This document shows positions 1 to 50,497 of a stretch of 50,497 nt of DNA, piece by piece. How positions within the stretch are numbered: position 1 is the stretch's first letter; every line of letters starts with the position of its first letter. The position numbers were made by a program, and so were the translations under genes. The notes below the pieces were generated by a model that saw only the letters and a program-made list of their open reading frames with translations, ran no database searches and had not been told where the DNA came from. The stretch comes from Candidatus Nomurabacteria bacterium (GTDB lineage: Bacteria; Patescibacteriota; Minisyncoccia; Phycocordibacterales; UBA2100). The stretch is taken from positions 1-50,497 of the forward strand of contig CALRFU010000006.1 of the NCBI GenBank assembly GCA_943356775.1, given 5' to 3'.

Positions 1-202
1 CTCCAAGCTCGCGCGCGAGAATTCTGGCTACCGACGTCTTCCCTGTCCCACGCCCGCCGGCAAAAAGATAGGCATGCGCGGGTTTGTTGTTTTTGATGGC
101 TTTCGCGAGCACGTCTACGACGTGCCCCTGACCCCGCACATCCTTAAAACCCGCGGGCCGGTAAGCGCGATAGAGCGTCGCGTGTCGCACCTCTTTCTTC
201 AT
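1..202 (-). CDS. dnaX: DNA polymerase III subunit gamma/tau, N-terminal part, runs off the window edge
   Basis: Not in the ORF track. Manual translation gives MKKEVRHATLYRAYRPAGFKDVRGQGHVV...HAYLFAGGRGTGKTSVARILAREL (Walker A). Its ATG overlaps the dus stop (ATGA). Confidence 0.93.
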   Translation of the reverse strand, partial: MKKEVRHATLYRAYRPAGFKDVRGQGHVVDVLAKAIKNNKPAHAYLFAGGRGTGKTSVARILARELG

Positions 203-1158
203 TCCGAGAGTATACCATCGGTCAAAATAGCTTGCGCGCCGCCGATTGACGTTGTTTCCATGAGCCGGATGCGTAGTTCCTTGGCGCCCTCCCAGCCTGA
301 GATATAAGCCTTGAAGTGCTTTTTCATCGTCGCGTAATTCGTTGTGGTGCCGAGGAGTTCTTCGAAGAGTGTGAGGTGTTCAAGAAGTGCTTTGATTTTT
401 TCCTCGCGCGCCGGCGCCTCTGCACGCTCCGCAAAAAGCCACGGATTTCCGTAGATTGCGCGGCCGAGCATCGCTCCGTCGCATTTCGCCGCAATAACTT
501 TCGCGCGCGCATCAGCTATATCTTTTATATCTCCGTTGCCGAGAATCAGCGTCTTCGATCCGAGAGAGTCGCGGAGCACGACCGCGCGCGCGACGGTATC
601 CCACCGTGCGGGCACCTCGGACATCTCTTTACGTGTGCGGGCGTGGATGGTTACGGCCGCGAGGTCTTCCGCCAAAAGTTCCGGCAACCACTCATCAAGC
701 TCGTCGGTGTTGTAACCGATGCGAGTTTTTACCGACACGGGCAAACCCGCTTTCTTTGCCGCACGGATGAGTTCGCGCGCGAGCGCGGGATTCTTGATGA
801 GTGCCGCGCCGCAGCCCGTATCCACCACCTCTTTGACGGGACATCCCATGTTGATATCGATACCGTCGAATCCAAGCCCGGCGGCCATCCGCGCGGCCGC
901 CTCCATGCGCTCAGGTGATGCGGTAAAAAGCTGTGCCACAATCGGTCGCTCGATGTCGGAGAAGATGAGTTTCTTCAAAAGCCGCGACTTTCCTTCTTCC
1001 GGAGCAAGTACCAATCCGTCGGAGGAGGTAAACTCGGTAAACATGACCGCGGGCTTCGCCGTCCGTGCGATAAGTGCGCGAAAAGCCGCGTCCGTCACAT
1101 CCTCCATCGGCGCTTGGACAAAAAGCGGTTTGGGTAATTGCGACCAAAAGGATTTCAT
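199..1158 (-). CDS. dusB: tRNA-dihydrouridine synthase (Dus family)
   Basis: APMEDVTD start, GIDINMGCP, SVKTRIG, TIHART, GNGDI and MLGRAIYGNPW motifs. Confidence 0.92.
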   Translation of the reverse strand: MKSFWSQLPKPLFVQAPMEDVTDAAFRALIARTAKPAVMFTEFTSSDGLVLAPEEGKSRLLKKLIFSDIERPIVAQLFTASPERMEAAARMAAGLGFDGIDINMGCPVKEVVDTGCGAALIKNPALARELIRAAKKAGLPVSVKTRIGYNTDELDEWLPELLAEDLAAVTIHARTRKEMSEVPARWDTVARAVVLRDSLGSKTLILGNGDIKDIADARAKVIAAKCDGAMLGRAIYGNPWLFAERAEAPAREEKIKALLEHLTLFEELLGTTTNYATMKKHFKAYISGWEGAKELRIRLMETTSIGGAQAILTDGILSE

Positions 1159-1243
1159 TCCGACAAGATATCACACTGCGTTATCTTTATGATGTTAGGA
1201 TAACCCTCCAAGAGGACAGGAGCACGTATAGTATTATTACCTC

Positions 1244-2440
1244 ATGAGAGAATTTCCGACGGCACGCGAGACGGCGGAAGATTACCGCAACATAGTCAGC
1301 CAATACGTTAAGAACTTCTTACCCGTGGGGCAACAAAATCAACAAATCGGCCGATTCCGAGAGCCTATGATTCAGGGATTCTGTGCCGAAAATAATATCG
1401 ACCAGCTTACCGCCCGCGGACTAAGTCACCTCGTTAAAAAATTTGATCGCGTGAAGAAACCCGAGGACGCGGAACAGCTCCTGCTTTTTGCGCTGTGGCT
1501 TCGTGACCAAGTGCCGCAGGATTTTTATGGTCGAAAAGCAATGGTGTATCTCGCAAATCAAAATACACCCCTGCAAAACGTACTGGAAAACATGGAGGCA
1601 AATTATAAGTACTGGACGGAGACCTTTGGAACGCAAACTTTCGAAACATCACACGATACGGTGTCGCCACGCGAAGGAATTTGGAAGTCATGGCTTCCGC
1701 TTAAAGGTTATTACCTCTCGCTGAAAGGCGGTAGCGGTTCGGGAACTTTTGCGATGGATGTCGCGATTGGATACGACAATAAACACAGGGAGCACCCAGA
1801 ACCTCTCCATGATACGGCAGGTGAAATATGGCGTGTCGGATTTGATATGGAAGTCTCAGCGGAACAAGAAAGAATATTTAGGATAATACGCACAGGCAGC
1901 GGACAGAAGAGTGAAAAAGGCTCTGCACGGGAATTGGAAAACAATTTGATTCGAAAAAACTTCTTGGATGGCTACAAAACCTCTCCACAACGCCTGCTTT
2001 TGTTTTTAGCACTTGAAATGGCATATACTCTAGGATTCGATACCGTGAGAGCCCTCTCTACCGAAGGCGCGATGAACATCTCCCTACTCGGACAATCCAA
2101 ACACCCGCTAGATTACACAGCATCGATGACAGGATCTGGCTTCGAGTATAAGGAAGGAAATTGGCTTCAAATGAATAATATCCAAAAAGAGTACTACGAT
2201 ATACTCGCGGGATCCGGCTACGAGCATTCGCTTCGACCGCACGAGGTTGGCGGATTCACAATGATTGCCAACGCGTTCGACAGACTCCGCCACGCGGATG
2301 CGGGAGAACTTCCCATTAAACTTATACGTAGCGAACCAGAGGAGCTTAATAAAGCTTGGGGCGCATACGCCCGATTGCGCGCTCAAGAACGCGAGAGACA
2401 GGGTCAAGCCGGCTTACTCCCTCGGAATAGAAAAAAATGA
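1244..2440 (+). CDS. Hypothetical protein, possibly distantly DUF535 (VirK/YbjX)-like
   Basis: 398-aa ORF, visibly more AT-rich than its flanks. The segment PQRLLLFLALEMAYTLGFDTVRALS...LDYTASMTGSG resembles the DUF535 C-terminal region by eye only. Confidence 0.45.
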   Translation: MREFPTARETAEDYRNIVSQYVKNFLPVGQQNQQIGRFREPMIQGFCAENNIDQLTARGLSHLVKKFDRVKKPEDAEQLLLFALWLRDQVPQDFYGRKAMVYLANQNTPLQNVLENMEANYKYWTETFGTQTFETSHDTVSPREGIWKSWLPLKGYYLSLKGGSGSGTFAMDVAIGYDNKHREHPEPLHDTAGEIWRVGFDMEVSAEQERIFRIIRTGSGQKSEKGSARELENNLIRKNFLDGYKTSPQRLLLFLALEMAYTLGFDTVRALSTEGAMNISLLGQSKHPLDYTASMTGSGFEYKEGNWLQMNNIQKEYYDILAGSGYEHSLRPHEVGGFTMIANAFDRLRHADAGELPIKLIRSEPEELNKAWGAYARLRAQERERQGQAGLLPRNRKK

Positions 2441-2448
2441 TGAATCGC

Positions 2449-3423
2449 TTACGGTGTACCTACCTCCGCCTGCCCCTTCAATTTGTAGTACACACGGTTC
2501 CCGAATCGTAAATCTATATATTCGAGTTCGCCGCGCTTTCCCTGCAAAACATCGGACGAAAGAACCAGCTGTAAATTCTTTATCAGCGTACCCGCGTCTG
2601 CGCCAAAAGAAGCTTTGAGCAGGAAACCTTCTTGAAGACGCACGAGAATATCCTGACCCTCGACCTCCGCACCGAGGGGCGTAAAGCCTGCCTGTCCCAA
2701 GAATTTGAGCAGTGAAAGAAGGCCAGGCAGGTGCGCCTGCACGAACCACTGGCCGACCGGACTGACTTGCAGTGAGCCTTTCGAATCCGTCGACGAAGCA
2801 ATATCCCCTTTGAAGATATACGGAGTGCTCGGGGGGGACTGCGCGGTAGTACTGGCAGCATCCACGTCCACAGGAAGATATATAAATCCTCGTTCGTCCA
2901 TGAAGTAACACGGGGCTTCATCCGTCGGACACCAACGGGCAAACGCCATCCGCTCTTCTATCATTACCTCAATCGTGGTCGAGAGAGTAGAAGGTCGGGA
3001 GATGGAGACGGATTTAACGAGTGGAAAAGATTTTATAATTGTATCTTCGAGACTTTCGCGCGGATACAGAAAAATATTCCGGCGCGAAAGAATACGGTAC
3101 GCGCCATCGTCGAGCACTGTTTCAATAGAACTCGTGATAAGTTCCTCCTTAATATTTTCTGCGCCGGAAATTGAGACCGTCGAAATGTTGAACTGAGGGA
3201 GGTACGAAACCCAACTCACACCATAGAATAAGGCACCGCAGAACACCAACCCTCCGAGCGCCCACACGGCGCGGATGCGCCGGCGCCGGGCGCGCAGCGG
3301 CATGGGACGGCGAGGAGGCTCCGGAGTACGCGGAGAAAAGAGAGGCACTTGCCCTCTAGAGAGATGCCGGGCGGAAGACCCTCCTCGCAAGTCGATGACA
3401 CCGCTACTTTTTTTGGATTGCAT
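2449..3423 (-). CDS. ftsQ: Cell division protein FtsQ/DivIB-like
   Basis: Basic N-terminal tail, one TM helix, POTRA-like segment (FNISTVSISGAENI), ER-x3-ARW, and C-terminal YIDLRFGNRVYYK. Confidence 0.8.
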   Translation of the reverse strand: MQSKKSSGVIDLRGGSSARHLSRGQVPLFSPRTPEPPRRPMPLRARRRRIRAVWALGGLVFCGALFYGVSWVSYLPQFNISTVSISGAENIKEELITSSIETVLDDGAYRILSRRNIFLYPRESLEDTIIKSFPLVKSVSISRPSTLSTTIEVMIEERMAFARWCPTDEAPCYFMDERGFIYLPVDVDAASTTAQSPPSTPYIFKGDIASSTDSKGSLQVSPVGQWFVQAHLPGLLSLLKFLGQAGFTPLGAEVEGQDILVRLQEGFLLKASFGADAGTLIKNLQLVLSSDVLQGKRGELEYIDLRFGNRVYYKLKGQAEVGTP

Positions 3424-4675
3424 CTTTGCCCATGTAGCCCCGCAGAACGTCGGGGATTGTTATTGAGCCATCTGCTTGCTGATTGTTCTCGACAATCTGG
3501 CAGAGTATGCGGGGCATGGCAAGCGCAGTGTTGTTGAGTGAGTGTACATACCGGACCACGCCATCTTCTCCCCGATAGCGGATATTGAGCCGTCGCGTCT
3601 GGAAATCGTGGAAGTACGAAGAGGAATGCGTCTCACGGTACTTTTGTTCACTCGGCATCCACGCCTCGATATCATATTTTTTGACCTGCCCGAGACCTAA
3701 GTCGCCGCCGCAGTTGACCACCACGCGGTGCGGCAATTTCAATTCCTGCAGCAAGAGCTCGGAGTTCATGGTGAGCTCTTCGTGGAGCTTCACCGATTCC
3801 TCGTGACTCGCTTCACAAAGTACAACCTGTTCGTATTTGATGAATTCGTGTATGCGGAAGATTCCTTTCGTGTCTTTCCCGTGGCTCCCCGCCTCTCGGC
3901 GAAAACACGACGAGAATGAGAAGAATTTGATGGGCAAATCTTTTTTGTCGAGAATCTCATCCATGTAATAACCCATCGTCGCGACTTCTGCGGTGCCCGC
4001 AAGATATTCCCCATCCTGTGTCTTATAGAGGTCTTCTTCAGATTGCGGCAAATATCCCGTGCCGACAAAAGGTTCGCGACGAAGCAGCGACGGCACAATC
4101 ATCGGCGTGAATCCTTCGCGTCCCATAAATCTATCCTGCACGAATCTCTCAAGTGCCCATACCAAACGGGCGCCATCATTCTTGAGAAAATATCCGCGAA
4201 AGCCCGCGACCTTGGCGCCGCGCTCGTAATCCGCCATGTCATTCGCAAGCAAGAGTTCGCTGTGTGTCTTGGGTTCAAAATCAAATACTGTTTTTACGCC
4301 CCAGCTGCGCACCTCCTGATTGTCCGCATCCGACACGCCTTCGGGCACCGACATGTCGGGGACATTGGGCACCATGACCATCATCGCCCGCCATTCTTTC
4401 ATTACCTCCTGCATGGACTCTTCCGTGAGCCTGAGCGTCTCTTTCACGCTCTGCATGCGCGCGATAATGAGCTGCTTTTCAGTATCACTTTTTGCGGATG
4501 CTATCGCATCGGACGCTATATTTTGTTCGGCGCGCTTTTCGTCTACCCTGAGCTGAAGTTCCCGGCGCCTGTCGTCGGCGGCAAGGAGTTTGTCCACATC
4601 TATATCGATGTGTTTTTTCTTGGCACCGGCGGCGACAATGTCCTTATTTTCTCTGATAAACTTAATGTCCAACAT
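3404..4675 (-). CDS. serS: Serine--tRNA ligase
   Basis: MLDIKFIREN start, coiled-coil arm, GTAE, CFRREAGSHGKDTKGIFRIHEF, and KKYDIEAWMP. Confidence 0.97.
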   Translation of the reverse strand: MLDIKFIRENKDIVAAGAKKKHIDIDVDKLLAADDRRRELQLRVDEKRAEQNIASDAIASAKSDTEKQLIIARMQSVKETLRLTEESMQEVMKEWRAMMVMVPNVPDMSVPEGVSDADNQEVRSWGVKTVFDFEPKTHSELLLANDMADYERGAKVAGFRGYFLKNDGARLVWALERFVQDRFMGREGFTPMIVPSLLRREPFVGTGYLPQSEEDLYKTQDGEYLAGTAEVATMGYYMDEILDKKDLPIKFFSFSSCFRREAGSHGKDTKGIFRIHEFIKYEQVVLCEASHEESVKLHEELTMNSELLLQELKLPHRVVVNCGGDLGLGQVKKYDIEAWMPSEQKYRETHSSSYFHDFQTRRLNIRYRGEDGVVRYVHSLNNTALAMPRILCQIVENNQQADGSITIPDVLRGYMGKDAIQKK

Positions 4676-4692
4676 CTTAGGATAATACCACC

Positions 4693-5559
4693 ATGACGGA
4701 CGAGCTCAAATTACTTTCCCCACAAGAATTCCCACCCCTTCTCAGGGAAATCCCGGGCCCGCCAAAGCAGCTGTATGTGCGCGGAGAAATGCCGAGCACG
4801 GAGTACAAATGGCTCGCGGTCGTCGGCTCGCGGGCAATGACGACGTACGGCAAAGCGGCATGCAAATATCTGATTGAGGGACTTCGCGGCTACCCTATCG
4901 TTATTGTAAGCGGACTCGCATACGGCGTGGACGCGGAGGCGCACAAAGCGGCGCTTGATACAGGTCTCACCACCGTCGCAGTGCCGGGCTCAGGATTGGA
5001 TTGGGACGTGTTGTATCCGCGAGCGCATGTCGGTCTCGCCCGTGAAATACTGAAAGCGGGCGGATGCCTCCTCTCAGAATTCAAACCTGAACAAAAGGCG
5101 GCGGACTATACGTTCCCCCAGCGCAATCGAATCATGGCCGGACTCTCGCATGCGACACTCGTTATCGAGGCAAAAGAAAAATCCGGGAGCCTTATCACCG
5201 CAAAGCTTGTCGCCGAATACAACCGCGAGTTGCTCGTCGTCCCCGGTTCTATCTTCAGTCCGGAGAGTAAGGGCACGCACCAATTCTTGCGGCTCGGTGC
5301 GACCCCGATCACTTCTCCCGAGGATATCTTAATGGCGCTTGGAATAACAAAGCGCGAAGGGGCCCGCTCGCTCAACGAACTTCGCGACGACCTATCGCCC
5401 GACGAGCTGCGCGTCTTCGAAATAATTCATTCACCCGTTTCCCATGATGAGCTCATTTCAGAGCTGGGACTTCCTATTACTGAAGCAAATGTGCTGTTGA
5501 GTACGATGGAAATAAAGGGATTGATAGTAGAGGAATTGGGTGTGGTACGCGTACGATAA
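4693..5559 (+). CDS. dprA: DNA-processing protein DprA (Smf)
   Basis: LAVVGSR, IVSGLAYGVD, FPQRNRIMAGLS and SGSLITA motifs with a C-terminal winged helix; lies upstream of topA, a common arrangement. Confidence 0.95.
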   Translation: MTDELKLLSPQEFPPLLREIPGPPKQLYVRGEMPSTEYKWLAVVGSRAMTTYGKAACKYLIEGLRGYPIVIVSGLAYGVDAEAHKAALDTGLTTVAVPGSGLDWDVLYPRAHVGLAREILKAGGCLLSEFKPEQKAADYTFPQRNRIMAGLSHATLVIEAKEKSGSLITAKLVAEYNRELLVVPGSIFSPESKGTHQFLRLGATPITSPEDILMALGITKREGARSLNELRDDLSPDELRVFEIIHSPVSHDELISELGLPITEANVLLSTMEIKGLIVEELGVVRVR

Positions 5560-5627
5560 ACCCTCTTCAACAAAACGTCGTCGCTTGACGTATGCTAGGC
5601 TTCTGAGGTATCAATGCGTTCCAACGT

Positions 5628-7820
5628 ATGAAATTAGTTATTGTAGAATCCCCCGCCAAAGCAAAGACCATCGAAAAATACCTCGGTGCGGGTTTTACCG
5701 TACGCGCTTCCGTCGGTCACATCCGCGACCTCCCCAAGAGCAACAAAGACGCTGTAGACGTCGCGGGCGGATTCGTCCCCCGCTATCTCATCGTGAAGGA
5801 GAAGCAAAAGATAATAGATGAGCTCCACGAAATAGCCGAACGCTCCGACGAGGTCATCTTGGCGACCGACCCCGACCGCGAGGGCGAGGCCATCGCATGG
5901 CACCTGGCTGAGACCATCGGACTCAAGAAACCGAAGCGCATCGTATTCCACGAAATCACCGAGAAGGCCGTGCAGGAAGCACTTGCCAATCCCCGCATGA
6001 TAGACGACGAGCTCGTGCGTGCGCAGGAGGCGCGGCGCGTCTTGGACCGCCTCTTCGGCTACGACCTCTCCGGCCTCATATGGAAGAAGGTACGCTACGG
6101 CCTCTCGGCCGGCCGCGTACAATCTCCTGCCCTCCGTATCATCATGGAACGCGAGCGCGAAATACGCGCATTCATAGCGGTACCATTCTGGGTCATCAGC
6201 GCCGATGTGAAGACAAAGAAAGGCGAACAATTTACCGTCATCTGCACCGTAGAACCAGGTGCAGAAAAAGAAGCGGAACGCATTCTGAAGGCCGCTCAAA
6301 GCGGTGATTGGAAGGTGAAGGGTGTCGAGGAATCCGAACAGGCGAGGACCCCGAAAGCTCCGTTTACCACTTCGACACTTCAGCAGGCGGCCTCCACTCG
6401 GCTCGGCCTCTCACCTTCCCGCACGATGAGTATTGCGCAAAAATTGTACGAAGCGGGATTTATCACCTACATGCGTACGGACTCCACCAATCTTGCCAAA
6501 GAAGCGCAGGATAATCTCGTGAAGGCGGCGACCGACGAATTTGGCGAGAAGTACGCCGAGGCGCGCGTCTACAAGACCAAGAGTAAGAGCGCGCAGGAAG
6601 CGCACGAGGCCGTACGCCCGACAGACCCCTCGAAGCACAGCCTCGGTCACAACGAAGAACAGAAGAAACTGTACGCGCTTATCCGCGCGCGCGCGATGGC
6701 TTCACAAATGACAGATGCGAAAATAATGCGCACAAAAATTCGCGCCAATATAGCGGGTGAATCCATACCTGATTTCGCGGCAAACGGCTCACGAGTCATG
6801 TTTGACGGCTGGCTCGCAGCCGACCCCGATGCACGCGGAGAGGATGTCGAACTCCCCAAGGCAGCTGAAGGCGATGCGCTTACACTCGTCGAAGCACGCT
6901 CAGAAGGTAAAGAAACTCAGCCGCCTGGCAGATACTCTGAAGCGGGCTTGGTGAAAGAACTTGAAAAACGCGGTATCGGCAGACCGTCAACATACGCCTC
7001 CACCATACGCACACTGGAGACACGCGGGTATGTCGAAAAGCAAGGCCGCACCCTTATTCCGACTGCCACCGGGGATGTCGTCTCCACATTCATTGAAGGT
7101 AATTTCGGTGAATACATCAGCGATACTTTTACCGCAGAAATGGAAAATGAGCTCGACGAAATAGCCGAGGGAAAGCGAAAATACGAAAAGACGCTCAAAG
7201 ACTTTTACGGACCGTTTGCCAAAGCGATTAAAAGCAAGAATAAAATAGAGAAGATAACGAATATGGGCGACGCACCGAAAGAATTCCCCTGCCCGATTTG
7301 TGCCGGACCGATGGTGTACAAACTTTCAAAGAATGGTCGCTTCATGAGTTGCGCGAAATTCCCCGACTGCCTCGGTGCGCGCAAAGAAGACGGCGGCGAG
7401 ATCGCACCGCCCAAAGATATCGGCGAAGCGTGCCCGGAATGCGGCAACCCTTCGACTCGTCGCTCAGGGCAGGCCGGTAAGCTTATGGAACGAGAGGGTC
7501 GTTTCGGCAGATTCATTGCCTGCTCGAATTTCCCGAAATGTAAATATGTCCGCAAGGACCCGACGGAAGAGGCTCGATCGAAAACAGGCGTCGCCTGCCC
7601 CACCTGCCAAAAAGGCGAGATGGTGGAGCGCAGAGGCCGATTCGGTATCTTCTTTTCGTGTTCCAACTATCCTGATTGTAAAAATGCTATCAAGGCAAAG
7701 CCGACCGGGCGTATGTGCGAAATGTGTAATTCACTCATGATGGAAGGCACCAAGACCATCCCGGAACGTTGCTCCAGCAAGAGTTGCCCCAATCATAATC
7801 CGCATAAACTTAAAAAGTAG
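5628..7820 (+). CDS. topA: DNA topoisomerase I with C-terminal zinc ribbons
   Basis: LVIVESPAKAKTI, DPDREGEAI, SAGRVQS, ITYMRTDS (catalytic Tyr), GIGRPSTY, and repeated CxxC ribbons. Confidence 0.97.
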   Translation: MKLVIVESPAKAKTIEKYLGAGFTVRASVGHIRDLPKSNKDAVDVAGGFVPRYLIVKEKQKIIDELHEIAERSDEVILATDPDREGEAIAWHLAETIGLKKPKRIVFHEITEKAVQEALANPRMIDDELVRAQEARRVLDRLFGYDLSGLIWKKVRYGLSAGRVQSPALRIIMEREREIRAFIAVPFWVISADVKTKKGEQFTVICTVEPGAEKEAERILKAAQSGDWKVKGVEESEQARTPKAPFTTSTLQQAASTRLGLSPSRTMSIAQKLYEAGFITYMRTDSTNLAKEAQDNLVKAATDEFGEKYAEARVYKTKSKSAQEAHEAVRPTDPSKHSLGHNEEQKKLYALIRARAMASQMTDAKIMRTKIRANIAGESIPDFAANGSRVMFDGWLAADPDARGEDVELPKAAEGDALTLVEARSEGKETQPPGRYSEAGLVKELEKRGIGRPSTYASTIRTLETRGYVEKQGRTLIPTATGDVVSTFIEGNFGEYISDTFTAEMENELDEIAEGKRKYEKTLKDFYGPFAKAIKSKNKIEKITNMGDAPKEFPCPICAGPMVYKLSKNGRFMSCAKFPDCLGARKEDGGEIAPPKDIGEACPECGNPSTRRSGQAGKLMEREGRFGRFIACSNFPKCKYVRKDPTEEARSKTGVACPTCQKGEMVERRGRFGIFFSCSNYPDCKNAIKAKPTGRMCEMCNSLMMEGTKTIPERCSSKSCPNHNPHKLKK

Positions 7821-7842
7821 ACGGCGCCTTTCGGGCGCCGTC
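7820..7842 (+). terminator. GC-rich hairpin directly after the topA stop
   Basis: GACGGCGCC-TTTCG-GGCGCCGTC, a 9-bp stem with no U-tract. Confidence 0.45.
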
Positions 7843-7971
7843 GGTGTCGTTACCGCTTCAGCGGCAAACGGGATGGGAGTGATTGTGTTGCCACCGCGGT
7901 GGTAGCAGCGGTCCGGCCGGAACCGGTATAGAGAGTTTACCTTTCGCGCGGCGGAGAGTATCATCAGATAC

Positions 7972-9537
7972 ATGAACGTTGTTACCGCCCGATCCGTAGC
8001 CGAAATCATCGCCGCGATGCCGAGCAAGGCCGAGGCGGATATCGCCCTCGTCACAAAGGCATACGAGCTTTCCAAAGACGCGCACAAAGACCAGAAACGC
8101 TACTCGGGAGATAATTATTTCATTCATCCGGCGGAAGTGGGATTCCTGCTTGCGGAAGCGGGCATGGATAGCCAGGCAATATCGGCAGGCCTCCTGCACG
8201 ACACCATTGAGGATGCGGGGGTGAAGCCCAAGACCATCGAAGAACAATTCGGTCCCGAAGTCCTTTCGCTCGTCGAGGGCGTAACCAAATTGGGTACGCT
8301 CCGCTATCGCGGGGTGGAGAGGCATACGGAGTCGCTGCGCAAGCTTTTTGCAGCGACCGCCAAAGACATCCGTGTACTCATCATCAAATTGATGGACCGC
8401 CTCCACAACGCGCGCACACTTGAACACGTCCCAAAGATAGAGAAGCGCACACGTATCGCGCTTGAGACACTTGAGATTTATGCACCTATCGCCGACCGGC
8501 TCGGTATGAGCGTCGCGAAGCAAGAATTGGAAGATGCCGCCTTCCCGTATGCATATCCGAAAGAGTACGAGAAGACTCGCGCATTGCTCCGCGACCGCAA
8601 AAACGAAAACGAAGAGCGTCTCGAGAAGGTGGAAAAAGACCTCAAACGGGAACTCGGCGAGGCGGGAATCCGCACCTTCCGCACGGAAGACCGTATTAAA
8701 GGAGTCTATAGCCTCTACCTGAAACTCGAACGGCGCGGATGGGACATAGACAAAATTTACGACATTCTGGCGCTTCGTGTCATCTTCCCGAGCGTCGCCG
8801 ATTGCTATTCAGCACTCGGTATCATCCATGCCCACTGGCGTCCCGTGCCGGGTAAGATAAAAGACTACATTGCGTTCCCGAAGCCCAACGGCTACCAAAG
8901 CATCCACACGACCGTCTATACCGGAGACGGAAGCGCTTTGGAGATGCAACTCCGCACGGAGTCGATGCATCGCGAAGCGCTCTACGGAATAGCTTCCCAC
9001 CTCACATACAAAGAGGTGCAGGAAGGTCTCCCGGAGAATAAACGCGGCAGCCTGGAGTGGGTGCGGCAATTCTTCCCGCGCATGAAGAAAACGAATACGG
9101 CCGACTCGCCGGTCGGAACCGGAGGCACAACGAAAGAAACGGTTCCTTCGTGGCTGCAAGAATTGGCGCATGCTCATCATACAAACCAGGAATCAGAAGA
9201 ATACCTGGATACTCTGAAGAGCGATTTCTTCAGTCACCGGGTGTTCGCCTTCACGCCGCAGGGAGATGTTATCGACCTGCCTATCTCTGCTACTCCGATA
9301 GATTTCGCATACGCGGTCCACTCCGATGTGGGTAATAGGATGTCGGGTGCGCGCGTGAACGGCAAAATGGTCTCTCTCGAGACTCCGCTTCGCAACGGCG
9401 ACATGGTGGAGGTCATCACAAAACCGTCCGCCCGGCCTTCACGTAAATGGCATGACATCGCCAAGACGAACATGGCAAAAAAGCATATTCGAAATGCGCT
9501 CGCCGCCATGGAGGCAAAACGTACCGGCAAAAACTAG
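7972..9537 (+). CDS. RelA/SpoT homologue with HD hydrolase, synthetase and TGS domains, no ACT
   Basis: HPAEV...LLHDTIED (HD), RIKGVYS, PKPNGYQSIHT, EMQLRT, and TGS FTPQGDVIDLP...DFAYAVHSDVG; ends shortly after TGS. Confidence 0.92.
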   Translation: MNVVTARSVAEIIAAMPSKAEADIALVTKAYELSKDAHKDQKRYSGDNYFIHPAEVGFLLAEAGMDSQAISAGLLHDTIEDAGVKPKTIEEQFGPEVLSLVEGVTKLGTLRYRGVERHTESLRKLFAATAKDIRVLIIKLMDRLHNARTLEHVPKIEKRTRIALETLEIYAPIADRLGMSVAKQELEDAAFPYAYPKEYEKTRALLRDRKNENEERLEKVEKDLKRELGEAGIRTFRTEDRIKGVYSLYLKLERRGWDIDKIYDILALRVIFPSVADCYSALGIIHAHWRPVPGKIKDYIAFPKPNGYQSIHTTVYTGDGSALEMQLRTESMHREALYGIASHLTYKEVQEGLPENKRGSLEWVRQFFPRMKKTNTADSPVGTGGTTKETVPSWLQELAHAHHTNQESEEYLDTLKSDFFSHRVFAFTPQGDVIDLPISATPIDFAYAVHSDVGNRMSGARVNGKMVSLETPLRNGDMVEVITKPSARPSRKWHDIAKTNMAKKHIRNALAAMEAKRTGKN

Positions 9538-10517
9538 AGGCTGAAATTGTTTATCGAGTAGAGATCGTCTTCTTCTTTCTTTTCTTTCGCTGCCGCTTCC
9601 ACTGAGGCCGGCTCACCTGACGCGGTGTCCGGTAAAGAAGCCGGCGCCTCTTCCCCGCTCTGCGGCATCACGGTGGCAGACGCCATCGCTTCACGTTCTT
9701 TTGAGAGCATCGAACGGATGTGTGCGAGGTCCTCCACGGAGAAAAAATCAATGAGCACTTTCCCTCCCTGATCTTTCTTTTCAATACGTACGCGAGTGCC
9801 CAATTGCTCCGTCAGCTCACGTTCCAAGAGAAGGAGTTCCGGAGTGAGGTCGGTCTTGCGGACACGCTCGACGGCGACGCGACGCGCCAATTGCTCTGAA
9901 TCACGTACGGTCAGACGCTTGGTGATAATCTCTTTAAAGAGCACTTTTTGTTCCTCGGTCCTGTCCATAAGCATGAGGAGCGGGCGTGTGTGCCCTTCGG
10001 TAATTTCTCCCGCCCCGAGCGCATCGCGCATGTCTTGCGGAAGCATCAAAATGCGGAGTGTATTGGAAACGTATTCGCGGCTTTTCCCGACACGCTTCCC
10101 GACCTCGATGTGCTTGAGTCCGAATTCTTTGGTCAGCCGCTCAAAGGCAAGCGCCCGGTCGACGACGTTGAGATCCTCGCGCTGCAAGTTTTCTATGATG
10201 GCGAGCTCAAGCTTCATCCGGTCCGAATCCTCTCCGGTACGGATGACCGCAGGGACTTGGAGGAGTCCCGCGAGCCTGGCCGCACGTAATCGCCGCTCTC
10301 CCGCGATAAGTTCGTACTCGACATAAATCCCCTCTTCAGGCCGCTCAATCTCCTTGCGTGTAACCGTGAGCGGCTGCAAGACGCCGTACTGCCGGATTGA
10401 TTCGGCCAATGAGAGAAGTGCGGCCTCGTCGAAAGTCTTGCGCGGTTGAAACGGATTCGGCTTTATCCGATCGACCTCTACCCAAAAGATAGAGTCGCCT
10501 TGATACTGGCTTTGCAT
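9534..10517 (-). CDS. parB: ParB/Spo0J chromosome partitioning protein
   Basis: IKPNPFQPRKTF, YGVLQPL, LIAGERRLRAA, AIIENLQREDLN, and an HTH (VGKSREYVSN). Confidence 0.95.
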   Translation of the reverse strand: MQSQYQGDSIFWVEVDRIKPNPFQPRKTFDEAALLSLAESIRQYGVLQPLTVTRKEIERPEEGIYVEYELIAGERRLRAARLAGLLQVPAVIRTGEDSDRMKLELAIIENLQREDLNVVDRALAFERLTKEFGLKHIEVGKRVGKSREYVSNTLRILMLPQDMRDALGAGEITEGHTRPLLMLMDRTEEQKVLFKEIITKRLTVRDSEQLARRVAVERVRKTDLTPELLLLERELTEQLGTRVRIEKKDQGGKVLIDFFSVEDLAHIRSMLSKEREAMASATVMPQSGEEAPASLPDTASGEPASVEAAAKEKKEEDDLYSINNFSL

Positions 10518-10586
10518 CGGGAAATTATATCATCCTCTTTTTACATTGCTGGAGGTTCAGGCAGGGATACGGTACCATTCAAAATC

Positions 10587-11900
10587 ATGCAGATAAAAAA
10601 GATTGTCCGAGGGCTGATGTCTGAGCGACTGCTTTCTGTATACCACTATCTATTGGCCCTCGCGGCAGCGATACGATACGGCTTTCCCTCCCGCCAGATA
10701 GTCGTCATCGGGGTCACGGGGACGAAGGGGAAGACTTCTACCGCCAACTACATGTGGTCATGTCTCACCGCTGGCGGCTTCGAGACCGGCATCATCACAA
10801 CCGCAAATGTACGCATTGGGGAACGTGAAGTTGTAAACGCATTTCACATGACGATGCCGAGCCCTTTTATCATCCAGCGTCTCTTGCGCCAAATGGTCAC
10901 TGCTTCGTGCTCGCACTGCATTATCGAGACAACATCCGAGGGTCTTAAGCAGCATCGAAATGTCGGTATTCAATACGATACCGGCGTCTTTACAAATCTT
11001 TTTCCTGAGCACTTACCTTCTCACGGAGGGAGCTTCGATACCTACAAACAAATGAAGGGGCGGATGTTTGCCGCACTCAGCGCACATCCTCACAAAATCC
11101 TCGACCGCAAACCGGTACAGAAGGTCATTATTGCGAATGCGGTAAGCGAACATGCTCCGTACTTCCTGGCCTTCCCCGCCGACCGCAAAATGACGTTCGC
11201 CGTTGAAAAGGAAGCCGACCTTACGGCGACGCACGTACAATCGAGTAGTTCAGGAGTTATATTCCATGTCGGCGATGCGACATTCCGGCTCAGCATACCG
11301 GGAGCATTCAACGTATCAAATGCGCTCCCCGCCATACTCATTTCCCGGCTGGCGGGTATTGATGATGCTTCAATCGCCCGCGGACTCTCTTCGCTCTCAC
11401 TCATCCCCGGAAGAATGGAACGTATTGAAGAAGGGCAAACATTCACCGTATTTGTCGACTATGCGCACGAGGGAGAGAGCATGCGTAATGTCCTGGAGAC
11501 TGCCGCGGCGATGCGCGCACCCGGCGGCAAAATTATCGTCTTGCTCGGAGCAGAAGGAGGCGGGAGAGATAAAGCCAAGCGCCCTATCATGGGCACGCTC
11601 GTGGGCAACATGGCGGATTACGTCGTCGTTTCCAACGTCGACCCATACGACGATGACCCGCAAGAAATACTTGAAGAAATCGCAGAGGCGGCGGAAAAAG
11701 CAGGCAAGGCACGTGACACAAATTTGTTCGTTATCGAGGATAGACGTGCGGGCATAGAAAAAGCCTTTTCGCTCGCACAAGCGGGAGATATCGTCCTCAT
11801 CACCGGCAAAGGCGCAGAACAATCAATGGTAGTAGGGGGCAGAAGCTTTCCTTGGGACGACCGGGTGGTCGTGCGGGAAGAGCTCGGGAAATTGAGCTAG
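10587..11900 (+). CDS. murE: UDP-N-acetylmuramoyl-tripeptide synthetase (MurE-type Mur ligase)
   Basis: GVTGTKGKTST, HMTMP, ETTSEG, FTNLFPEHL, IPGRME, VDYAH and ITGKG. Start moved from 10446 to ATG 10587, which avoids the parB overlap and has TACCAT 8 nt upstream. Confidence 0.88.
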   Translation: MQIKKIVRGLMSERLLSVYHYLLALAAAIRYGFPSRQIVVIGVTGTKGKTSTANYMWSCLTAGGFETGIITTANVRIGEREVVNAFHMTMPSPFIIQRLLRQMVTASCSHCIIETTSEGLKQHRNVGIQYDTGVFTNLFPEHLPSHGGSFDTYKQMKGRMFAALSAHPHKILDRKPVQKVIIANAVSEHAPYFLAFPADRKMTFAVEKEADLTATHVQSSSSGVIFHVGDATFRLSIPGAFNVSNALPAILISRLAGIDDASIARGLSSLSLIPGRMERIEEGQTFTVFVDYAHEGESMRNVLETAAAMRAPGGKIIVLLGAEGGGRDKAKRPIMGTLVGNMADYVVVSNVDPYDDDPQEILEEIAEAAEKAGKARDTNLFVIEDRRAGIEKAFSLAQAGDIVLITGKGAEQSMVVGGRSFPWDDRVVVREELGKLS

Positions 11901-11903
11901 TTG

Positions 11904-11927
11904 ATTTTGTGCCGGAGGAAGGACTCG
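11904..11927 (-). repeat. Duplicated 3' end of tRNA-Leu(CAA)
   Basis: ATTTTGTGCCGGAGGAAGGACTCG matches 12078..12101 at 23 of 24 positions, starting at the CGA of the T-loop. Confidence 0.9.
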
Positions 11928-12083
11928 GCCAAGAACACTTTTTGTCGCCGTCGCGCCAAAAAGTTTCTCGGCCCTGCTCGCCCATCCCCATCTACTGATG
12001 GGGCCCCAGCACTCGCTTTCTCATCCCTCCCCGGCAGAAATCAGTAAAAGACCAGAGACATGCTCTGGCCTCAACTAATTTTG

Positions 12084-12164
12084 TGCCGGAGGAGGGACTC
12101 GAACCCTCATCCCTTGCGAGACACGATTTTGAGTCGTGCGCGTATACCATTCCGCCACTCCGGC
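12084..12164 (-). tRNA. tRNA-Leu(CAA)
   Basis: GCCGGAG/TCCGGC acceptor, CACGA-CT-CAA-AA-TCGTG anticodon arm, long variable arm, GGTTCGAGTCC; no encoded CCA. Confidence 0.95.
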
Positions 12165-12205
12165 CTCGCCCTTCGAAGCTCAATAGAGCGAAGTAGGGCA
12201 ACGCC

Positions 12206-12574
12206 TTATGATACTTCGTTCCGACCGAACATCCAATATCTGTTCCGTGCGATGAGCCAGTACCCAACATCAAGAGCCTGTTTTAATAGTGGTAATCCGC
12301 CAATCCGCGCGCACCATCTCCACCTCGGATACTCGGCCAGAATGCGCAGAAAAGCTTCTGAGCCCACGTACTTCCTTCCTGCTTCGTCAACGACGTGAAT
12401 ATGCTTCATGGCGGCATCGTAAGAAACACCGGCTGGCAGTGACTCTTTGGTAGCGTCCACGCCCTGAAAGGCACCGGCTCGTGACGAAGTACTCAATTTA
12501 TCCATGACACCCGTGCACATTCGACAGGTACCATCATAATAGATATGGAGTTTACTTGGCGTTGTCGTATCCAT
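12206..12574 (-). CDS. DCC1-like thiol-disulfide oxidoreductase (DUF393)
   Basis: IYYDGTCRMC (DGxCxxC) and YWLIARNRY motifs. Start trimmed to ATG 12574 because the longer ORF overlaps miaA. Confidence 0.85.
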   Translation of the reverse strand: MDTTTPSKLHIYYDGTCRMCTGVMDKLSTSSRAGAFQGVDATKESLPAGVSYDAAMKHIHVVDEAGRKYVGSEAFLRILAEYPRWRWCARIGGLPLLKQALDVGYWLIARNRYWMFGRNEVS

Positions 12575-12598
12575 GACACTATTGTACTCTGATTCGCT

Positions 12599-13498
12599 AT
12601 GAAGCTTAAGGTGCTGGTGATTCTCGGTCCTACCTCTTCGGGCAAAAGCGCCTTGGCAGTCGAGCTGGCTAGCAAATTCAACGGTGAGGTCATCTCCGCA
12701 GACTCGAGACAGGTGTATCGAGGGCTTACCATCGGCACGGGGAAGATTACAAAGCGTGAAATGAAAGGCGTGCCGCATCACCTGCTCGATGTCGCGTCCC
12801 CAAAGAGGAAATTTAGTGCGGACGACTACATACGGCACGCACGGGCTGCGATACAAGATATCTCATCACGAGGCAAGCTCCCGATAGTGGCTGGCGGTAC
12901 GGGCTTCTACATCGATGCGCTTGTTGGTCGCATTAGCCTTCCAAACGTTCCTCCAAATCCCGCGTTCCGCCGCATACATAATAACTCAACGACCGTCGAG
13001 TTATTATGTATGCTGGAAAAATCTGATCCAGAGCGTGCGAAAACAATTGAGCCCAATAATAAGAGGCGTCTTATTCGCGCACTTGAGATTGCTCTCGCTC
13101 TCGGCAAAAATCCTGCGCCAAAGAGTACTCTTGAATATGATGTGTTGTGGGTGGGTATTGATCCGCCCATGAAAGATCTGGAGAAAAAGATAACTCTCCG
13201 CTTATTGGCGCGAATTAAGCAGGGTATGGTCAGGGAGGCGAAGCGGCTGCACGCAGATGGGCTTTCGTACAAACGGATGGATGAGCTCGGACTCGAATAC
13301 CGTTCCCTCACTCGCCTTCTCCAAGGACAAACAACTCGCCCGCAAATGATTGAAGAACTCAACCGCGCTATTCGTAAGTACGCGATACGACAAATACGCT
13401 ACTGGAAGCGCAACAAGGAAATTCAATGGTTGGAGAAACCGAACGTACAGACTATCTCAAAGAAAATTCGTGCGTTGCTTGGAACGGAGAACTCTTAA
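12599..13498 (+). CDS. miaA: tRNA dimethylallyltransferase
   Basis: ILGPTSSGKS, ISADSRQVY, VPHHLLD, GGTGFY, RRLIRALE and YAIRQ. Confidence 0.96.
   Translation: MKLKVLVILGPTSSGKSALAVELASKFNGEVISADSRQVYRGLTIGTGKITKREMKGVPHHLLDVASPKRKFSADDYIRHARAAIQDISSRGKLPIVAGGTGFYIDALVGRISLPNVPPNPAFRRIHNNSTTVELLCMLEKSDPERAKTIEPNNKRRLIRALEIALALGKNPAPKSTLEYDVLWVGIDPPMKDLEKKITLRLLARIKQGMVREAKRLHADGLSYKRMDELGLEYRSLTRLLQGQTTRPQMIEELNRAIRKYAIRQIRYWKRNKEIQWLEKPNVQTISKKIRALLGTENS
12972..13013. repeat. Perfect 16-bp inverted repeat inside miaA
   Basis: GCATACATAATAACTC-10 nt-GAGTTATTATGTATGC. Confidence 0.95.
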
Positions 13499-14163
13499 CA
13501 GGCGTGGAGCATCTTCTTGGTCGTAACGCCATCCAGAAAGGAAAGGAGCGCATCACATGTGGCGCGAACCGATGCGAGAACAACCTTCTCATCAGAAGCT
13601 GACACATGACCGTCCAACATTTCGTGCCATGACCTATCCGTGCGGGAATGCGTGGTGAAGAACTGAAGCGCTTTCTCGCTGGTGATGCCGTATAACTTTT
13701 TCAGTCCGTCTTCTTTGGTAGAAGCGACTTCTGCAATCTGGTGTTTGTAGGCGGTCAGAGCTGCGAGACCCTTATTGATATCGGTGCTGCTCGTGAGACT
13801 AAGGAGCGTGTCTACTGCTTTCTTGGTACCCGCATTGGCTTTCGATAGTTTCAAATTCTTCTCTGTAAGTCCTAATGATTCGGAAAAGGTGACAAGCTGC
13901 CCAAGATGATTATTGGTTCCCTCCTCCTCGCCTCGAAGATTTGTCAGCATTGTCTGACGCATCGCAGCATCCTTGGTGTGGCTGTGTATACCACTCATGA
14001 AGCGCGGGAATGCGCCCTCAAGGTGATAATACTGTTTCATGTATTCTCGCAAATCGCTTTTGGTAAGCTTTCCCATAAGCCAATACTTGTAGAACGGATG
14101 TTTGAGCATCGACTTCTCTGTCACGATGGCGTGAATTTTCTCAAAGAGTTTTTTATTTTTCAT
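13495..14163 (-). CDS. CADD/PqqC/TenA-like haem-oxygenase-fold protein
   Basis: LKHPFYKYW...GKLT...YMKQYY...FPRFMS...NLRGEEEGTNNH...TKEDGLKKLYG...FFTTH resembles Chlamydia CADD (CT610). Confidence 0.8.
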   Translation of the reverse strand: MKNKKLFEKIHAIVTEKSMLKHPFYKYWLMGKLTKSDLREYMKQYYHLEGAFPRFMSGIHSHTKDAAMRQTMLTNLRGEEEGTNNHLGQLVTFSESLGLTEKNLKLSKANAGTKKAVDTLLSLTSSTDINKGLAALTAYKHQIAEVASTKEDGLKKLYGITSEKALQFFTTHSRTDRSWHEMLDGHVSASDEKVVLASVRATCDALLSFLDGVTTKKMLHAC

Positions 14164-14260
14164 AAAATATCAAAGCTATCCAGTAATGCTCCAATTCTAG
14201 CATCCAAATAGACTTTCTCAACAAGTAAATAGACGCGTGTTCATTCGCACTTCGTTTCTG

Positions 14261-14347
14261 GCGGGCCCACTAGGAATCGCCTCTCGCTCTGCTGAGCTCG
14301 AAACCTTCGCCCCCTCTTCGGGGGCTGCGGCCCGCGGTTCGATTCCT
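14261..14347 (-). mobile_element. tRNA-linked structured element downstream of tRNA-Trp
   Basis: 19-bp tRNA 3' duplicate (14261..14279 = 14375..14393), a 62-bp core identical to 15288..15349, and an inverted T-loop copy at 14336..14347. Confidence 0.7.
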
Positions 14348-14375
14348 GCGGTCTCCTCACTCACTCCGTTCGTTG

Positions 14376-14446
14376 CGGGCCCACTAGGAATCGAACCTAG
14401 GTCTGCTCTTTTGGAGAGAGATATTCTACCATTGAACTATGGACCC
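14376..14446 (-). tRNA. tRNA-Trp(CCA)
   Basis: GGGTCCA/TGGGCCC acceptor, CT-CCA-AA loop, CTAGG-TTCGATT-CCTAG T-arm. Confidence 0.93.
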
Positions 14447-14520
14447 TTGTCTTCCCGGCTTTCCGGTCCGCTAAGTATAGAGCCGCAAATGAGAATTAGA
14501 AAGTCTCCGGCTCCAAACTC

Positions 14521-14679
14521 TTATTTCTTAGCCTCCTTGTGCTTGGTATGAGCTTTACACCATTTGCAGTACTTCTTGAGCTCAATTTTGCGCGTGACAA
14601 GCTTCCGGTTCTTGCGAGACCAGTAGTTGACGCGGTTACACTTCGAACACGCGAGTCTGAAAAGTTGATCCTGTGACAT
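14521..14679 (-). CDS. rpmG: 50S ribosomal protein bL33, zinc-ribbon form
   Basis: MSQDQLFRLACSKCNRVNYWSRKN...IELKKYCKWCKAHTKHKE; start trimmed to ATG 14679. Confidence 0.95.
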   Translation of the reverse strand: MSQDQLFRLACSKCNRVNYWSRKNRKLVTRKIELKKYCKWCKAHTKHKEAKK

Positions 14680-14688
14680 GGGCGACAC

Positions 14689-14732
14689 TATACCACCACA
14701 CCAACCTTCAAGCAAAGTTGTGTGGTGGTATA
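14689..14732. promoter_or_regulatory. Hairpin overlapping the putative rpmG -10 box
   Basis: TATACCACCACA/TGTGGTGGTATA 12-bp stem plus CAAC/GTTG; minus-strand TATAGT at 14687..14692 lies 7 nt before the ATG. Confidence 0.55.
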
Positions 14733-14755
14733 CAGAAAGCCCAGCAATTACGCAA

Positions 14756-15196
14756 CTATACGAACGCAGAGGTGTGCTGTATAAAAAGTTGGCAAATCTT
14801 ATTCCAGGGTCCGAAACTCCCGCCATCGCCCACCAATGTCCTCATGAGGGTATCCACCACAAGCCACCCGGCAAGAATGATTACGAGACCGACGGCGACA
14901 TTCATGAATATCTCTTTTGCCCGCGATATCTCACCACCCGCAACGCTCGTGAGATAGAGCCACCCTGCCCACGCGAAGAGCACCGCGGAGAGGAATACTG
15001 CGATGTAGATGCCAGTGTTGAGCACATTTTGCGCGACCGTCGCGAGGTCACAGACTGATTGGCATCCGCCGACATTATTACATGTCTCGGGCACAATCTG
15101 CCCGGGGAGCGCATTGGCGGCGAGCGCTATCGAGGGAGCAACAAAAAAGATAACTAGGAAGAGGGCAGCTATGCGAAGCGGTAGTCTGCGTACCAT
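14756..15196 (-). CDS. VirB2/TrbC-like pilin (CPR T4SS-pilin type)
   Basis: Signal-like N-terminus ending ALA, a Cys pair, and two hydrophobic helices joined by YLTSVAGGEISRAKEIF. Confidence 0.7.
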   Translation of the reverse strand: MVRRLPLRIAALFLVIFFVAPSIALAANALPGQIVPETCNNVGGCQSVCDLATVAQNVLNTGIYIAVFLSAVLFAWAGWLYLTSVAGGEISRAKEIFMNVAVGLVIILAGWLVVDTLMRTLVGDGGSFGPWNKICQLFIQHTSAFV

Positions 15197-15232
15197 GGAA
15201 TTAGTTTAGCATGGGAAAATCCCTTCTTGACG

Positions 15233-15261
15233 CAAAAAGCTCCCTTCGCGGGAGCTTTTTG
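15233..15261 (-). terminator. Intrinsic terminator
   Basis: CAAAAAGCTCCC-TTCGC-GGGAGCTTTTTG. Confidence 0.75.
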
Positions 15262-15353
15262 TATTGAGTGCGCCGGGTTGGATTCGGCTCTCGCTCTGCT
15301 GAGCTCGAAACCTTCGCCCCCTCTTCGGGGGCTGCGGCCCGCGGTTCGAATCC
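15254..15353 (-). mobile_element. tRNA-linked structured element downstream of tRNA-Tyr
   Basis: 33-bp exact duplicate (15254..15286 = 15388..15420), a 62-bp core identical to the tRNA-Trp element, and an inverted T-loop at 15343..15353. Confidence 0.7.
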
Positions 15354-15360
15354 CGATGCC

Positions 15361-15400
15361 CAATACAAAAAGCGCCTCGCTAGAGACGCTTTTTGTATTG
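15361..15400 (-). terminator. Intrinsic terminator after tRNA-Tyr
   Basis: CAATACAAAAAGCG...CGCTTTTTGTATTG, a 14-bp stem. Confidence 0.75.
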
Positions 15401-15402
15401 AG

Positions 15403-15485
15403 TGCGCCGGGTTGGATTCGAACCAACGAAGACCGGAGTCAATTGGTTTACAGCCAATCCCCTTTGACCGCTTGGGTACCGACGC
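15403..15485 (-). tRNA. tRNA-Tyr(GTA)
   Basis: GCGTCGG/CCGGCGC acceptor, ATTGG-CT-GTA-AA-CCAAT, long variable arm, GGTTCGAATCC. Confidence 0.95.
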
Positions 15486-15494
15486 AGACGAATA

Positions 15495-18206
15495 TTATGC
15501 ACTAACAGGGCTCTTTGCGCGAGAGCGTGCCCCCCGGTTTCTCTCGGGTCCCTTGCGGACATCGAACGAGAAGTCTCCTTTTCCGTCGGTTCCCGCCTTC
15601 ACATCAAAGTCTACCGACACCGAGCCACCCTCCAAGACACCTCGGGCAACCATCAGATTCGCGACTGGAGTGAGTATCTTTGTCTGAATGAGGCGCTTGA
15701 GCGGGCGAGCACCGTATTGCGGGCTGTAGCCTTCTTTTGCAAGATGTTCGATGGCCGCATCGGTGAAGGTGAGCGCGATATGCTTTTCCTCCAAACGCTT
15801 GGCCACGATATCCACCTGCATGCGTACGATGTCCATAATTGCACTTGTAGAAAGTATGTTGAAGAGGAGTATCTCATCGAGGCGGTTGAGGAATTCTGGT
15901 CGGAAGAATTCTTTGAGCGAGCCCATGACCTTATCCTTCACTTGGTCATACCGCTCGCCCTCGGTCTTTGAGAGGCCGCTCCCGAAACCCAAGCCTGACA
16001 TTTTGTCGATGTGCTCGGAGCCGATGTTGGAGGTCATGACAATGACGCTGTTCTTGAAATTGACCACCCGACCTTTCGCATCCGTCAGCCGGCCGTTGTC
16101 GAGAACCTGGAGCAATACATTGAACACTTCCGGATGTGCTTTTTCTATTTCGTCGAAGAGGACCACTGAATACGGACGATGGCGCACGAGCTCCGTGAGG
16201 CCTCCGCCTTCGTCGTGACCGACGTATCCGGGCGGGCTGCCGATCATTTTTGAGACGGAGTGTTTCTCCATGTATTCCGACATATCGACACGGATGAGTG
16301 ATTTGTCTGAGTTGAAGAGGAATTCTGCAAGAGAGCGTGTGAGCTCGGTCTTTCCGACTCCGGTCGGACCGAGGAAAAGGAACGAGCCGACAGGGCGGTT
16401 GGGATCTGAGATACCCGCGCGACTGCGCTTGATAGCATCGGAAACTTTCTGCACCGCCTCGTCCTGGCCGACGATGCGCTTTCTAAGCTCGATTTCCATG
16501 CGTGAGAGCTTCTCGGCTTCTTCTTCAAGCATTCGCGAGACAGGCACTCCCGTCCACCGGGAGACAACCGCGGCGATATCTTCTTCGGTAATTTCTTCTT
16601 TGAGAACCCGCCGAGTCTGCTGAAGCTTCTTCAGGCGCTTCTGCGCAGTTTCAATTTCTTTTTCAAGAAGCGGTATGGTGCCGTACCGGAGCTCTGCGGT
16701 CTTAGTGAAATCCGCGGCGGCCTCTGCCGCGTCTGCCACAATACGGGCCTGCTCGAGTTCGCCCTTGGCGCGCTTGATTTCTACGAGCGTATCTTTTTCA
16801 TTCTTCCATTTCATTTCGAGCTCGCGGGTGGAATCGCGTAAGTCGGCAATTTCTTTCTCGATAGTCTTTGTGCGTATGCGAGCCTTGCCGTCTTCGGCTT
16901 CAGATTCCTTCTTCAGTGCCTCGCGTTCTATTTCGAGACGTCGCACCTTTCGATGAGCCTCCTCTAAAATAGGCGGCTTGTTCTCAAGCGAGAGCCTGAG
17001 CGCAGAAGATGCTTCGTCGATGAGGTCGATGGCTTTATCCGGCAAGAACCGCTCGGTGATGTAGCGTGCCGAGAGCTGTACGGCCGCTACCATCGCATCA
17101 TCGGTGATGTGTACCCCGTGATAGAGCTCATAGCGCTCCTTGAGGCCGCGCAAAATGGCGACGGTATCATCGATTGAAGGTTCGTTGACATAGACAGGCT
17201 GGAAGCGGCGTGTGAGCGCCGCATCATGCTCGATATGCTTTTGGTACTCTTTGATAGTGGTTGCACCTATAACGCGGATATCGCCGCGGGCAAGGGCGGG
17301 CTTCAGCATGTTGGACGCATCCATAGAGCCTTCCGCGGCGCCGGCGCCTACGAGTGTGTGTATCTCGTCGATAAAAAGTATGATTTTCCCCTCGGAGCGC
17401 TCCACCTCCTTCATGACAGCCTTGAGTCGCTCTTCGAATTCACCGCGATATTTTGTACCCGCTATCAAAAGACCCAAATCGAGCTGGATGATTTCCTTCC
17501 CACGCAACGACTCGGGGACATCCGAAGCGGCGATACGCTGCGCCAGACCTTCGGCGACCGCAGTCTTGCCGACGCCGGCCTCTCCGATCAGTATCGGATT
17601 GTTTTTGGTACGACGCGAAAGAATCTGTATCACGCGCGTTATTTCGGTATCACGTCCGATGACGGGGTCGAGCTTGTTCTCGCGAGCACGCTCGGTGAGG
17701 GAACGCGCAAATTTCGCAAGCGCACGCGGCTTGGAAGGAGCATCGGTGTCGCGAATCTTCCCCTCCTTGATATCAGTGAGCACGCGTGCAAGAGCGGCAC
17801 GGTCAATGCGGAAGCGTGCAAGGACATCAGAGGCGGGTCCGGGATGTTCTACGATGCCGAGCAAAAGATGCTCAGGTGAGACAAATTGATCATTGAAAGA
17901 CGCCGCGATGCGGGGAGCCGCCTCGAAAACGCGTACGAGCTCCGGCGTGAGGTACAGCTGAAATGACGGCGAAACGGCAGTATTGCCCGAAGCACCCTCA
18001 ATTAATTCCAGAATGGAATCCGAGAGGTGCGACACATCAATCTCCCCCTGTTCAAGCATGGGTACCACCATCGTCTCTTCCTGCATCAGAAGAGCGGCAA
18101 AAAGGTGCAGCGTGGAAACCTGATTATGCCCCCGCTCCACGGCGAGCTGGTGAGAACGATGAATCGCCTCTTTCGCTTTTATAGTGTAATTGTTGAATGG
18201 TGCCAT
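15495..18206 (-). CDS. clpB: ATP-dependent chaperone ClpB
   Basis: Clp N-domain, GEAGVGKT and GPTGVGKT Walker A motifs, long coiled-coil middle domain, [18 protein letters not shown]. Confidence 0.93.
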
Positions 18207-18288
18207 AGGAAAAAATTCTAGCTTCTCGATTTAAGATTACAGCAAAATCGCAAAAAATTCAAATGAAACGAAGGTGTATTTTTTGTGC

Positions 18289-19104
18289 TCATTGAGCTTT
18301 CTTTTCCTCCTTCTTCATGAGAACGGCTGCCGAAACAAAACCTGACAGAGAGCTTGCCCGCGCAATCCCTGTACGAAGCCCGAGAAGACTGCCTTCGGTC
18401 GTAATGAGCGGCGAACCGGGCAGTATCGAATCGGAGGAAACATCGGTATCGATGACCTGAGGCGCTCCTTCATCCGGGGACGCGATGAGCATCGTGATTA
18501 TCCCGGCCGCAATGCGGGCGGTCGATTTGCCCGCGAGCGCTATCACGGTCGCCCCTAAAGTAGGATGCGTTCCTGAAATAGTGATCGGGCTCCAGATAGG
18601 AGATTTGCCTTCGAGGGTCGAAGTGGCCGAGGCGAAGTAGGCGACCGCAGACGTCGCATCCTGAGACGTTAACGCGACACGGACACGGGAACCGCTCGCA
18701 AGTTCGGCAACCGCTTCATCGCCCGCTTTGAATATGTCCGCATCGCTCACGATGGTGCCCGAAGCATCCACAACGACTCCGAGCGCCAGGAATACGGGAG
18801 TGCTCGAGCTTGTCGTGAAAAGGCGTACAACGGAAGGATTCACCCGCAGGAGTGCCTGTGAAATAAGGTCGGATTCTTTGATGATAACTGTCTTTTCGGT
18901 TGCAATGGCGGTGGCTGCAGCAAGCCCTGCGGGCGTCACCTTTTCGACGGTGCGTTCAATGATGCGATTCACGGTCTGCGCAATCGCCGGAGGCGCCTGA
19001 TCCATGAGGGAGACAGTGACAATGCCCGTTGCTATCGAAGTGACGAATGAAACGAGGAGTGTCAGGAGAACAATCTGAGATTTCGAGAGTTGCTCCATAT
19101 TCAT
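18289..19104 (-). CDS. Membrane-anchored trypsin/HtrA-fold protein, catalytic His and Ser apparently lost
   Basis: N-terminal TM; the S1C-like segments read LGVVVDASGTIVSDADI and DSILPGSPLITTEGSLLG in place of TNxH and NSGGP; no PDZ domain. Confidence 0.6.
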   Translation of the reverse strand: MNMEQLSKSQIVLLTLLVSFVTSIATGIVTVSLMDQAPPAIAQTVNRIIERTVEKVTPAGLAAATAIATEKTVIIKESDLISQALLRVNPSVVRLFTTSSSTPVFLALGVVVDASGTIVSDADIFKAGDEAVAELASGSRVRVALTSQDATSAVAYFASATSTLEGKSPIWSPITISGTHPTLGATVIALAGKSTARIAAGIITMLIASPDEGAPQVIDTDVSSDSILPGSPLITTEGSLLGLRTGIARASSLSGFVSAAVLMKKEEKKAQ

Positions 19105-19143
19105 AAACGCATCGTATCACAGCATTATAGAAAGCAAATGAAA

Positions 19144-20337
19144 TCAATCCGGGAGAACTTTCCCGAGAACAGAAATAACATGTTTGAGCTCTTTCTCCGT
19201 CGTATCGCGACCGAGAGAAAAGCGTAATGTGTTGCGGGCTCTCCATTCCTCCCCTCCCAAAGCCGCGACGACATGCGAATTCGCCTCCCCTTCCCGACAC
19301 GCGCTCTTGGTCGAGAGCGCGAGACCTACGTGATCGAGCGCGAGCACAAGATATTCTCCCGTCCTCTCCCCCGGAACAGAGATATTGAGCATGTGTGGTA
19401 GCGCGTGCTTCAGGTCTCCGTTTACGATTACACCGGGTAAACGCGCGCATATCTCACGCGCGAAATTGTCGCGCAAAAGCCGCAATCGTTTCGACTCCGC
19501 CTCACGCTCCGCGGTAACCTCATCGAGCGCCGCGGCAAATCCGGCGGCAAGCGCTACGTCTTCTGTGCCGCTGCGCAATCCTCTTTCCTGCCCGCCGCCA
19601 AATATAGCCGGGTGAAGGGCGGCCCGGTTGCTGAGGTAGAGACATCCGATACCGCACGGTCCGTAGAGTTTTCCCGAACCCAATGCGAGCATATCGACTC
19701 CGAGAGAATGAACTTGTGGCGAACGATAGAGCGGGGCTTGTCCCGCGTCACTATGGAAAATGATTCGGTTTCCTTGCCCTGAGCTCGTCGAAGGGTGTGC
19801 CTTTTCATATGCGCGCAACACGCGTCCTATGGAAGAAAGCGGCTGTACCGTTCCTATCTCGTTGTTGCACCACCCGACTGACACGGCGACCGTTGTCGGC
19901 CTGAGAAGTTCGCGCACGCGCTCGGCACGTACAATCCCCTTTGCGTCCGGCTCCACATGAGAGACGGTGCCGCCCATGCGTTCGATTTCTGAAAAACATT
20001 CCAAGACGGAAGAATGCTCTATCGAGCTGACTATCCAATGCGTATCTTTGAGCGAGCGCTTGCTCAGCTCCAAACCGCGCGCCAGCCCCACAAGCGCGAT
20101 GTTGTTTGCCTCCGTGAGCCCCGAAACGAAAATAATTTCACGCGCTTTGCATCCCAGAAGTCGTGCAAGTGACTCGCGCGCATGGGTAAGTACGCGTTTG
20201 GCCGCAACACCCTCAGCGTGTATCGCACCCGGATTGGCAAATACATCCGACGCATCACCCTGCGCGCGCGCCGCTTTCGGATGCACGGGCGTTGCGCTCG
20301 TATAATCGAGATAGATGCGTTTTGTGTTTCCGAACAT
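19144..20337 (-). CDS. iscS: Cysteine desulfurase (IscS/NifS class)
   Basis: IYLDYTSATP, SSIEHSSV, NNEIG, HSDAGQ, GSGKLYGP (PLP Lys), RSGTE and STKSAC (catalytic Cys); start trimmed to ATG 20337. Confidence 0.9.
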   Translation of the reverse strand: MFGNTKRIYLDYTSATPVHPKAARAQGDASDVFANPGAIHAEGVAAKRVLTHARESLARLLGCKAREIIFVSGLTEANNIALVGLARGLELSKRSLKDTHWIVSSIEHSSVLECFSEIERMGGTVSHVEPDAKGIVRAERVRELLRPTTVAVSVGWCNNEIGTVQPLSSIGRVLRAYEKAHPSTSSGQGNRIIFHSDAGQAPLYRSPQVHSLGVDMLALGSGKLYGPCGIGCLYLSNRAALHPAIFGGGQERGLRSGTEDVALAAGFAAALDEVTAEREAESKRLRLLRDNFAREICARLPGVIVNGDLKHALPHMLNISVPGERTGEYLVLALDHVGLALSTKSACREGEANSHVVAALGGEEWRARNTLRFSLGRDTTEKELKHVISVLGKVLPD

Positions 20338-20435
20338 ACACACATTGTGTATGCTGGGCGGCCCTTTTACAAAACGTCGATTCAGTTGTATACTTCTTAT
20401 CACGAATCTGTACCCGGAATCTATGAATCTCACAT

Positions 20436-21962
20436 ATGAAAAATCAACCCGCATTGACTGTCGAGCGACCACCTATTGTGGCAGTTTTGGGGCACGTTGA
20501 TCACGGTAAATCCACCCTCCTCGATTTCATCCGCAAGTCCAATGTCGTCGCCAAAGAAGCCGGCGGCATCACTCAACACGTAGCCGCCTACGAAGTAGAG
20601 CGCGAGGTCGTGAACCCTTTGACTTTGCTCAGGGTAAAGAAACGCATTACCTTCATCGATACTCCCGGGCACGCAGCCTTCAGCGCTATTCGCGCACGCG
20701 GTGCCTCTGCAGCAGATATCGCCATCCTCGTCGTTGCCGCGGACGATGGCGTAAAGGCCCAGACACTTGAAGCCCTGCAGAGCATCCGGGATGCGGGTAC
20801 ACCATTTATCGTTGCCATCAACAAAATAGATAAGCCCAACGCCGACCAGGAGCGCACGATTCGCACGCTCCTCGACGAGAAAGTGTATCTGGAAAAATAC
20901 GGTGGTGACGTGCCGTGGGCGGCGATATCGGCGAAAACCGGCGCCGGCGTTGAAGAACTCCTCGACCTCATCTTGCTCGTATCAGAAATAGAAACCTTCA
21001 CGGGCGACTCCACTGCGGCAGCGCACGGATACGTTATCGAAGCGCATCGTGACCAAAAAAGAGGCTTGGCTGCGACGCTCATCATTACAAACGGCACGCT
21101 CCAATCCGGCATGGCGGTCATGGCGGGACGCGCCATCGCACCGGTGCGCATCATGGAGAGCACCGCGGGAAAATCCCTCAAGGAGGCAACATTTTCGACA
21201 CCTGTGCAGCTCATCGGATTCGACACCCTGCCGCAGGTCGGGGAGGAATTCCACGCATACAAGAACAAACGCGAAGCCGAAGAAGCGCGGCCCGCACTCG
21301 CCCCCCGTGATTTTCCTCCTGCGCCACAAGCGCTCGCCGAAGGCGAGACGGGCCCCTTCTCTATGCCAGTCATCATTCGCGCCGACGCGTCGGGCTCACT
21401 CGAAGCAATCGCTCACGAGGTACCGAAGTTGGGTACGGAACACGCCCGCATCAACATCGTACAATCGGGCATCGGGACTGTCTCTGAAAATGACGTAAAG
21501 GCGGCTATTGCAAGCGAAATCCCCTCGGCCGTCATCGGATTCAATGTGGGTATCGATTCCCCCGCAGCGGCACTCGCCCTGCAACACGGCATCCGCATCG
21601 AAACATTTACCATCATCTACAAACTCACCGAACGCCTTGAGGAGCTCCTCGGAGAATCTGCGCCGAAGCGCAAAGTGGAGGCGATAACAGGAAAAGCAAA
21701 AGTCTTGAAACAATTCGGGAGCCGTAAGGACGAACGCGTCATCGGCGGAAAGGTCCTGGAAGGATTTCTTGAGCGCGGTTCTCATGTGCGCGTGATGCGC
21801 CGCACTCTCGAGGTTGGTATCGGAAAGATAAAAAATATTCAGAGCAACAAACAAGATGTGAATCGCATAGAAATGGACCGCGAGTTTGGTGCCCAAATCA
21901 ATACGGAATTTGAAATTATGCAAGGTGACACACTCGAAGGATTTACCACGTCAATGGAATAA
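20436..21962 (+). CDS. infB: Translation initiation factor IF-2, short form without the N-terminal extension
   Basis: RPPIVAVLGHVDHGKSTLLD, GGITQH, FIDTPGH, AINKID and SAKTG. Confidence 0.96.
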   Translation: MKNQPALTVERPPIVAVLGHVDHGKSTLLDFIRKSNVVAKEAGGITQHVAAYEVEREVVNPLTLLRVKKRITFIDTPGHAAFSAIRARGASAADIAILVVAADDGVKAQTLEALQSIRDAGTPFIVAINKIDKPNADQERTIRTLLDEKVYLEKYGGDVPWAAISAKTGAGVEELLDLILLVSEIETFTGDSTAAAHGYVIEAHRDQKRGLAATLIITNGTLQSGMAVMAGRAIAPVRIMESTAGKSLKEATFSTPVQLIGFDTLPQVGEEFHAYKNKREAEEARPALAPRDFPPAPQALAEGETGPFSMPVIIRADASGSLEAIAHEVPKLGTEHARINIVQSGIGTVSENDVKAAIASEIPSAVIGFNVGIDSPAAALALQHGIRIETFTIIYKLTERLEELLGESAPKRKVEAITGKAKVLKQFGSRKDERVIGGKVLEGFLERGSHVRVMRRTLEVGIGKIKNIQSNKQDVNRIEMDREFGAQINTEFEIMQGDTLEGFTTSME

Positions 21963-21964
21963 GT

Positions 21965-22303
21965 ATGGAATCACGAAGACAAACACAGGTGTCACAAGTA
22001 ATCGCCCAAATGGCGGGTGACTTTTTTGCGCGTGAATCAAATGTGAAAGCACTTATCACCGTGACTCACGCCGACATCTCCCCTACGTACAAAGAAGTCA
22101 CGGTCTTCATTTCTGTCATGCCGGAGGCGATGGAGACGCAGGCGCTCAAATTCGCCAAGCGCGCCCGGACAGATTTCCGCGCATACATAAAAAAGCAGGG
22201 TCGCTTCCACCCTATTCCCGTAGTCGACTTCGCCATAGACTTAGGCGAGAAGAATAGACAGCGAATCGATGAATTAACGAGAAAAGATATCCACAACGAA
22301 TGA
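21965..22303 (+). CDS. rbfA: Ribosome-binding factor A
   Basis: Follows infB; ITVTHADISPTYKEVTVFIS and IPVVDFAID pattern. Confidence 0.85.
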   Translation: MESRRQTQVSQVIAQMAGDFFARESNVKALITVTHADISPTYKEVTVFISVMPEAMETQALKFAKRARTDFRAYIKKQGRFHPIPVVDFAIDLGEKNRQRIDELTRKDIHNE

Positions 22304-22338
22304 GTGCAGGGCATTACGTTACCCCTTAGAATTATTCG

Positions 22339-23064
22339 ATGGGAATTAAGTATGCGGTTAATTCATCATTCTTTGAAAAATGGTCTCACGAGAGTGCTTA
22401 CATCTTGGGATTCTTATATGCCGACGGCAGTTTAGAAGATTCCCCTTATATACGAGGAAGATACCTCCGCGTTACGAGCACAGACAGAGACAGGATTGAT
22501 CTTATTAGAAAATCATTGTCATCAGGTCACAGCGTTGTGAATAGGAAAATCGTTGGCAACCGAAAGCAAAGTTTCTTGCTGCGCATTGGGAGTCACTCGT
22601 TATACGAGAGTCTCATAAAACACGGATTAACTCCTCGAAAATCCCTGACCATGAAATTTCCGAATGTTCCCAAAAAGTATCTGGGAGCGTTTGTGTGTGG
22701 GTACTTTGACGGAGACGGCTGCGTATATATCGAAAAAAGAAAGAACGGCACCTTTGGACGTTTAATAACAATTTTCACTAGCGGGAGTCGAGCTTTCTTT
22801 GAAAAGATGTACTCTGTTTTACTTAAGAATGGACTGACCGAGAGCAAGAGTATTTATAGACATAGCAATAAAAGAAATTATCAACTTAGATATTCCACTA
22901 CAAACAGCGTTCTTCTTTTCGGTTTGATGTATAAAGATACCTTACACAGAAGGTTACCTATGATGAGAAAATACGCTATATTTAAGCAGTACTTCGAGGT
23001 GCGGTCGACAGTTCTCACAAATAAAGGACGTCAAATCCTAAAAGAAGGCCCGATGGCGAAGTAG
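22339..23064 (+). CDS. Free-standing two-motif LAGLIDADG endonuclease-like protein
   Basis: AYILGFLYADGS and AFVCGYFDGDGCV motifs; AT-rich; stop codon lies inside tRNA-Cys. Confidence 0.88.
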   Translation: MGIKYAVNSSFFEKWSHESAYILGFLYADGSLEDSPYIRGRYLRVTSTDRDRIDLIRKSLSSGHSVVNRKIVGNRKQSFLLRIGSHSLYESLIKHGLTPRKSLTMKFPNVPKKYLGAFVCGYFDGDGCVYIEKRKNGTFGRLITIFTSGSRAFFEKMYSVLLKNGLTESKSIYRHSNKRNYQLRYSTTNSVLLFGLMYKDTLHRRLPMMRKYAIFKQYFEVRSTVLTNKGRQILKEGPMAK

Positions 23065-23119
23065 AAACGCGGGAGTCTGCAAAACTCTTATTGCGCGGGT
23101 GCAATTCCCGCTCGGGCCT
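23047..23119 (+). tRNA. tRNA-Cys(GCA)
   Basis: GGCCCGA/TCGGGCC acceptor with U discriminator, GGAGT-CT-GCA-AA-ACTCT, variant T-loop TGCAATT. Confidence 0.88.
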
Positions 23120-23174
23120 CAAATCGTATATAGTAGTAGTGTCGCCCTCCTTCGCCAAAGCTATGGAGGACAAA

Positions 23175-23258
23175 GCCGGGGTGGCGGAATGGTTTACGCA
23201 GAAGACTTAAAATCTTTGACCCTAAACAGGTTTGTGGGTTCGAGTCCCACCCCCGGCA
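23175..23258 (+). tRNA. tRNA-Leu(TAA)
   Basis: GCCGGGG/CCCCGGC acceptor, GAAGA-CT-TAA-AA-TCTTT, long variable arm, GGTTCGAGTCC. Confidence 0.95.
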
Positions 23259-23287
23259 CAAATGCTACAATTCGGACCTGAAGAAAT

Positions 23288-23977
23288 ATGGAACCCAACT
23301 CAGGTAAAAAATTAGAGATTGTTGTAGACGGCACACGCTGGCAGCGTCTGCCGCTCAAGACCCACGTCATCACAAAAGACGACAACATCGCCGATGTCGT
23401 AAAAAAATATGCGAGCCCGCATCTACAGAGCGGCGATATGCTTTTCATCAGTGAGCGCATCGTAGCTATCAGCCAAGGTCGCGCATACCCCATCAAGGAA
23501 ATCCATCCTTCGTGGCTCGCGAAGCTCCTCGTGAAATTCGTACACAAATCCCCCTACGGCATCGGGCTCGGGAGCCCCTGGACGATGGAGCTCGCTATAC
23601 GCGAAGTGGGTGCCTTGCGCATACTTATCGGCGCCGTAGCCGCAGTCGTCACAAAACCATTCGGATTGAAGGGCGTCTTCTATCACGTGGTCGGTAACAA
23701 CATAAACGCAATCGATGGCCCCTGCGACTATACCCTTCCCCCCTACAATGACTACGCAAAATTGGGCCCGGCCAAGCCGATGAAGGTCGCCAAAGAACTC
23801 AGTGAGGCAATTGGATGTGAAGTGGTCATCATCGACGCCAACGACCTTGGTGCTGCGGTACTCGGCAAATCAAACACAGATATCACTGACGCCTTTTGCA
23901 AAGCGGTGTTCAAAGATAATCCTCTCGGCCAGTCGTCAGAGCAGACTCCCCTTTGCATCGTGAGAAAAGTCGCGTAA
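23288..23977 (+). CDS. CofE-like (F420-0:glutamate ligase family) protein
   Basis: PLKTHVITKDDNIADVV...GDMLFISERIVAISQGR...AIDG...VIIDANDLG...NPLGQSSEQTP. Confidence 0.78.
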   Translation: MEPNSGKKLEIVVDGTRWQRLPLKTHVITKDDNIADVVKKYASPHLQSGDMLFISERIVAISQGRAYPIKEIHPSWLAKLLVKFVHKSPYGIGLGSPWTMELAIREVGALRILIGAVAAVVTKPFGLKGVFYHVVGNNINAIDGPCDYTLPPYNDYAKLGPAKPMKVAKELSEAIGCEVVIIDANDLGAAVLGKSNTDITDAFCKAVFKDNPLGQSSEQTPLCIVRKVA

Positions 23978-24027
23978 CCAAGATATTTTGATACAATCCT
24001 GATACCGTTGTTTTTGAGGACGGACGA

Positions 24028-24100
24028 CCGCCTATAGCTCAGCTGGTAGAGCAACTGCCTCTTAAGCAGTGGGTCCCTGGTTCGAATCCAGGTGGGCGGA
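24028..24100 (+). tRNA. tRNA-Lys(CTT)
   Basis: CCGCCTA/TGGGCGG acceptor, ACTGC-CT-CTT-AA-GCAGT, CCTGG-TTCGAAT-CCAGG. Confidence 0.95.
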
Positions 24101-24132
24101 CAACGAAATAGTTTGATAGGATACTCAATGTT

Positions 24133-24338
24133 GGGCAGATGGCGAAATTGGCGAATCAGCTGATTCGTGGCTTGGCCATGAAAACGCGTCCTTTTCAAAG
24201 TGCTGGGGTGGCGAAATTGGTAGACGCGCCAGGCTTAGGACCTGGTCTCGCAAGAGGTGGAGGTTCGAGTCCTCTCCCCAGCACTTTGAACGGAACCTGG
24301 TCTCGCAAGAGGTGGAGGTTCGAGTCCTCTCCTGCCCA
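24133..24338 (+). pseudogene. Split tRNA-Leu remnant (5' part 24133..24151, 3' part 24295..24338) enclosing an intact tRNA-Leu
   Basis: GGGCAGA-TG-GCGAAATTGG pairs with the distal CCTGCCC-A; the anticodon loop is missing. Confidence 0.75.
24202..24283 (+). tRNA. tRNA-Leu(TAG)
   Basis: GCTGGGG/CCCCAGC acceptor, CCAGG-CT-TAG-GA-CCTGG, long variable arm, GGTTCGAGTCC. Confidence 0.95.
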
Positions 24339-24378
24339 CAAAACAAAATAACTGGCTCGTGCCAGTTATTTTGTTTTG
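24339..24378 (+). terminator. Perfect 18-bp hairpin, terminator-like
   Basis: CAAAACAAAATAACTGGC-TCGT-GCCAGTTATTTTGTTTTG. Confidence 0.75.
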
Positions 24379-24382
24379 CTGT

Positions 24383-24479
24383 GGACTCGAACAGGAAGGG
24401 GGTCGGGGAAACACTTGTTTCCCCGTGGAGGAAGGAATGGGAAAACCGTGGGTTTCCCAGAGGTTCGAGTCCTCTCCCC
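24383..24479 (+). mobile_element. tRNA-linked structured element downstream of tRNA-Leu(TAG)
   Basis: Inverted T-loop GGACTCGAAC at 24383..24392, two internal hairpins, and a 20-bp tRNA duplicate (24460..24479 = 24260..24279). Confidence 0.65.
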
Positions 24480-24492
24480 CTGACCCAAAAAT

Positions 24493-24807
24493 TCAGTTTC
24501 CTTGAAAGAAATTATTGGGAAGCGTGATGCCGTCCGCCCGGGAAACATCTGGATTTGCGTAATCAAGACCGAAGGTATTGTCGAGGAGCTCCAGAATACC
24601 GAACACAGAAACCATGATGAGCATTCCCACGATGCCCCAGAGCATATGTTGTTTGCCCTCCTCGTTGTCTCCTCCCTCATTCAACTTCCAAAGGAATTCA
24701 ACGAGACCATAGACGAAAAGTAGAAAGCCGAGAGCAAAGACAATAAGTATCGCAGGGTTGATGATGTACGTTTCGAAACGGTACATTATGTTCGATACAG
24801 AATCCAT
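24493..24807 (-). CDS. VirB2-like pilin/membrane protein
   Basis: Two TM helices around EEGKQHMLWGIVGMLIMVSVFGI. Confidence 0.72.
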   Translation of the reverse strand: MDSVSNIMYRFETYIINPAILIVFALGFLLFVYGLVEFLWKLNEGGDNEEGKQHMLWGIVGMLIMVSVFGILELLDNTFGLDYANPDVSRADGITLPNNFFQGN

Positions 24808-24860
24808 ATTTCAGAGGCGAATCTACGTACGCCTTACGAATGAGCGCACCAGCTACTCCC

Positions 24861-25229
24861 TTATTGGTAGTAACCGCTGGTACCAGTGTTTATCTGAATG
24901 CCCTTTGGGATGACAGGGTCAGTCGAGGTGACCTTGAAGGTGCTCTGCAAGAGGCGGATGATGCCCCAGATGGATACCATCACGAAGATGGCGATGACTC
25001 CGTAGAACATAACTTGCAAACCTGCGGCTTTTTCTTCTGCCGAGTTCAGGAGGTATTTAATGAGACCCCAGAAAAAGACCACGATAGCGAGCGTGATGAA
25101 GAGCCCTATCATGGCATTCAAAAACGTATTAAAGAGTGCCAATGTGTCGAGGAGTGTAGCAGCGCTCGCCAACATTGGGAGAGCTGCTGTCGCAGTGGCG
25201 AGAACTGAGGAGCCTAGGAATTTACGCAT
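24861..25229 (-). CDS. VirB2-like pilin
   Basis: Signal peptide ending ASA; IVVFFWGLIKYL...MFYGVIAIFVMVSIWGIIRLLQSTF. Confidence 0.75.
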   Translation of the reverse strand: MRKFLGSSVLATATAALPMLASAATLLDTLALFNTFLNAMIGLFITLAIVVFFWGLIKYLLNSAEEKAAGLQVMFYGVIAIFVMVSIWGIIRLLQSTFKVTSTDPVIPKGIQINTGTSGYYQ

Positions 25230-25409
25230 ATATATTTGAGGGGCTGGTTATTTATCTATTATTCTAAAGTACCGTAATGGTATAGGTATAGTCTTATCCG
25301 CACAATGCGCGTTTGGGGATAACAGCGTACGCGGCCCGCGCCTGCTGGCGCGTGCCTGAACAGCCTCATATCGGCAGTAGCCGACATTCGGCCCCTACGG
25401 GCGCCTTCT

Positions 25410-25856
25410 TCAGGCGTGTTCATCCTTCTTCTTCCCCCCCGAATGAGCCGCAAGGTACAGGATTATCCACACAACAATGATGCCTACGATGACGGATACT
25501 GTCCATGCCGCCTCCCGCGGGTGAAACTGGAAGAATTGTACGATGGCTAAAAGCACGACGAGCACAAAGAGAATCACGACCGACCACTCCATTATCTTGA
25601 TGGCTTCGGTCCGGTACGTCGGCCACGTCCCGAGGCGACAGAGCCATAATATAAATCCGAGTCCGTACGTAAGGAGCGCTACGGTGAGCATTATCCCGAC
25701 GAAAACGTTGAAAAGCCCTATCGCCTGAGTGAATGAAGTCCCGGCACCTGCGCTTGCACCTGCGCTTGTACTGACATCTCCCGCCTGCGCAAGCGCAGGA
25801 AATCCAAGTATGAACGGCGAAGCGAGCAGGCGTAAAAAAAATGGCGACATCCGCAT
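25410..25856 (-). CDS. Pilin-like membrane protein with three TM segments
   Basis: Signal ending AQA, then LTYGLGFILW...AIKIMEWSVVILFV; start trimmed to ATG 25856, just after the upstream stop. Confidence 0.62.
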   Translation of the reverse strand: MRMSPFFLRLLASPFILGFPALAQAGDVSTSAGASAGAGTSFTQAIGLFNVFVGIMLTVALLTYGLGFILWLCRLGTWPTYRTEAIKIMEWSVVILFVLVVLLAIVQFFQFHPREAAWTVSVIVGIIVVWIILYLAAHSGGKKKDEHA

Positions 25857-25863
25857 ATAATTT

Positions 25864-26250
25864 CTATTCGCCGGTAAATTGCGGAAATCCGGGATTGTCG
25901 GATGATGTCTGCACGACACCCGAGGTCGGACTATTGATGCTCCCGCCAAAAAGCGTACTTTGCAACAAGCGCAGAATACCCCAAATGGAGACCATGACGA
26001 AGAGTATGATGATGCCCCAGAAGAAGTACGCCCTCACTTTTTCTCCCCCATCGTCACTAAAATTCAATATGTTTGTCGAGATGCCGTAGAAGTAGACAAC
26101 GATGCCCGCCACGATGAGTACTGCCGTCGTGGCATCAAAAATGTCCACGATGTCAATAGCAAGCTCTTGAAAGTTGCGCGCTGCTTCGGCGGATGCGACG
26201 ACAGGTAACATCAGAGTAATCACGCCAGTCAATACCGTTAGCTTGTACAT
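25864..26250 (-). CDS. VirB2-like pilin
   Basis: Signal ending ASA; IVVYFYGI...FFWGIIILFVMVSIWGILRLLQSTLF, a clear paralogue of 24861..25229. Confidence 0.75.
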   Translation of the reverse strand: MYKLTVLTGVITLMLPVVASAEAARNFQELAIDIVDIFDATTAVLIVAGIVVYFYGISTNILNFSDDGGEKVRAYFFWGIIILFVMVSIWGILRLLQSTLFGGSINSPTSGVVQTSSDNPGFPQFTGE

Positions 26251-26359
26251 GGATGAATTCTATTATAAAAGTAGCGGAAAGGGGGTTGTTGGGTGTTAAC
26301 AAGTGACCCGGCTTAGTGATTTGCCGGGCCACTGATGCATCGCGTCGTTGAACGAAGCG

Positions 26360-26623
26360 TCACGAAAGCGTGAACGAGAACGTGTCTCCATCGTCGGGGT
26401 TGATATCTCCGCCGACCTTTTCGTCATTTGCGTAGACAGTCTCGATCAAAGATCCCCAGGGTGGGGCACTTTCAATGTCGAACTGCGCCCAACCGTCGCT
26501 GTCCGTGTCACTCTTGTGGTAGCCCGCGAGAACCGAGGCGTAGTGGACACTGACTTCAACTCCGCTGATGCCATCTCCGTCGTCGTTCACTATTCGAATC
26601 GAGAAAGAACCTGAACCAGACAT
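26360..26623 (-). CDS. Small acidic beta-rich hypothetical protein (carboxypeptidase-regulatory/transthyretin-like)
   Basis: 87 aa; IRIVNDDGDGISGVEVSV...TDSDGWAQF pattern; no signal peptide. Confidence 0.5.
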   Translation of the reverse strand: MSGSGSFSIRIVNDDGDGISGVEVSVHYASVLAGYHKSDTDSDGWAQFDIESAPPWGSLIETVYANDEKVGGDINPDDGDTFSFTLS

Positions 26624-26683
26624 TGGTATCCCTTTTTCCAGAGTGATTGTACGGCAACATCATACTCTGCCCCGCACCCTAAG

Positions 26684-27067
26684 TCAATTTCCGACAAGTT
26701 GGGTCACTGTACCCCCAATAAGAGTTGCTATGACCCACGCACCAAGGATAAGCAGCGCACCTATAATGACGTAAAGAAAATTCTCTTTTGCTTTTGTAAG
26801 TTCGCTGGGATTCCCACGCGCTTTGATAAACATAAACCCAGAGACAACGAGGAAAAGTGTGATTATCGGGAGCGCGACCATAACGAGGACCTTTAGAGCT
26901 CCGGCAATAAACGCGGGGATAGTACTGAAATTTGAATTGAGCGGGTTACAGAGTCCCGCAGAGCAATCAGCGGCGTAGACCAGATACGGTACGGCAACCG
27001 ACGCAGCAGCGCCCGAAGCCGCTGCTAGCCGGAGAAATACATCCTTGACGGTCTTGTGTGGGTTCAT
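26684..27067 (-). CDS. VirB2/TrbC-like pilin
   Basis: Signal ending VYA, LCNPL, SGFMFIKARGNPSELTKAKENFLYVIIGALLILGAWVI. Confidence 0.8.
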   Translation of the reverse strand: MNPHKTVKDVFLRLAAASGAAASVAVPYLVYAADCSAGLCNPLNSNFSTIPAFIAGALKVLVMVALPIITLFLVVSGFMFIKARGNPSELTKAKENFLYVIIGALLILGAWVIATLIGGTVTQLVGN

Positions 27068-28365
27068 AGTCCTAAAATCTGTCCTAATTCCTGGTCTGCG
27101 CGCTGTACCGCATCGGCGACAAGCAGAGCCCCGCTCGTCGTGTTCTCAATCATAGCGCGGAAAAGTACGGCTGTCTTTTCGGGGTCGGGGTCAAGCCAGG
27201 AGTAGGCCGCGATAACTTGTTTATTGAAGAAATCTTCATTCCCCTGCGCCGGCTTATTCAAAATGTCGCGACGTGCACTCGGAATCCCCAGCGCAGACGA
27301 GAGAGTTCCTCCGATATCAGCCGAGACGAGCAGGAATGCGACCGTAGTCGCGCCACCGGGGTTCTTGCCCGCGCGCGAGGCCGCCAAGCCCCAGACATGC
27401 GCGGTGTTGATGGTATTCGACCCAGGACGAATCTGCGGCAAAGGTGCGAATCCGAAATTGAGATTGGGATTCGTACGCGTGATGAACGGAGCCTCGCTTG
27501 CATAGCCTATGTAGATGGCTACGTCCCCGGCGGCGAAAGCCTTCTGCGACTCGGGGAGCGAGCGGCTCCACGAGTAATGGTTCTTGGAAGGGTCTGCGAA
27601 TTCGGTAAAGAAGCGCAGGGCCGAGGCGGCAGATTGTACCGAAGTGACTCCCGCGCGCGGCGCAAGTGCGGGAATAAGACGCCCCGCATTGTCATACGCC
27701 GTGATGTCTCCCCCGGCCTGGAGTATGAGGGTCGCCAGGATATCTTTTGCATTCGTCACATTCTTGTATTCACCGAGTGCAATCGCGGACTTCACGAGTG
27801 TTCCTGAATCGTTCTTCTTGGTTATTTTCTGCGCTATCTGATACAGCTCATCCCAATACTTCGGAGCTTGCGCATATCCCGCAGAGGCGAGCATGTCTTT
27901 GTTCCAGTAGAGAATGAGCGGATCAGCAAAAATCGGGACGGCAATCACCCCGTTCTGGGCCAGAAACGGATTAGCGGCTTCAATGAAAGTATTCTCGAAT
28001 TGCGCTTTAGAAATCGCCGAGAATGGGATGGTAGAGACCTTACCCGCATTCTTGAGTGCGTAATCCTGCCGCAGCAGGAACAAATCAGGTCCGGTCCCGC
28101 TCGCAAGCGCATTTGTAAGATCCGCATCAAAAGTGGATGCGTCTCTTTGCTCGTACGTCACTTGGCTCAATTCTGGATGTGTCTCGGCCGCTTGCCGCAT
28201 GACGACCGCAAAGGCGCCCTGATCGAGCGTACCCCATATCTTTATCGCACCGACCGTGTTGCTATCTCCACCACCAATGGCAAGAGAGAAAATGAGGACG
28301 CCCGCTATGGCAAGCCCGCCGAAAGTGACGAGCAACGAGAGTTGGAACATTGAGAGTTTCTTCAT
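27064..28365 (-). CDS. Extracellular solute-binding protein (carbohydrate ABC type), membrane-anchored
   Basis: N-terminal TM, IKIWG, GTGPDLF, DPLILYWNKDML, PKYWDE, AFAAGDVAIYIG, FAPLPQ. Confidence 0.85.
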   Translation of the reverse strand: MKKLSMFQLSLLVTFGGLAIAGVLIFSLAIGGGDSNTVGAIKIWGTLDQGAFAVVMRQAAETHPELSQVTYEQRDASTFDADLTNALASGTGPDLFLLRQDYALKNAGKVSTIPFSAISKAQFENTFIEAANPFLAQNGVIAVPIFADPLILYWNKDMLASAGYAQAPKYWDELYQIAQKITKKNDSGTLVKSAIALGEYKNVTNAKDILATLILQAGGDITAYDNAGRLIPALAPRAGVTSVQSAASALRFFTEFADPSKNHYSWSRSLPESQKAFAAGDVAIYIGYASEAPFITRTNPNLNFGFAPLPQIRPGSNTINTAHVWGLAASRAGKNPGGATTVAFLLVSADIGGTLSSALGIPSARRDILNKPAQGNEDFFNKQVIAAYSWLDPDPEKTAVLFRAMIENTTSGALLVADAVQRADQELGQILGL

Positions 28366-28937
28366 ACGTTCTTTATTAGTGGAACAAGTTTACATATAAG
28401 CCCGTAGTGATGTGCCCCTGCCGAGAATTCCCGCTGGAGCTCAAACCCCGACCCGCGCGCAAGCGCAAGCGCGGCATCTTTTGTGACAACGTCACTCTTC
28501 ACCGGCCCCATTCCGCCGAAGGACTCCGACCAATCTATGATAGCAAGTCTTCCCGTCGGCTTTAGTATTCTCCACGCCTCTTTGAGCACCGCGGCCTTAT
28601 TCTCTATTTGAAACAAAAGATTCGAGATGAGCACGAAGTCGAGTGTCTTGTCCGCGAGCTTGGAAGAGCCCGGCCGCTCGAGATCGGTCCATATGACATC
28701 GACATTCTTGAATCCGCGTCGGTGCGCCTCATTCTTGACGCGACGAAGGAGGTCCCGTTGCACATCTATCGCATACACGCGTCCTGAATGTTCGAGCGCC
28801 TCCGCCATATGAAGTACGTAGATACCGCCGCCCGAACCGAAATCGGCAACGGACATGCCCGGCTCAACACCAAGCGCCGCAACATTGCGCCGCGGGTGCG
28901 CAAAATTCGCCGTATCCAAAGGAGTCTGCGGAGGCAT
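28362..28937 (-). CDS. Class I SAM-dependent methyltransferase
   Basis: VADFGSGGG, VYAIDVQ, DFVLISNLL, RILKPTGRLAIIDW. Confidence 0.9.
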   Translation of the reverse strand: MPPQTPLDTANFAHPRRNVAALGVEPGMSVADFGSGGGIYVLHMAEALEHSGRVYAIDVQRDLLRRVKNEAHRRGFKNVDVIWTDLERPGSSKLADKTLDFVLISNLLFQIENKAAVLKEAWRILKPTGRLAIIDWSESFGGMGPVKSDVVTKDAALALARGSGFELQREFSAGAHHYGLICKLVPLIKNV

Positions 28938-29002
28938 TGCGTACAGTATATACTGCGCGCACGACGCAAGATGCGGCCTCTACGGACACTGTGGGGAAAT
29001 AT

Positions 29003-31504
29003 TTATTCTTCCCCTCCTGCAGCCGCCTCGAATACCACGAACGATGCGACGGAATCCCCTTCGCGCATTTTCATGACGCGCACGCCCTGCGTTGCGCGAC
29101 TCAAGGTTGAGATTTCATCGAGCCCTGTGCGGATGGTCTGACTCTTTTTGGACATCGCGACCAATTCGCCGCCCTTGGCAAGCACAATCGCGGCACCGAC
29201 GAGCTGCTTGGTCTTCGCGGTGATAGACATCGTCTTTATTCCCGAGCCGCCGCGTCCCTGTGTTTTGTATTCTGAAAGTTTTGTCTTTTTGCCGTATCCC
29301 GTCGAAGACAGTACGAGAAGTTCTGCGTCCTTAGAGCCTTTGGGTACGATGCCTGCGCCGACGATGCTGTCACCGCTGCCCAATTTCATTCCCCGTACAC
29401 CGGCAGCTTGGCGACCCATTTCACGTACATCTTTTACCGCAAAGCGGATTGCCTGACCTTTGGAGGTCGCGAGAACGGCATCATCACTAGCAGATACGAA
29501 TTGAGCGGATATGAGCGCATCGCCCTTGTCGAGGCCGATGGCGATAAGACCGCTGCGGCGCACTTCGTGGAATTGCGAGGCAGCAACACGCTTCACCGTG
29601 CCGCCCTTCGTCACCATGATAAGCGAAAGCTCTTCGACTGCCTTCTTCTCCTTCGGCATCGCGAGGATAGAGGTAATCTGCTCCTCCTGCTCGAGTGAGA
29701 TGAAATTCATAATGGACTTGCCTTTGGTCGCGCGTCTGCCCTCGGGAAGGTCGTACATTTTCAATTGATAGACTTTGCCTCGGTCCGAGAAGAAGAGGAG
29801 GTCCGAATGTGCGCTTGCGGTGAGGAACTGCGTTACAAAGTCTTCTTCTTTTGTATCGAGGTCGACGACGCCGACGCCGCCGCGCTTTTGCTTGCGGTAT
29901 TCGCCCGGGTTCGTGCGCTTGATGTAGCCGCCCTGCGTAAGTACCAGGACGGATTCCTCGTCGGCGATGAGGTCTTCAGGATTAAGAGTGGTCGCACCTC
30001 GCTTCACTATCTTCGTGCGGCGGTCGTCGCCGTATTTCTCAATCACCTCGCGAAGTTCTTTCTTGATGAGGTCCATGAGCTTTTTTGCGCTCTTCAAAAG
30101 CGCCGTGAGCTCTTCGATAAGCGCCTGCACTTCTTTCAGTTCATCCTCTATCTTCTTACGTTCGAGTCCCGCGAGCTTCTGGAGGCGCATTTCGAGAATG
30201 GCATTCGCCTGGAGTATGGAAAACTTAAACTTGCTCATCAAATTCGCCCGCGCATCCTCTACATCCTTACTCTTCTTGATGAGAGCGATTATTTCGTCGA
30301 TGTGGTCGAGCGCCTTCTTTAGACCGAGGAGGATGTGCTCACGCTCCTGCGCTTTGCGCAAGTCGTACTGTGTACGACGCGTGACAACCTCTTTGCGGTG
30401 TGCGATGAAATATTCGAGAAGCGCCTTGAGAGAAAGCGTCTGCGGCACGCCGTCGACGAGCGCGACGACGTTGTAGTGGAAAGTCTCTTCGAGCTGCGTG
30501 TGTTTGTAGAGATAGTTGAGCACGGTCTGGGCATTCGCATTGTTCTTCAATTCGATGACGACACGGATGTCTTTGGTCGACTCGTCGCGAAGGTCGCGGA
30601 TGCCTTCAAGCTTCTTCTCGTGCACGAGGTCGGCAATCTTCGTGAGGAGGTCGGATTTGTTGACGCGAAACGGGATGGAGGTGACGATAATCTGATAATC
30701 GCCTTTCTTGCCTTCCGTAATTTCCGCGTCACCACGTACGACGACGCCGCCGCGACCGGTGGTATATGCGTGTCTGATATCCGTCTGATTGAAGGCGATA
30801 CAGCCCGTCGGGAAATCAGGTCCTTGGACGAATTTCAAAAGGTCGTCGGTCGTTGCTTCGGGGTTCTCTATAAGATGAATGGAGGCCTCCCCCACTTCGC
30901 GCAAATTGTGCGGCGGGATGTTGGTCGCCATACCGACGGCGATACCGAGCGTGCCGTTTAAAAGAAGATTGGGTGTCGCGGAAGGCAAGACGCTCGGCTC
31001 CTGCTTGGTGTTGTCATAATTGGGAGTGAAATTGACGGTCTCCTTTTCGATATCACGCATCATCTCGCCAGCGAGACGCGACATCTTGGCCTCTGTATAG
31101 CGGTAGGCGGCGGCGCCGTCACCATCAATAGAGCCGAAGTTACCCTGCCCGACGATGAGCGGGTATCGCATGGTGAAATCCTGCGCCATCTTCACCATCG
31201 CGTCGTACACAGATGTGTCGCCGTGCGGATGGTACTTACCGAGTACATCGCCGACCACCGTGGCCGATTTACGGGTCTTGGCCGATACCGTGAGACCCGC
31301 TTCCTGCATCGCGAAGAGGATGCGGCGGTGCACCGGCTTGAGACCGTCCCGCACATCGGGAAGCGCGCGCGCTGTGATGACGGACATCGCGTAGTCGAGA
31401 TACGACTCGCGCATCTCGGTCGAGATAGAGCGGGAGACGACGTTGACGTGAGCCGGCTTCGGAACCTCAGAGTCTGGGGGGTTTTCTGCCTTTCCACGTG
31501 CCAT
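29003..31504 (-). CDS. gyrA: DNA gyrase subunit A
   Basis: [33 protein letters not shown] (catalytic Tyr), GyrA-box QKRGGVG, beta-pinwheel repeats. Confidence 0.97.
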
Positions 31505-31637
31505 GTTTTTTAATTATATCAAAATGTGACTTAAAATCCAGTGCCAATTGTACAAATTAACAGAAACGTTGTATACATTGCTGCAGTAAATAGTTGCGTG
31601 TAGCGTCTGTGTTTCCCCCCAGTCGGAGAAACCAACA

Positions 31638-31952
31638 ATGAAAAAGTTGCAATGGTACCGTCTATCGCGTGACGCGCAGGATCTGTACCTGAAAATCCTG
31701 TGGGAAGACGCGTACACCCACCAGGCTATCGCCGACTTTCTCTATACGACCAAAGGGACTATTGTCGGACGCCAACAACGGCATCCAGATTTAGCGCCGA
31801 CGGTTCGCGGGAAAGTCGACAATCTCGTTAATCCGGAACGGTTCCGGGACCTCCTCGAGCTTCACGAGCTCGAAAAGCGGTCGAGTTCCCGCCGCCGGCC
31901 GAGCAAGAGCTCGACACCGGCGTCGCGTGGGCAAAGCACAAAGGACAACTGA
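31638..31952 (+). CDS. Small HTH protein, GcrA-like N-terminus
   Basis: LKILWEDAYTHQAIADFLYTTKGTIVGRQQR resembles the GcrA HTH pattern; GGAG upstream and a terminator downstream. Confidence 0.5.
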   Translation: MKKLQWYRLSRDAQDLYLKILWEDAYTHQAIADFLYTTKGTIVGRQQRHPDLAPTVRGKVDNLVNPERFRDLLELHELEKRSSSRRRPSKSSTPASRGQSTKDN

Positions 31953-31979
31953 AGATGATCTAGGCGTTGCTGACTGAGA

Positions 31980-32013
31980 CCCGCCGCGACGTTTCGCGGC
32001 GGGCTATTTTTTT
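31980..32013 (+). terminator. Intrinsic terminator
   Basis: CCCGCCGCGA-CGTT-TCGCGGCGGG followed by a T run. Confidence 0.8.
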
Positions 32014-32021
32014 CAATAATT

Positions 32022-32384
32022 CTAATTCTGTCCGCCGAATTGGTCGGCTCCGCCGCTACCCGTCTGTTGGACACTCGTCTGCTGCTGAAACTGCATTTCT
32101 TGAGAAGCAGCAGCGTCTCGGAGCTGCTGGAATTCTTCCGTCGAATTTGAATACTCCTGCTTCAACCGCTCCTGCGCTTCTTTGACGCTCGTGAAATTGA
32201 ATTCATCCTGTGCGCCCTGACTCAAATTGAGCTGCAGCGAATTCTTTTGGATATTACGGAAGAAAAATATCGCCCATGCGGCGAGTAAAACGACGACGAC
32301 AGAGATGGCGACACCGCTCGCAACGGCGACCTTGTCGTCCTTGGGGCCAGATTTCAGATTGTCGATTGTTTTCTGAACTACCAT
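32022..32384 (-). CDS. Hypothetical single-pass membrane protein
   Basis: One TM (VAVASGVAISVVVVLLAAWAIFFF) followed by a Q-rich coiled coil. Confidence 0.65.
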   Translation of the reverse strand: MVVQKTIDNLKSGPKDDKVAVASGVAISVVVVLLAAWAIFFFRNIQKNSLQLNLSQGAQDEFNFTSVKEAQERLKQEYSNSTEEFQQLRDAAASQEMQFQQQTSVQQTGSGGADQFGGQN

Positions 32385-32417
32385 CAGAGTATTGTACCCC
32401 GTCAGTTGGGAGATCTA

Positions 32418-33038
32418 CTAGGAGGAAAGAACTACAACCTCGTTTTCTTTGCCTGTGAGGTCACGTGGCTTGATGGTCAGCTTATCCACCGGCTTCGTCC
32501 CCTCTTCGCCCGCTTCTTTCAAAAATTGTTTGAGGGATTTTTCATCATAGAGAATAGGGATAATTATTTTCGCCTCGAGCTTCACCGCGAGCTTCTGCGC
32601 CTCGACGGGAGAAAGCGCGCCGTTGCCGCCTACGGGAACGATGAGCACATCCGGTGAATCCATCTCGAGCACGTTGCTTGGCAAATCGAGGTCTCCGAGC
32701 GCGCCGAGATAGAGGACAGACATACCGTCGAAGTGCGCGTAATAGATTGTATTGGTGCGTGGTTCGCTCCCCCACGTAGAACCTGAAGCAAATCCGGTGA
32801 TGACCATGTCTTTCACCTCGTATTCTCCCGGCCCGGAAATAATAAAGGGCTGCTTGTCTCCGCGCGCAGCTTCTTCCGCGCCGTTCATGTCCGGATTATT
32901 GAGCGGAATAAACGCGACGTCGGCGCCGAAATTCGTCGGCTTGAAATTTTTGGACTGCTTGGAAACCGGCCCGAAGACGACCGTTGTGTCCCCCGCACTC
33001 GCTCGTATGCATGCGCCTTCGTGAAATGTAAGAATCAT
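32418..33038 (-). CDS. MBL-fold hydrolase-like protein with a degenerate metal motif
   Basis: ISGPGEYEVKD, NTIY, LYLGALG, DVLIVPVGG and PKIIIP-like pattern; PLNNPDM sits where SHxHxDH is expected. Confidence 0.75.
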   Translation of the reverse strand: MILTFHEGACIRASAGDTTVVFGPVSKQSKNFKPTNFGADVAFIPLNNPDMNGAEEAARGDKQPFIISGPGEYEVKDMVITGFASGSTWGSEPRTNTIYYAHFDGMSVLYLGALGDLDLPSNVLEMDSPDVLIVPVGGNGALSPVEAQKLAVKLEAKIIIPILYDEKSLKQFLKEAGEEGTKPVDKLTIKPRDLTGKENEVVVLSS

Positions 33039-33089
33039 ATGGCGGTATCATAGCATTTTTTCCTATCCCCTAAAGCGCGGAGGGTTTCC

Positions 33090-33117
33090 TTGACCATACT
33101 TTTCACGAACGTATGCT
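33090..33117 (+). promoter_or_regulatory. sigma70-type promoter
   Basis: TTGACC-16 nt-TATGCT. Confidence 0.55.
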
Positions 33118-33125
33118 GGACAGTA

Positions 33126-33308
33126 GCCTTCCTGATCTTTTCCCGTCAGGGCGGCCAAATGACCGGCCTGAATGCCGGCATTTTAGTGCAAGGAAACAAC
33201 GAGGAGTGTCTTCATGAAAATGGCCTTATCGCTGTTGCTCGGCAACGCGCGGCCGCAAGCCGGCACCTTCCAATACAAGGCCGATTCGCGGGCCCAGTAA
33301 CAGAAGGC
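33126..33308 (+). ncRNA. Candidate rod-shaped ncRNA (6S-like?) or 28-aa small-ORF transcript
   Basis: Nested pairings 33126..33134/33301..33308, 33164..33169/33278..33283 and 33173..33179/33259..33265, between a promoter and a terminator. Confidence 0.35.
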
Positions 33309-33333
33309 CTAATTGCTGACTCAAGAACTCGAC

Positions 33334-33367
33334 ACCCCGGGCGGTTCTCGCCCGGGGTACATTTTTT
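33334..33367 (+). terminator. Intrinsic terminator
   Basis: ACCCCGGGCG-GTTCT-CGCCCGGGGT followed by ACATTTTTT. Confidence 0.8.
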
Positions 33368-33487
33368 GACTTTTTAATTTTTGGCGGGTATACTCAAAAA
33401 AGTAGTTTACTAGTGCACGTACGGTTTATACTCCGCCTCCGACAGACACGGTAGAGCAAGAGAAGGAGCACCGATACGTCCATAAAA

Positions 33488-34612
33488 ATGAACTCAGAAA
33501 CTGAGGAGAAGAAGGTTGTTGGTAGTGAGGAAAACGAGGTGGAGGTAGTCCCTGAAAAGCAGGGGCCGATGGCGGAGCTCATGGCTTCTGCCGGTAGCCC
33601 GCCCGTCACAGACGACGTCGTCGAAGGCCCCGTGGTCGCCATCGGTCGCGCGCGCGTATTCATCGACCTCGCGCCATACGGCACAGGTATCATCTACGGA
33701 CGCGAATACCTCTCGGCACGTGAGGCTTTGAAGAACGTAAACATCGGAGACACCGTCACGGCGAAGGTCGTCGGGATGGACAACGCCGAGGGTTACATCG
33801 AGCTCAGCTTGCGCGAAGCCCGTCAGGCGGTCATCTGGAACGAAGCCGAACAAGCGATGCAAAAGAAGACGGTCTTCGAACTTGCGGTCGTCGATGCCAA
33901 CAAAGGCGGACTCATCATCAACTGGAACGGTCTCGCGGGATTCTTGCCTGCATCACAGCTCGGACCTGCGCACTACCCTCGCGTACCGGACGGCGACAAG
34001 GAAAAGATTTTCGTTGAACTCAAGAAAATGGTGGGGAGTAAAGTCGAGGTCATGGTCATCACCGCGAGCCCGAAGGAACAAAAGCTCATCTTTAGCGAGA
34101 AGGGCGCGGGTGTGACCGAACGCTCATCGCTCGTCGAGAAATACCACATGGGCGATACGCTCGACGGCGTGGTCACTGGTGCGACAGAATTCGGCGTCTT
34201 TGTGAAGATTGAAGAAGGCCTCGAAGGCCTCGTGCACATCTCAGAAATGGATTGGGCGCTCGTTGAGAATCCGAAGACACGCTTCAAGGTTGGAGACGCG
34301 GTGAAGGTGAAGGTCATTGAAATCAAAGAAGGCAAAGTCTCGCTCTCTATCAAGGCACTTCTCGACGACCCATGGAAGGCAGCCGGCGCGAAGTACAAGA
34401 AGGACCAGCGCGTGGAAGCTGTCGTCATCAAATACAACAAACACGGCGCACTCGCCTCTATCGAGGAAGGTGTAGCCGGATTGGTACACGTCTCTGAATT
34501 CGCAAGCGAAGACGACCTACGCGCGAAGCTCGAACTCGGCAAGGTATATCCGTTCACCATCACCTTCTTCGAGCCGAAGGACAGACGGATGACACTCAAG
34601 CCCGCAGCATAA
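33488..34612 (+). CDS. rpsA: 30S ribosomal protein bS1, short form
   Basis: Tandem S1 domains: GYIELSL, NKGGL, GFLPASQL, FGVFV...EGLVHISE. Confidence 0.92.
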   Translation: MNSETEEKKVVGSEENEVEVVPEKQGPMAELMASAGSPPVTDDVVEGPVVAIGRARVFIDLAPYGTGIIYGREYLSAREALKNVNIGDTVTAKVVGMDNAEGYIELSLREARQAVIWNEAEQAMQKKTVFELAVVDANKGGLIINWNGLAGFLPASQLGPAHYPRVPDGDKEKIFVELKKMVGSKVEVMVITASPKEQKLIFSEKGAGVTERSSLVEKYHMGDTLDGVVTGATEFGVFVKIEEGLEGLVHISEMDWALVENPKTRFKVGDAVKVKVIEIKEGKVSLSIKALLDDPWKAAGAKYKKDQRVEAVVIKYNKHGALASIEEGVAGLVHVSEFASEDDLRAKLELGKVYPFTITFFEPKDRRMTLKPAA

Positions 34613-34707
34613 GGTGCTAGGTTTCAGGTTCCAGGTTTCAGGAATAAAAAATCCCAGGTGAAAAATTAAGGCCTCCTCTGGCACCTGGAGCCTATTCCCT
34701 ATAACCT
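34612..34707. repeat. Inverted heptad-periodic arrays between the convergent rpsA and pth
   Basis: AGG at 34612/19/26/33/40 and CCT at 34684/91/98/34705, all with period 7. Confidence 0.8.
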
Positions 34708-35296
34708 AATTAAATCGGTTCATCCCGATTTGAGGTCCTTCTGACACGACTACTTCAAGTGCTTCTGCAACCTTTTTGAATACTTTTTTGAGTTCAACGA
34801 GTTCAGCCGGCTTGAATTTGGAGAGAATGAATTTGATGACCTCATCTTCCCCTTGCGGCTTCTTGAGTTTGCCTCCCGGAGTCTTAGGGGAAACACCAAC
34901 GCGCACGCGCGTGAACTTCTTGGTCTTCACTGAATTCATAATCGACTCCACTCCTCGGTGCCCACCGCTTCCTCTATTAAATGAGAGCTTGAGTCCGCCA
35001 ATGGGTAGGTCGAGGTCGTCATAGATGACCACCATACGCTCGGCAGCTTTCTGACTTTTGACAAATTTCATGACCGCCGCGCCCGATTTGTTCATAAATG
35101 TGTCGGGGGCGACGAGTACCACAGCCGTTTTCCCTATCATGCCGCTCGCGATATGCGCTTGTGACTTTTTATCTTCTTTCCAATCGCCAAATTTCATCGC
35201 AGATGCGAAATATTCAAGCGCCAAGCGACCGGTATTGTGCCGCGTGCCCTGATACTCCTCACCAGGATTGCCTAAGCCGACGATTACCCATGCCAT
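34706..35296 (-). CDS. pth: Peptidyl-tRNA hydrolase
   Basis: IVGLGNPG...TRHNTG, TFMNKSG, YDDLDL, GGHRG, RVRVGV; start trimmed to ATG 35296. Confidence 0.95.
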   Translation of the reverse strand: MAWVIVGLGNPGEEYQGTRHNTGRLALEYFASAMKFGDWKEDKKSQAHIASGMIGKTAVVLVAPDTFMNKSGAAVMKFVKSQKAAERMVVIYDDLDLPIGGLKLSFNRGSGGHRGVESIMNSVKTKKFTRVRVGVSPKTPGGKLKKPQGEDEVIKFILSKFKPAELVELKKVFKKVAEALEVVVSEGPQIGMNRFN

Positions 35297-35416
35297 GCAC
35301 TCCATTCTATCAGAAAAAAGAAAAAGTTCGTCGAGAGAAACATTTTGCGTTATAAAAATTGACGCAACATTGTAAACACTTGGTGTCAACGCCTTCGCCG
35401 CAGTAGAATATCGTAC

Positions 35417-36013
35417 ATGACTGATCCCGTGATGCAAGAAAGTTCATCATCGGATACCCCAAAAGATAATCAGCGCAGTTTACTCGTCTACACGGTCGTA
35501 GCGCTCGGCCTCGCGCTCTTCATCCGCTTCTTCATCGCAGCTCCGTACGTCGTTTCGGGCGCTTCGATGGAACCGAATTTTCACGACTGGCAATATTTGA
35601 TAGTTGACCGCATTTCATACGATGTCGGAGCCCCCGCCCGCGGAGATATCATCGTTTTTGACCTCCCACAAAACGAAAGCAAGGCTCTTATCAAGAGAAT
35701 TGTCGGCTTGCCGGGAGAAACCGTCATGCTTTCGGGCGAAAAGGTGACAATACTCAACGAGAAAAATCCAGAGGGCTTCACACTCGAAGAGCCATACCTC
35801 GATTCCGCAAATCTCATTGCTGTGAATGACCTCACGATGAAGCTCGGCGCGGATGAGTTCTTCGTCCTGGGTGACAATCGTCGTGTCTCTGCCGACTCAC
35901 GCGTCTGGGGCTCACTTCCACGCAAAGATATCGTCGGTCGCGTACTATTGCGTCTCTATCCGTTCGACCAACTCAGCATTCTCCCGTCCGAATCACGATA
36001 TTTAGAAGAATAA
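35417..36013 (+). CDS. lepB: Signal peptidase I
   Basis: VSGASMEPN (Ser), LIKRIVGLPG (Lys), FVLGDNRRVSADSR. Confidence 0.95.
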   Translation: MTDPVMQESSSSDTPKDNQRSLLVYTVVALGLALFIRFFIAAPYVVSGASMEPNFHDWQYLIVDRISYDVGAPARGDIIVFDLPQNESKALIKRIVGLPGETVMLSGEKVTILNEKNPEGFTLEEPYLDSANLIAVNDLTMKLGADEFFVLGDNRRVSADSRVWGSLPRKDIVGRVLLRLYPFDQLSILPSESRYLEE

Positions 36014-36023
36014 TATTCATCCG

Positions 36024-37304
36024 ATGATACGAATTAAAGACACGCAGTACCCGAATACCGCCGCGTTCCTCGGCAATGCAATACGTATCGCCGAGTACTA
36101 CGGATTCGCACCACTCGAAGGAATGCAGCGCAATCCGGCGAACACAGGCGCAGCAAGCAGCAAGCGCGGCGTCTTACCGCTTGCCAAAATCGAGTCCGCA
36201 ATTGCGTTTGCACGTCGCGACGAGCGCACACTCCTCTCCTCGGCACGCAAATGCATGAGCTGTCTCCCGACACAGGTAAATCTCCCGTCTGCATCCGCCA
36301 CAGGCCCGATAGCTCCGCCGCACAGCGGTACTTTGCTCGCATGGCGCACGCTGGCAAGTACGACAGGCATCCCCTCGGTCTCCTTTGAGCTCCATGTCGT
36401 CGGCTCGGCGAGCGCGATTGCCGAAGCGCTCCTCATCGTCGTCGCGAACGCAATAGCGCAAGAAGCCGGCATCAATGAGCGCGCACTCGCTATCAACAAC
36501 ATCGGCTCGTCGGATTCTTCGAATCGTTTCGTGCGCGATATCGGCTTGTACCTCCGCAAACACATCGATTCAATCTCTCCCACTCTCCGTCCGCGCGCGG
36601 CAACAGACCCGCTCGGAACTCTCGTGCAACTCATCGAACGCGGACATCCCGCGACACCGCGCGCGCCGCAAGCGACGGAATACCTCACGGAAGAAGAGCG
36701 CCGGAAATTCTGGGAGCTCCTCGAGTACCTCGAGATGTTCGGTTTACCGTACGAATTAAATGCGCACATCCTCGGCAGTCGCGATTGCTGGTCGCATTCC
36801 CTCTTCGAGATATCGACAATGGACACAGAGACGGGCGCACGCATGCCTATCGCATTCGGCGGACGCTATGACCCTCTGGCAAGCCGCTTCGCACGCACAC
36901 CCTCATCCGCAACGATGGTATCTATCACCTGTGAGGTCCGCGGCAAGGCGACCGTAAAACGCGAGAAGCGCGTACCACAAAGTGAAGCACAACCCGCCAT
37001 TTACTTCGCACACTTGGGCGGTGAAGCGCGTCGTCGCGTTCTCGGAGTACTCGAAAATCTCCGCCGTGCATCCATCCCCGTACATCAAGGCATCTGGTAT
37101 GAGCGCGTCGCCGAGCAAATGGCAGCAGCTCGCACGCTCGCAGTACCGTACATCCTCATCATGGGACACAAAGAAGCGATGGAGGGTACCGTCCTCGTAC
37201 GCGAAGTCGCCACAAATTCCCAAGAATCGATTTCCCTTCCCGAACTCCCCAATTACCTCAAACGCCGCCGCATCGGCGCCTGGAAACAGGAAGCCCACGC
37301 ATAA
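36024..37304 (+). CDS. Degenerate HisRS paralogue with a C-terminal anticodon-binding domain
   Basis: YGFAPLE, ELPYE-like GLPYELN, GGRYD and an HGTP-like domain (ILIMGHKEAMEGTVLVRE); class II motif 2 is not recognisable. Confidence 0.75.
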   Translation: MIRIKDTQYPNTAAFLGNAIRIAEYYGFAPLEGMQRNPANTGAASSKRGVLPLAKIESAIAFARRDERTLLSSARKCMSCLPTQVNLPSASATGPIAPPHSGTLLAWRTLASTTGIPSVSFELHVVGSASAIAEALLIVVANAIAQEAGINERALAINNIGSSDSSNRFVRDIGLYLRKHIDSISPTLRPRAATDPLGTLVQLIERGHPATPRAPQATEYLTEEERRKFWELLEYLEMFGLPYELNAHILGSRDCWSHSLFEISTMDTETGARMPIAFGGRYDPLASRFARTPSSATMVSITCEVRGKATVKREKRVPQSEAQPAIYFAHLGGEARRRVLGVLENLRRASIPVHQGIWYERVAEQMAAARTLAVPYILIMGHKEAMEGTVLVREVATNSQESISLPELPNYLKRRRIGAWKQEAHA

Positions 37305-37356
37305 ACACTGGCTCAGGTCTTTGCTTTTCGGGAGGTCCGTGGTACACTCGCGATTC

Positions 37357-37692
37357 ATGTCTATCAATGCAGAAGTATCCAAAAGCGGCAACGAAAGCAC
37401 GCTTTCTACCATTCGCAAATTCTCCCGCCGCGTACAGGGTACGGGCTTGGTGAGAACTGTCCGCGGAGGCCGTTACTACGTCCGCACCGCATCCAAAATC
37501 GTTAAGAAAAAGCGAGCACTCAAGCTCATCAAGCGCCGCGCAGACTACAAGCAGCTCATCAAGGAAGGTAAGGTTATCGAGGCTGCCCCACGTCACGGAC
37601 AAGGCGGCCGCCCATCCTTCAATCGCCCTGGGCAAACAGAGCAAGCATCTGCTCCTAAGCCTGCAGAGACGACTCCAGCTGCCGCTAAGTAA
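37357..37692 (+). CDS. rpsU: bS21-like ribosomal protein with a low-complexity C-terminal tail
   Basis: EVSKSGNESTLSTIRKFSRRVQGTGL...RYYVR pattern; start trimmed to ATG 37357. Confidence 0.65.
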   Translation: MSINAEVSKSGNESTLSTIRKFSRRVQGTGLVRTVRGGRYYVRTASKIVKKKRALKLIKRRADYKQLIKEGKVIEAAPRHGQGGRPSFNRPGQTEQASAPKPAETTPAAAK

Positions 37693-38108
37693 TGTTGGAT
37701 ATACGAACGACGCTCCGTTCCGCCCCTTTTTTGAAAGGAGCGGGAGCTATTCCATATGAAAAAATCGCGAATGCGGTCTTGGGCACGAAGTACGAACTCT
37801 CTCTGGTCATCTGCGGCGATGCACTCGCGCGTAAGATGAATCATAAATATCGCAAGAAGAGTTACAAGCCGAATGTACTTTCCTTCCCCCTTTCAAAAAA
37901 TGAAGGCGAGGTATTTCTCAATGTGCGCGCAGCGGCGCGCGAAGCGCGCCGCTACAAGGTATCGCTGCGCGACCGCCTTACCTTCTTATTTGTCCACGGG
38001 TGTTTTCATTTGAAGGGGCTCTTACATGGGCGTACAATGGAGGAACAAGAGCAGCGCATCTTGCGCGCCTTTCATATTTCATGCAACGGCCACTATACGC
38101 AGGAATAG
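37692..38108 (+). CDS. ybeY: rRNA maturation RNase YbeY
   Basis: MNHKYRKKSYKPNVLSFP and HGCFHLKGLLH; TAATG coupling to the upstream gene. Confidence 0.9.
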   Translation: MLDIRTTLRSAPFLKGAGAIPYEKIANAVLGTKYELSLVICGDALARKMNHKYRKKSYKPNVLSFPLSKNEGEVFLNVRAAAREARRYKVSLRDRLTFLFVHGCFHLKGLLHGRTMEEQEQRILRAFHISCNGHYTQE

Positions 38109-39253
38109 ACATCGGCACCTATCACGTCAAGGTTGTTATTGCGACACAGGGAGATAATTCTGAACTCCCTCTCACCATCATCGGCACCGGGACTGCGACA
38201 TCCCGCGGACTTCGGCACGGTTACATCATTGATAAAAAGGAAGCGACGAAGAGTATCCGCGAGGCGCTCGGACGCGCGTTTGGCGCCGCCAAGGTAAAAG
38301 TGCGCGGTGCCCGCGTCGCGCTCGGCGGCATCGGCCTCGACGAAATACGCTCGACCGGCGATGTTGCGCTGACCGCCTCGGGCGGCATCGTAACGGAACG
38401 CGAAATAGAACGCGCGCTCCGCGAGAGCGAAAAGAAAGCTTCCTCAAAACTGACCAACCGGACAGTCATCCACGCCATACCGCTCGAATACCGGGTAGAC
38501 GGAGCGAAGGTCTTCGGCAAACCCCATGGTCTCCAAGGTACACGGCTTACCGTCGATACGCTCCTCATCACGATGCTCTCACAGCACCAGGACGACCTTG
38601 TCGAAGCTGTCGAAGCCGCAGGAATCGAAGTCGAAGGCGTCATGGCATCACCTCTTGCCGCGAGCTTGGTGACACTCTCGAGAGCGCAGAAGACCGCGGG
38701 TGTCTTACTGGCAAACATCGGCTCGGAAACCCTTTCCCTTGTCGTCTTTGAAGATGACTCCCCCATCTCACTCAAAGTCTTCCCGACAGGTTCATCCGCA
38801 ATAACAGAATCTATTGCGCTTTCATTCAAAATCCCTCTCTCGGAAGCCGAGAGCTTAAAACGCGGAGGAGTGACAGGCAGCGATATTCCGCAGAAAAAAA
38901 TGGCCGTCCTCATCGGCGCGCAACTCAAAGAAATGTACACTCTGGTAAACGCACACCTCAAGACAATAAACCGTCATCGCTTACTCCCCGCAGGCATAGT
39001 CATTACCGGCGGCGGCTCAGGCCTCACCTCAGCTGCAGAGATAGCGCGTGCCGTCCTTCAATTGCCCTCACAAGTCTCTCAGGTCGGGCATCTGCCGCGC
39101 ACCTCGGGGGTAGACGCCACGTGGGCGGTCGCCTACGGCCTGTGCCGCTGGGCCTATGCAGAGGACACCTCGGGGCAAAAACAGGCCTTCAGCCAGGTAA
39201 TCCAGGACGGCTGGGAGTCGGTCAAACAAGCCTTTCGCTCATTGCTACCTTAA
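38081..39253 (+). CDS. ftsA: Cell division protein FtsA
   Basis: AGIDIGTYHVKV, GLRHG, NIGSET, AESLKR, ITGGGSGL; precedes ftsZ; start trimmed to ATG 38081. Confidence 0.93.
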   Translation: MQRPLYAGIDIGTYHVKVVIATQGDNSELPLTIIGTGTATSRGLRHGYIIDKKEATKSIREALGRAFGAAKVKVRGARVALGGIGLDEIRSTGDVALTASGGIVTEREIERALRESEKKASSKLTNRTVIHAIPLEYRVDGAKVFGKPHGLQGTRLTVDTLLITMLSQHQDDLVEAVEAAGIEVEGVMASPLAASLVTLSRAQKTAGVLLANIGSETLSLVVFEDDSPISLKVFPTGSSAITESIALSFKIPLSEAESLKRGGVTGSDIPQKKMAVLIGAQLKEMYTLVNAHLKTINRHRLLPAGIVITGGGSGLTSAAEIARAVLQLPSQVSQVGHLPRTSGVDATWAVAYGLCRWAYAEDTSGQKQAFSQVIQDGWESVKQAFRSLLP

Positions 39254-39315
39254 GACACTCTCACATGGCGTAGTCAAGCTTGCCCTTTTGCTGAAAGTGC
39301 TATTATGGCTTCACT

Positions 39316-40545
39316 ATGACAAAACAAGTAAAACCTGACATTGAGTCGTTCGCACGGATTCGAGTTATCGGCGTCGGAGGTTCGGGAGGCAATGCGGTCA
39401 ATCACATGATGGCCTCGCACGTAATGGGTGTTGATTTCATCGCTATCAACACTGATGCGCAGGACCTTCATAAGAACAAAGCAAAGCGTAAAATTCATAT
39501 CGGCAAGACACTCACCCGCGGACTTGGTGCGGGCATGAATGCCGAACTCGGCAAACAAGCTGCGGAAGAAACACGCGAAGAAATTCAGGAGGCGATAAAA
39601 GGTTCCGACATGGTTTTCATCACGTGTGGAATGGGAGGAGGCACAGGCACCGGTGCTGCGCCGACTGTCGCGAAAATTGCGCGCGAACTCGGTGCACTCA
39701 CGGTCGGCGTTGTCACGCGACCATTCGGATTCGAAGGACAGCAGCGCATGCGCCTCGCCGAAGCCGGTCTCGCAGAATTGCGCAAGGCAGTGGACGCACT
39801 CATCATCATCCCCAACGACAAGCTTCTCGCAATCGTCTCCCGCGAGACGGGCATCAAGAACGCCTTCGCAATGTGCGACGACATCCTCAAACAGGCTGTC
39901 GAGGGTATTTCTGACCTCATCACCCAGACCGGTATCATCAACGTCGACTTCGCTGACGTACGCGCCATCATGCACAACGCTGGTTCTGCTCTCATGGGCA
40001 TCGGTACCGCTATCGGTGAGCACCGGGCTGAAATGGCGGCACGTGCGGCCATCAATTCACCTCTTCTTGAAGTCTCCATCCATGGAGCCAAGGGCGTCCT
40101 CTTCTCTATTGCAGGTGGCGAGGACCTCGGAATGCTCGAAGTACAGGATGCGGCCAATGTCATCACCGAGGCAATCGACCCAGACGCCAAAGTCATATTC
40201 GGTGCGGTCACAGACCCATCACTCAAGAAAGGTCAGGTGCGCGTGACCGTCATCGCGACGGGCTTCCCCGAGCCGGGAGCAGCGCGCAATACGCTTTTCG
40301 CCGGTTCCCAACGCCTTACGTCTACCTCAAAGAAAGACCAGGATGTCCCTCCGGTAAATCCGCGCGCACGTGAGGAAATGAAGAAAATAACGGAGACCCC
40401 GATTGAAAGACCGGAAATGCCCATGGCTACTCCTCACTCGATACGGGATGTCCAAAAAACAGAAATTCCCAAGGCTCCGATTAAGTCCGAGGATGGAGAC
40501 GACGACAGCTGGGGTGGTTTGCCGTCCTTCTTGCGCAGAAAATAA
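39316..40545 (+). CDS. ftsZ: Cell division protein FtsZ
   Basis: [36 protein letters not shown]-terminal LPSFLRRK. Confidence 0.98.
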
Positions 40546-40550
40546 GTTTG

Positions 40551-40618
40551 TAGGGAGTAGGGTGTAGTACAATACTCAGAGTGTTTTTTATTTTTGCCTC
40601 ACTAACACCTATTCGCTA
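40551..40618. repeat. Inverted heptad-periodic arrays between ftsZ and trxB
   Basis: TAG at 40551/58/65 and CTA at 40602/09/16, period 7. Confidence 0.65.
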
Positions 40619-41556
40619 TGAACTATGAGTTGGCTATTGTCGGTGGTGGACCGGCCGGTGCGGCAGCCGCCGTATATGCCGCGCGCAAACGCCTCAAGAC
40701 GGTCATGATACTTGAAGAGTGGGGCGGTCAGAGCGGTGTTTCGTCTGATATTCAAAACTGGATAGGCACGCCCTCTATTTCCGGTGCCGACCTTGCCGAC
40801 AGCCTCAAGAAACATGCTCTGCAATACGAGGGAGAATTTTTGACTATCCTCTCACCTGTCCGAGCGACAGGCCTCACGCCCAAAGCCACCTCGGTGGAAA
40901 TCACACTTTCAAAAGGCCAACCGATTCAAGCCTCGACCGTACTCGTAACGACCGGAGCCAACCGCCGCAAACTTGAGGTGCCGGGCGCTACACAATACGA
41001 CCAGAAAGGACTTACCTACTGTGCCTCATGCGACGGCCCTCTCTTTGCAGATAAAGACGCGGCCATCATCGGCGGCGGTAACGCCGCATTCGAGACCGCA
41101 CTTCAGCTTCTCGCATACTGTAAGACCGTCACGCTTTTCAATCGTGGAGAAAGCTTCAGGGCCGACGAAATAAGCGTTGCGGCAGCCCTCGCGCATCCGA
41201 ATATGCATATCATGAAAAACAGCGAAATCGTGTCAGTCGAGGGCGCGCAATTCGTCACAGGTCTGCGCTGGAAAGATGTAAAGACGAATGCGGAGACCCT
41301 TCTCCCTGTCGAGGGTATCTTCGTAGAAATAGGGCTCATTCCGAATACCGCCTGGACAGGTCTGGCTGTCGAAAAGAATACGGTCGGACAAATCAAAATC
41401 GACACACGCACACACCAGACTTCACATGCACGCATCTGGGCAGCGGGCGACTGTACCGACGGTCTCTACCACCAGAACAACATCGCCGCAGGCGACGCGG
41501 TCAAAGCGCTCGAAGATATCTACTTGTTCCTCCGCACGAAGGAACAGGGAATCTAG
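40618..41556 (+). CDS. trxB: Thioredoxin-disulfide reductase (TrxB/AhpF C-terminal type)
   Basis: GGGPAG, TGANRR, YCASCDG (CxxC), IGGGNAA, GIFVEIG, WAAGDCT. Confidence 0.88.
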   Translation: MNYELAIVGGGPAGAAAAVYAARKRLKTVMILEEWGGQSGVSSDIQNWIGTPSISGADLADSLKKHALQYEGEFLTILSPVRATGLTPKATSVEITLSKGQPIQASTVLVTTGANRRKLEVPGATQYDQKGLTYCASCDGPLFADKDAAIIGGGNAAFETALQLLAYCKTVTLFNRGESFRADEISVAAALAHPNMHIMKNSEIVSVEGAQFVTGLRWKDVKTNAETLLPVEGIFVEIGLIPNTAWTGLAVEKNTVGQIKIDTRTHQTSHARIWAAGDCTDGLYHQNNIAAGDAVKALEDIYLFLRTKEQGI

Positions 41557-41559
41557 CGC

Positions 41560-41578
41560 GACGGGCGAAACGCCCGTC
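41560..41578. terminator. Hairpin between the convergent trxB and purH-like genes
   Basis: GACGGGCG-AAA-CGCCCGTC. Confidence 0.6.
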
Positions 41579-41582
41579 TTAC

Positions 41583-42563
41583 TTAGTGCCTGAAATGCCG
41601 GATGTCGGTGAATACCATCGCTATGTCTGCGGCATTTGCCGCATCTATTGAATCCTGGTCTTTCATCGAGCCGCCCGGCTGAATGATGGCCGTCGCCCCG
41701 GCTTCCGCAGCGGCTTCTACTACATCGGGGAACGGCATAAAGGCATCAGAGGCCATGACAGCACCCGTGAGCGAGAGCTCCGACTCTGCGGCTTTTTGCG
41801 CGGCGAGCTTGGCGGAATAAATGCGGCTCATCTGCCCTGCGCCGATGCCGACAGTCGCTCCGTCTTTGGCATAGACTATCGCGTTGGATTTTACGTGCTT
41901 GCAGACGGTGAAAGCAAACATGAGGTCAGAAAGTTCGGCGGATGTCGGGGTGCGCTTGGTGACCATTTTCACTTCCCCATCAAAAACGAGACTGTCGACA
42001 TTTTGGACAAGCACACCCCCCGCGATAGAACGAATCATGACTCTCTTGAGCGCAGGGTCTGGCATTGCTCCCGTGAGAAGCACGCGGACATTCGGCTTCG
42101 CGGATAGAATTGTGAGCGCCTCCTCTTCGGCATCCGGTGCGATGACCACTTCAAGAAATATCTGGACCAGCTCCGTGGCAAGTACTGCTGTCAATTTTGA
42201 ATTAAGAGCGACAATCCCACCGAAAGCCGAGACTTTATCGCACGCGAGCGCACGAAGATATGCTTCGTGCACATTTTCCGCCACCGCGACGCCGCACGGA
42301 TTCATGTGCTTCACGATAACGACTGCAGGCTCGTCAAACTCGGCGACACACTCAAATGCAGCATCCGCGTCCTGGAGATTGTTGTAGCTGAGCTCTTTGC
42401 CCTGGACCTTGCGGGCTGTCGCCACTCCCGGGCGCTTATCCTCCGGGTTGAGGTACAGAGCCCCGCCCTGGTGGGGATTCTCTCCGTAACGGAGAGACTC
42501 ACTGCGTTTCAAATTAAGCTTCAGTTCCTCCGGAAAATCCGCGTCTTCGGCGTTCATCGCCAT
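41583..42563 (-). CDS. purH: PurH AICAR-transformylase domain only, IMP cyclohydrolase domain absent
   Basis: LRYGENPHQ near the N-terminus, [44 protein letters not shown]. Confidence 0.88.
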
Positions 42564-42903
42564 AGCTTATCATAGCGAGCGCAAAAGGTATTGCAGCTAT
42601 CGACAGGTCGCGGAAAAGCACTTGGAAATTGGTGGGATTGAATACGACGATGCCAAGAAGCATCGCGGTCGCAGCGACAGACGGCCAGAATATCCTCCAT
42701 CCCGAAAGAATCCAGAGCGCGATGACGACTTCAATCACTCCAAACGTGTAAAGAAGTACGTCGTCGGGTACATAGCCTTGCACAAACGGGGGAAAGTACC
42801 CTATCCACGCATACGGGTCGGAAAGGGCATTTATCGGCGGATACAAGAAGGCGAATGCCGTTCCTATCCTCAACGTTAGGTGCGCAACCTTTTCGACATT
42901 CAT
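42514..42903 (-). CDS. DoxX-family membrane protein
   Basis: [32 protein letters not shown]; start trimmed to ATG 42903. Confidence 0.8.
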
Positions 42904-42904
42904 G

Positions 42905-43408
42905 CTAATCCACCACAACTACTTTGCCACCAAGGTTTGCGTTGGTATGGTCGTGGTAGTTCCAGGTACCCGTTTTGGTGAAGGTGAAGATGAAGTTCGC
43001 TCCTGGCATACATTGATCAAACGCTCCTCCTGCTGAGTCTGGACAATGCTGTTGACGGGTCGTGTTGCTGTAGATTGTATGCTGCGGATGCAGATCAGAG
43101 GCGACCCACATATTTCCCCCCGTGCTCGTAAAAGTGACTTTACCGCCTTTCGCAATGGTCACCGTAGAAGGCGAAAACGCATCGCCGTTGAATGTGACGG
43201 TCGCTGACAGGGGCGCAGTATTCACGTCCACCTCGACACCAACTTGCGTCCTTGTGTCCGCGGACGTCGCAGGGGTCGTGTTTGTCTCTTCACTCGTCGT
43301 TGTAGTGTCAACGACAGGCGCTTCTACCGGCTGACTTGTGAACCACCAGACACCGCCCACGATAACGACTACTGCGACGATTGCTCCTGTCCATGCATTT
43401 TGTGACAT
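42905..43408 (-). CDS. Membrane-anchored cupredoxin-fold protein
   Basis: TM anchor, T-rich linker, FSPSTVTIAKGGKVTF, ASDLHPQH, FTFTKTGTWNYHDH. Confidence 0.8.
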   Translation of the reverse strand: MSQNAWTGAIVAVVVIVGGVWWFTSQPVEAPVVDTTTTSEETNTTPATSADTRTQVGVEVDVNTAPLSATVTFNGDAFSPSTVTIAKGGKVTFTSTGGNMWVASDLHPQHTIYSNTTRQQHCPDSAGGAFDQCMPGANFIFTFTKTGTWNYHDHTNANLGGKVVVVD

Positions 43409-43466
43409 AGAAAGTATCCCTGTTATTTTTTAAGTACTGTCTCTTCTCTCATAATACAACGAACTT

Positions 43467-44096
43467 CTACTGATTCTTTCTTGCCAAAAAATCCTTCCCG
43501 TGTCCTACATCAGTATTAATGGGAATCCCCCGCTCACAGAGCTCACAGCTTGATTCAGGCCACTGTTCGAGCTGGACGGTAAGGAGCGATATGAATTCGG
43601 GAGGATTGCCGACCGCCTCCTGTGTTACATTCCCGCGATTACAAACGGCGACCGCCCCGATGACATTGCCGCCGGCTATGCGCACAGCACCAATGGTCTT
43701 CCGGAGCGACCCTCCGGTTGTCACAAGATCTTCTACCACAAGCACATTCTTACCCTTGATGATCTCATCATATCCACGCTTGATGGCGAACCCATCGCCG
43801 TCTTTGTCCGCATAGGCGCCGTACACTTCGCGTCCCTCCAATTCAGAAAGATGATACGCAACCCACTGCGAGAGGATGATGCCTCCCGTGGCCGGACCAA
43901 CGACTGCGCCGACATTCTTACCCACAAACCGTTCGGCAATACTTTTGCAGAGCCTGGACATCTCGCGCGTGTACGGATACATCGCGTTCTTATTTACATA
44001 CGTATCCGCATGCAGGCCGGAGACGAATACGAAATGCCCCGCACGGAAAGCGCCGACATCCTGCAACAATGTAAGTACTTCGTCTTCGTTCATCAT
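43467..44096 (-). CDS. pyrE: Orotate phosphoribosyltransferase
   Basis: GHFVFVSGLHADTY and the PRPP motif VLVVEDLVTTGGS; adjacent to pyrF. Confidence 0.88.
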   Translation of the reverse strand: MMNEDEVLTLLQDVGAFRAGHFVFVSGLHADTYVNKNAMYPYTREMSRLCKSIAERFVGKNVGAVVGPATGGIILSQWVAYHLSELEGREVYGAYADKDGDGFAIKRGYDEIIKGKNVLVVEDLVTTGGSLRKTIGAVRIAGGNVIGAVAVCNRGNVTQEAVGNPPEFISLLTVQLEQWPESSCELCERGIPINTDVGHGKDFLARKNQ

Positions 44097-44114
44097 ATTC
44101 CTGTTCTCAACATA

Positions 44115-44942
44115 TTATAACGCCGCGCGGATTGCGCTATCGAGCTCTGTGGTTTTCTTTCGAGCAGCCTCGGCAAAGCCCGAACCGTTTGATGCATACA
44201 AGATTACACGTCCTGTAGAGAGTATGAATCCGCGACCATGTGCGTCCTTCCCGTTCTTTACGGATTGCTCCAAATCTCCTCCCTGCACTCCGATACCGGG
44301 TATGAGAAGAGGCATCTCCGGAGTAGCCTCGCGAACGCGTTTGATATCCGCCGGGTAGGTCGCACCGACAACAAGTCCGCAATTATTGTTTGTGTTCCAT
44401 TTCTCCGCGAAAGCGCGGGCAACGTGGATGTATATCGGTTGTCCATCCACTTCCAGATCTTGGAATTCTCCCGAGCCTGGATTCGAGTTCTTGCACATGA
44501 CAAAGATGCCTTTTTCCTTCCGTGCCAAAAATTCTTTAATCGACTCTCCCCCCATATACGGGTGAACGGTAATGGCATCCGCATGCAAATGGTTGAATGC
44601 AGATGCGACGTAGCCATTGTTCGTGTTGCCGATGTCGGCGCGCTTGGCATCAAGAATGACAGGTACATCGGGTGCCGTGTCATTGATGTATTGGATAGTG
44701 GCACGAAGCGCCTTCCAACCTTCATCACCATGAGCTTCATAGAATGCAGAATTGGGCTTGTACGCGCAGACGAGGTCGCGCGTCGCGTCGATGATGGCAC
44801 GATTGAAAGCAAGTATTGTCTCGCCTACCCCCGCCTGCCGAGCGGCTTCAGGAATCTTCTCAAAATCGCTATCGAGCCCCACACAAAGAAACTTACCCTG
44901 TTCCCATTGGGCTTCCAAGAGCTGCCTGAAATCACGGCTCAT
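44115..44942 (-). CDS. pyrF: Orotidine-5'-phosphate decarboxylase
   Basis: LCVGLD, YKPNSAFYE, ILDAKRADIGNT, HPYMG, LVVGATYP, LIPGIGVQGG; start 44942 or 44960. Confidence 0.93.
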   Translation of the reverse strand: MSRDFRQLLEAQWEQGKFLCVGLDSDFEKIPEAARQAGVGETILAFNRAIIDATRDLVCAYKPNSAFYEAHGDEGWKALRATIQYINDTAPDVPVILDAKRADIGNTNNGYVASAFNHLHADAITVHPYMGGESIKEFLARKEKGIFVMCKNSNPGSGEFQDLEVDGQPIYIHVARAFAEKWNTNNNCGLVVGATYPADIKRVREATPEMPLLIPGIGVQGGDLEQSVKNGKDAHGRGFILSTGRVILYASNGSGFAEAARKKTTELDSAIRAAL

Positions 44943-45041
44943 TGGGCCCCATATTACCATCCCTCATGAAAATATACAGCCGGCATTCACTTTGAGTGAA
45001 TGCCGGCTACGATAGCACTACCGTACTGAAGGACAGAAACT

Positions 45042-45854
45042 TCAAACTTGAATAGGCATGCCGACTTTTAGCCTAAGTTTCTTGGCGGCACTACCACCTT
45101 GAACTACGAGTTCCATGAAGCGATTCGTACCATAGCCGGAACTACCGACAACCCACGCAGGCTTTCCGTCGTCCGGAACATCCGAGAGACGGGGAAGAGC
45201 CTTGTATCGAAGAATGCCTCTTCGGTGCTTGCCCGAGCTACGGAGAGATTCAAACTCGCTCGACAGCAATGTTGTTTTCACGTTGCCGAAACAATCAACG
45301 AACCATACGAAGTGTTTCCCTTGTACTCCAGCGACCAAGGCATCGATTGATTCATCACTCGCGGGAATAGTAGAGCGATCGGATGCCCATATCCATTTGC
45401 CCGAGCGTGGAGCGAAGAAAAGGCTTCGGAATTGCGTTCGGCGTACCTCATCGGCTTCGATTTTGCTTATGAGATTTTGCTCAACTCCCCATGACATCAC
45501 GCGGGAGATGTCCATGACGTTGACTCTTGTCGCAAGTCCAAGTTTTGCAACGAGCGAGAGCGTCTCTGGGCCTATGGTCGTCACGACCAAGGTTTTCCTG
45601 ACACGGAAATAGCCGAACGGTACCCCGTTATCCCACTTCTTTTTCGCCTCGCCGTTGCGCGGAGCGACGTTGACGAAGATGATGCCCTTGCTACCTGCGG
45701 TAACATCAAGCGCATCTATCAATAGACCTGCCGCCTCAATCTCACAACGAGCTTGAGACAAGAAGGGGGTACCGCCGAAGAGAACATTGCCTTGTAGCCT
45801 AAGCCGTAAAGCAGCGTCTGCATCAGCGCAATCGGTTATAAATACTATAAACAT
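45042..45854 (-). CDS. SAM hydroxide-adenosyltransferase/fluorinase family protein (DUF62)
   Basis: FITD start, VNVAPR, FRS...APR, VDCFGNVKT, GSSG, MELVVQGGSAAKKL; start trimmed to ATG 45854. Confidence 0.8.
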   Translation of the reverse strand: MFIVFITDCADADAALRLRLQGNVLFGGTPFLSQARCEIEAAGLLIDALDVTAGSKGIIFVNVAPRNGEAKKKWDNGVPFGYFRVRKTLVVTTIGPETLSLVAKLGLATRVNVMDISRVMSWGVEQNLISKIEADEVRRTQFRSLFFAPRSGKWIWASDRSTIPASDESIDALVAGVQGKHFVWFVDCFGNVKTTLLSSEFESLRSSGKHRRGILRYKALPRLSDVPDDGKPAWVVGSSGYGTNRFMELVVQGGSAAKKLRLKVGMPIQV

Positions 45855-45964
45855 CGTGCGAATCCTTCTGTGTGATGGTTGGGGACACTGTCTTGCCAAG
45901 GCTAATGAGACCCGGCCAGACTGATACCCCCAACCCAGCTGATAGTCAAAGAACGAAAGAACAA

Positions 45965-45990
45965 AAAAACCCTCCGAGCGGAGGGTTTTT
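45965..45990. terminator. Bidirectional intrinsic terminator
   Basis: AAAAACCCTCCG-AG-CGGAGGGTTTTT. Confidence 0.85.
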
Positions 45991-46084
45991 GTCTGAATAT
46001 CTTTTTGAAAGTTATGCAGGCAAAACTCCTCCGCGACGGGGGGTCATCATTGCCATCATCATTGCAAATCGCTTCTGCATATTC

Positions 46085-46684
46085 CTACTGTAGCGGACTA
46101 TGGGACTTCGTCAAGCTGCGCCGACGGAGCACGAGGAGAAAGACCAGCGCAAGATTAGACGCAACGAGAAACACCGGAAAGAGCGCGGTCGTCGGGGTAA
46201 AGAGGGTGAGCGCGAAAAGGCTGACGGTGTATTTGGCGGCGGAGAAGACGAAGAGGCTCATCGTCTCTTCGTGCGGCCTCAGGTATGCCTTTCTGAATGT
46301 CGGGGCGAAAGCGAGGGTATCCGTACTGGTCACTATAATGACTGCAGTAAAGGGGTCATCCGTTATTCTCCACAAAACGATACCGAGAATTGCTCCCCCA
46401 AAACAAAACCAATCGAACGTGGTTATATCTCTGTCGCCTTTTGAAAGCGAAAGCACGGCGATACCGAAGACCGCGACCGCGCTTACGCCGTTGACCCACG
46501 CGCCCGCTCCCCCACCCGTCACGAGCTGCGCGAAAAAGGTGATGCCGAGGATCAAAGCAAAAGCGAACCACGAGAAGGGGTGCGGCTTTGTCGCACCACG
46601 CATGATGTCGCGATAGTACGGGATGTAACTGACAAGACCGATTAGGACAGCGGCAATCCCGAGAATGGTTTTGTACTCTATCAT
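46085..46684 (-). CDS. Multi-pass membrane protein, possibly PQ-loop-like
   Basis: About six TM helices; YIPYYRDIMRGATKPHPFSW and PTFRKAYLRPHEE repeats. Confidence 0.65.
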   Translation of the reverse strand: MIEYKTILGIAAVLIGLVSYIPYYRDIMRGATKPHPFSWFAFALILGITFFAQLVTGGGAGAWVNGVSAVAVFGIAVLSLSKGDRDITTFDWFCFGGAILGIVLWRITDDPFTAVIIVTSTDTLAFAPTFRKAYLRPHEETMSLFVFSAAKYTVSLFALTLFTPTTALFPVFLVASNLALVFLLVLRRRSLTKSHSPLQ

Positions 46685-46711
46685 GATTTCAATTGGCGAC
46701 GACGGGTACGA

Positions 46712-47266
46712 TTACGATTTTCTACGCGTGTGGAGAACGGCTGCAATGGTTGCAAACAGCAAAGCGACTGTCGGGAAGAAGCTTTGAGACAGGGTCCATG
46801 AACCGCCGCCAAATATATTTGTCGCGGCGGCGAACATGCCGATCCACCAGTTGAAGGACTGCGCCCGCTCAGGGTGCTGATACGCGTTTACGAGGGTGGG
46901 GATTCCGGCTATGCAATATTTCCCGAGAGTAAGACTTATCAGACCGACTAGTGGTCCGGCGATATACCACAGACCGAGACAGACGAATGCGATACCGACA
47001 CACACCGTTTCAATAGTCCCCCATTTCCATGCACCCCTAAAAAAGAGTGCGGCTGTGACGAGAGTGGCTCCGACAGCATACCCCACGGCAAGAAATGGTG
47101 CCGGCGCACCTCCTGCGAGAGACGCCGCAAGTACGGCGATGTCGATAATAGACCACAGCAGCCATGTGGCGATATTGAGATGCATCGTGCCCCTCCATAC
47201 TCCCCATATCCATACGAAATGTGAGGCCAGAGCCACGATGCCGCCGATTACTGCGAGGGTGTACAT
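46712..47266 (-). CDS. Multi-pass membrane protein, paralogue of 46085..46684
   Basis: WGVWRGTMHLNIATW and PTLVNAYQHPERA align with the neighbour by eye. Confidence 0.65.
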   Translation of the reverse strand: MYTLAVIGGIVALASHFVWIWGVWRGTMHLNIATWLLWSIIDIAVLAASLAGGAPAPFLAVGYAVGATLVTAALFFRGAWKWGTIETVCVGIAFVCLGLWYIAGPLVGLISLTLGKYCIAGIPTLVNAYQHPERAQSFNWWIGMFAAATNIFGGGSWTLSQSFFPTVALLFATIAAVLHTRRKS

Positions 47267-47279
47267 ACTGAACTGATGT

Positions 47280-48287
47280 TTAATTAATCTCTATATCGAT
47301 GTGCCGTATGCCCGGATGGAGCTTGCGGATGCGCGCTTCGATTTCGTCTATTTTCTTGCCCATGAGACGCGGTATGCGGTCGGCATAATCGACGCAAAAC
47401 CGTTTGAACGCCTCATAATCGTCCCGGACTTCTTCAAACTGGTCGCTGAGCGAAGATTGCTGGAAAGCTTCACCGAAGAGCGCCGCCCCGTTGAATTCCA
47501 CGTCGCACTTAATACGGTACACGCCGAATCCCAGCACGACGGATTTGAAATCAATCACCTTTTCTATTGCCGGCTCGCGCAAGAGAAGCTCCTCTATCTC
47601 TTCCTGCAGGCTTTCTGGGATGGCGCGTCCCAAGAGATACGAGCGGTTCTTTATGATAAGCACGACGGCGACCACGCCGAGAAGCGTCGCGATGATAACG
47701 GAGCCTGCCGCGTCCCACAGAGGAGAGCCCGTATAGTACGAGAGAACGATGCTCACGGTTGCAATGAACACTCCGGTGACGGCGACCGCATCCTCGAGGA
47801 ATACGGCAAGTGTGGAGGGGTCGGCTTGCGCAAGCCGCCGCGCCCAGCGCATTCGCGGAAACATCTTTTTCAATTGAGTCGCGGCGACCCACAGGGTGTA
47901 TGACTCTATTGCGAACGCCACAATAAGCACAACAAAAACAATCCACGATATTTCTACCGGATGCGGATGCAGGAACGACTTGATGCCGTGATATGCCGTT
48001 ACCCCCGCGCCGACGAAAAATATTCCACAGGCTGAAATGAGCGCCCAAAAAGAAAGTTCGTTACCATAGCCATATTCAAAATCCTCATCGGCTTTTTTGA
48101 GCGAGCGACGCAAGCCGATAAGAAGCAGTATTTGATTCGCGGTGTCTGCGAGGCTGTGAATTGCCTCCGAGAACATGGAGCTTGAGCCGGACACCGCAGC
48201 AGCAAAGAACTTAATGATGGTAACGACCGTATTGCCGACGACCGCCGCCGCGACCGGTTTGAAGCTCAAAGTACTGTTGAGTGCCAT
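47280..48287 (-). CDS. Cation diffusion facilitator, ZnT9-like subfamily
   Basis: GSSSMFSEAIHSLADTANQ, YGYG, FLEDAVAVTG, and C-terminal IDEIEARIRKLHPGIRHIDIE; start trimmed to ATG 48287 because the longer ORF runs through tRNA-Ser. Confidence 0.88.
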   Translation of the reverse strand: MALNSTLSFKPVAAAVVGNTVVTIIKFFAAAVSGSSSMFSEAIHSLADTANQILLLIGLRRSLKKADEDFEYGYGNELSFWALISACGIFFVGAGVTAYHGIKSFLHPHPVEISWIVFVVLIVAFAIESYTLWVAATQLKKMFPRMRWARRLAQADPSTLAVFLEDAVAVTGVFIATVSIVLSYYTGSPLWDAAGSVIIATLLGVVAVVLIIKNRSYLLGRAIPESLQEEIEELLLREPAIEKVIDFKSVVLGFGVYRIKCDVEFNGAALFGEAFQQSSLSDQFEEVRDDYEAFKRFCVDYADRIPRLMGKKIDEIEARIRKLHPGIRHIDIEIN

Positions 48288-48290
48288 ATG

Positions 48291-48375
48291 CGGAGAGGGA
48301 GAGATTCGAACTCTCGATACCTTGCGGTATGCCGGTTTTCGAAACCGGTGCTTTCGACCACTCAGCCACCTCTCC
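48291..48375 (-). tRNA. tRNA-Ser(CGA)
   Basis: GGAGAGG/CCTCTCC acceptor with G discriminator, CCGGT-TT-CGA-AA-ACCGG, long variable arm. Confidence 0.95.
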
Positions 48376-48592
48376 TTATGGACGAGCCTTGCGGCCCGCC
48401 CCCTCGGAAGGTCGCAATAGCGGTCCCTCCGGCGGAGCAGTGCATCGCACCACTCCCGCAGCGTTCGGAATGAATGCCGCAACGATCTGACTCAAGACAA
48501 AATAGCACACTTTCGATTAGGCAGAAAATGCGCTAAACTATTGACGATTCCCAAGCTCAAGGGGCCTGCCCTGCGAAGCCTTGGCGAAGCAG

Positions 48593-48664
48593 GGCCCTAT
48601 CGTCTAACGGTTAGGACACATGCTTTTCAAGCATGGAACCCGGGTTCGATTCCCGGTAGGGTCA
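48593..48664 (+). tRNA. tRNA-Glu(TTC)
   Basis: GGCCCTA/TAGGGTC acceptor, CATGC-TT-TTC-AA-GCATG, CCGGG-TTCGATT-CCCGG. Confidence 0.95.
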
Positions 48665-50178
48665 CAAAATAGAACTTCGTCCAAAGAAAGAGCGGAACGC
48701 ACGCTCGCTTGGGGCGAGCGTGCGTGCATTTTGCCGCGGAGTGCCGCGGCGTATTCGGTCGGCGGCGGAATTCTGAAATGCATGGATTTGCTTTCAATAC
48801 TGGGGTTCGTTCCGACTTTCCGCACGAAATCGGAGATTTCGTGCAAGTTGTCGGACGAACTCAAAACCATGGCCTGTTTCGTATCCAAAACCCACTCCCG
48901 CAGGGGTTCGACCCAATTCTTTCGTCCGCGCTCAAAATCTTTCTTTTTCTCTTGCAAAGCGACGAGAGAGCGCATGAGCGCGTCTTTGCGCTTCAGATAA
49001 TTTTCTTTCGGTATATCGCCGTCGAGGTACGTTGAAACCAATTTGTCCATGCGCTCCTCGCTCGCTTTGATTTCTGAAGAAAGATTTTGTATCTCGCTTC
49101 CCGACGCGGTGGTTTCCTCGCGCTCCCACTCATCCACTTTGTTCAACATCCAGCCGGTGTATGTATCGGGAAGCGAGATAGTTTGAAGCCGTTCCTTGAT
49201 TTGACTTGCGAGCAAGTCTTCGCGCAAGTATTTGGCACCACAGTTGCCTTTCTTTTTCGTGCAACGGTAGTAGCGATATCTGCCACCCGACTTTCCTGTA
49301 GCCCACTGTGCAGTAAACATGCTCCCACATTCGGTGCAACGAAAAAGATTAGCGAAAGGAAAATCGTGCGTACCGCGTACCTTGCGACGCTTCTCCTTGC
49401 TCGCAAGGATTTTTTGAACGGCTTCAAACTGGCGCGGGGAAAGAATTGGCGCGAAGCTTCCGGGAAAATATTCGTCGTAGTGTTTTGTGAATCCGAGATA
49501 GGCGCGATTGGTGAGAATCCTTTTCACGGAAGCTTTGCCAAGTCGCGTCCCGGCCTTAGTAGCGATACCGAGGTCTTTCAGAAACTGTGCCATTGATACG
49601 AGCGTGTAGCTCCCTTTGGCGTATTCGTCGAACGCGTGAGCGATGATGCGCGACTTCACCACATCCGGTTCGATATTGCGCGTGCGCGGATTATTTACGT
49701 ACCCGAACGGCGCGCGAGTAAGCCACTCGCCACGGCGCAGTTTCTGGCGCATACCGCGGCGCGTGTTTTCGGCAAGATTGTCGGAATAATATTTGCTTTG
49801 GCCGAACGCCACTTGAAGCATAAAGAGCCCCTGCGGGGTGGGTTCAAACCAAAATGTCGGAAAACGCAAAGACACAATTTTGGAAGTGTCTACGGCGTAA
49901 ATGATGCGCCCACCGTCAATGCTATTTCGCGCGAGGCGATCGGGGTGCCACGCGATTATTCCGTTCGCCTCTCCGCGCTCAAGGCGCATTATCATTTCGC
50001 CGAACACTTCGCGCCCCGGTGTCTTTGCGCTTTTCGACTCTTGAAATTCTTTCAGAATTTCAAGATTTTCTCTGCTCGCAAATTCGCGTAGTTCGACAAG
50101 TTGAGCGGGAATACTCATTACCTGTTTGTCGTCAGGTTCGGTACTTTTGCGAGCGTAGAGAAAATATTTGTGCGCCAT
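48604..50178 (-). CDS. Large serine recombinase (catalytic, recombinase, zinc-ribbon and coiled-coil domains)
   Basis: YFLYARKSTE (catalytic Ser), DRLARN, APFGY, CTECG...YYRC...C. Likely start is ATG 50178 (524 aa). The stop lies antisense inside tRNA-Glu. Confidence 0.93.
   Translation of the reverse strand: MAHKYFLYARKSTEPDDKQVMSIPAQLVELREFASRENLEILKEFQESKSAKTPGREVFGEMIMRLERGEANGIIAWHPDRLARNSIDGGRIIYAVDTSKIVSLRFPTFWFEPTPQGLFMLQVAFGQSKYYSDNLAENTRRGMRQKLRRGEWLTRAPFGYVNNPRTRNIEPDVVKSRIIAHAFDEYAKGSYTLVSMAQFLKDLGIATKAGTRLGKASVKRILTNRAYLGFTKHYDEYFPGSFAPILSPRQFEAVQKILASKEKRRKVRGTHDFPFANLFRCTECGSMFTAQWATGKSGGRYRYYRCTKKKGNCGAKYLREDLLASQIKERLQTISLPDTYTGWMLNKVDEWEREETTASGSEIQNLSSEIKASEERMDKLVSTYLDGDIPKENYLKRKDALMRSLVALQEKKKDFERGRKNWVEPLREWVLDTKQAMVLSSSDNLHEISDFVRKVGTNPSIESKSMHFRIPPPTEYAAALRGKMHARSPQASVRSALSLDEVLFCDPTGNRTRVPCLKSMCPNR
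48662..48791 (+). repeat. Left 130-bp inverted repeat
   Basis: Reverse complement of 50225..50354 with one mismatch; includes the last 3 nt of tRNA-Glu and the recombinase 3' region. Confidence 0.95.
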
Positions 50179-50211
50179 ACTTTTGCATGATAGCACTTGC
50201 AAAAGTATGGC
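50174..50211. promoter_or_regulatory. Perfect 14-bp palindrome covering the recombinase start codon and putative -10 box
   Basis: GCCATACTTTTGCA-10 nt-TGCAAAAGTATGGC; minus-strand TATCAT lies upstream of the ATG. Confidence 0.75.
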
Positions 50212-50224
50212 TCGATATTCGGGT

Positions 50225-50354
50225 GCAAATCCATGCATTTCAGAATTCCGCCGCCGACCGAATACGCCGCGGTACTCCGCGGCAAAATGCACGCACGCTC
50301 GCCCCAAGCGAGCGTGCGTTCCGCTCTTTCTTTGGACGAAGTTCTATTTTGTGA
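50225..50354 (-). repeat. Right 130-bp inverted repeat
   Basis: GCAAATCCATGCATTTC...GTTCTATTTTGTGA, 129/130 identical to the left copy. Confidence 0.95.
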
Positions 50355-50497
50355 GGATATTCTAACCTTTGCGCGAACCCACTATGAATCGCAATGAGGA
50401 TGCGCACGCGCCGCGTGCGCTGTAATGCGAGCCAGCGAATTACGCCCCGATTGCGCTGGAACGCTGAACGCCGCCACCGCGCCAAAGCGCGGTACAC

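Follow-up and report, generated by a model that had tools for sequence, protein, structure and literature searches.

tRNA genes are classic landing sites for genomic islands of kilobase size. The ssrA-specific genomic islands of Dehalococcoides are associated with a large serine recombinase of the DsiB/CcrB type, staphylococcal SCC and pseudo-SCC being cited as relatives, and those without integration genes have been proposed to move in cis or in trans (PMC3146451). These islands are the closest precedent for the elements described here: both insert midway within the T-loop, are bounded by a ~20-bp direct repeat of the 3' end of the RNA gene, form tandem arrays downstream and have a conserved motif directly ahead of every repeat, and the recombinase lies at the 3' end of the gene on the reverse strand, as it does at a tRNA-Glu gene here. 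The Dehalococcoides islands differ in being kilobases long and confined to ssrA, with no reported folded module or inverted copy of the target, whereas the present elements are mostly 95-160 bp long, occupy 12 tRNA isotypes and a tmRNA and contain a three-way junction that covaries; for them the connection with a serine recombinase is circumstantial only. Crossover in the T-loop is also made by the tyrosine integrases of tRNA-integrating phages and islands, of which mycobacteriophage Ms6 is an example (PMC1762012). Islands of this type, like our elements, carry the 3' part of the tRNA from the T-loop on, restore the gene and leave a partial duplicate; the elements here, in contrast, have no adjacent integrase gene, are two orders of magnitude smaller, share one core across many isotypes and bear a structured module on the element side. 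Classes of sublocation among tRNA integration sites were reportedly distinguished by Williams in 2002.

Folded single-strand recombination sites, in which the structure and not the stem sequence is conserved, are known from integron attC and CTX phage attP(+). There, as here, inverted and direct target-like copies pair into a mimic of a duplex, which a variable structure closes, and cassettes with and without cargo stack in arrays, but our elements have no GTTRRRY / RYYYAAC core sites, no link to IntI or Xer, and a target in the T-loop. Classification as an integron attC was rejected, the consensus lacking the R''/L''...L'/R' boxes and the scanned proteins of the window including no tyrosine recombinase. 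The ends of IS200/IS605, their gene-less PATE derivatives and REP elements need a Y1 HUH transposase, have constant left ends and produce no target duplication. They are, like the present elements, small, hairpin-bearing and non-autonomous, and they recognise the target through base pairing with a short guide of their own at the foot of a hairpin, for which the equivalent placement here is AACC 5' of GCGGGCCGC, with GGTT as target; here, however, the target is duplicated, the left ends are variable and no Y1 HUH transposase was found in the window.

The 178-bp repeats of Escherichia coli tyrT (rtT RNA) each hold the last ~19 nt of the tRNA, and Rfam has an rtT family. These are likewise repeated units downstream of tRNA-Tyr with a tRNA 3' end, but they form a tandem at one locus by unequal crossing-over, with no anti-T-loop and no fold shared across isotypes, and the module described below has no Rfam match to rtT. 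Transposition of tRNA introns in Thermoproteales archaea was reportedly described by Fujishima et al. in 2010. Those are near-identical short insertions at equivalent positions of different tRNAs, the T-loop region included; they are situated within the tRNA, from which the splicing endonuclease cuts them at a bulge-helix-bulge motif, whereas here the tRNA is complete upstream and the hosts are bacterial. Group I introns are marked by a U-G pair at the 5' splice site, a terminal G, an internal guide that pairs to both exons and a catalytic P3-P9 core of at least about 200 nt. The guide order and the terminal G (47/49 members) are present here; a group I intron was nonetheless rejected, as U55 would pair with A, the module has only ~74 nt, Intron_gpI is unmatched and the tRNA is complete without splicing. 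In the guide RNAs of TnpB, IscB and Cas12 (omega RNA or homing crRNA) a scaffold adjoins a guide of ~16-20 nt that matches a target flanked by a PAM/TAM, and an effector gene lies in the element or the genome. The layout here would fit, with a scaffold, then a 19-21-nt copy of the tRNA end, GGTT ahead of the target and GAGAGG ahead of the self copy; the first seven guide bases, however, are sequestered in helix P1, no effector was seen in the 50-kb window and the Rfam guide families are unmatched.

Here we describe a pair of 62-bp cores which belong to an apparently undescribed family of folded insertions ~100-150 bp in length, located in Saccharibacteria-like bacteria within the T-loops of tRNA and tmRNA genes, a description of which was not found in a full-text literature search.

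Elements downstream of tRNA-Trp and tRNA-Tyr

The window, that is the whole stretch of 50,497 nucleotides that was analyzed, contains two identical 62-bp segments (14281-14342 and 15288-15349), both on the minus strand directly 3' of a tRNA gene (Table 1). No further match to the core occurs in the window at up to three mismatches (shuffles lead one to expect none), and the similarity of the two copies extends to 74 nt at 96% identity (14273-14346 vs 15280-15353). A sequence-only reading had already reported the identical cores, host-matched starts and regenerated tRNA ends, all of which were confirmed. On the tRNA strand the modules begin with GGAATCGAACC (Trp) and GGATTCGAACC (Tyr), precise reverse complements of the respective T-loops GGTTCGATTCC and GGTTCGAATCC, and behind each module the 3' part of its tRNA is repeated from C56 on. 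The repeat is perfect over 33 bp at the Tyr locus (15254-15286 and 15388-15420) and over 19 bp at the Trp locus (14261-14279 and 14375-14393), where ~14 diverged bases follow; the CCA of the Trp duplicate, as opposed to CAA in the gene, is read as ...GCCA vs ...GCAA.

Table 1 Features of the tRNA-Trp and tRNA-Tyr loci in the window (DR, direct repeat)
Feature	Position	Strand	Basis
tRNA-Trp(CCA), intact host gene	14375..14446	-	ARAGORN; Rfam tRNA 65.9 bits
Trp DR1, tRNA 3' part C56 to C74, completes the functional tRNA	14375..14393	-	Direct-repeat family D1
Trp left arm, short class without terminator	14347..14374	-	
Trp anti-T-loop GGAATCGAACC, reverse complement of host G52-C62	14336..14346	-	
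Trp core	14280..14335	-	Covariance-model match 14273-14346, 104.6 bits; covariation
Trp DR2, displaced original tRNA 3' part (C56 to C74) plus CA, reads ...GCCA	14259..14279	-	
tRNA-Tyr(GTA), intact host gene	15402..15485	-	ARAGORN; Rfam tRNA 57.9 bits
Tyr DR1, 33 bp, C56 to tRNA end plus 14-nt trailer	15388..15420	-	Direct-repeat family D3, 100% identity
Tyr left arm	15354..15387	-	Inverted repeat I2; fold; terminator test
Tyr anti-T-loop GGATTCGAACC	15343..15353	-	
Tyr core	15287..15342	-	Covariance-model match 15280-15353, 101.5 bits
Tyr DR2, displaced original 3' part	15254..15286	-	Alignment with L005/L006; contig joints in runs X5, X6
Original tRNA-Tyr terminator AAAAAGCTCCCGCGAAGGGAGCTTTTT, still attached to DR2	15233..15260	-	

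Part of the Trp left arm is complementary to DR2, and a Trp element in another contig (L065) has a homologous left arm; the first 7 nt of the Trp anti-T-loop pair with DR2 to form helix P1. The Trp core then runs GCGGGCC GCA, hairpin 1 (6 bp, GAAGA loop), GAA GGUUUCGA, hairpin 2 (AGCA loop) and GAGAGG; the sole difference in the Tyr core is the last base before DR2. The Tyr left arm and the tail of DR1 create a new terminator-like hairpin of 18-19 bp (arms 15361-15378 and 15383-15400), which differs from the original terminator in the central 13-14 nt and is followed by GGCATCG, similar to the 5' acceptor strand of the tRNA. A 94-nt "tRNA-His" called in the window is an example of the false tRNA calls to which such elements give rise.

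Family, hosts and insertion point

The family comprises 66 copies on about 60 contigs, all in the orientation of the tRNA, and was drawn from three Saccharibacteria MAGs and 58 true metagenome loci; the metagenome pattern gave 60 matches, two of which (L013, L063) are chance matches. As this pattern held GCGGGCCGCAG and CGAAGGTYTCGAG fixed, the invariance of these columns is partly built in. Tabulation of the adjacent genes supports and extends the proposal of a non-autonomous mini-element that follows different tRNAs with host-matched ends: the neighbours are always tRNA or tmRNA genes, namely 12 tRNA isotypes and one tmRNA, with insertion at U55|C56. In all 35 copies with a recognisable DR1 the repeat begins at C56, after GGTT, AGTT or GGTC, and from this fixed start base it extends over 8-33 nt, typically 18-21 nt. 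The order within an insertion is a fresh tRNA 3' part (C56 to about 74), usually a terminator of its own, the ~74-nt module and the old 3' part. The insertions lie at the equivalent point of the T-loop and rebuild the tRNA 3' end, and the gene still works, since each insertion opens with a fresh copy of that part and the tRNA stays intact. Inserts without genes measure about 95-160 bp and those with cargo up to 2.5 kb.

Cores within a genome differ by 1, 4, 7, 7, 9, 9 or 11 positions, against a between-genome median of 12. Frequently, the displaced 3' end has decayed or contains an interruption (L019, L027, L038, L049). CCA follows DR2 in 4 of 35 loci, the Trp locus of the window among them, and DR1 in one of 35, a signature so weak that a retro-copy of a mature tRNA was rejected. 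A MITE was rejected as well: what looks like an inverted repeat is the T-loop of the host itself and changes from host to host, the sites are exclusively tRNA or tmRNA genes, and the duplication spans 8-33 nt from a fixed base instead of the short, fixed-length target duplication expected. Viral contigs, phage records and plasmid records held no match to the element.

Fold and covariation of the module

The module of ~74 nt adopts a three-way-junction fold, and its two hairpins show strong compensatory covariation. Paired cells make up 95-96%, compared with 80% in shuffles and 26-48% in slid controls, and double-sided changes number 162-179 against about 49; 32 distinct stems occur for hairpin 1 and 33 for hairpin 2, while the loops (GANGA and ANYA) and the junction sequences are conserved. 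The Trp elements of the window and of L065 are deeply diverged and have kept the fold by compensatory changes. The two hairpins give no strand signal in a wobble test (3-4 G-U vs 2-3 A-C among more than 430 cells), helix P2 retains G-U pairs that change only to G-C, and the tRNA-sense strand folds better than the antisense strand by 4.1 kcal/mol in 48 of 49 members. A different element, located after tRNA-Leu(CAA), also adopts a Y fold, closed by a mimic of the acceptor/T-stem (z = -5.5). The window has one more distinct core, behind tRNA-Leu(TAG).

In Rfam 15, searched with positions 13800-15900 at E values up to 10, only the two tRNAs and sub-threshold chance matches were returned and the module matched no family; a search of 14 loci at gathering thresholds returned tRNA and tmRNA alone. 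Upstream of the module there is no consistent promoter: a -10-like hexamer lies 7-17 nt upstream in about 20 of 46 loci and is absent for both window copies. Sequencing runs labelled "RNA" that share words with the region contain foreign tRNA-Trp or L33 homologues and leave the element uncovered.

Anti-T-loop and left arm

The left 11-mer follows at least nine T-loop variants. It differs from the T-loop of its host by a mean of 0.97 mismatches vs 2.02 by chance (0 of 2000 permutations as good), matching exactly in 19 of 33 cases and with at most one mismatch in 28 of 33. Its AACC is conserved to at least 90% although unpaired in the module, and the last base before the junction is G in 47 of the 49 members. 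The segment can pair with either DR1 or DR2; seven of its bases pair with the displaced half of the T-loop and close the three-way junction.

Between the tRNA and the module, 24 of 35 distinct left arms contain a terminator-like hairpin with a T-rich tail. This tells against the second suggestion of the sequence-only reading, in which a module made of RNA would fold back onto the pre-tRNA T-arm, given that the hairpin intervenes and that the anti-T-loop also serves to close the junction of the module itself. For a given left arm, the displaced acceptor end of its own element is a better pairing partner than the others are (p = 2.7e-4). An origin of the left arm by fold-back was rejected, since complementarity past about 9 nt is only modestly above that of non-cognate pairs; the inverted copy of the tRNA end is rarely faithful beyond this length.

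Empty alleles and assembly

The tRNA-Tyr site is precisely empty in two related strains (L005, L006), where the 134 bp from 15254 to 15387 are absent and one repeat is left, and runs X5 and X6 gave contigs (89.6 kb and 5.9 kb) with the same absence. In a syntenic species (L010) 27 nt separate tRNA-Tyr from the next gene. Both Tyr haplotype groups hold filled and empty alleles.

An artefact of assembly or binning that duplicated a tRNA-flanking segment has a negligible probability in our judgement. Several short-read contigs do end within the core (L006-L008), but the layout of the window recurs in independent assemblies (L001-L004) that stem from different samples and were made with different programs, in two runs the depth of the 62-nt core unitig is about double that of its neighbours (28.6 vs 13-25 and 29.9 vs 11-16), and more than 60 unrelated contigs show the same architecture with different host tRNAs.

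Cargo, arrays and recombinases

Some copies close insertions of 0.6-2.5 kb with cargo or form arrays. At one locus (L024) two modules with the same repeat stand 2467 bp apart, and the stretch flanked by the repeat holds three genes (DUF5677, a methyltransferase and bPH_2) and ends in a module; at another (L025) an array places two modules around a P-loop gene. The T-loop insertion, at whose far boundary the 3' end of the gene is directly repeated, the tandem arrays and the cargo-bearing members all agree with the ssrA island type. On the other hand, no element has a large serine recombinase encoded on its attL side, such genes occurring only elsewhere; the mini-elements contain no ORF and the cargo of L024 no recombinase. 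Serine recombinase homologues stand beside elements in two of 63 loci (L070, L020), and a LAGLIDADG protein near elements in one of 63. Within the window a large serine recombinase gene (48604-50307) faces and abuts tRNA-Glu; exact-protein look-ups gave no match for a recombinase island past the end of the window, which is also the end of the contig. Genes for HUH transposase, TnpB or reverse transcriptase were not seen in the 50-kb window.

Possible origin and movement of the elements

The reading we prefer, in which we place roughly even confidence, is that both cores represent copies of a miniature integrative cassette that is non-autonomous and has the T-loops of tRNA and tmRNA genes as its specific target. 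It is plausible that an integrase makes the T-loop crossover. The cassette would be inserted and removed at the T-loop in trans, by a site-specific recombinase whose gene lies elsewhere, the best candidate being a large serine recombinase of the CcrB/DsiB type such as the one abutting tRNA-Glu. Because the element-borne 3' part equals that of the target, integration would regenerate the target site, which would permit arrays and easy excision. The folded module and the anti-T-loop would be the recognition structure on the element side, most likely read on the tRNA-sense single strand. Several findings sit uneasily with such a cassette, among them the lack of a recombinase within mini-elements and the scarcity of homologues nearby. 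A cassette that brings its own tRNA 3' end should break the new tRNA on a change of isotype, yet 12 isotypes are occupied, with host-specific repeats and inverted copies, and the diverged Trp elements of the window and L065 look like lasting selection at one locus and not like a decaying scar. Since both haplotype groups hold both alleles, the Tyr polymorphism could have arisen by loss through the 33-bp repeats and not by gain. To our knowledge, the sites of serine and tyrosine recombinases have no need for covarying hairpins, so that the fold is not explained by recombinase precedent. The covarying fold and the host-matched anti-T-loop are unexplained by known systems and leave scope for a mechanism of the single-strand or guide-like kind, or for a role as RNA.

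A structured small RNA, retained by the host and mimicking the neighbouring tRNA, is a rather unlikely alternative. The transcript would consist of left arm, module and duplicated 3' end in a Y shape whose closing helix resembles the acceptor/T region, and it might serve tRNA-handling enzymes as, for example, a substrate or decoy; the duplications would be a mere trace of the origin of the gene. We consider it distinctly unlikely that the element is a guide-bearing mobile element acting as single-stranded RNA or DNA, with the 11-nt anti-T-loop as guide or splint across U55|C56; AACC would pair with GGUU upstream and GGAWUCG with CGAWUCC downstream, and the fold would be a catalytic or protein-binding scaffold. 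With the same low probability, the module would be the active part of a guide-bearing mobile element of a new kind: the folded strand of ~74 nt would splint U55|C56 of any tRNA or tmRNA gene while the insertion chemistry places a copy of the target's 3' end to either side, and the use of a single core at 12 isotypes would be accounted for; in a variant, the RNA would provide a splint and a spare 3' fragment for tRNAs. Guide logic of this sort has precedents in P1/P10 of group I introns, the guide sequences of IS200/IS605, CTX phage attP and integron attC. The strong covariation and the conserved loops and junctions argue for a small RNA, but hairpins without wobble bias are unusual for an RNA made from one strand and are what would be expected of folded single-stranded DNA; the better folding of the sense strand is consistent with both. 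An RNA is also suggested by the G-U pairs of helix P2, the pairing of left arms with their own displaced acceptor end, the upstream hexamers, the Y-shaped tRNA-Leu(CAA) element and the retention of fold and left arm in orthologous Trp elements of distant lineages, and is contradicted by the terminator that usually stands ahead of the module, the lack of a consistent promoter (neither window copy has one), the absence of the Tyr copy from viable close strains, the frequent decay or interruption of the displaced 3' end and the use of the module to close cargo-bearing insertions. An 11-mer that is complementary to the uninterrupted target and tracks its variants, the conserved and unpaired AACC, the terminal G and the ability of one segment to pair with DR1 or DR2 all speak for a guide; the module, however, is smaller than any known self-splicing core, lacks the U-G pair at the putative 5' junction and matches no ribozyme, intron or guide-RNA family at E values up to 10. 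The window likewise shows none of the enzymes that might be expected (HUH transposase, TnpB, reverse transcriptase), and insertion of the IS200/IS605 type gives no target duplication and constant left ends.

It is very unlikely that the elements are by-products of replication or repair, in which template switching at palindromes around the tRNA 3' end (the near-palindromic T-loop and the terminator) would have left direct-inverted-direct copies and a pre-existing core would have been copied by microhomology and homogenised by gene conversion. The junctions coincide with the limits of the universally shared T-loop sequence (11 nt left, 7 nt right), the inverted copy of the tRNA end adjoins a palindromic terminator, and the window cores, 1 kb apart, do not differ from one another, in contrast to orthologous sites in other species. 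Such a process leaves unexplained why two hairpins have evolved by compensatory changes over the long term, why the architecture is reproduced at 12 isotypes and tmRNA and why there are cargo-bearing versions, and it fits poorly with the central difference between the Tyr terminators and the limited fidelity of the inverted copy.

Implications

The elements yield tRNA fragments and false tRNA calls, and they break short-read assemblies at tRNA loci. They display the logic of genomic islands, with insertion in the T-loop and a rebuilt 3' end, at a size of only about 100-150 bp, and their fold has been kept across many ultra-small CPR lineages. If the miniature cassette is moved by a recombinase, it would be a minimal natural attP-like cassette whose fold should reveal the recognition feature of the enzyme; if the anti-T-loop is a guide, the element would amount to a programmable module for insertion in very compact form.

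Two related elements at tRNA 3' ends

The minus strand carries, in order, ClpB, tRNA-Tyr, a T4SS-pilin-like gene, rpmG (L33), tRNA-Trp and a TENA-family gene. Both tRNAs are intact according to Rfam (Tyr 57.9 bits, Trp 65.9 bits), and a repeat lies directly 3' of each. Positions 14281-14342 and 15288-15349 are identical, with no third copy in the window and 0 expected by chance, and the likeness of the two copies stretches to 74 nt. On the tRNA strand the order of parts is the same at both loci: the tRNA, ending ...GGTT/CGAWTCC...3' end (the 3' part being DR1), a left arm, an anti-T-loop, a 56-nt core and a second copy of the tRNA 3' part, again starting at C56 (DR2). The anti-T-loop, GGAATCGAACC at Trp and GGATTCGAACC at Tyr, is a perfect reverse complement of the T-loop of its host. 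DR1 and DR2 have 33 nt in common at Tyr and 19 nt plus about 14 diverged nt at Trp, where the duplicate ends in ...GCCA vs. ...GCAA in the gene copy. The 62-bp identity, the placement at tRNA 3' ends, the reverse-complement T-loop, the regenerated 3' end and the CCA/CAA contrast, all described in the sequence-only reading, were thus borne out.

Polymorphism among strains

Alleles were compared among contigs encoding an identical pilin-like protein, from several independent assemblies. One contig (L002) has the layout of the window, and three of a sister haplotype (L001, L003 and L004) have both elements with one base changed in each core. The empty alleles that the earlier reading had suggested looking for are present at tRNA-Tyr: contigs L005 and L006 lack exactly 134 bp, with a single copy of the 33-nt repeat left, while retaining the Trp element, and the same skip occurs in 89.6-kb and 5.9-kb contigs of two further sequencing runs, X5 and X6 (33 ambiguous letters). 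In two other runs the 62-nt core assembles as a unitig of its own, with about double the depth of its surroundings. An assembly artefact is excluded. Filled and empty tRNA-Tyr alleles are found within both haplotype groups, so that loss through the repeats, and not gain alone, may lie behind the polymorphism.

In the X5 and X6 contigs the anticodon stem of tRNA-Trp (window 14404-14423) differs at eight positions, in blocks 14404-14408 and 14418-14423, and the downstream element is identical, which suggests that the tRNA body alone was replaced or converted. A comparable swap distinguishes loci L019 and L051, where a whole tRNA-Gln is exchanged between conserved flanks.

A family of elements with host-matched ends

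A 22-mer of the central hairpin retrieved three GTDB genomes, all Candidatus Saccharibacteria, in which copies follow tRNA-Tyr or tRNA-Trp or form part of a decayed array. A pattern with the hairpin left free gave 60 metagenome loci, 58 of them true, and a covariance model built from 49 distinct sequences found 66 copies in the sequences searched, including the two in the window and three overlooked by the pattern. Every copy has the orientation of the upstream tRNA-type gene, which may be tRNA-Tyr, Trp, Met, Asp, Gln, Glu, Arg, Lys, Leu, Ser, Gly or Val, or in one case (L022) tmRNA. At the 35 loci with a recognisable DR1 this repeat always starts at C56 after GGTT, AGTT or GGTC; its exact match is typically 18-21 nt long (range 8-33), and the DR1-to-DR2 spacing is mostly 134-147 bp (range 94-158).

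The 11-mer at the left edge is the reverse complement of host G52-C62, exactly in 19 of 33 loci and with at most one mismatch in 28. It follows at least nine T-loop variants (TTCGAAT, TTCGATT, TTCAAAT, TTCGAGT, TCCGATT and others), and 0 of 2000 permutations matched as well; thus the tailoring of ends to the host tRNA, noted from the two copies of the window, is a property of the family.

Some members have further peculiarities. L011 (7540-7720), L036 (~4590) and L053 (~102) are without a recognisable upstream tRNA and have in common a TTCGAACTTCGTYCAAWA(C/A)ACACCGYA motif at the place of DR1; in L011 another element stands in tandem, and its core is a different one, closed by GGGATTCGAAGCC. 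Similar 18-20-nt hairpin insertions (GCCTNNCGGCAGGCAGGCCT-like) follow C61-C62-N-T, at matching positions, in the displaced 3' ends of a tRNA-Ser (L038, 11284-11330) and a tRNA-Arg (L049, minus strand, downstream of 29-102); they may be a second, nested mini-insertion. Of 35 tRNA genes in these genomes, 33 have C after the discriminator and 20 have CA; CCA almost never stands there.

Fold of the module and the left arm

The tRNA-strand consensus, GGAWUCG AACC GCG GGCC GCA G-NNNNN-GANGA-NNNNN-C GAA GGUY UCGA G-NNN(N)-ANYA-(N)NNN-C GAGAGG CGAWUCC, forms a three-way junction of four helices: P1, in which the anti-T-loop pairs with the displaced T-loop half, P2 (GGCC/GGUY), hairpin 1 and hairpin 2. 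Alignment cells are paired in 95-96% of cases vs. 80% when shuffled and 26-48% in slid controls, and double-sided changes number 162-179 vs. about 49 when shuffled, with 32 distinct stems for hairpin 1 and 33 for hairpin 2. As to which strand folds, two lines of observation are relevant. The hairpins have hardly any wobble pairs, G-U being not in excess over A-C, in agreement with folded DNA or with pairing being required of both strands. Two G-U pairs of P2 are kept, changing to G-C only, and the tRNA-sense strand folds better by 4.1 kcal/mol (48 of 49 members). No Rfam 15 family matched the module.

Right after DR1, the left arm of 24 of the 35 distinct loci has a hairpin and T-rich tail that would provide the tRNA with a new terminator; its original one, and the trailer, stay with DR2. 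A short-arm class of about 29 nt, without terminator, includes the Trp elements of the window and of L065, a distant lineage (L33 50%, ClpB 64% identical) whose Trp left arm is nonetheless clearly homologous to that of the window. Complementarity between the final ~20 nt of the arm and the displaced acceptor end is higher within a locus than between loci (p = 2.7e-4), in a patchy pairing.

Spread, cargo and candidate recombinases

A syntenic species (L010) is without the Tyr element, and in L061 tRNA-Tyr and its element are inverted together as a unit. Cores differ at 1-11 positions within a genome (1 for the window pair) vs. a median of 12 between genomes, and hairpin-2 stems sort by genome, not isotype: CTC/GAG occurs twice in the window and TTGC/GCAA twice in L061, and other stems are present in L010 and L065 (both at Trp) and in L009 (at Tyr). 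Hence the core moves, or is converted, between tRNAs of one lineage, some sites (e.g. Trp) being old.

Larger versions exist. In L024 an 18-nt repeat lies on both sides of 2467 bp encoding a DUF5677 protein, a methyltransferase and a bPH_2 protein, with a module at the end of the stretch and a gene-less copy upstream, and a tRNA-Ser array in L025 has partial tRNA copies, a truncated GIY-YIG gene and a P-loop gene between two modules. The GIY-YIG nuclease ORF (13991-14227, minus strand, 78 aa), missing the N-terminal part of the domain, has the partial tRNA-Ser copies on one side and a T-loop-type repeat on the other, and a module follows closely downstream.

The large serine recombinase of the window overlaps tRNA-Glu in antisense with its 3' end, at the 3' end of the tRNA, and the source contig ends just past it, inside that island, the window corresponding to 1-50497 of the record in reversed orientation; other strains (L072) have different sequence after tRNA-Glu, with an encoded CCA. 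L070 has a homologue directly behind DR2, and L020 has one at 1.3 kb from an element. The LAGLIDADG_3 ORF overlaps the start of tRNA-Cys with its end and has a homologue in one among 63 loci (L060).

Candidate genes, tRNAs and other tRNA-end insertions in the window
Feature	Position	Strand	Description
tRNA-Leu(CAA) element	11909-12082	minus	Downstream of tRNA
3'-part copy in this element	11909-11927		19 nt from C56, 1 mismatch
tRNA-Leu(CAA)	12083-12164		
Small secreted or membrane protein	14756-15196	minus	Weak T4SS pilin family match, below curated cut-off
LAGLIDADG_3 ORF	22339-23064	plus	Free-standing, endonuclease-like, 241 aa
tRNA-Cys	23047-23120		
tRNA-Leu(TAG)	24202-24284		
tRNA-Leu(TAG) element	24285-24490	plus	Downstream of tRNA
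Partial tRNA copy in this element	~24296-24337		Anticodon stem onward
tRNA-His call in this element	24392-24485		94 nt, ARAGORN
Small secreted or membrane protein	25410-25949	minus	Weak T4SS pilin family match, below curated cut-off
tRNA-Glu	48593-48665		
Large serine recombinase	48604-50307	minus	Resolvase + Recombinase + Zn_ribbon_recom

Other insertions at tRNA ends

The tRNA-Leu(CAA) element is a different one of the same design: a terminator, a 12-nt inverted acceptor/T-stem copy (GCCGGGGAGGGA), an unrelated two-arm core and the 3'-part copy. Its fold is a Y (z = -5.5) in which a 14-bp acceptor/T-stem mimic forms the closing helix, and the sister strain L001 has wholly different sequence at this site. 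At tRNA-Leu(TAG), after the partial tRNA copy come a terminator, the T-loop in inverted form (GTGGACTCGAAC), a third core type and a T-arm/3'-end copy; the tRNA-His called there is unsupported by the Rfam tRNA model. Relative to window ~48283-48290, L072 has a 2.4-kb insertion (417-2830) right after tRNA-Ser, with two ORFs without Pfam match and an 8-bp flanking repeat (TCCGCATA) of the extreme 3' end of the tRNA. It represents another class of insertion at tRNA ends, at the neighbouring gene.

Possible mechanism

In the explanation ranked first, a site-specific recombinase acts in trans to move the element, a miniature integrative cassette. Integration of an element whose own 3' part equals that of the target would regenerate the target, which would explain the arrays and easy loss. 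It gives no account of the covarying fold on the element side, of the kept inverted host-matched T-loop, including the unpaired AACC (at least 90% conserved), or of how one core gains the correct 3' end and inverted copy with each new isotype. The 11-mer could pair with the target in its uninterrupted form, through its 3' part upstream of the junction and through its 5' part downstream. A group I internal guide has this order, and IS200/IS605 guide logic is similar; the geometry is suggestive. Host-derived sequence is limited by G52 on the left and C56 on the right, an offset of 4 nt that would be the product expected of a T-loop cut with a 4-nt 3' overhang; shared microhomology would give the same limits.

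A tRNA-mimic small RNA is a credible alternative, in keeping with the covarying pairs, the greater stability of the sense strand, the age of orthologous copies and a Y shape that an acceptor-like helix closes; this shape recurs in the unrelated tRNA-Leu(CAA) element. However, the element is dispensable among strains, terminators precede the module, displaced ends have decayed and cargo-bearing versions exist. A purely passive origin by template switching would leave the long-term structural selection unexplained.

Relation to known systems

The closest documented system is that of the Dehalococcoides ssrA islands, which have a 20-bp repeat of the 3' end, tandem arrays with a conserved motif just upstream of each repeat and a ~540-aa CcrB-like serine recombinase beside attL on the reverse strand, and for whose gene-poor members mobilisation by others has been proposed (PMC3146451). 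The repeat, arrays, upstream motif and gene-poor members are common to these islands and the present family, and their recombinase is placed like the one at tRNA-Glu in the window. No match to the family was found in viral contigs or in phage and plasmid records, and no description of it in searches of the full-text literature. A T-loop integrative element regenerating an RNA gene is an already known kind; as far as established, the novelty of the family lies in how small the element is, in a covarying module that has been conserved, in an anti-T-loop matched to the host and in the wide range of isotypes.

Follow-up and report, generated by a model that had tools for sequence, protein, structure and literature searches.

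How does an intact tRNA gene come to stand inside another gene for the same tRNA? This question is raised by a locus in a 50,497-nt stretch (the window) of a Candidatus Nomurabacteria genome. As listed in Table 1, an intact tRNA-Leu(UAG) (24202-24283) is enclosed in a nearly complete tRNA-Leu shell (24133-24338). The shell has both acceptor strands (5' and 3'), the complete D arm, the variable and T arms, and A73. It has no anticodon-stem 5' strand and no anticodon loop, and the intact tRNA-Leu(UAG) occupies their place on an 8-bp leader/trailer stalk. The original prediction, made from the sequence alone, had described an intact tRNA-Leu(TAG) within a second tRNA-Leu, and each of the sequence features that it listed was found in its place. 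Architectures of this tRNA-in-tRNA kind recur in Patescibacteria of the Paceibacteria/Kaiserbacteria group, and the nested locus is one of them.

Table 1. Features of the nested tRNA-Leu locus and its surroundings, with positions in the window.
Feature	Position	Strand	Description
LAGLIDADG ORF	22339-23064		1.1 kb upstream of nest; PF14528, E=3.4e-11
tRNA-Lys(CTT)	24028..24101	+	ARAGORN and Rfam, 70 bits; upstream neighbour of nest
Shell 5' part	24133..24151	+	Acceptor 5' strand GGGCAGA, U8 G9, D-stem 5' strand GCG, D-loop AAATTGG; GGGCAGATGGCGAAATTGG; direct reading
Shell D-loop insertion	24152..24184	+	Palindromic hairpin CGAATCAGCTGATTCG (24152-24167), hairpin TGGCTTGGCCA (24168-24178), then TGAAAA
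Shell D-stem 3' strand CGC and G26	24185..24188	+	Read against plain L001 tRNA (...TAGACGCG CCAGG...)
Stalk 5' strand	24189..24201	+	TCCTT, weak outer helix; TTCAAAGT pairs with trailer; U(-1) pairs with A73
Inner tRNA-Leu(UAG)	24202..24283	+	ARAGORN tRNA-Leu(tag); Rfam; acceptor GCTGGGG/CCCCAGC, long variable arm, A73, no encoded CCA
Stalk 3' strand	24284..24294	+	CTTTGAA and weak outer helix CGGA
Shell 3' part	24295..24338	+	ACCTGG, variable arm TCTCGCAAGAGGTG, T arm GGAGG-TTCGAGT-CCTCT, acceptor 3' strand CCTGCCC, A73; ends ...CCTGCCCA
18-bp perfect inverted repeat	24339..24378	.	A run and T run on opposite sides; between tRNA unit and convergent pilin-like genes
Third element, hairpin-rich tRNA-like remnant	24380..24487	+	Begins with T-loop complement GGACTCGAAC; ends with 20-nt exact inner T-arm copy, then CTGACCCA

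Structure of the nested locus

The inner gene scored 59.1 bits against Rfam RF00005 (gathering score 29) and was called as one intact tRNA-Leu(TAG), at 24202-24283/4, by ARAGORN and Rfam. Besides its long variable arm and A73, it had the other hallmarks of a canonical class II tRNA, namely U8, G18G19, the T-loop TTCGA and a 7-nt anticodon loop with U33. Inner positions 8-65 were identical to those of the plain tRNA-Leu(TAG) of the relatives L001, L003 and L005. An 8-bp flank had been proposed to extend the inner acceptor stem, and a 15-bp perfect inverted repeat (24194-24208 and 24276-24290) was indeed present, made up of the 7-bp acceptor and these 8 bp; it was also present in the MFE fold.

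The outer acceptor was paired at six of seven positions, with A7 (24139) opposite C66 (24331). The outer parts had been taken for complementary acceptor halves, and this holds as far as the pairing goes, but the 5' part continues beyond 24151 with the D-stem 3' strand and G26. Its first stretch equals positions 1-19 of the single tRNA-Leu(TAG) in L001, L003 and L005, save for G7A. Two hairpins make up a 32-nt insertion in the D loop. The 16-bp palindrome (24152-24167), a single copy in the 50-kb window, had been assigned to the left breakpoint; it exists as described but lies inside the D loop, because the D-stem 3' strand and G26 (CGCG, 24185-24188) follow the 32-nt insertion, and the whole insertion is 100% identical in the window, L004 and L103. 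The cassette follows shell position 26 and not position 19. Shell positions 27-37 were missing on direct reading, in agreement with the predicted loss of the anticodon loop, and the predicted 38-bp copy of the inner tRNA was recovered as an exact direct repeat (24240-24277 = 24295-24332), with the shell 3' part copying inner positions 38-67.

The shell, with its anticodon stem-loop absent, was reported by no tRNA model (ARAGORN, Rfam). ARAGORN found no tmRNA, and the shell is of Leu type and without G3.U70. Rfam returned only tRNA for the shell, the stalk, the third element and the three-hairpin module of other shells described below.

Presence in independent assemblies

The nested sequence was present in 20 public runs from seven studies. 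In four runs (two studies), the k=31 contigs consisted of a left contig entering the first repeat copy, a 38-mer node, a 77-nt junction piece (24248-24324) and a right contig. The junction piece was at flank depth in all four runs; in two of them the 38-mer node had roughly double that depth. In another study, a diverged strain gave a single 2,881-nt contig across 23903-24600, with one difference within the nested region. The nested structure is real and not an artefact, since independent assemblies reproduce it, including one contig that spans it whole.

A collapsed or chimeric assembly of two strain alleles had been considered in the original prediction. Such a chimera, or a local duplication/deletion accident in one genome, is scarcely credible: the 38-nt exact repeat does exceed the k-mer of many assemblers, and Logan contigs break at it, but the depths of the junction piece and the repeat node, the spanning contig from another study, and the same architecture with other sequences in about 25 independent contigs all stand against it.

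Plain and nested alleles in relatives

A single GGGCAG...CTGCCC tRNA-Leu was expected in relatives. L001, L003 and L005 each carried one plain GGGCAGG...CCTGCCC tRNA-Leu(TAG) at the locus, equivalent to the shell acceptor stem plus the inner body, and L002 and L006 carried a plain GGGCGGG-type gene. L004 had the same 5' shell, hairpins and stalk as the window, with another inner body and no 3' shell. L103 and L101 had a shell 3' part different from that of the window, GTCCCGCAAGGGTTGGGAGTTCGAGTCTCCCTCTGCCC, which was not a copy of the inner tRNA. The junction between stalk and shell 3' side was homologous to that of the window in L004 (GAACGGAAC) and L103 (GAACAGGAC).

In a metagenome scan, the stalked inner tRNA was matched in 37 contigs, of which 30 were unique. 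With the window and L004 added, at least the shell 5' half was present in about 25 of 32 unique loci, at a syntenic Lys(CTT)-Leu(TAG)-pilin locus, and the shells were lineage-specific. The 32 stalks comprised 26 distinct sequences, with pairing kept. Both halves were kept in 12 shells including that of the window, with eight acceptor sequences and 97% of acceptor and T-stem cells paired; this value and the nest frequencies are ascertainment-biased, because the search pattern fixed the inner acceptor stem and five stalk pairs and the 12 'clean' shells were chosen by required pairing.

L093 contained a three-level nest, GCTGGGG{GCCCTCG{GCTGGGG}}, with a triple cloverleaf as its MFE fold, and extra shell 5' halves were found in L088, L083, L081 and L100. 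Since multi-level nests exist, nesting events recur. Other nested isoacceptors were tRNA-Val(TAC) in L083 and L104 and tRNA-Lys(CTT) in L115. Their stalks were 12-13 bp long in L083 and L115, and only about 5 bp and offset in L104. The stalk ends TTCACCCCGTTA...TAACGGGGCAAG were common to the Val cassette of L083 and the Leu cassette of L093.

By a hand count on the sequences, the window and L103 matched at 67/69 positions over the shell 5' part, hairpins and stalk and at 79/82 over the inner tRNA (96-97%), and this similarity ended at shell G1. The neighbouring tRNA-Cys, tRNA-Leu(TAA) and tRNA-Lys showed 78%, 69% and 84% identity, respectively, and the pilin 48% amino-acid identity. The nested allele moves laterally, since it is 96-97% identical between genomes whose neighbouring tRNAs are at 69-84%. 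In a tree of the adjacent gene, the window and L004 were not sisters. The inner tRNA of L004 was 100% identical to that of L085, and their shells differed. As for homing-type alleles, empty (L001, L003, L005) and occupied (window, L004, L103) alleles exist, with spread beyond the genome background. Among the viral contigs scanned, neither the stalked tRNA nor the D-loop hairpins had a match, and a phage origin was rejected.

History of the shell

To judge from the sequences, the 38-nt repeat is best explained by gene conversion from the inner gene to the shell, and not as the integration scar itself. The A7.C66 mismatch would follow from a conversion tract that extends to positions 66-67. The variable and T arms were identical between inner tRNA and shell in the window, as were the D, variable and T arms in L084; in L114 the variable arm was identical and the T arm differed by 1 nt. 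The arms common to inner tRNA and shell vary between lineages, and inner tRNA and shell evolve in concert.

The shell 3' half was gone in L004, L085, L107, L113 and L096 and had shrunk to CTTGCCCA in L108. Mutated shell anticodons were found in L093 (TAC), L100 (loop UGUAGAG) and L115 (CCT). A related strain carried T>C at 24303, which breaks a variable-arm pair of the shell, and the shell T arms of L089, L092, L095 and L115 were degenerate. L116 had the same repeated palindrome inserted in both its D loop and its T arm. A 20-bp palindrome, CCTGCCTGCCGGCAGGCAGG, recurred across several genomes and sites, and 'empty' hairpins with the cassette-type end motif (YCCCG...CGGGR CARG) were present in shell loops. 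The shell appears to be dispensable or decaying.

Other features speak for a shell that is under constraint and not in decay. Conservation had sharp limits, beginning exactly at G1 and stopping at N73 with unalignable flanks; the D-loop hairpins were 100% conserved between distant genomes; A73, the main bacterial LeuRS identity element, was kept in 11 of 12 shells; and a three-hairpin module in the shells of L082, L084, L101 and L116 had compensatory changes at 13 of its 36 pairs. The shell might then be a selected functional RNA, an anticodon-less two-piece tRNA-Leu-like molecule whose halves are joined by the acceptor stem and stalk, possibly acting as a scaffold for processing or stability of the inner tRNA or as a LeuRS-chargeable leucine carrier for non-ribosomal use. 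Besides the limits at G1 and N73, the retention of A73, and the pairing that the D-loop hairpins and the module maintain through compensatory changes, such a function would agree with the 97% pairing of the 12 shells, with compensatory changes in 10 of 12 pairs, and with the distinct inner and outer acceptors that a correctly folding nested RNA would need. We nevertheless consider it unlikely. The 3' half is missing in L004, a member of the window's allele family, and five or more further lineages lack it too; the window shell has its A.C mismatch and an ACCTGG without partner; and the strain variant, the degenerate T arms and the L116 palindromes, which are typical of dead DNA, point the same way. 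Moreover, the pairing statistics were drawn from shells chosen for pairing, and complementary halves are expected anyway if the shells were recently working genes.

Gene neighbourhood and expression

The tRNA cluster has the order Cys - Leu(TAA) - ... - Lys(CTT) - Leu(TAG), which was the same in L001, L004, L005, L103, L113, L090, L091, L086 and L108. The tRNA-Lys(CTT) gene and the nest are probably in one transcription unit. By inspection, the inverted repeat at 24339-24378 is a probable bidirectional terminator; this is a role that we infer, since a consensus promoter/terminator scan of 23900-24600 found nothing and did not list the repeat. The third element was called a 94-nt 'tRNA-His' by ARAGORN and gave a sub-threshold Rfam match to tRNA-Sec (19.8 bits vs 47), and neither was considered credible, its fold being no better than those of shuffled sequences (z = -1.2). 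Homologues of this element were found in L003 and L114. Homologues of the LAGLIDADG ORF adjoined tRNA genes in L103 and L002, and its presence was not correlated with the nested state: L004 was nested with no match in 8.7 kb, and L002 was plain with one.

Among the assembled contigs of three metatranscriptomes, two matched exactly over 24189-24269 and 24240-24324 and crossed the junctions, at a depth of about 2, at which DNA carry-over could account for them. An alternative raised in the original prediction was that the outer halves form a precursor from which the inner tRNA is excised. Co-transcription of the shell halves and the inner tRNA as one precursor is plausible, and the two low-depth contigs lend it weak support. 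Joining of the halves would not produce a working product, because the anticodon loop is absent and rejoined halves cannot yield a decoding tRNA.

Proposed origin of the nest

We lean towards a history in which a tRNA cassette on a stalk entered a resident gene specifying that tRNA and replaced it functionally, with the shell now decaying and the nested allele recombining between lineages. We infer that a cassette shaped as a hairpin, whose loop carried an entire tRNA gene, would have inserted into the resident gene, in the Leu gene after position 26. The insertion would destroy the resident gene, and the cargo tRNA would assume its function. Freed from decoding, the shell could gain 'empty' hairpins (in the window, the 32-nt D-loop insertion), shed parts (positions 27-37) and be homogenised with the inner gene by gene conversion (the 38-nt repeat). 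In other lineages the shell would have been half deleted or re-invaded, and the nested allele moves between lineages through recombination. The nested unit would be transcribed with tRNA-Lys, with the transcript ending at the 24339-24378 hairpin; RNase P would cut at 24201/24202, 3' processing and CCA addition would follow A73 (24283), and the shell halves would be processing by-products.

No transposase, integrase or endonuclease was found within the cassette. The D-stem 3' strand occurred on both sides of some Leu cassettes. Comparison of the junctions of the Leu cassettes and the L083 Val cassette gave no consistent target-site duplication, because the Val cassette shows that part of the flanking D-stem sequence belongs to the cassette. 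Integration of a tRNA cassette into a resident tRNA, with replacement of the latter, had already been proposed in the original prediction. Its core is retained, given the plain alleles of L001, L003 and L005 and the same insertion in L004, but the nest is no one-off event.

A bolder and more doubtful possibility is that the nests are a protein-less, self-compensating mobile element of Patescibacteria, in which a hairpin cassette with a whole tRNA gene invades a loop-coding region of the gene for the same tRNA, kills that gene and replaces it, repeats of this produce Russian-doll genes, and the allele spreads. Trans-acting nucleases, for example the LAGLIDADG enzymes of the same tRNA clusters, might drive this spread, and in a stronger version the shells may persist as tRNA-like RNAs that lack an anticodon and have their own function.

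The opposite direction of change has also to be weighed. The nested form could be ancestral and the plain genes of relatives could be collapses, through recombination or gene conversion between shell and inner gene. The plain gene of L001, L003 and L005 is exactly the shell acceptor stem plus the inner body of the window, which is the product expected of recombination across the 12-nt (TGGCGAAATTGG) and 38-nt repeats, and nested alleles occupy the orthologous locus across a wide phylogenetic range. This history would however require two deletions, with a one-step intermediate having mismatched acceptor strands. The similarity of the window, L004 and L103 alleles is far above the genome background and speaks for recent arrival, not old residence, and the multi-level nests make recurrent nesting evident. 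We regard nested ancestry as rather improbable, and invasion and collapse are not mutually exclusive. Elements that integrate into tRNA genes classically have att sites in which a direct repeat extends from the anticodon loop to the tRNA 3' end. The 3' fragment (position 38 to the 3' end) could accordingly be the displaced attR of an integrase-mediated island that was mostly deleted; the repeat has this geometry and is exact across 38 nt, and in the window, L003, L084 and L090 further tRNA 3' ends are partly copied downstream. An island remnant is very improbable all the same: the spacer from intact tRNA to repeat is only 11 nt long, and none of the neighbouring ORFs encodes an integrase. Integration leaves no 5' fragment upstream of the intact tRNA, the 3' part of L103 and L101 was not copied from the inner tRNA, and over 20 loci show a nested, not a tandem, arrangement. 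No island with an integrase between an intact tRNA and a 3' fragment was seen among the loci examined.

Comparison with known systems

Integrative elements such as prophages and genomic islands are reported to target tRNA genes and to carry a replacement tRNA 3' part (Williams 2002, Nucleic Acids Res). The cassette of our favoured reading resembles them in that insertion in a tRNA gene supplies sequence that preserves a working tRNA, with partial copies as direct repeats and the anticodon loop and T loop as typical landmarks. Unlike them, the nest supplies a whole stalked tRNA and not a 3' part, has the resident shell on both sides in nested instead of tandem order, has no integrase and the tRNA as its sole cargo, and can have several levels. 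Compared with integrase-type att sites, the direct repeat is present, but with 11 nt between the copies, no integrase and an additional upstream 5' fragment.

In rRNA operon processing stalks and in the intervening sequences that fragment rRNA, a stable RNA is cut from a duplex and the flanks are not re-ligated. The nest is similar to rRNA processing stalks in that its stable RNA is flanked by a long leader/trailer duplex. To our knowledge, no account exists of a tRNA within a tRNA that is excised from a leader/trailer stalk.

MITEs, REP/BIME elements and nested transposons share with the nest the inverted-repeat ends, empty hairpins with the same end motif, a recurrent palindrome and Russian-doll nesting. 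As in the terminal inverted repeats of MITEs, the 15-bp repeat of the window is perfect, with 7 bp of it being the acceptor stem, and Val and Leu cassettes share end motifs. The nest differs from MITEs and transposons in that its cargo is the targeted gene itself, that target-site duplication is not clear, and that there is one copy in the 50-kb window; its stalk sequences vary while pairing, unlike ends recognised by a transposase.

Bacterial group I introns in tRNA anticodon loops (PMC3984707; PMC4390854) are likewise loop insertions that spread laterally into empty alleles with their harm neutralised, but the nest neutralises harm by a new gene copy, not by splicing, and contains no endonuclease. 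Rfam group I/II intron families gave no match at E<=10 in the window region or in 20 related loci. A self-splicing intron was rejected on this ground and because the anticodon of the exons is missing or mutated, so that they cannot rejoin into a decoding tRNA. Disrupted tRNAs of Archaea and algae (PMC4390854; PMC3978253; PMC3218864) also have a broken coding sequence, paired flanks and loop insertions, including in the D loop. They need a bulge-helix-bulge, a splicing endonuclease and a ligase, whereas the nest is bacterial and its intervening sequence is itself a functional tRNA. A disruption of the bulge-helix-bulge type was rejected, the window junction being a continuous 15-bp helix and that of other loci a symmetric internal loop of about 3x3 nt. 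Free-standing homing endonucleases of the phage T4 SegB type (PMC2330249; PMC13096335) are comparable in having an endonuclease gene amid tRNA genes and mosaic, laterally exchanged tRNA alleles. The LAGLIDADG ORF of the window would be a candidate for cutting a tRNA-Leu gene, and its presence does not track the nested state.

Implications

A full-text literature search gave no account of tRNA genes nested in tRNA genes, nor of tRNA insertions in Patescibacteria. In Archaea and algae, tRNA genes can be disrupted by introns, split or permuted; in Bacteria, only self-splicing introns are known (PMC4390854). With a tRNA gene enclosed by the shell of its own homologue, bacterial disrupted tRNA genes would gain a class in which the solution is to replace and not to splice, and the evidence for such a class is that nests are recurrent, reach up to three levels, involve three isoacceptors and are laterally transferred.

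For annotation, tRNA halves and odd 'tRNA' calls beside real tRNAs in these genomes should be read as shells and not as assembly errors. The 15-20-bp leader/trailer duplex that continues the acceptor stem is a concrete substrate for the study of tRNA processing in Patescibacteria. The shells, if functional, would be a new kind of tRNA-derived RNA. The layout of the nest in many related ultra-small bacteria points to an undescribed process of invasion and replacement of essential tRNA genes, and the nests may show a route by which an essential single-copy gene can tolerate invasion.

Structure of the Nested tRNA-Leu Locus

The window came from a member of the Patescibacteria (CPR), and its closest genome contigs were Kaiserbacteria/Paceibacteria MAGs. 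ORFs around the locus encoded several small T4SS-pilin-like proteins and a short IF-2. As the table shows, an intact tRNA-Leu(TAG) gene lies inside a second, disabled tRNA-Leu, the shell. The inner tRNA-Leu(UAG) is canonical and lacks an encoded CCA. Leader and trailer form a paired stalk that continues the acceptor stem without a break and includes a U(-1)-A73 pair; stalk and inner tRNA together form the cassette.

Features of the nested tRNA-Leu locus and its surroundings
Feature	Position	Remarks
LAGLIDADG endonuclease ORF	22339-23064 (+)	PF14528, E=3.4e-11; end overlaps start of tRNA-Cys (23047)
tRNA-Leu(TAA)	23175-23259	
F420-ligase-like ORF	23288-23977	
tRNA-Lys	24028-24101	
Shell	24133-24338	
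16-bp palindrome	24152-24167	
Shell D-stem 3' strand and G26 (CGCG)	24185-24188	
Perfect inverted repeat, 15 bp	24194-24208 / 24276-24290	lengthens inner acceptor stem by 8 bp
Intact inner tRNA-Leu(TAG)	24202-24283	ARAGORN and Rfam, 59.1 bits
Exact direct repeat, 38 nt	24240-24277 = 24295-24332	
Third element, tRNA-like remnant	24380-24487	ARAGORN 94-nt 'tRNA-His'; Rfam tRNA-Sec match sub-threshold
T4SS-pilin-like ORFs (104, 122, 179 aa), in a row	24493-25949 (-)	convergent with the tRNA unit

The sequence features listed in the original prediction (inner tRNA, 38-nt repeat, 8-bp stem extension, 16-bp palindrome and complementary outer ends) were all present. The complementarity of the outer acceptor halves held for GGGCAG/CTGCCC but not for the seventh pair, which is A.C. 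The outer 5' part had been thought to end at the palindrome, the supposed left breakpoint; instead, the shell D loop contains 32 extra nt (two hairpins and TGAAAA), after which the D-stem 3' strand and G26 continue. Read against the plain, un-nested tRNA-Leu of relatives, the shell is a nearly complete tRNA-Leu, in which positions 1-26 with an expanded D loop are followed by the stalk and inner tRNA, replacing positions 27-37, and then by positions 38-73. The full 206-nt unit folded as a nested double structure (MFE -90.8 kcal/mol, z = -4.0 vs shuffles). The shell cannot decode. The nest starts 31 nt downstream of tRNA-Lys, and 3' of it an 18-bp inverted repeat, a putative terminator hairpin, is bordered by an A run and a T run. 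A shell search within the window found a shell at the Leu(TAG) gene alone and at none of the other tRNAs.

The third element, downstream of the nest, is rich in hairpins. Its first segment is a T-loop complement (GGACTCGAAC); at its far end an exact 20-nt repeat of the inner T arm is followed by CTGACCCA. In L003 and L114, homologous elements with a GGGGTCGSGG hairpin adjoin the Leu(TAG) locus (L numbers denote the genome or metagenome loci compared with the window). Elements of the same build in L084 and L090 end in a 17-nt copy of the shell 3' end. The core (~24409-24466) was ~90% identical to several other lake/river metagenome contigs.

The Nest in Independent Assemblies

A collapsed or chimeric assembly had been named in the original prediction as the refuting outcome. 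An assembly chimera is at odds with the data: contig graphs from four metagenomes and one spanning contig show a real structure. The nest region was present in 20 public runs from seven studies. The k=31 contigs of four lake metagenomes gave the exact graph predicted for a true tandem copy, with a left contig reaching through the shell 5' part and hairpins into the 5' part of the inner tRNA, and a separate right contig completing the graph. In two of these runs the node for the 38-mer repeat was about twice as deep as the flanks, and a 77-nt junction piece, at flank depth, leads out of the first repeat copy via CCAGCACTTTGAACGGA and into the second. One 2,881-nt contig from a diverged strain (run X9, a riverine metagenome of another study) covers 23903-24600. 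Ahead of 24024 and in the right-hand pilin gene, this strain had many differences from the window; within 24098-24440 it had one (24303 T>C). This block of ~340 nt starts 35 nt before the shell, takes in the nest and the putative terminator hairpin, and stops halfway through the third element; it reflects either a recent recombination tract or constraint.

Plain and Nested Alleles in Relatives

Relatives' loci (80 genome loci) were retrieved with the adjacent F420-ligase-like ORF. In L001, L003 and L005, tRNA-Lys(CTT) is followed by one plain tRNA-Leu(TAG), GGGCAGG-TGGCGAAATTGGTAGACGCGCCAGGCTTAGGACCTGGTCTCGCAAGAGGTGGAGGTTCGAGTCCTCT-CCTGCCC-A, the single GGGCAG...CTGCCC tRNA-Leu that had been expected in relatives. 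It combines the acceptor stem of the shell with a body identical to that of the window's inner tRNA. L002 and L006 carry a plain tRNA-Leu of the GGGCGGG type. L004 was nested, with the same shell 5' part, hairpins (66/69 identical) and stalk as the window; its inner tRNA body differs and the shell 3' half is absent.

The adjacency of tRNA-Leu(TAG) and pilin was kept across the clade. Extra sequence follows the 3' end of the plain tRNA-Leu(TAG) directly, ahead of the pilin genes, in L001 (4937-5330, opening with an ATG-led ORF) and L005 (4912-5560), which hints at a further insertion hot spot at the tRNA 3' end.

Recurrence of Nested tRNA Genes

Metagenome contigs were searched with a pattern combining the inner acceptor stem and five pairs of the stalk (AAAGTGCTGGGG N58-78 CCCCAGCACTTT); the pattern introduces ascertainment bias. 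It recovered 37 contigs, 30 of them unique. These contigs were at the orthologous locus, arranged as Cys - Leu(TAA) - ... - Lys(CTT) - Leu(TAG) - convergent pilin genes, and pilin identity to the window dropped to 30-50%. Beyond AAAGT/ACTTT, the stalks had 26 different sequences with pairing retained (mean 6.3 bp, vs 4.2 bp when 5' and 3' flanks of different loci were combined).

A shell 5' half (acceptor strand, U8, D arm) was directly upstream in ~25 of 32 unique loci (the 30 contigs, the window and L004). Both halves, with intact T arm and discriminator, were found in 12 loci including the window, with eight acceptor sequences: GGGCAGA, GGGCAGG (differing at position 7 alone), GGGCGGG, GGGCGAG, GCCGAGG, GCCCGGG, GCCCTCG, GCTCCCG and GCCTTCG. 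In these shells 97% of acceptor and T-stem cells pair and 10/12 pairs changed on both sides, figures that describe the 12 loci and are no proof of selection, because the loci were chosen for pairing. The 3' half was lost in L004, L085, L107, L113 and L096, and CTTGCCCA is its sole remainder in L108.

In Leu genes the cassette sits after shell position 26. The shell anticodon arm downstream of it was kept but mutated in L089 (TAG), L093 (TAC) and L100 (loop UGUAGAG), half deleted in the window and L103, fully deleted in L104, L106 and L114, and interrupted by a three-hairpin module in L082, L084, L101 and L116. This module of ~95 nt, conserved in these four loci, occupies the shell anticodon-loop position between cassette and variable arm. 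Its first hairpin is GGAAUGAAAAGCAA...UUGCUUUUCAUCC, 13/36 pairs had compensatory changes on both sides, and it had no Rfam match.

L093 (5390-5767, minus strand) carries a three-level tRNA-Leu nest, GCTGGGG{GCCCTCG{GCTGGGG}}. The outermost GCTGGGG-type shell has hairpins in the D loop and T loop (T-loop hairpin insertion 57 nt), the middle GCCCTCG-type tRNA-Leu stands on a GTCCCGCC/GGCGGGAT stalk, and the innermost, intact GCTGGGG-type tRNA stands on a 14-bp stalk. Folded without constraints, these 378 nt gave a triple cloverleaf as the MFE structure. Extra upstream shell 5' halves were found in L088, L083, L081 and L100.

Extending the shell search to all 187 tRNAs of the examined loci yielded three nests of other isoacceptors. 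L083 (4289-4473) holds a clean tRNA-Val(TAC) nest, a double cloverleaf with a 13-bp stalk and the cassette in the shell anticodon loop; a second tRNA-Val(TAC) nest is in L104 (~2505-2735, minus strand). In L115 (8317-8635) a tRNA-Lys(CTT) is nested on a 12-bp stalk; the shell anticodon has mutated to CCT, and another 5' half lies upstream. Two observations tie stalks to small hairpins. Stalk ends TTCACCCCGTTA...TAACGGGGCAAG were common to the L083 Val and L093 Leu cassettes. Many 'empty' shell D-loop hairpins have ends (YCCCG...CGGGR then CARG) like those of loaded stalks (GTCCCG...CGGGACAAG). The window copy is a somewhat degenerate member of this recurrent tRNA-in-tRNA architecture.

A 20-bp palindrome, CCTGCCTGCCGGCAGGCAGG, occurred in L116 (9350 and 9599), L095 (1816), L090 (4866), L097 (1), L104 (2693), L088 (6747) and L031 (5987), mostly within D loops or T arms of tRNA shells and sometimes elsewhere in these genomes. 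The palindrome resembles a small mobile element favouring tRNA-like sequence.

Lateral Movement and Concerted Evolution

Identity between the window and L103 was 78% for the neighbouring tRNA-Cys, 69% for tRNA-Leu(TAA), 84% for tRNA-Lys and 48% (amino acids) for the pilin, whereas shell 5' part, hairpins and stalk matched at 67/69 and the inner tRNA at 79/82 positions (counted from printed sequences). The similarity starts exactly at shell G1. The window and L004, the two nested genomes of the close group, were not sisters in the adjacent-gene tree. L004 and L085 had 100% identical inner tRNAs inside different shells; the alleles are therefore mosaics. These comparisons indicate that the nested allele moves laterally. 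Neighbouring tRNAs were also mosaic: tRNA-Lys and tRNA-Leu(TAA) of the window were 100% and only 75% identical to those of L004, vs 97% and 100% for L001, which suggests frequent recombination inside the tRNA cluster.

Inner tRNA and shell also evolve in concert within a locus. Their D, variable and T arms were identical in L084 and nearly identical in L114 (T arm 1 nt different), and the window's 38-nt tract is sharing of the same kind. The shared arms differ among lineages. L101 and L103 have the GGGCAGA shell 5' strand of the window, but T66 and a shell 3' part unlike their own inner tRNA; for this reason C66 of the window, and therefore the A7.C66 mismatch, is best explained by an inner-to-shell conversion tract from position 38 to 67.

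Expression, Origin and Alternative Explanations

Metatranscriptome contigs matched 24189-24269 and 24240-24324 exactly at a depth of ~2, weak RNA evidence that the nest junctions appear in transcripts. The nest would be co-transcribed with tRNA-Lys, and RNase P together with 3' processing would free the inner tRNA, perhaps once an RNase III-type enzyme has cut the stalk, before CCA addition; the shell halves would be by-products. As to origin, a stalked tRNA cassette probably inserted into a resident gene, after which the shell would have decayed and the nested allele spread through recombination. In some lineages the inner tRNA would have been invaded anew. The observation behind the original prediction is confirmed, and its interpretation, a cassette integrated into a resident tRNA-Leu, is borne out in part only.

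The most serious rival is a functional shell. Sharp conservation boundaries, the retained A73, hairpins and a three-hairpin module kept paired by compensatory changes, and the need of a nested fold for distinct acceptor sequences all speak for it; yet the 3' half was lost repeatedly, even in the same allele family (L004), and shells carry mismatches, mutated anticodons and inserted repeated palindromes. The direction may also be reversed, the plain genes of L001, L003 and L005 being collapses of a nested allele and not empty sites, and both directions could occur. Neither an integrase att remnant nor a local accident matches the data.

The cassette encodes no protein. The LAGLIDADG ORF of the window has a 56% identical homologue at the same place in L103 (161-838) and a 28% identical one in L002 (5635-6177), ~50 nt ahead of the plain tRNA-Leu(TAG) there; L001 has none, and presence of the ORF did not track nesting. 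These tRNA-cluster ORFs look like free-standing homing endonuclease genes.

Relation to Known Systems

For Bacteria, self-splicing introns are the only entry in a review of disrupted tRNA genes, in which nesting goes unmentioned (PMC4390854). A full-text literature search turned up no account of one tRNA gene nested within another, nor of insertions of this type in Patescibacteria, and as far as we found the recurrent architecture is undescribed. It has some features in common with each of five known systems: integrative elements that target tRNA genes and bring back the tRNA 3' end; introns homing into tRNA anticodon loops; the split or permuted tRNAs of archaea and algae; the free-standing homing endonucleases of phage tRNA clusters (SegB; PMC2330249); and nested transposon insertions. 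It has the defining features of none of them. The tRNA-in-tRNA arrangement can be classed as an insertion into a tRNA gene with compensation, and the compensation is a complete replacement gene inside the insertion.

Follow-up and report, generated by a model that had tools for sequence, protein, structure and literature searches.

Are the two inverted repeats that enclose a recombinase gene beside tRNA-Glu the ends of a minimal cassette, or do they belong to something larger? The question is raised by the far end of the window, a stretch of 50,497 nucleotides from Candidatus Nomurabacteria bacterium (contig CALRFU010000006.1), where a large serine recombinase (LSR) gene lies between repeats of 130 nt. 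The answer favoured here, at a probability of roughly 70%, is that the repeats form the tRNA-proximal end of an LSR integrative element of about 3-4.5 kb, widespread in Patescibacteria, which carries an inverted duplicate of its attachment site, attP.

The repeat, the recombinase and the module beside them

The repeat arms (R), recomputed at 48662-48791 and 50225-50354, are 130 nt each and 99% complementary with a single mismatch at 48743/50273, in agreement with the initial annotation. The unit spans 1693 nt from R to R, and a 47-nt stretch of the repeat has 2 exact occurrences in the window compared with 0 in 100 shuffles. As first described, the left arm begins within the end of tRNA-Glu(ttc) (48593..48665, plus strand), overlapping its last 4 nt by the ARAGORN prediction, or 3 nt with the discriminator as the final base of the gene. 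This overlap, TCAC at 48662..48665 on the plus strand (tRNA nt 71-72, the discriminator and C74), is the putative core, or crossover region, of an attL-like site. The left, 3'-side arm encodes LSR residues 463-505 on the minus strand and contains a 12-bp hairpin at 48697-48725, and its outer 20 nt presumably constitute the element-side (P') half-site.

Between the arms, the sole long ORF runs on the minus strand from an ATG at 50178 to a stop at 48604-48606. Both Pfam domains and homologues identify it as an intact LSR gene (48604..50178, 524 aa), the lone gene recognized there from the outset. The Resolvase domain (PF00239, 2.9e-22, residues 6-152) is followed by Recombinase (PF07508, 8.5e-12, residues 175-260) and Zn_ribbon_recom (PF13408, 1.9e-11, residues 274-331), and the motif Y8-A9-R10-K11-S12 is invariant in 15 homologues. 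The enzyme thus tests as integrase-type, with a resolvase catalytic domain bearing the serine nucleophile and Recombinase and zinc-ribbon domains C-terminal to it. After the last 43 in-repeat codons, the protein ends in DPTGNRTRVPCLKSMCPNR, whose 19 codons are antisense to tRNA-Glu, while the right arm holds the same frame on the plus strand and continues to EDILTFARTHYESQ, with a stop that ends at 50397, so that both of the C-termini originally proposed can be read. The probable crossover site lies inside the 3' end of the ORF, consistent with the earlier suggestion of an att site within the recombinase's own gene. Because the ORF crosses the core, its last 14-21 codons are supplied by whatever R is joined to.

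The 5'-side arm (50225..50354, plus strand) is transcribed as LSR leader and would form the P' half of an intact, inverted attP-like site. Within the leader, a 14-bp hairpin (50175..50210, minus strand) pairs the ATG at 50176-50178 and presumably has a function; the RNA fold of 50150-50360 (minus strand) reaches -85.6 kcal/mol, with z = -5.6 relative to shuffles. The core of this arm, GTGA at 50351-50354, adjoins a module termed M (50355..50497, minus strand), which is cut by the contig end. This flank is conserved in 52 loci with the consensus ttCgAAAaaaGTTCGnGCAAAgGtTAaaAtttcA directly followed by R. In the window, M contains a pseudo-T-arm GGTTCG (50374-50379, minus strand), a hairpin motif GCGCACGCGGCGCGTGCGC and, in a promoter scan, a promoter-like TTCATA-18 nt-TAGAAT (50388 to 50359, minus strand) that faces R and the LSR gene. 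M probably carries the recombinase promoter, which would allow autoregulation. Since this promoter-like element is conserved, expression of the LSR does not need the gene to be aligned with the tRNA promoter, the role first assigned to a flip. M was also considered as a structured RNA, a view disfavoured by an Rfam scan of nine related loci, which returned tRNAs alone and no known RNA in M, and by RNAalifold on 20 M sequences, which gave 3 pairs and no covariation. A promoter together with conserved DNA motifs is the better reading.

The element and its true ends

The layout recurs in 65 related loci, whose LSRs are 49-90% identical to that of the window. Each has an inverted repeat of 83-227 nt around the gene, with a median arm-to-arm identity of 100% and an outer edge at tRNA nt 71. 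Mismatches along R have no internal hotspot, and protection is limited to the outer 20 nt, where the mismatch rate is 0.5% compared with about 2% elsewhere; GAAACTT at +10 to +16 is nearly invariant. In 50 of the 65 loci a convergent tRNA ends at the same point relative to the repeat, which bears out the initial annotation's proposal of tRNA targeting, and the tRNA may be Glu, Ser, Arg, Lys, Ala, Gly, Leu, Ile, Pro or Gln. Outside the 5'-side arm, M is present as a conserved non-coding module in essentially all relatives, and ten complete loci carry a second, inverted M 1.1-2.2 kb farther on, the two copies being 94-100% identical with cargo between them. The outer M joins sequence resembling a native tRNA trailer or terminator. 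In these ten loci, the tRNA.R, M.R and M.trailer junctions have only a core of 4-6 nt in common (8 nt in L019), and this core co-varies with the tRNA in both arms (TCAC with Glu, CCGC with Ser, GCAC with Gly and Leu, GGAC with Lys, CCAC with Ala, CGAC with Pro). The distance from GTTCG to the core is 24 nt in M (37 of 61 loci) and 18 nt in tRNAs (46 of 50). These loci establish the architecture of the element and the logic of its three junctions. The layout had seemed unlike that of large serine recombinases; it fits them once the true ends are used, as attL and attR then share a 4-6 nt core alone.

On this architecture, the LSR would integrate the element at the 3' end of a tRNA gene. The attB would comprise the T-arm/acceptor and the native trailer, with crossover within tRNA nt 71-74, and attP would be M.core.R, carried with long flanks as an inverted duplication. 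Integration via one attP copy is expected to yield attL (tRNA.R, window 48662) and attR (M.trailer, off the contig) and to leave the second copy intact across the recombinase gene (R.M, window 50354/50355). The 130-nt inverted repeat would then consist of the R of attL and the R of the internal inverted attP, while a second repeat pair, M...M, would bracket the cargo; the tRNA-Glu T-arm and acceptor 3' strand would provide the host (B-type) half of the attL-like junction. The tail would be tRNA antisense in an element integrated as in the window and M antisense in one that is flipped or excised. Conservation suggests that the LSR binds the outer roughly 20 nt of R together with the GTTCG-containing ends of M and the tRNA, and the half-site assignments, drawn from the same conservation, are provisional. 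The P and P' arms are without obvious symmetry. A symmetric P/P' half-site model was rejected, and as AAGTT-type motifs lie at unequal distances from the core, no detailed half-site map is claimed.

At the window locus, the 143 nt past the right arm are element sequence, not host flank. The window ends where its contig ends (the LSR gene lies at 320-1894 of CALRDZ010000001.1). Window 48524-50489 is matched at 100%, with its arrangement unchanged, by L002, a 1966-nt megahit k141 contig assembled independently from another sample, and both contigs end 135-143 nt into M, the k-1 signature of a repeat. A 269-nt Logan unitig spans 50349-50497 plus 120 nt past the window end at about twice the LSR-interior depth (X1-X3), which implies an M of about 260 nt in two copies in the source genome. 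Given this depth and the stop of the contig inside M, the cargo and attR of the window element lie off-contig. The attR is visible solely as a Logan loose end, where the alternative outer neighbour of M reads AATATCC-TCACAA-GTATCGGAAC... The sequence past 50497 is predicted to continue in M for about 120 nt, to run through 1-2.5 kb of cargo into an inverted M, and to reach the core TCACAA followed by GTATCGGAACAAGG...

Each element encodes a single recombinase and in most cases a small XRE-type regulator, together with cargo of one to three genes, for instance a cytochrome cd1-like protein, an aromatic amino-acid lyase, a MazF toxin, a HAD hydrolase or a short-chain dehydrogenase. The cargo is metabolic or toxin-type, with no virion genes and no candidate recombination directionality factor among it. 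A viral origin was considered and set aside, there being no relative in 2.9 million IMG/VR contigs. A search for an empty site by synteny found no homologues of the window's cation-efflux neighbours in any related locus fetched. The LSR had further been put forward as mobiliser of the small tRNA-linked elements in the window, which turn out to carry 19-38 nt direct repeats of tRNA ends and R/M matches at chance level, and thus do not bear its signature.

Homologous proteins number more than 6,255, and relatives are encoded in 555 of the 600 pattern matches listed, from species-representative genomes. Some sources label them 'DNA invertase Pin-like', a name that reflects the shared catalytic domain alone. 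A literature search found no description of this tRNA-targeting LSR element family, which is apparently both common in Patescibacteria and undescribed. How Patescibacteria, with their tiny genomes, acquire accessory genes is little understood; the family resembles a dedicated gene shuttle that docks at the ends of many different tRNA genes.

Orientation, tails and competing explanations

Where a spare inverted copy of the attachment site is kept, the recombinase gene can occur in either orientation. The clearest instance is the 'Arg element' (L085-L096), in which a 1387-nt LSR body is identical in all 12 contigs, while R, M and cargo agree completely or almost completely (96.7-100%). On the outside, the pairs of 5'-side/3'-side partners comprise M/tRNA-Arg, M/pseudo-site X, tRNA-Arg/M and M/M. 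One and the same tRNA-Arg borders the 5'-side arm in L087 but the 3'-side arm in L089-L093, around the identical LSR body. These contigs show that both orientations of the LSR segment occur in nature, as read in near-identical relatives and not at the window locus. Here R measures 134 nt, below k = 141, so the junction pairings are phased by single k-mers. The cargo orientations that distinguish L085 from L086 and L089 from L093 depend on reading across a repeat of 229 nt, which exceeds k = 141, and may reflect assembler choice. An arm-specific mismatch at offset 118 of 134 leaves core-specific and homologous exchange inseparable. The element occurs at two different sites, tRNA-Arg and X, and the M/M contig (L086) is a circle-compatible form in a near-identical relative; recent mobility is evident. 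Elsewhere, L068 has real tRNAs on both sides, the product expected if the internal attP recombines with a second tRNA, and in L013 tRNA-Glu lies upstream of the LSR gene and co-directional with it.

The initial annotation had predicted that the gene flips and that its tail is thereby exchanged. The flip is supported by the 'Arg element', where both orientations are found, whereas the window locus is seen in a single state in L002, the one k141 contig spanning both arms. The exact flipped version of the window LSR is absent from a collection of 15 billion proteins. The predicted alternative tail does exist within the window LSR's own 90% cluster, in P0133 (...FCEDILTHARTHFARAERVVA) and P0134 (...FCEDILTHARTHFESQ). 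A survey of homologue tails, also proposed at the outset, covered 120 cluster representatives: a script classed 67 tails as tRNA-antisense and 10 as M-antisense ('FART'), and reading the 42 unclassified ones by eye brought the totals to roughly 80 and 16. The alternative tails are probably a by-product, not a designed switch. Flipping could be catalysed by the recombinase (attL x inverted attP) or result from RecA-type exchange between perfect repeats, and the orientation variants could also arise by excision followed by re-integration through the other attP copy.

This last route leads to an explanation that is possible, if not probable, in which the architecture is static and nothing inverts in situ: the circle integrates via either attP copy, each variant records a separate excision and re-integration, and gene conversion keeps the repeats identical. 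The circle-compatible contig and the presence of one element at both tRNA-Arg and X are in keeping with it, as is L088, in which the coding arm has donated a 78-nt tract to its counterpart; canonical large serine integrases, moreover, are not known to act on anything but attP x attB, and need a directionality factor for the reverse reaction. Such a route nevertheless depends on excision being efficient, and elements this small show no evident directionality factor. By itself it also leaves both cargo orientations relative to the recombinase unexplained, if the assemblies are right.

More doubtful is that the LSR flips its own segment by recombining attL with the internal inverted attP, toggling M-promoter against tRNA read-through together with the tail and leaving, on excision, a circle with two inverted attP sites comparable to the 2-micron plasmid. 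As the R half-site and the core are common to both sites, recombination would regenerate its own substrates and could run freely in either direction without a directionality factor. For canonical large serine integrases, no attL x attP recombination is known. If the LSR does flip its segment, each flip would swap the gene's promoter as well as its tail (tRNA- or M-antisense), providing a built-in toggle over whether the element remains in place, leaves its site or targets a second tRNA.

It is improbable that the two 130-nt repeats delimit a minimal cassette, be it a switch that inverts itself or a 1.7-kb transposon with the repeats as its ends. The recombinase is the sole gene between the repeats and many homologue-bearing database contigs are just 1.7-2.0 kb long, a length that is accounted for by assembly breaks inside the two-copy M. 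M is conserved beside the 5'-side arm at unrelated tRNA sites and hence belongs to the element. Complete loci end at M.trailer, past the cargo and the second inverted M, and not at R; in no related locus does R abut a native trailer directly. Finally, a fold-back chimera, as might be suspected with the right arm 143 nt from a contig end, is hardly credible when an independent assembly gives the same sequence, when three runs contain the junction unitigs of tRNA.R, of M.R and of both inner edges (Logan contigs at k = 31 give these four unitigs, the 130-nt repeat being too long to link outer with inner edges), and when 65 loci, many internal to long contigs, have the same layout.

The integrative element with a duplicated attP, then, is unusual for a serine integrase in that the recombinase ORF extends over the site of its own crossover and the element, once integrated, stays 'armed' through a spare inverted attP. 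It offers a natural system for directionality control without an obvious accessory factor, and it accounts for the breaking of short-read assemblies at such loci in these genomes. A compact recombinase with short tRNA-like targets and naturally varying core dinucleotides may also interest genome engineers.

Comparison with known systems

The integrases of phiC31, Bxb1 and A118 and TnpX of Tn4451 are the same three-domain enzyme as the window LSR. Their elements likewise integrate site-specifically, with the recombinase gene beside one att site, and their att sites are simple, sharing a very short core and lacking long direct repeats. Compared with them, the present element targets the extreme 3' end of tRNAs, is just 3-4.5 kb long with 1-3 cargo genes, and keeps a second intact, inverted attP with flanks of 270-430 bp, which produces nested, near-perfect inverted repeats; its recombinase ORF reads through the crossover core, and it has no evident directionality factor. 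A phage integrase of a recognized virus is not indicated either, as no relative occurs on IMG/VR viral contigs.

IS607-family transposons also rely on a serine recombinase as sole mobility enzyme. They lack terminal inverted repeats, and their TnpA, usually accompanied by TnpB, is small, has a MerR-like HTH at its N-terminus and shows little target specificity, whereas the LSR has the order Resolvase, Recombinase, Zn ribbon, lacks TnpB and targets tRNA 3' ends. Tycheposons resemble the family as small cargo-carrying elements that target tRNAs and shuttle accessory genes in streamlined genomes. Tyrosine recombinases are found in 474 of 501 tycheposons, which leave partial-tRNA direct repeats, and an inverted attP duplication is not described for them (Hackl et al., bioRxiv 10.1101/2020.12.28.424599). 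The element here has a serine recombinase and a 4-6 nt core as its sole repeat.

The invertase systems Hin/hix, Gin/gix, Cin, Pin and Min place a serine recombinase beside or inside a segment bounded by inverted sites, and inversion in the Mu and P1 switches yields alternative C-termini. These invertases are enzymes of about 190 aa with a C-terminal HTH, 26-bp sites and the need for a Fis-bound enhancer. In contrast, the LSR has 524 aa, integrase-type domains and 130-nt repeats, which sets it apart from the serine DNA invertases, and its inversion is putative. The yeast 2-micron plasmid (FLP/FRT, 599-bp inverted repeats) and plastid flip-flop provide another parallel, a circle in which a long inverted repeat holds the recombination site and splits the molecule into two arcs found in both relative orientations. 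FLP, however, is a tyrosine recombinase that serves replicon copy-number amplification, and no replication gene is seen in the present element. The SSV1-type (fusellovirus) integrase is a tyrosine recombinase with attP inside its int gene, which is split in two on integration. As in the window, the attachment site lies in the recombinase ORF, the target is a tRNA and integration alters the gene product; unlike it, the present enzyme exchanges its last 14-21 codons alone and stays intact.

A serine recombinase gene between inverted repeats

In the window, the large serine recombinase (LSR) gene is flanked by an inverted-repeat unit, R, whose 130-nt arms lie at 48662-48791 (the left or 3'-side arm, on the tRNA side) and 50225-50354 (the right or 5'-side arm) and differ by a single mismatch at 48743/50273. 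A 47-nt stretch of R has exactly two copies in the window; none turned up in 100 shuffles. The sole substantial ORF between the arms runs on the minus strand from 50178 to 48604 and encodes 524 aa carrying Resolvase, Recombinase and Zn_ribbon_recom domains, and is therefore an LSR. Its 3' part passes through the left arm for 43 codons and then continues for 19 codons antisense to tRNA-Glu(ttc) (48593-48665), while the right arm, read outward in the same frame, yields the tail EDILTFARTHYESQ*, ending at 50397. Thus the initial annotation was correct in placing one intact LSR between inverted repeats, and both of the alternative C-termini it described can be read. The contig ends where the window does, and 48524-50489 is reproduced exactly, and independently, by a k141 assembly of a different sample (contig L002), which rules out a fold-back assembly artefact as the source of R.

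The 211-nt leader of the LSR gene folds far better than its shuffles (z = -5.6), suggesting translational control; at 50175-50210 it holds a 14-bp hairpin in which the start codon is paired. On the tRNA side, unitigs from three Logan sequencing runs (X1-X3) break at 48637-48666, where a second context, ...GGCATTCGCATTGCCGAGT, is joined to the last ~28 nt of tRNA-Glu; this is probably another tRNA gene of the community whose T-arm and acceptor end match those of tRNA-Glu.

The inverted-repeat layout is a family trait. Databases hold >6,255 homologues of the LSR, nearly all labelled Patescibacteria and many on contigs of only 1.7-2.0 kb. The survey of flanking repeats that had been proposed, run on 80 loci of species-representative genomes whose LSRs share 49-90% identity with the window enzyme, found R around the gene in 65 (83-227 nt, median 130 nt). 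The median arm identity was 100%, with 33 pairs identical and 44 at 98% or above. In 50 of these 65 loci, the 3'-side arm ends within the terminal 4-6 nt of a convergent tRNA, be it Glu, Ser, Arg, Lys, Ala, Gly, Leu, Ile, Pro or Gln. Both arms have as their outermost nucleotides tRNA positions 71-72, the discriminator and C74, which co-vary with tRNA type. Within the outer 20 nt of R, where GAAACTT is near-invariant, mismatch between arms is 0.5%, versus ~2% in the rest. Some close relatives (L004:4380-4575; proteins P0122 and P0123) are frameshifted exactly at R or within it, with an early stop (468 aa) or a change of frame; either the copies are in decay or the GC-rich hairpins were misassembled.

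Module M and the extent of the element

Outside the 5'-side arm lies a non-coding module, M (consensus ttCgAAAaaaGTTCGnGCAAAgGtTAaaAtttcA, directly followed by R), which is conserved among elements at unrelated tRNAs. The right arm is accordingly not the end of the element, and the earlier view of the repeats as its bounds is disfavoured. M carries a pseudo-T-arm GTTCG 24 nt from its edge in 37 of 61 loci; on the tRNA side, the T-loop GTTCG lies 18 nt from the edge in 46 of 50. A -10-like TAnnnT directed into R and the LSR gene is present in M in 34 of 52 loci, and in the window the minus strand has a promoter-like TTCATA-18 nt-TAGAAT there (50388 to 50359). M matched no Rfam family, and no covariation was seen in it.

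Ten loci with enough upstream sequence contain a second, inverted M (145-297 nt, 94-100% identical) and 1.1-2.2 kb of cargo between the two copies, for a whole-element size of 3.1-4.4 kb. The outer end of the second M leads into a 4-6-nt core and then into sequence resembling a native tRNA trailer or terminator. There are thus three junctions, tRNA.core.R, M.core.R (inverted) and M.core.trailer. Only the core is common to all three. Serine-integrase rules make the first an attL, the second an intact attP and the third an attR, so that the layout, initially thought to fit neither LSR nor IS607 elements, is readable as the former. A typical cargo comprises one to three accessory genes alongside a small HTH gene of the XRE type, and Pfam matches are to Cytochrom_D1, aromatic amino-acid lyase, GrpB, a deaminase, PG_binding, MazF, HAD and adh_short. 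A more distant relative with an M-antisense tail (L083:1-7807) adjoins a methyltransferase and ResIII/DEAD helicase gene pair, from which some elements may carry restriction-modification or defence cargo.

The window contig ends 143 nt into M and L002 135 nt into it, the k-1 signature of a two-copy repeat. A 269-nt Logan unitig spans 50349-50497, extends 120 nt past the window end and has ~2x the depth of the LSR interior in three runs. Unitigs for both the tRNA.R and the M.R junction are present, and the other outer neighbour of M in these runs, AATATCC-TCACAA-GTATCGGAACAAGG..., would be the expected attR. From the contig ends, the doubled depth and the alternative neighbour, we infer that the window element runs on off-contig into cargo and a second M.

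Orientation variants and alternative tails

The best evidence of mobility comes from one element, termed the Arg element, which was recovered from different ENA samples as 12 k141 contigs (L085-L096), with a 1387-nt LSR body identical in all 12 and with R, M and cargo 96.7-100% identical. The 5'-side and 3'-side partners are M and tRNA-Arg(cct) in L089-L091 and L093, M and a non-tRNA site, X, in L094-L096, tRNA-Arg and M in L087, and M and M in L086, compatible with a 4.08-kb circle; in L092, which begins inside the 5'-side arm, the tRNA-Arg side alone is visible. These pairings are reliable because R (134 nt) is shorter than k (141), such that single k-mers span outer and inner flanks. Cargo likewise occurs in both orientations (L085 versus L086, L089 versus L093, L094 versus L095), although these differences could reflect assembler path choice, as M (229 nt) exceeds k. 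The arm-specific marker lies too far inward to place the exchange point. Site X (L094:3973-4100; L096:1885-2010), which reads ...TTATTCCGATACCGACACGGG followed by GCAC, shares the GCAC core and a loose likeness to the tRNA-Arg end and, judged by sequence, is a natural pseudo-attB.

Other loci vary similarly. In L013, tRNA-Glu lies upstream of the LSR gene and is co-directional with it. In L068:2774-4598, a real tRNA-Leu gene stands on either side of the LSR (caa and gag); the two converge, and each overlaps one arm by 4 nt. This is the product expected if the internal attP recombined with a second tRNA, and would imply element-mediated chromosomal rearrangement between two tRNA genes. In L088:1-157, the Arg element in another sample, compared with L085:1-189, the 5'-side arm has gained a 78-nt tract copied from the coding one and so reaches an 18-nt inner repeat found in many other loci (e.g. 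L010, 2963-2980 and 4280-4297). The tract looks like gene conversion between arms, so homologous exchange or conversion may also act on R. A relative in the window protein's 90% cluster (L084:1-2016) has M-type flanks on both sides, with differing M copies and R arms 88% identical.

Both tails also exist among homologues. A scripted count classed the tails of 120 cluster representatives as tRNA-antisense in 67 and as M-antisense ('..FARTH..') in 10, numbers that rose to ~80 and ~16 after 42 unclassified tails were read by eye. P0133 and P0134, both in the 90% cluster of the window protein, end in M-antisense tails; that of P0134, ...FCEDILTHARTHFESQ, is nearly the one predicted for the window protein. 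Both partner orders in near-identical Arg elements support flipping in relatives. At the window locus it is a prediction: L002, the one k141 contig across both arms, has a single state, and the exact flipped window protein is absent from the protein collection. The two tails are regarded as a by-product of crossover-site position, not a demonstrated switch.

Other inserts adjoin tRNAs in the window. At 14248-14407 and 15254-15420, inserts of ~100-130 nt adjoin tRNA-Trp and tRNA-Tyr (both minus strand); they share a 74-nt core, 96% identical and resembling an antisense partial tRNA (GGAATCGAACC...), are each followed by a 19-33-nt direct copy of the host tRNA 3' end, and match R or M at chance level only. 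The 3' part of tRNA-Leu(tag) is repeated in tandem as an exact 38-nt copy, spaced 55 nt from the original (24240-24332), and just downstream ARAGORN calls an unusually long, 94-nt tRNA-His (24392-24485).

Proposed mechanism and known systems

Integration takes place at the tRNA 3' end via the 4-6-nt core, attP is present as an inverted duplicate, and the LSR tail is set by the junction partner because the ORF crosses the core; identical elements are found in different orientations and at different integration sites. The LSR would recognise the outer part of R together with those ends of M and the tRNA that carry GTTCG. M may supply the LSR promoter, in which case attP binding could autoregulate the gene, and the strongly structured leader (z = -5.6) may conceal its start codon. 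Flipping would follow one of three routes, namely LSR action on attL and the inverted attP, RecA-type exchange, or excision and re-integration via the other attP copy.

A recognised phage was rejected for this family, no relative having turned up among 2.9 million IMG/VR contigs, as were, on domain architecture and att-site logic, a tycheposon, an IS607 element and a Hin/Gin-type invertase; by the same two measures, the family is an LSR integrative element. A literature search found no description of it. Compared with described LSR elements, it targets tRNA ends, is very small, has nested near-perfect inverted repeats made by a spare inverted attP, and has an ORF that runs across the core.
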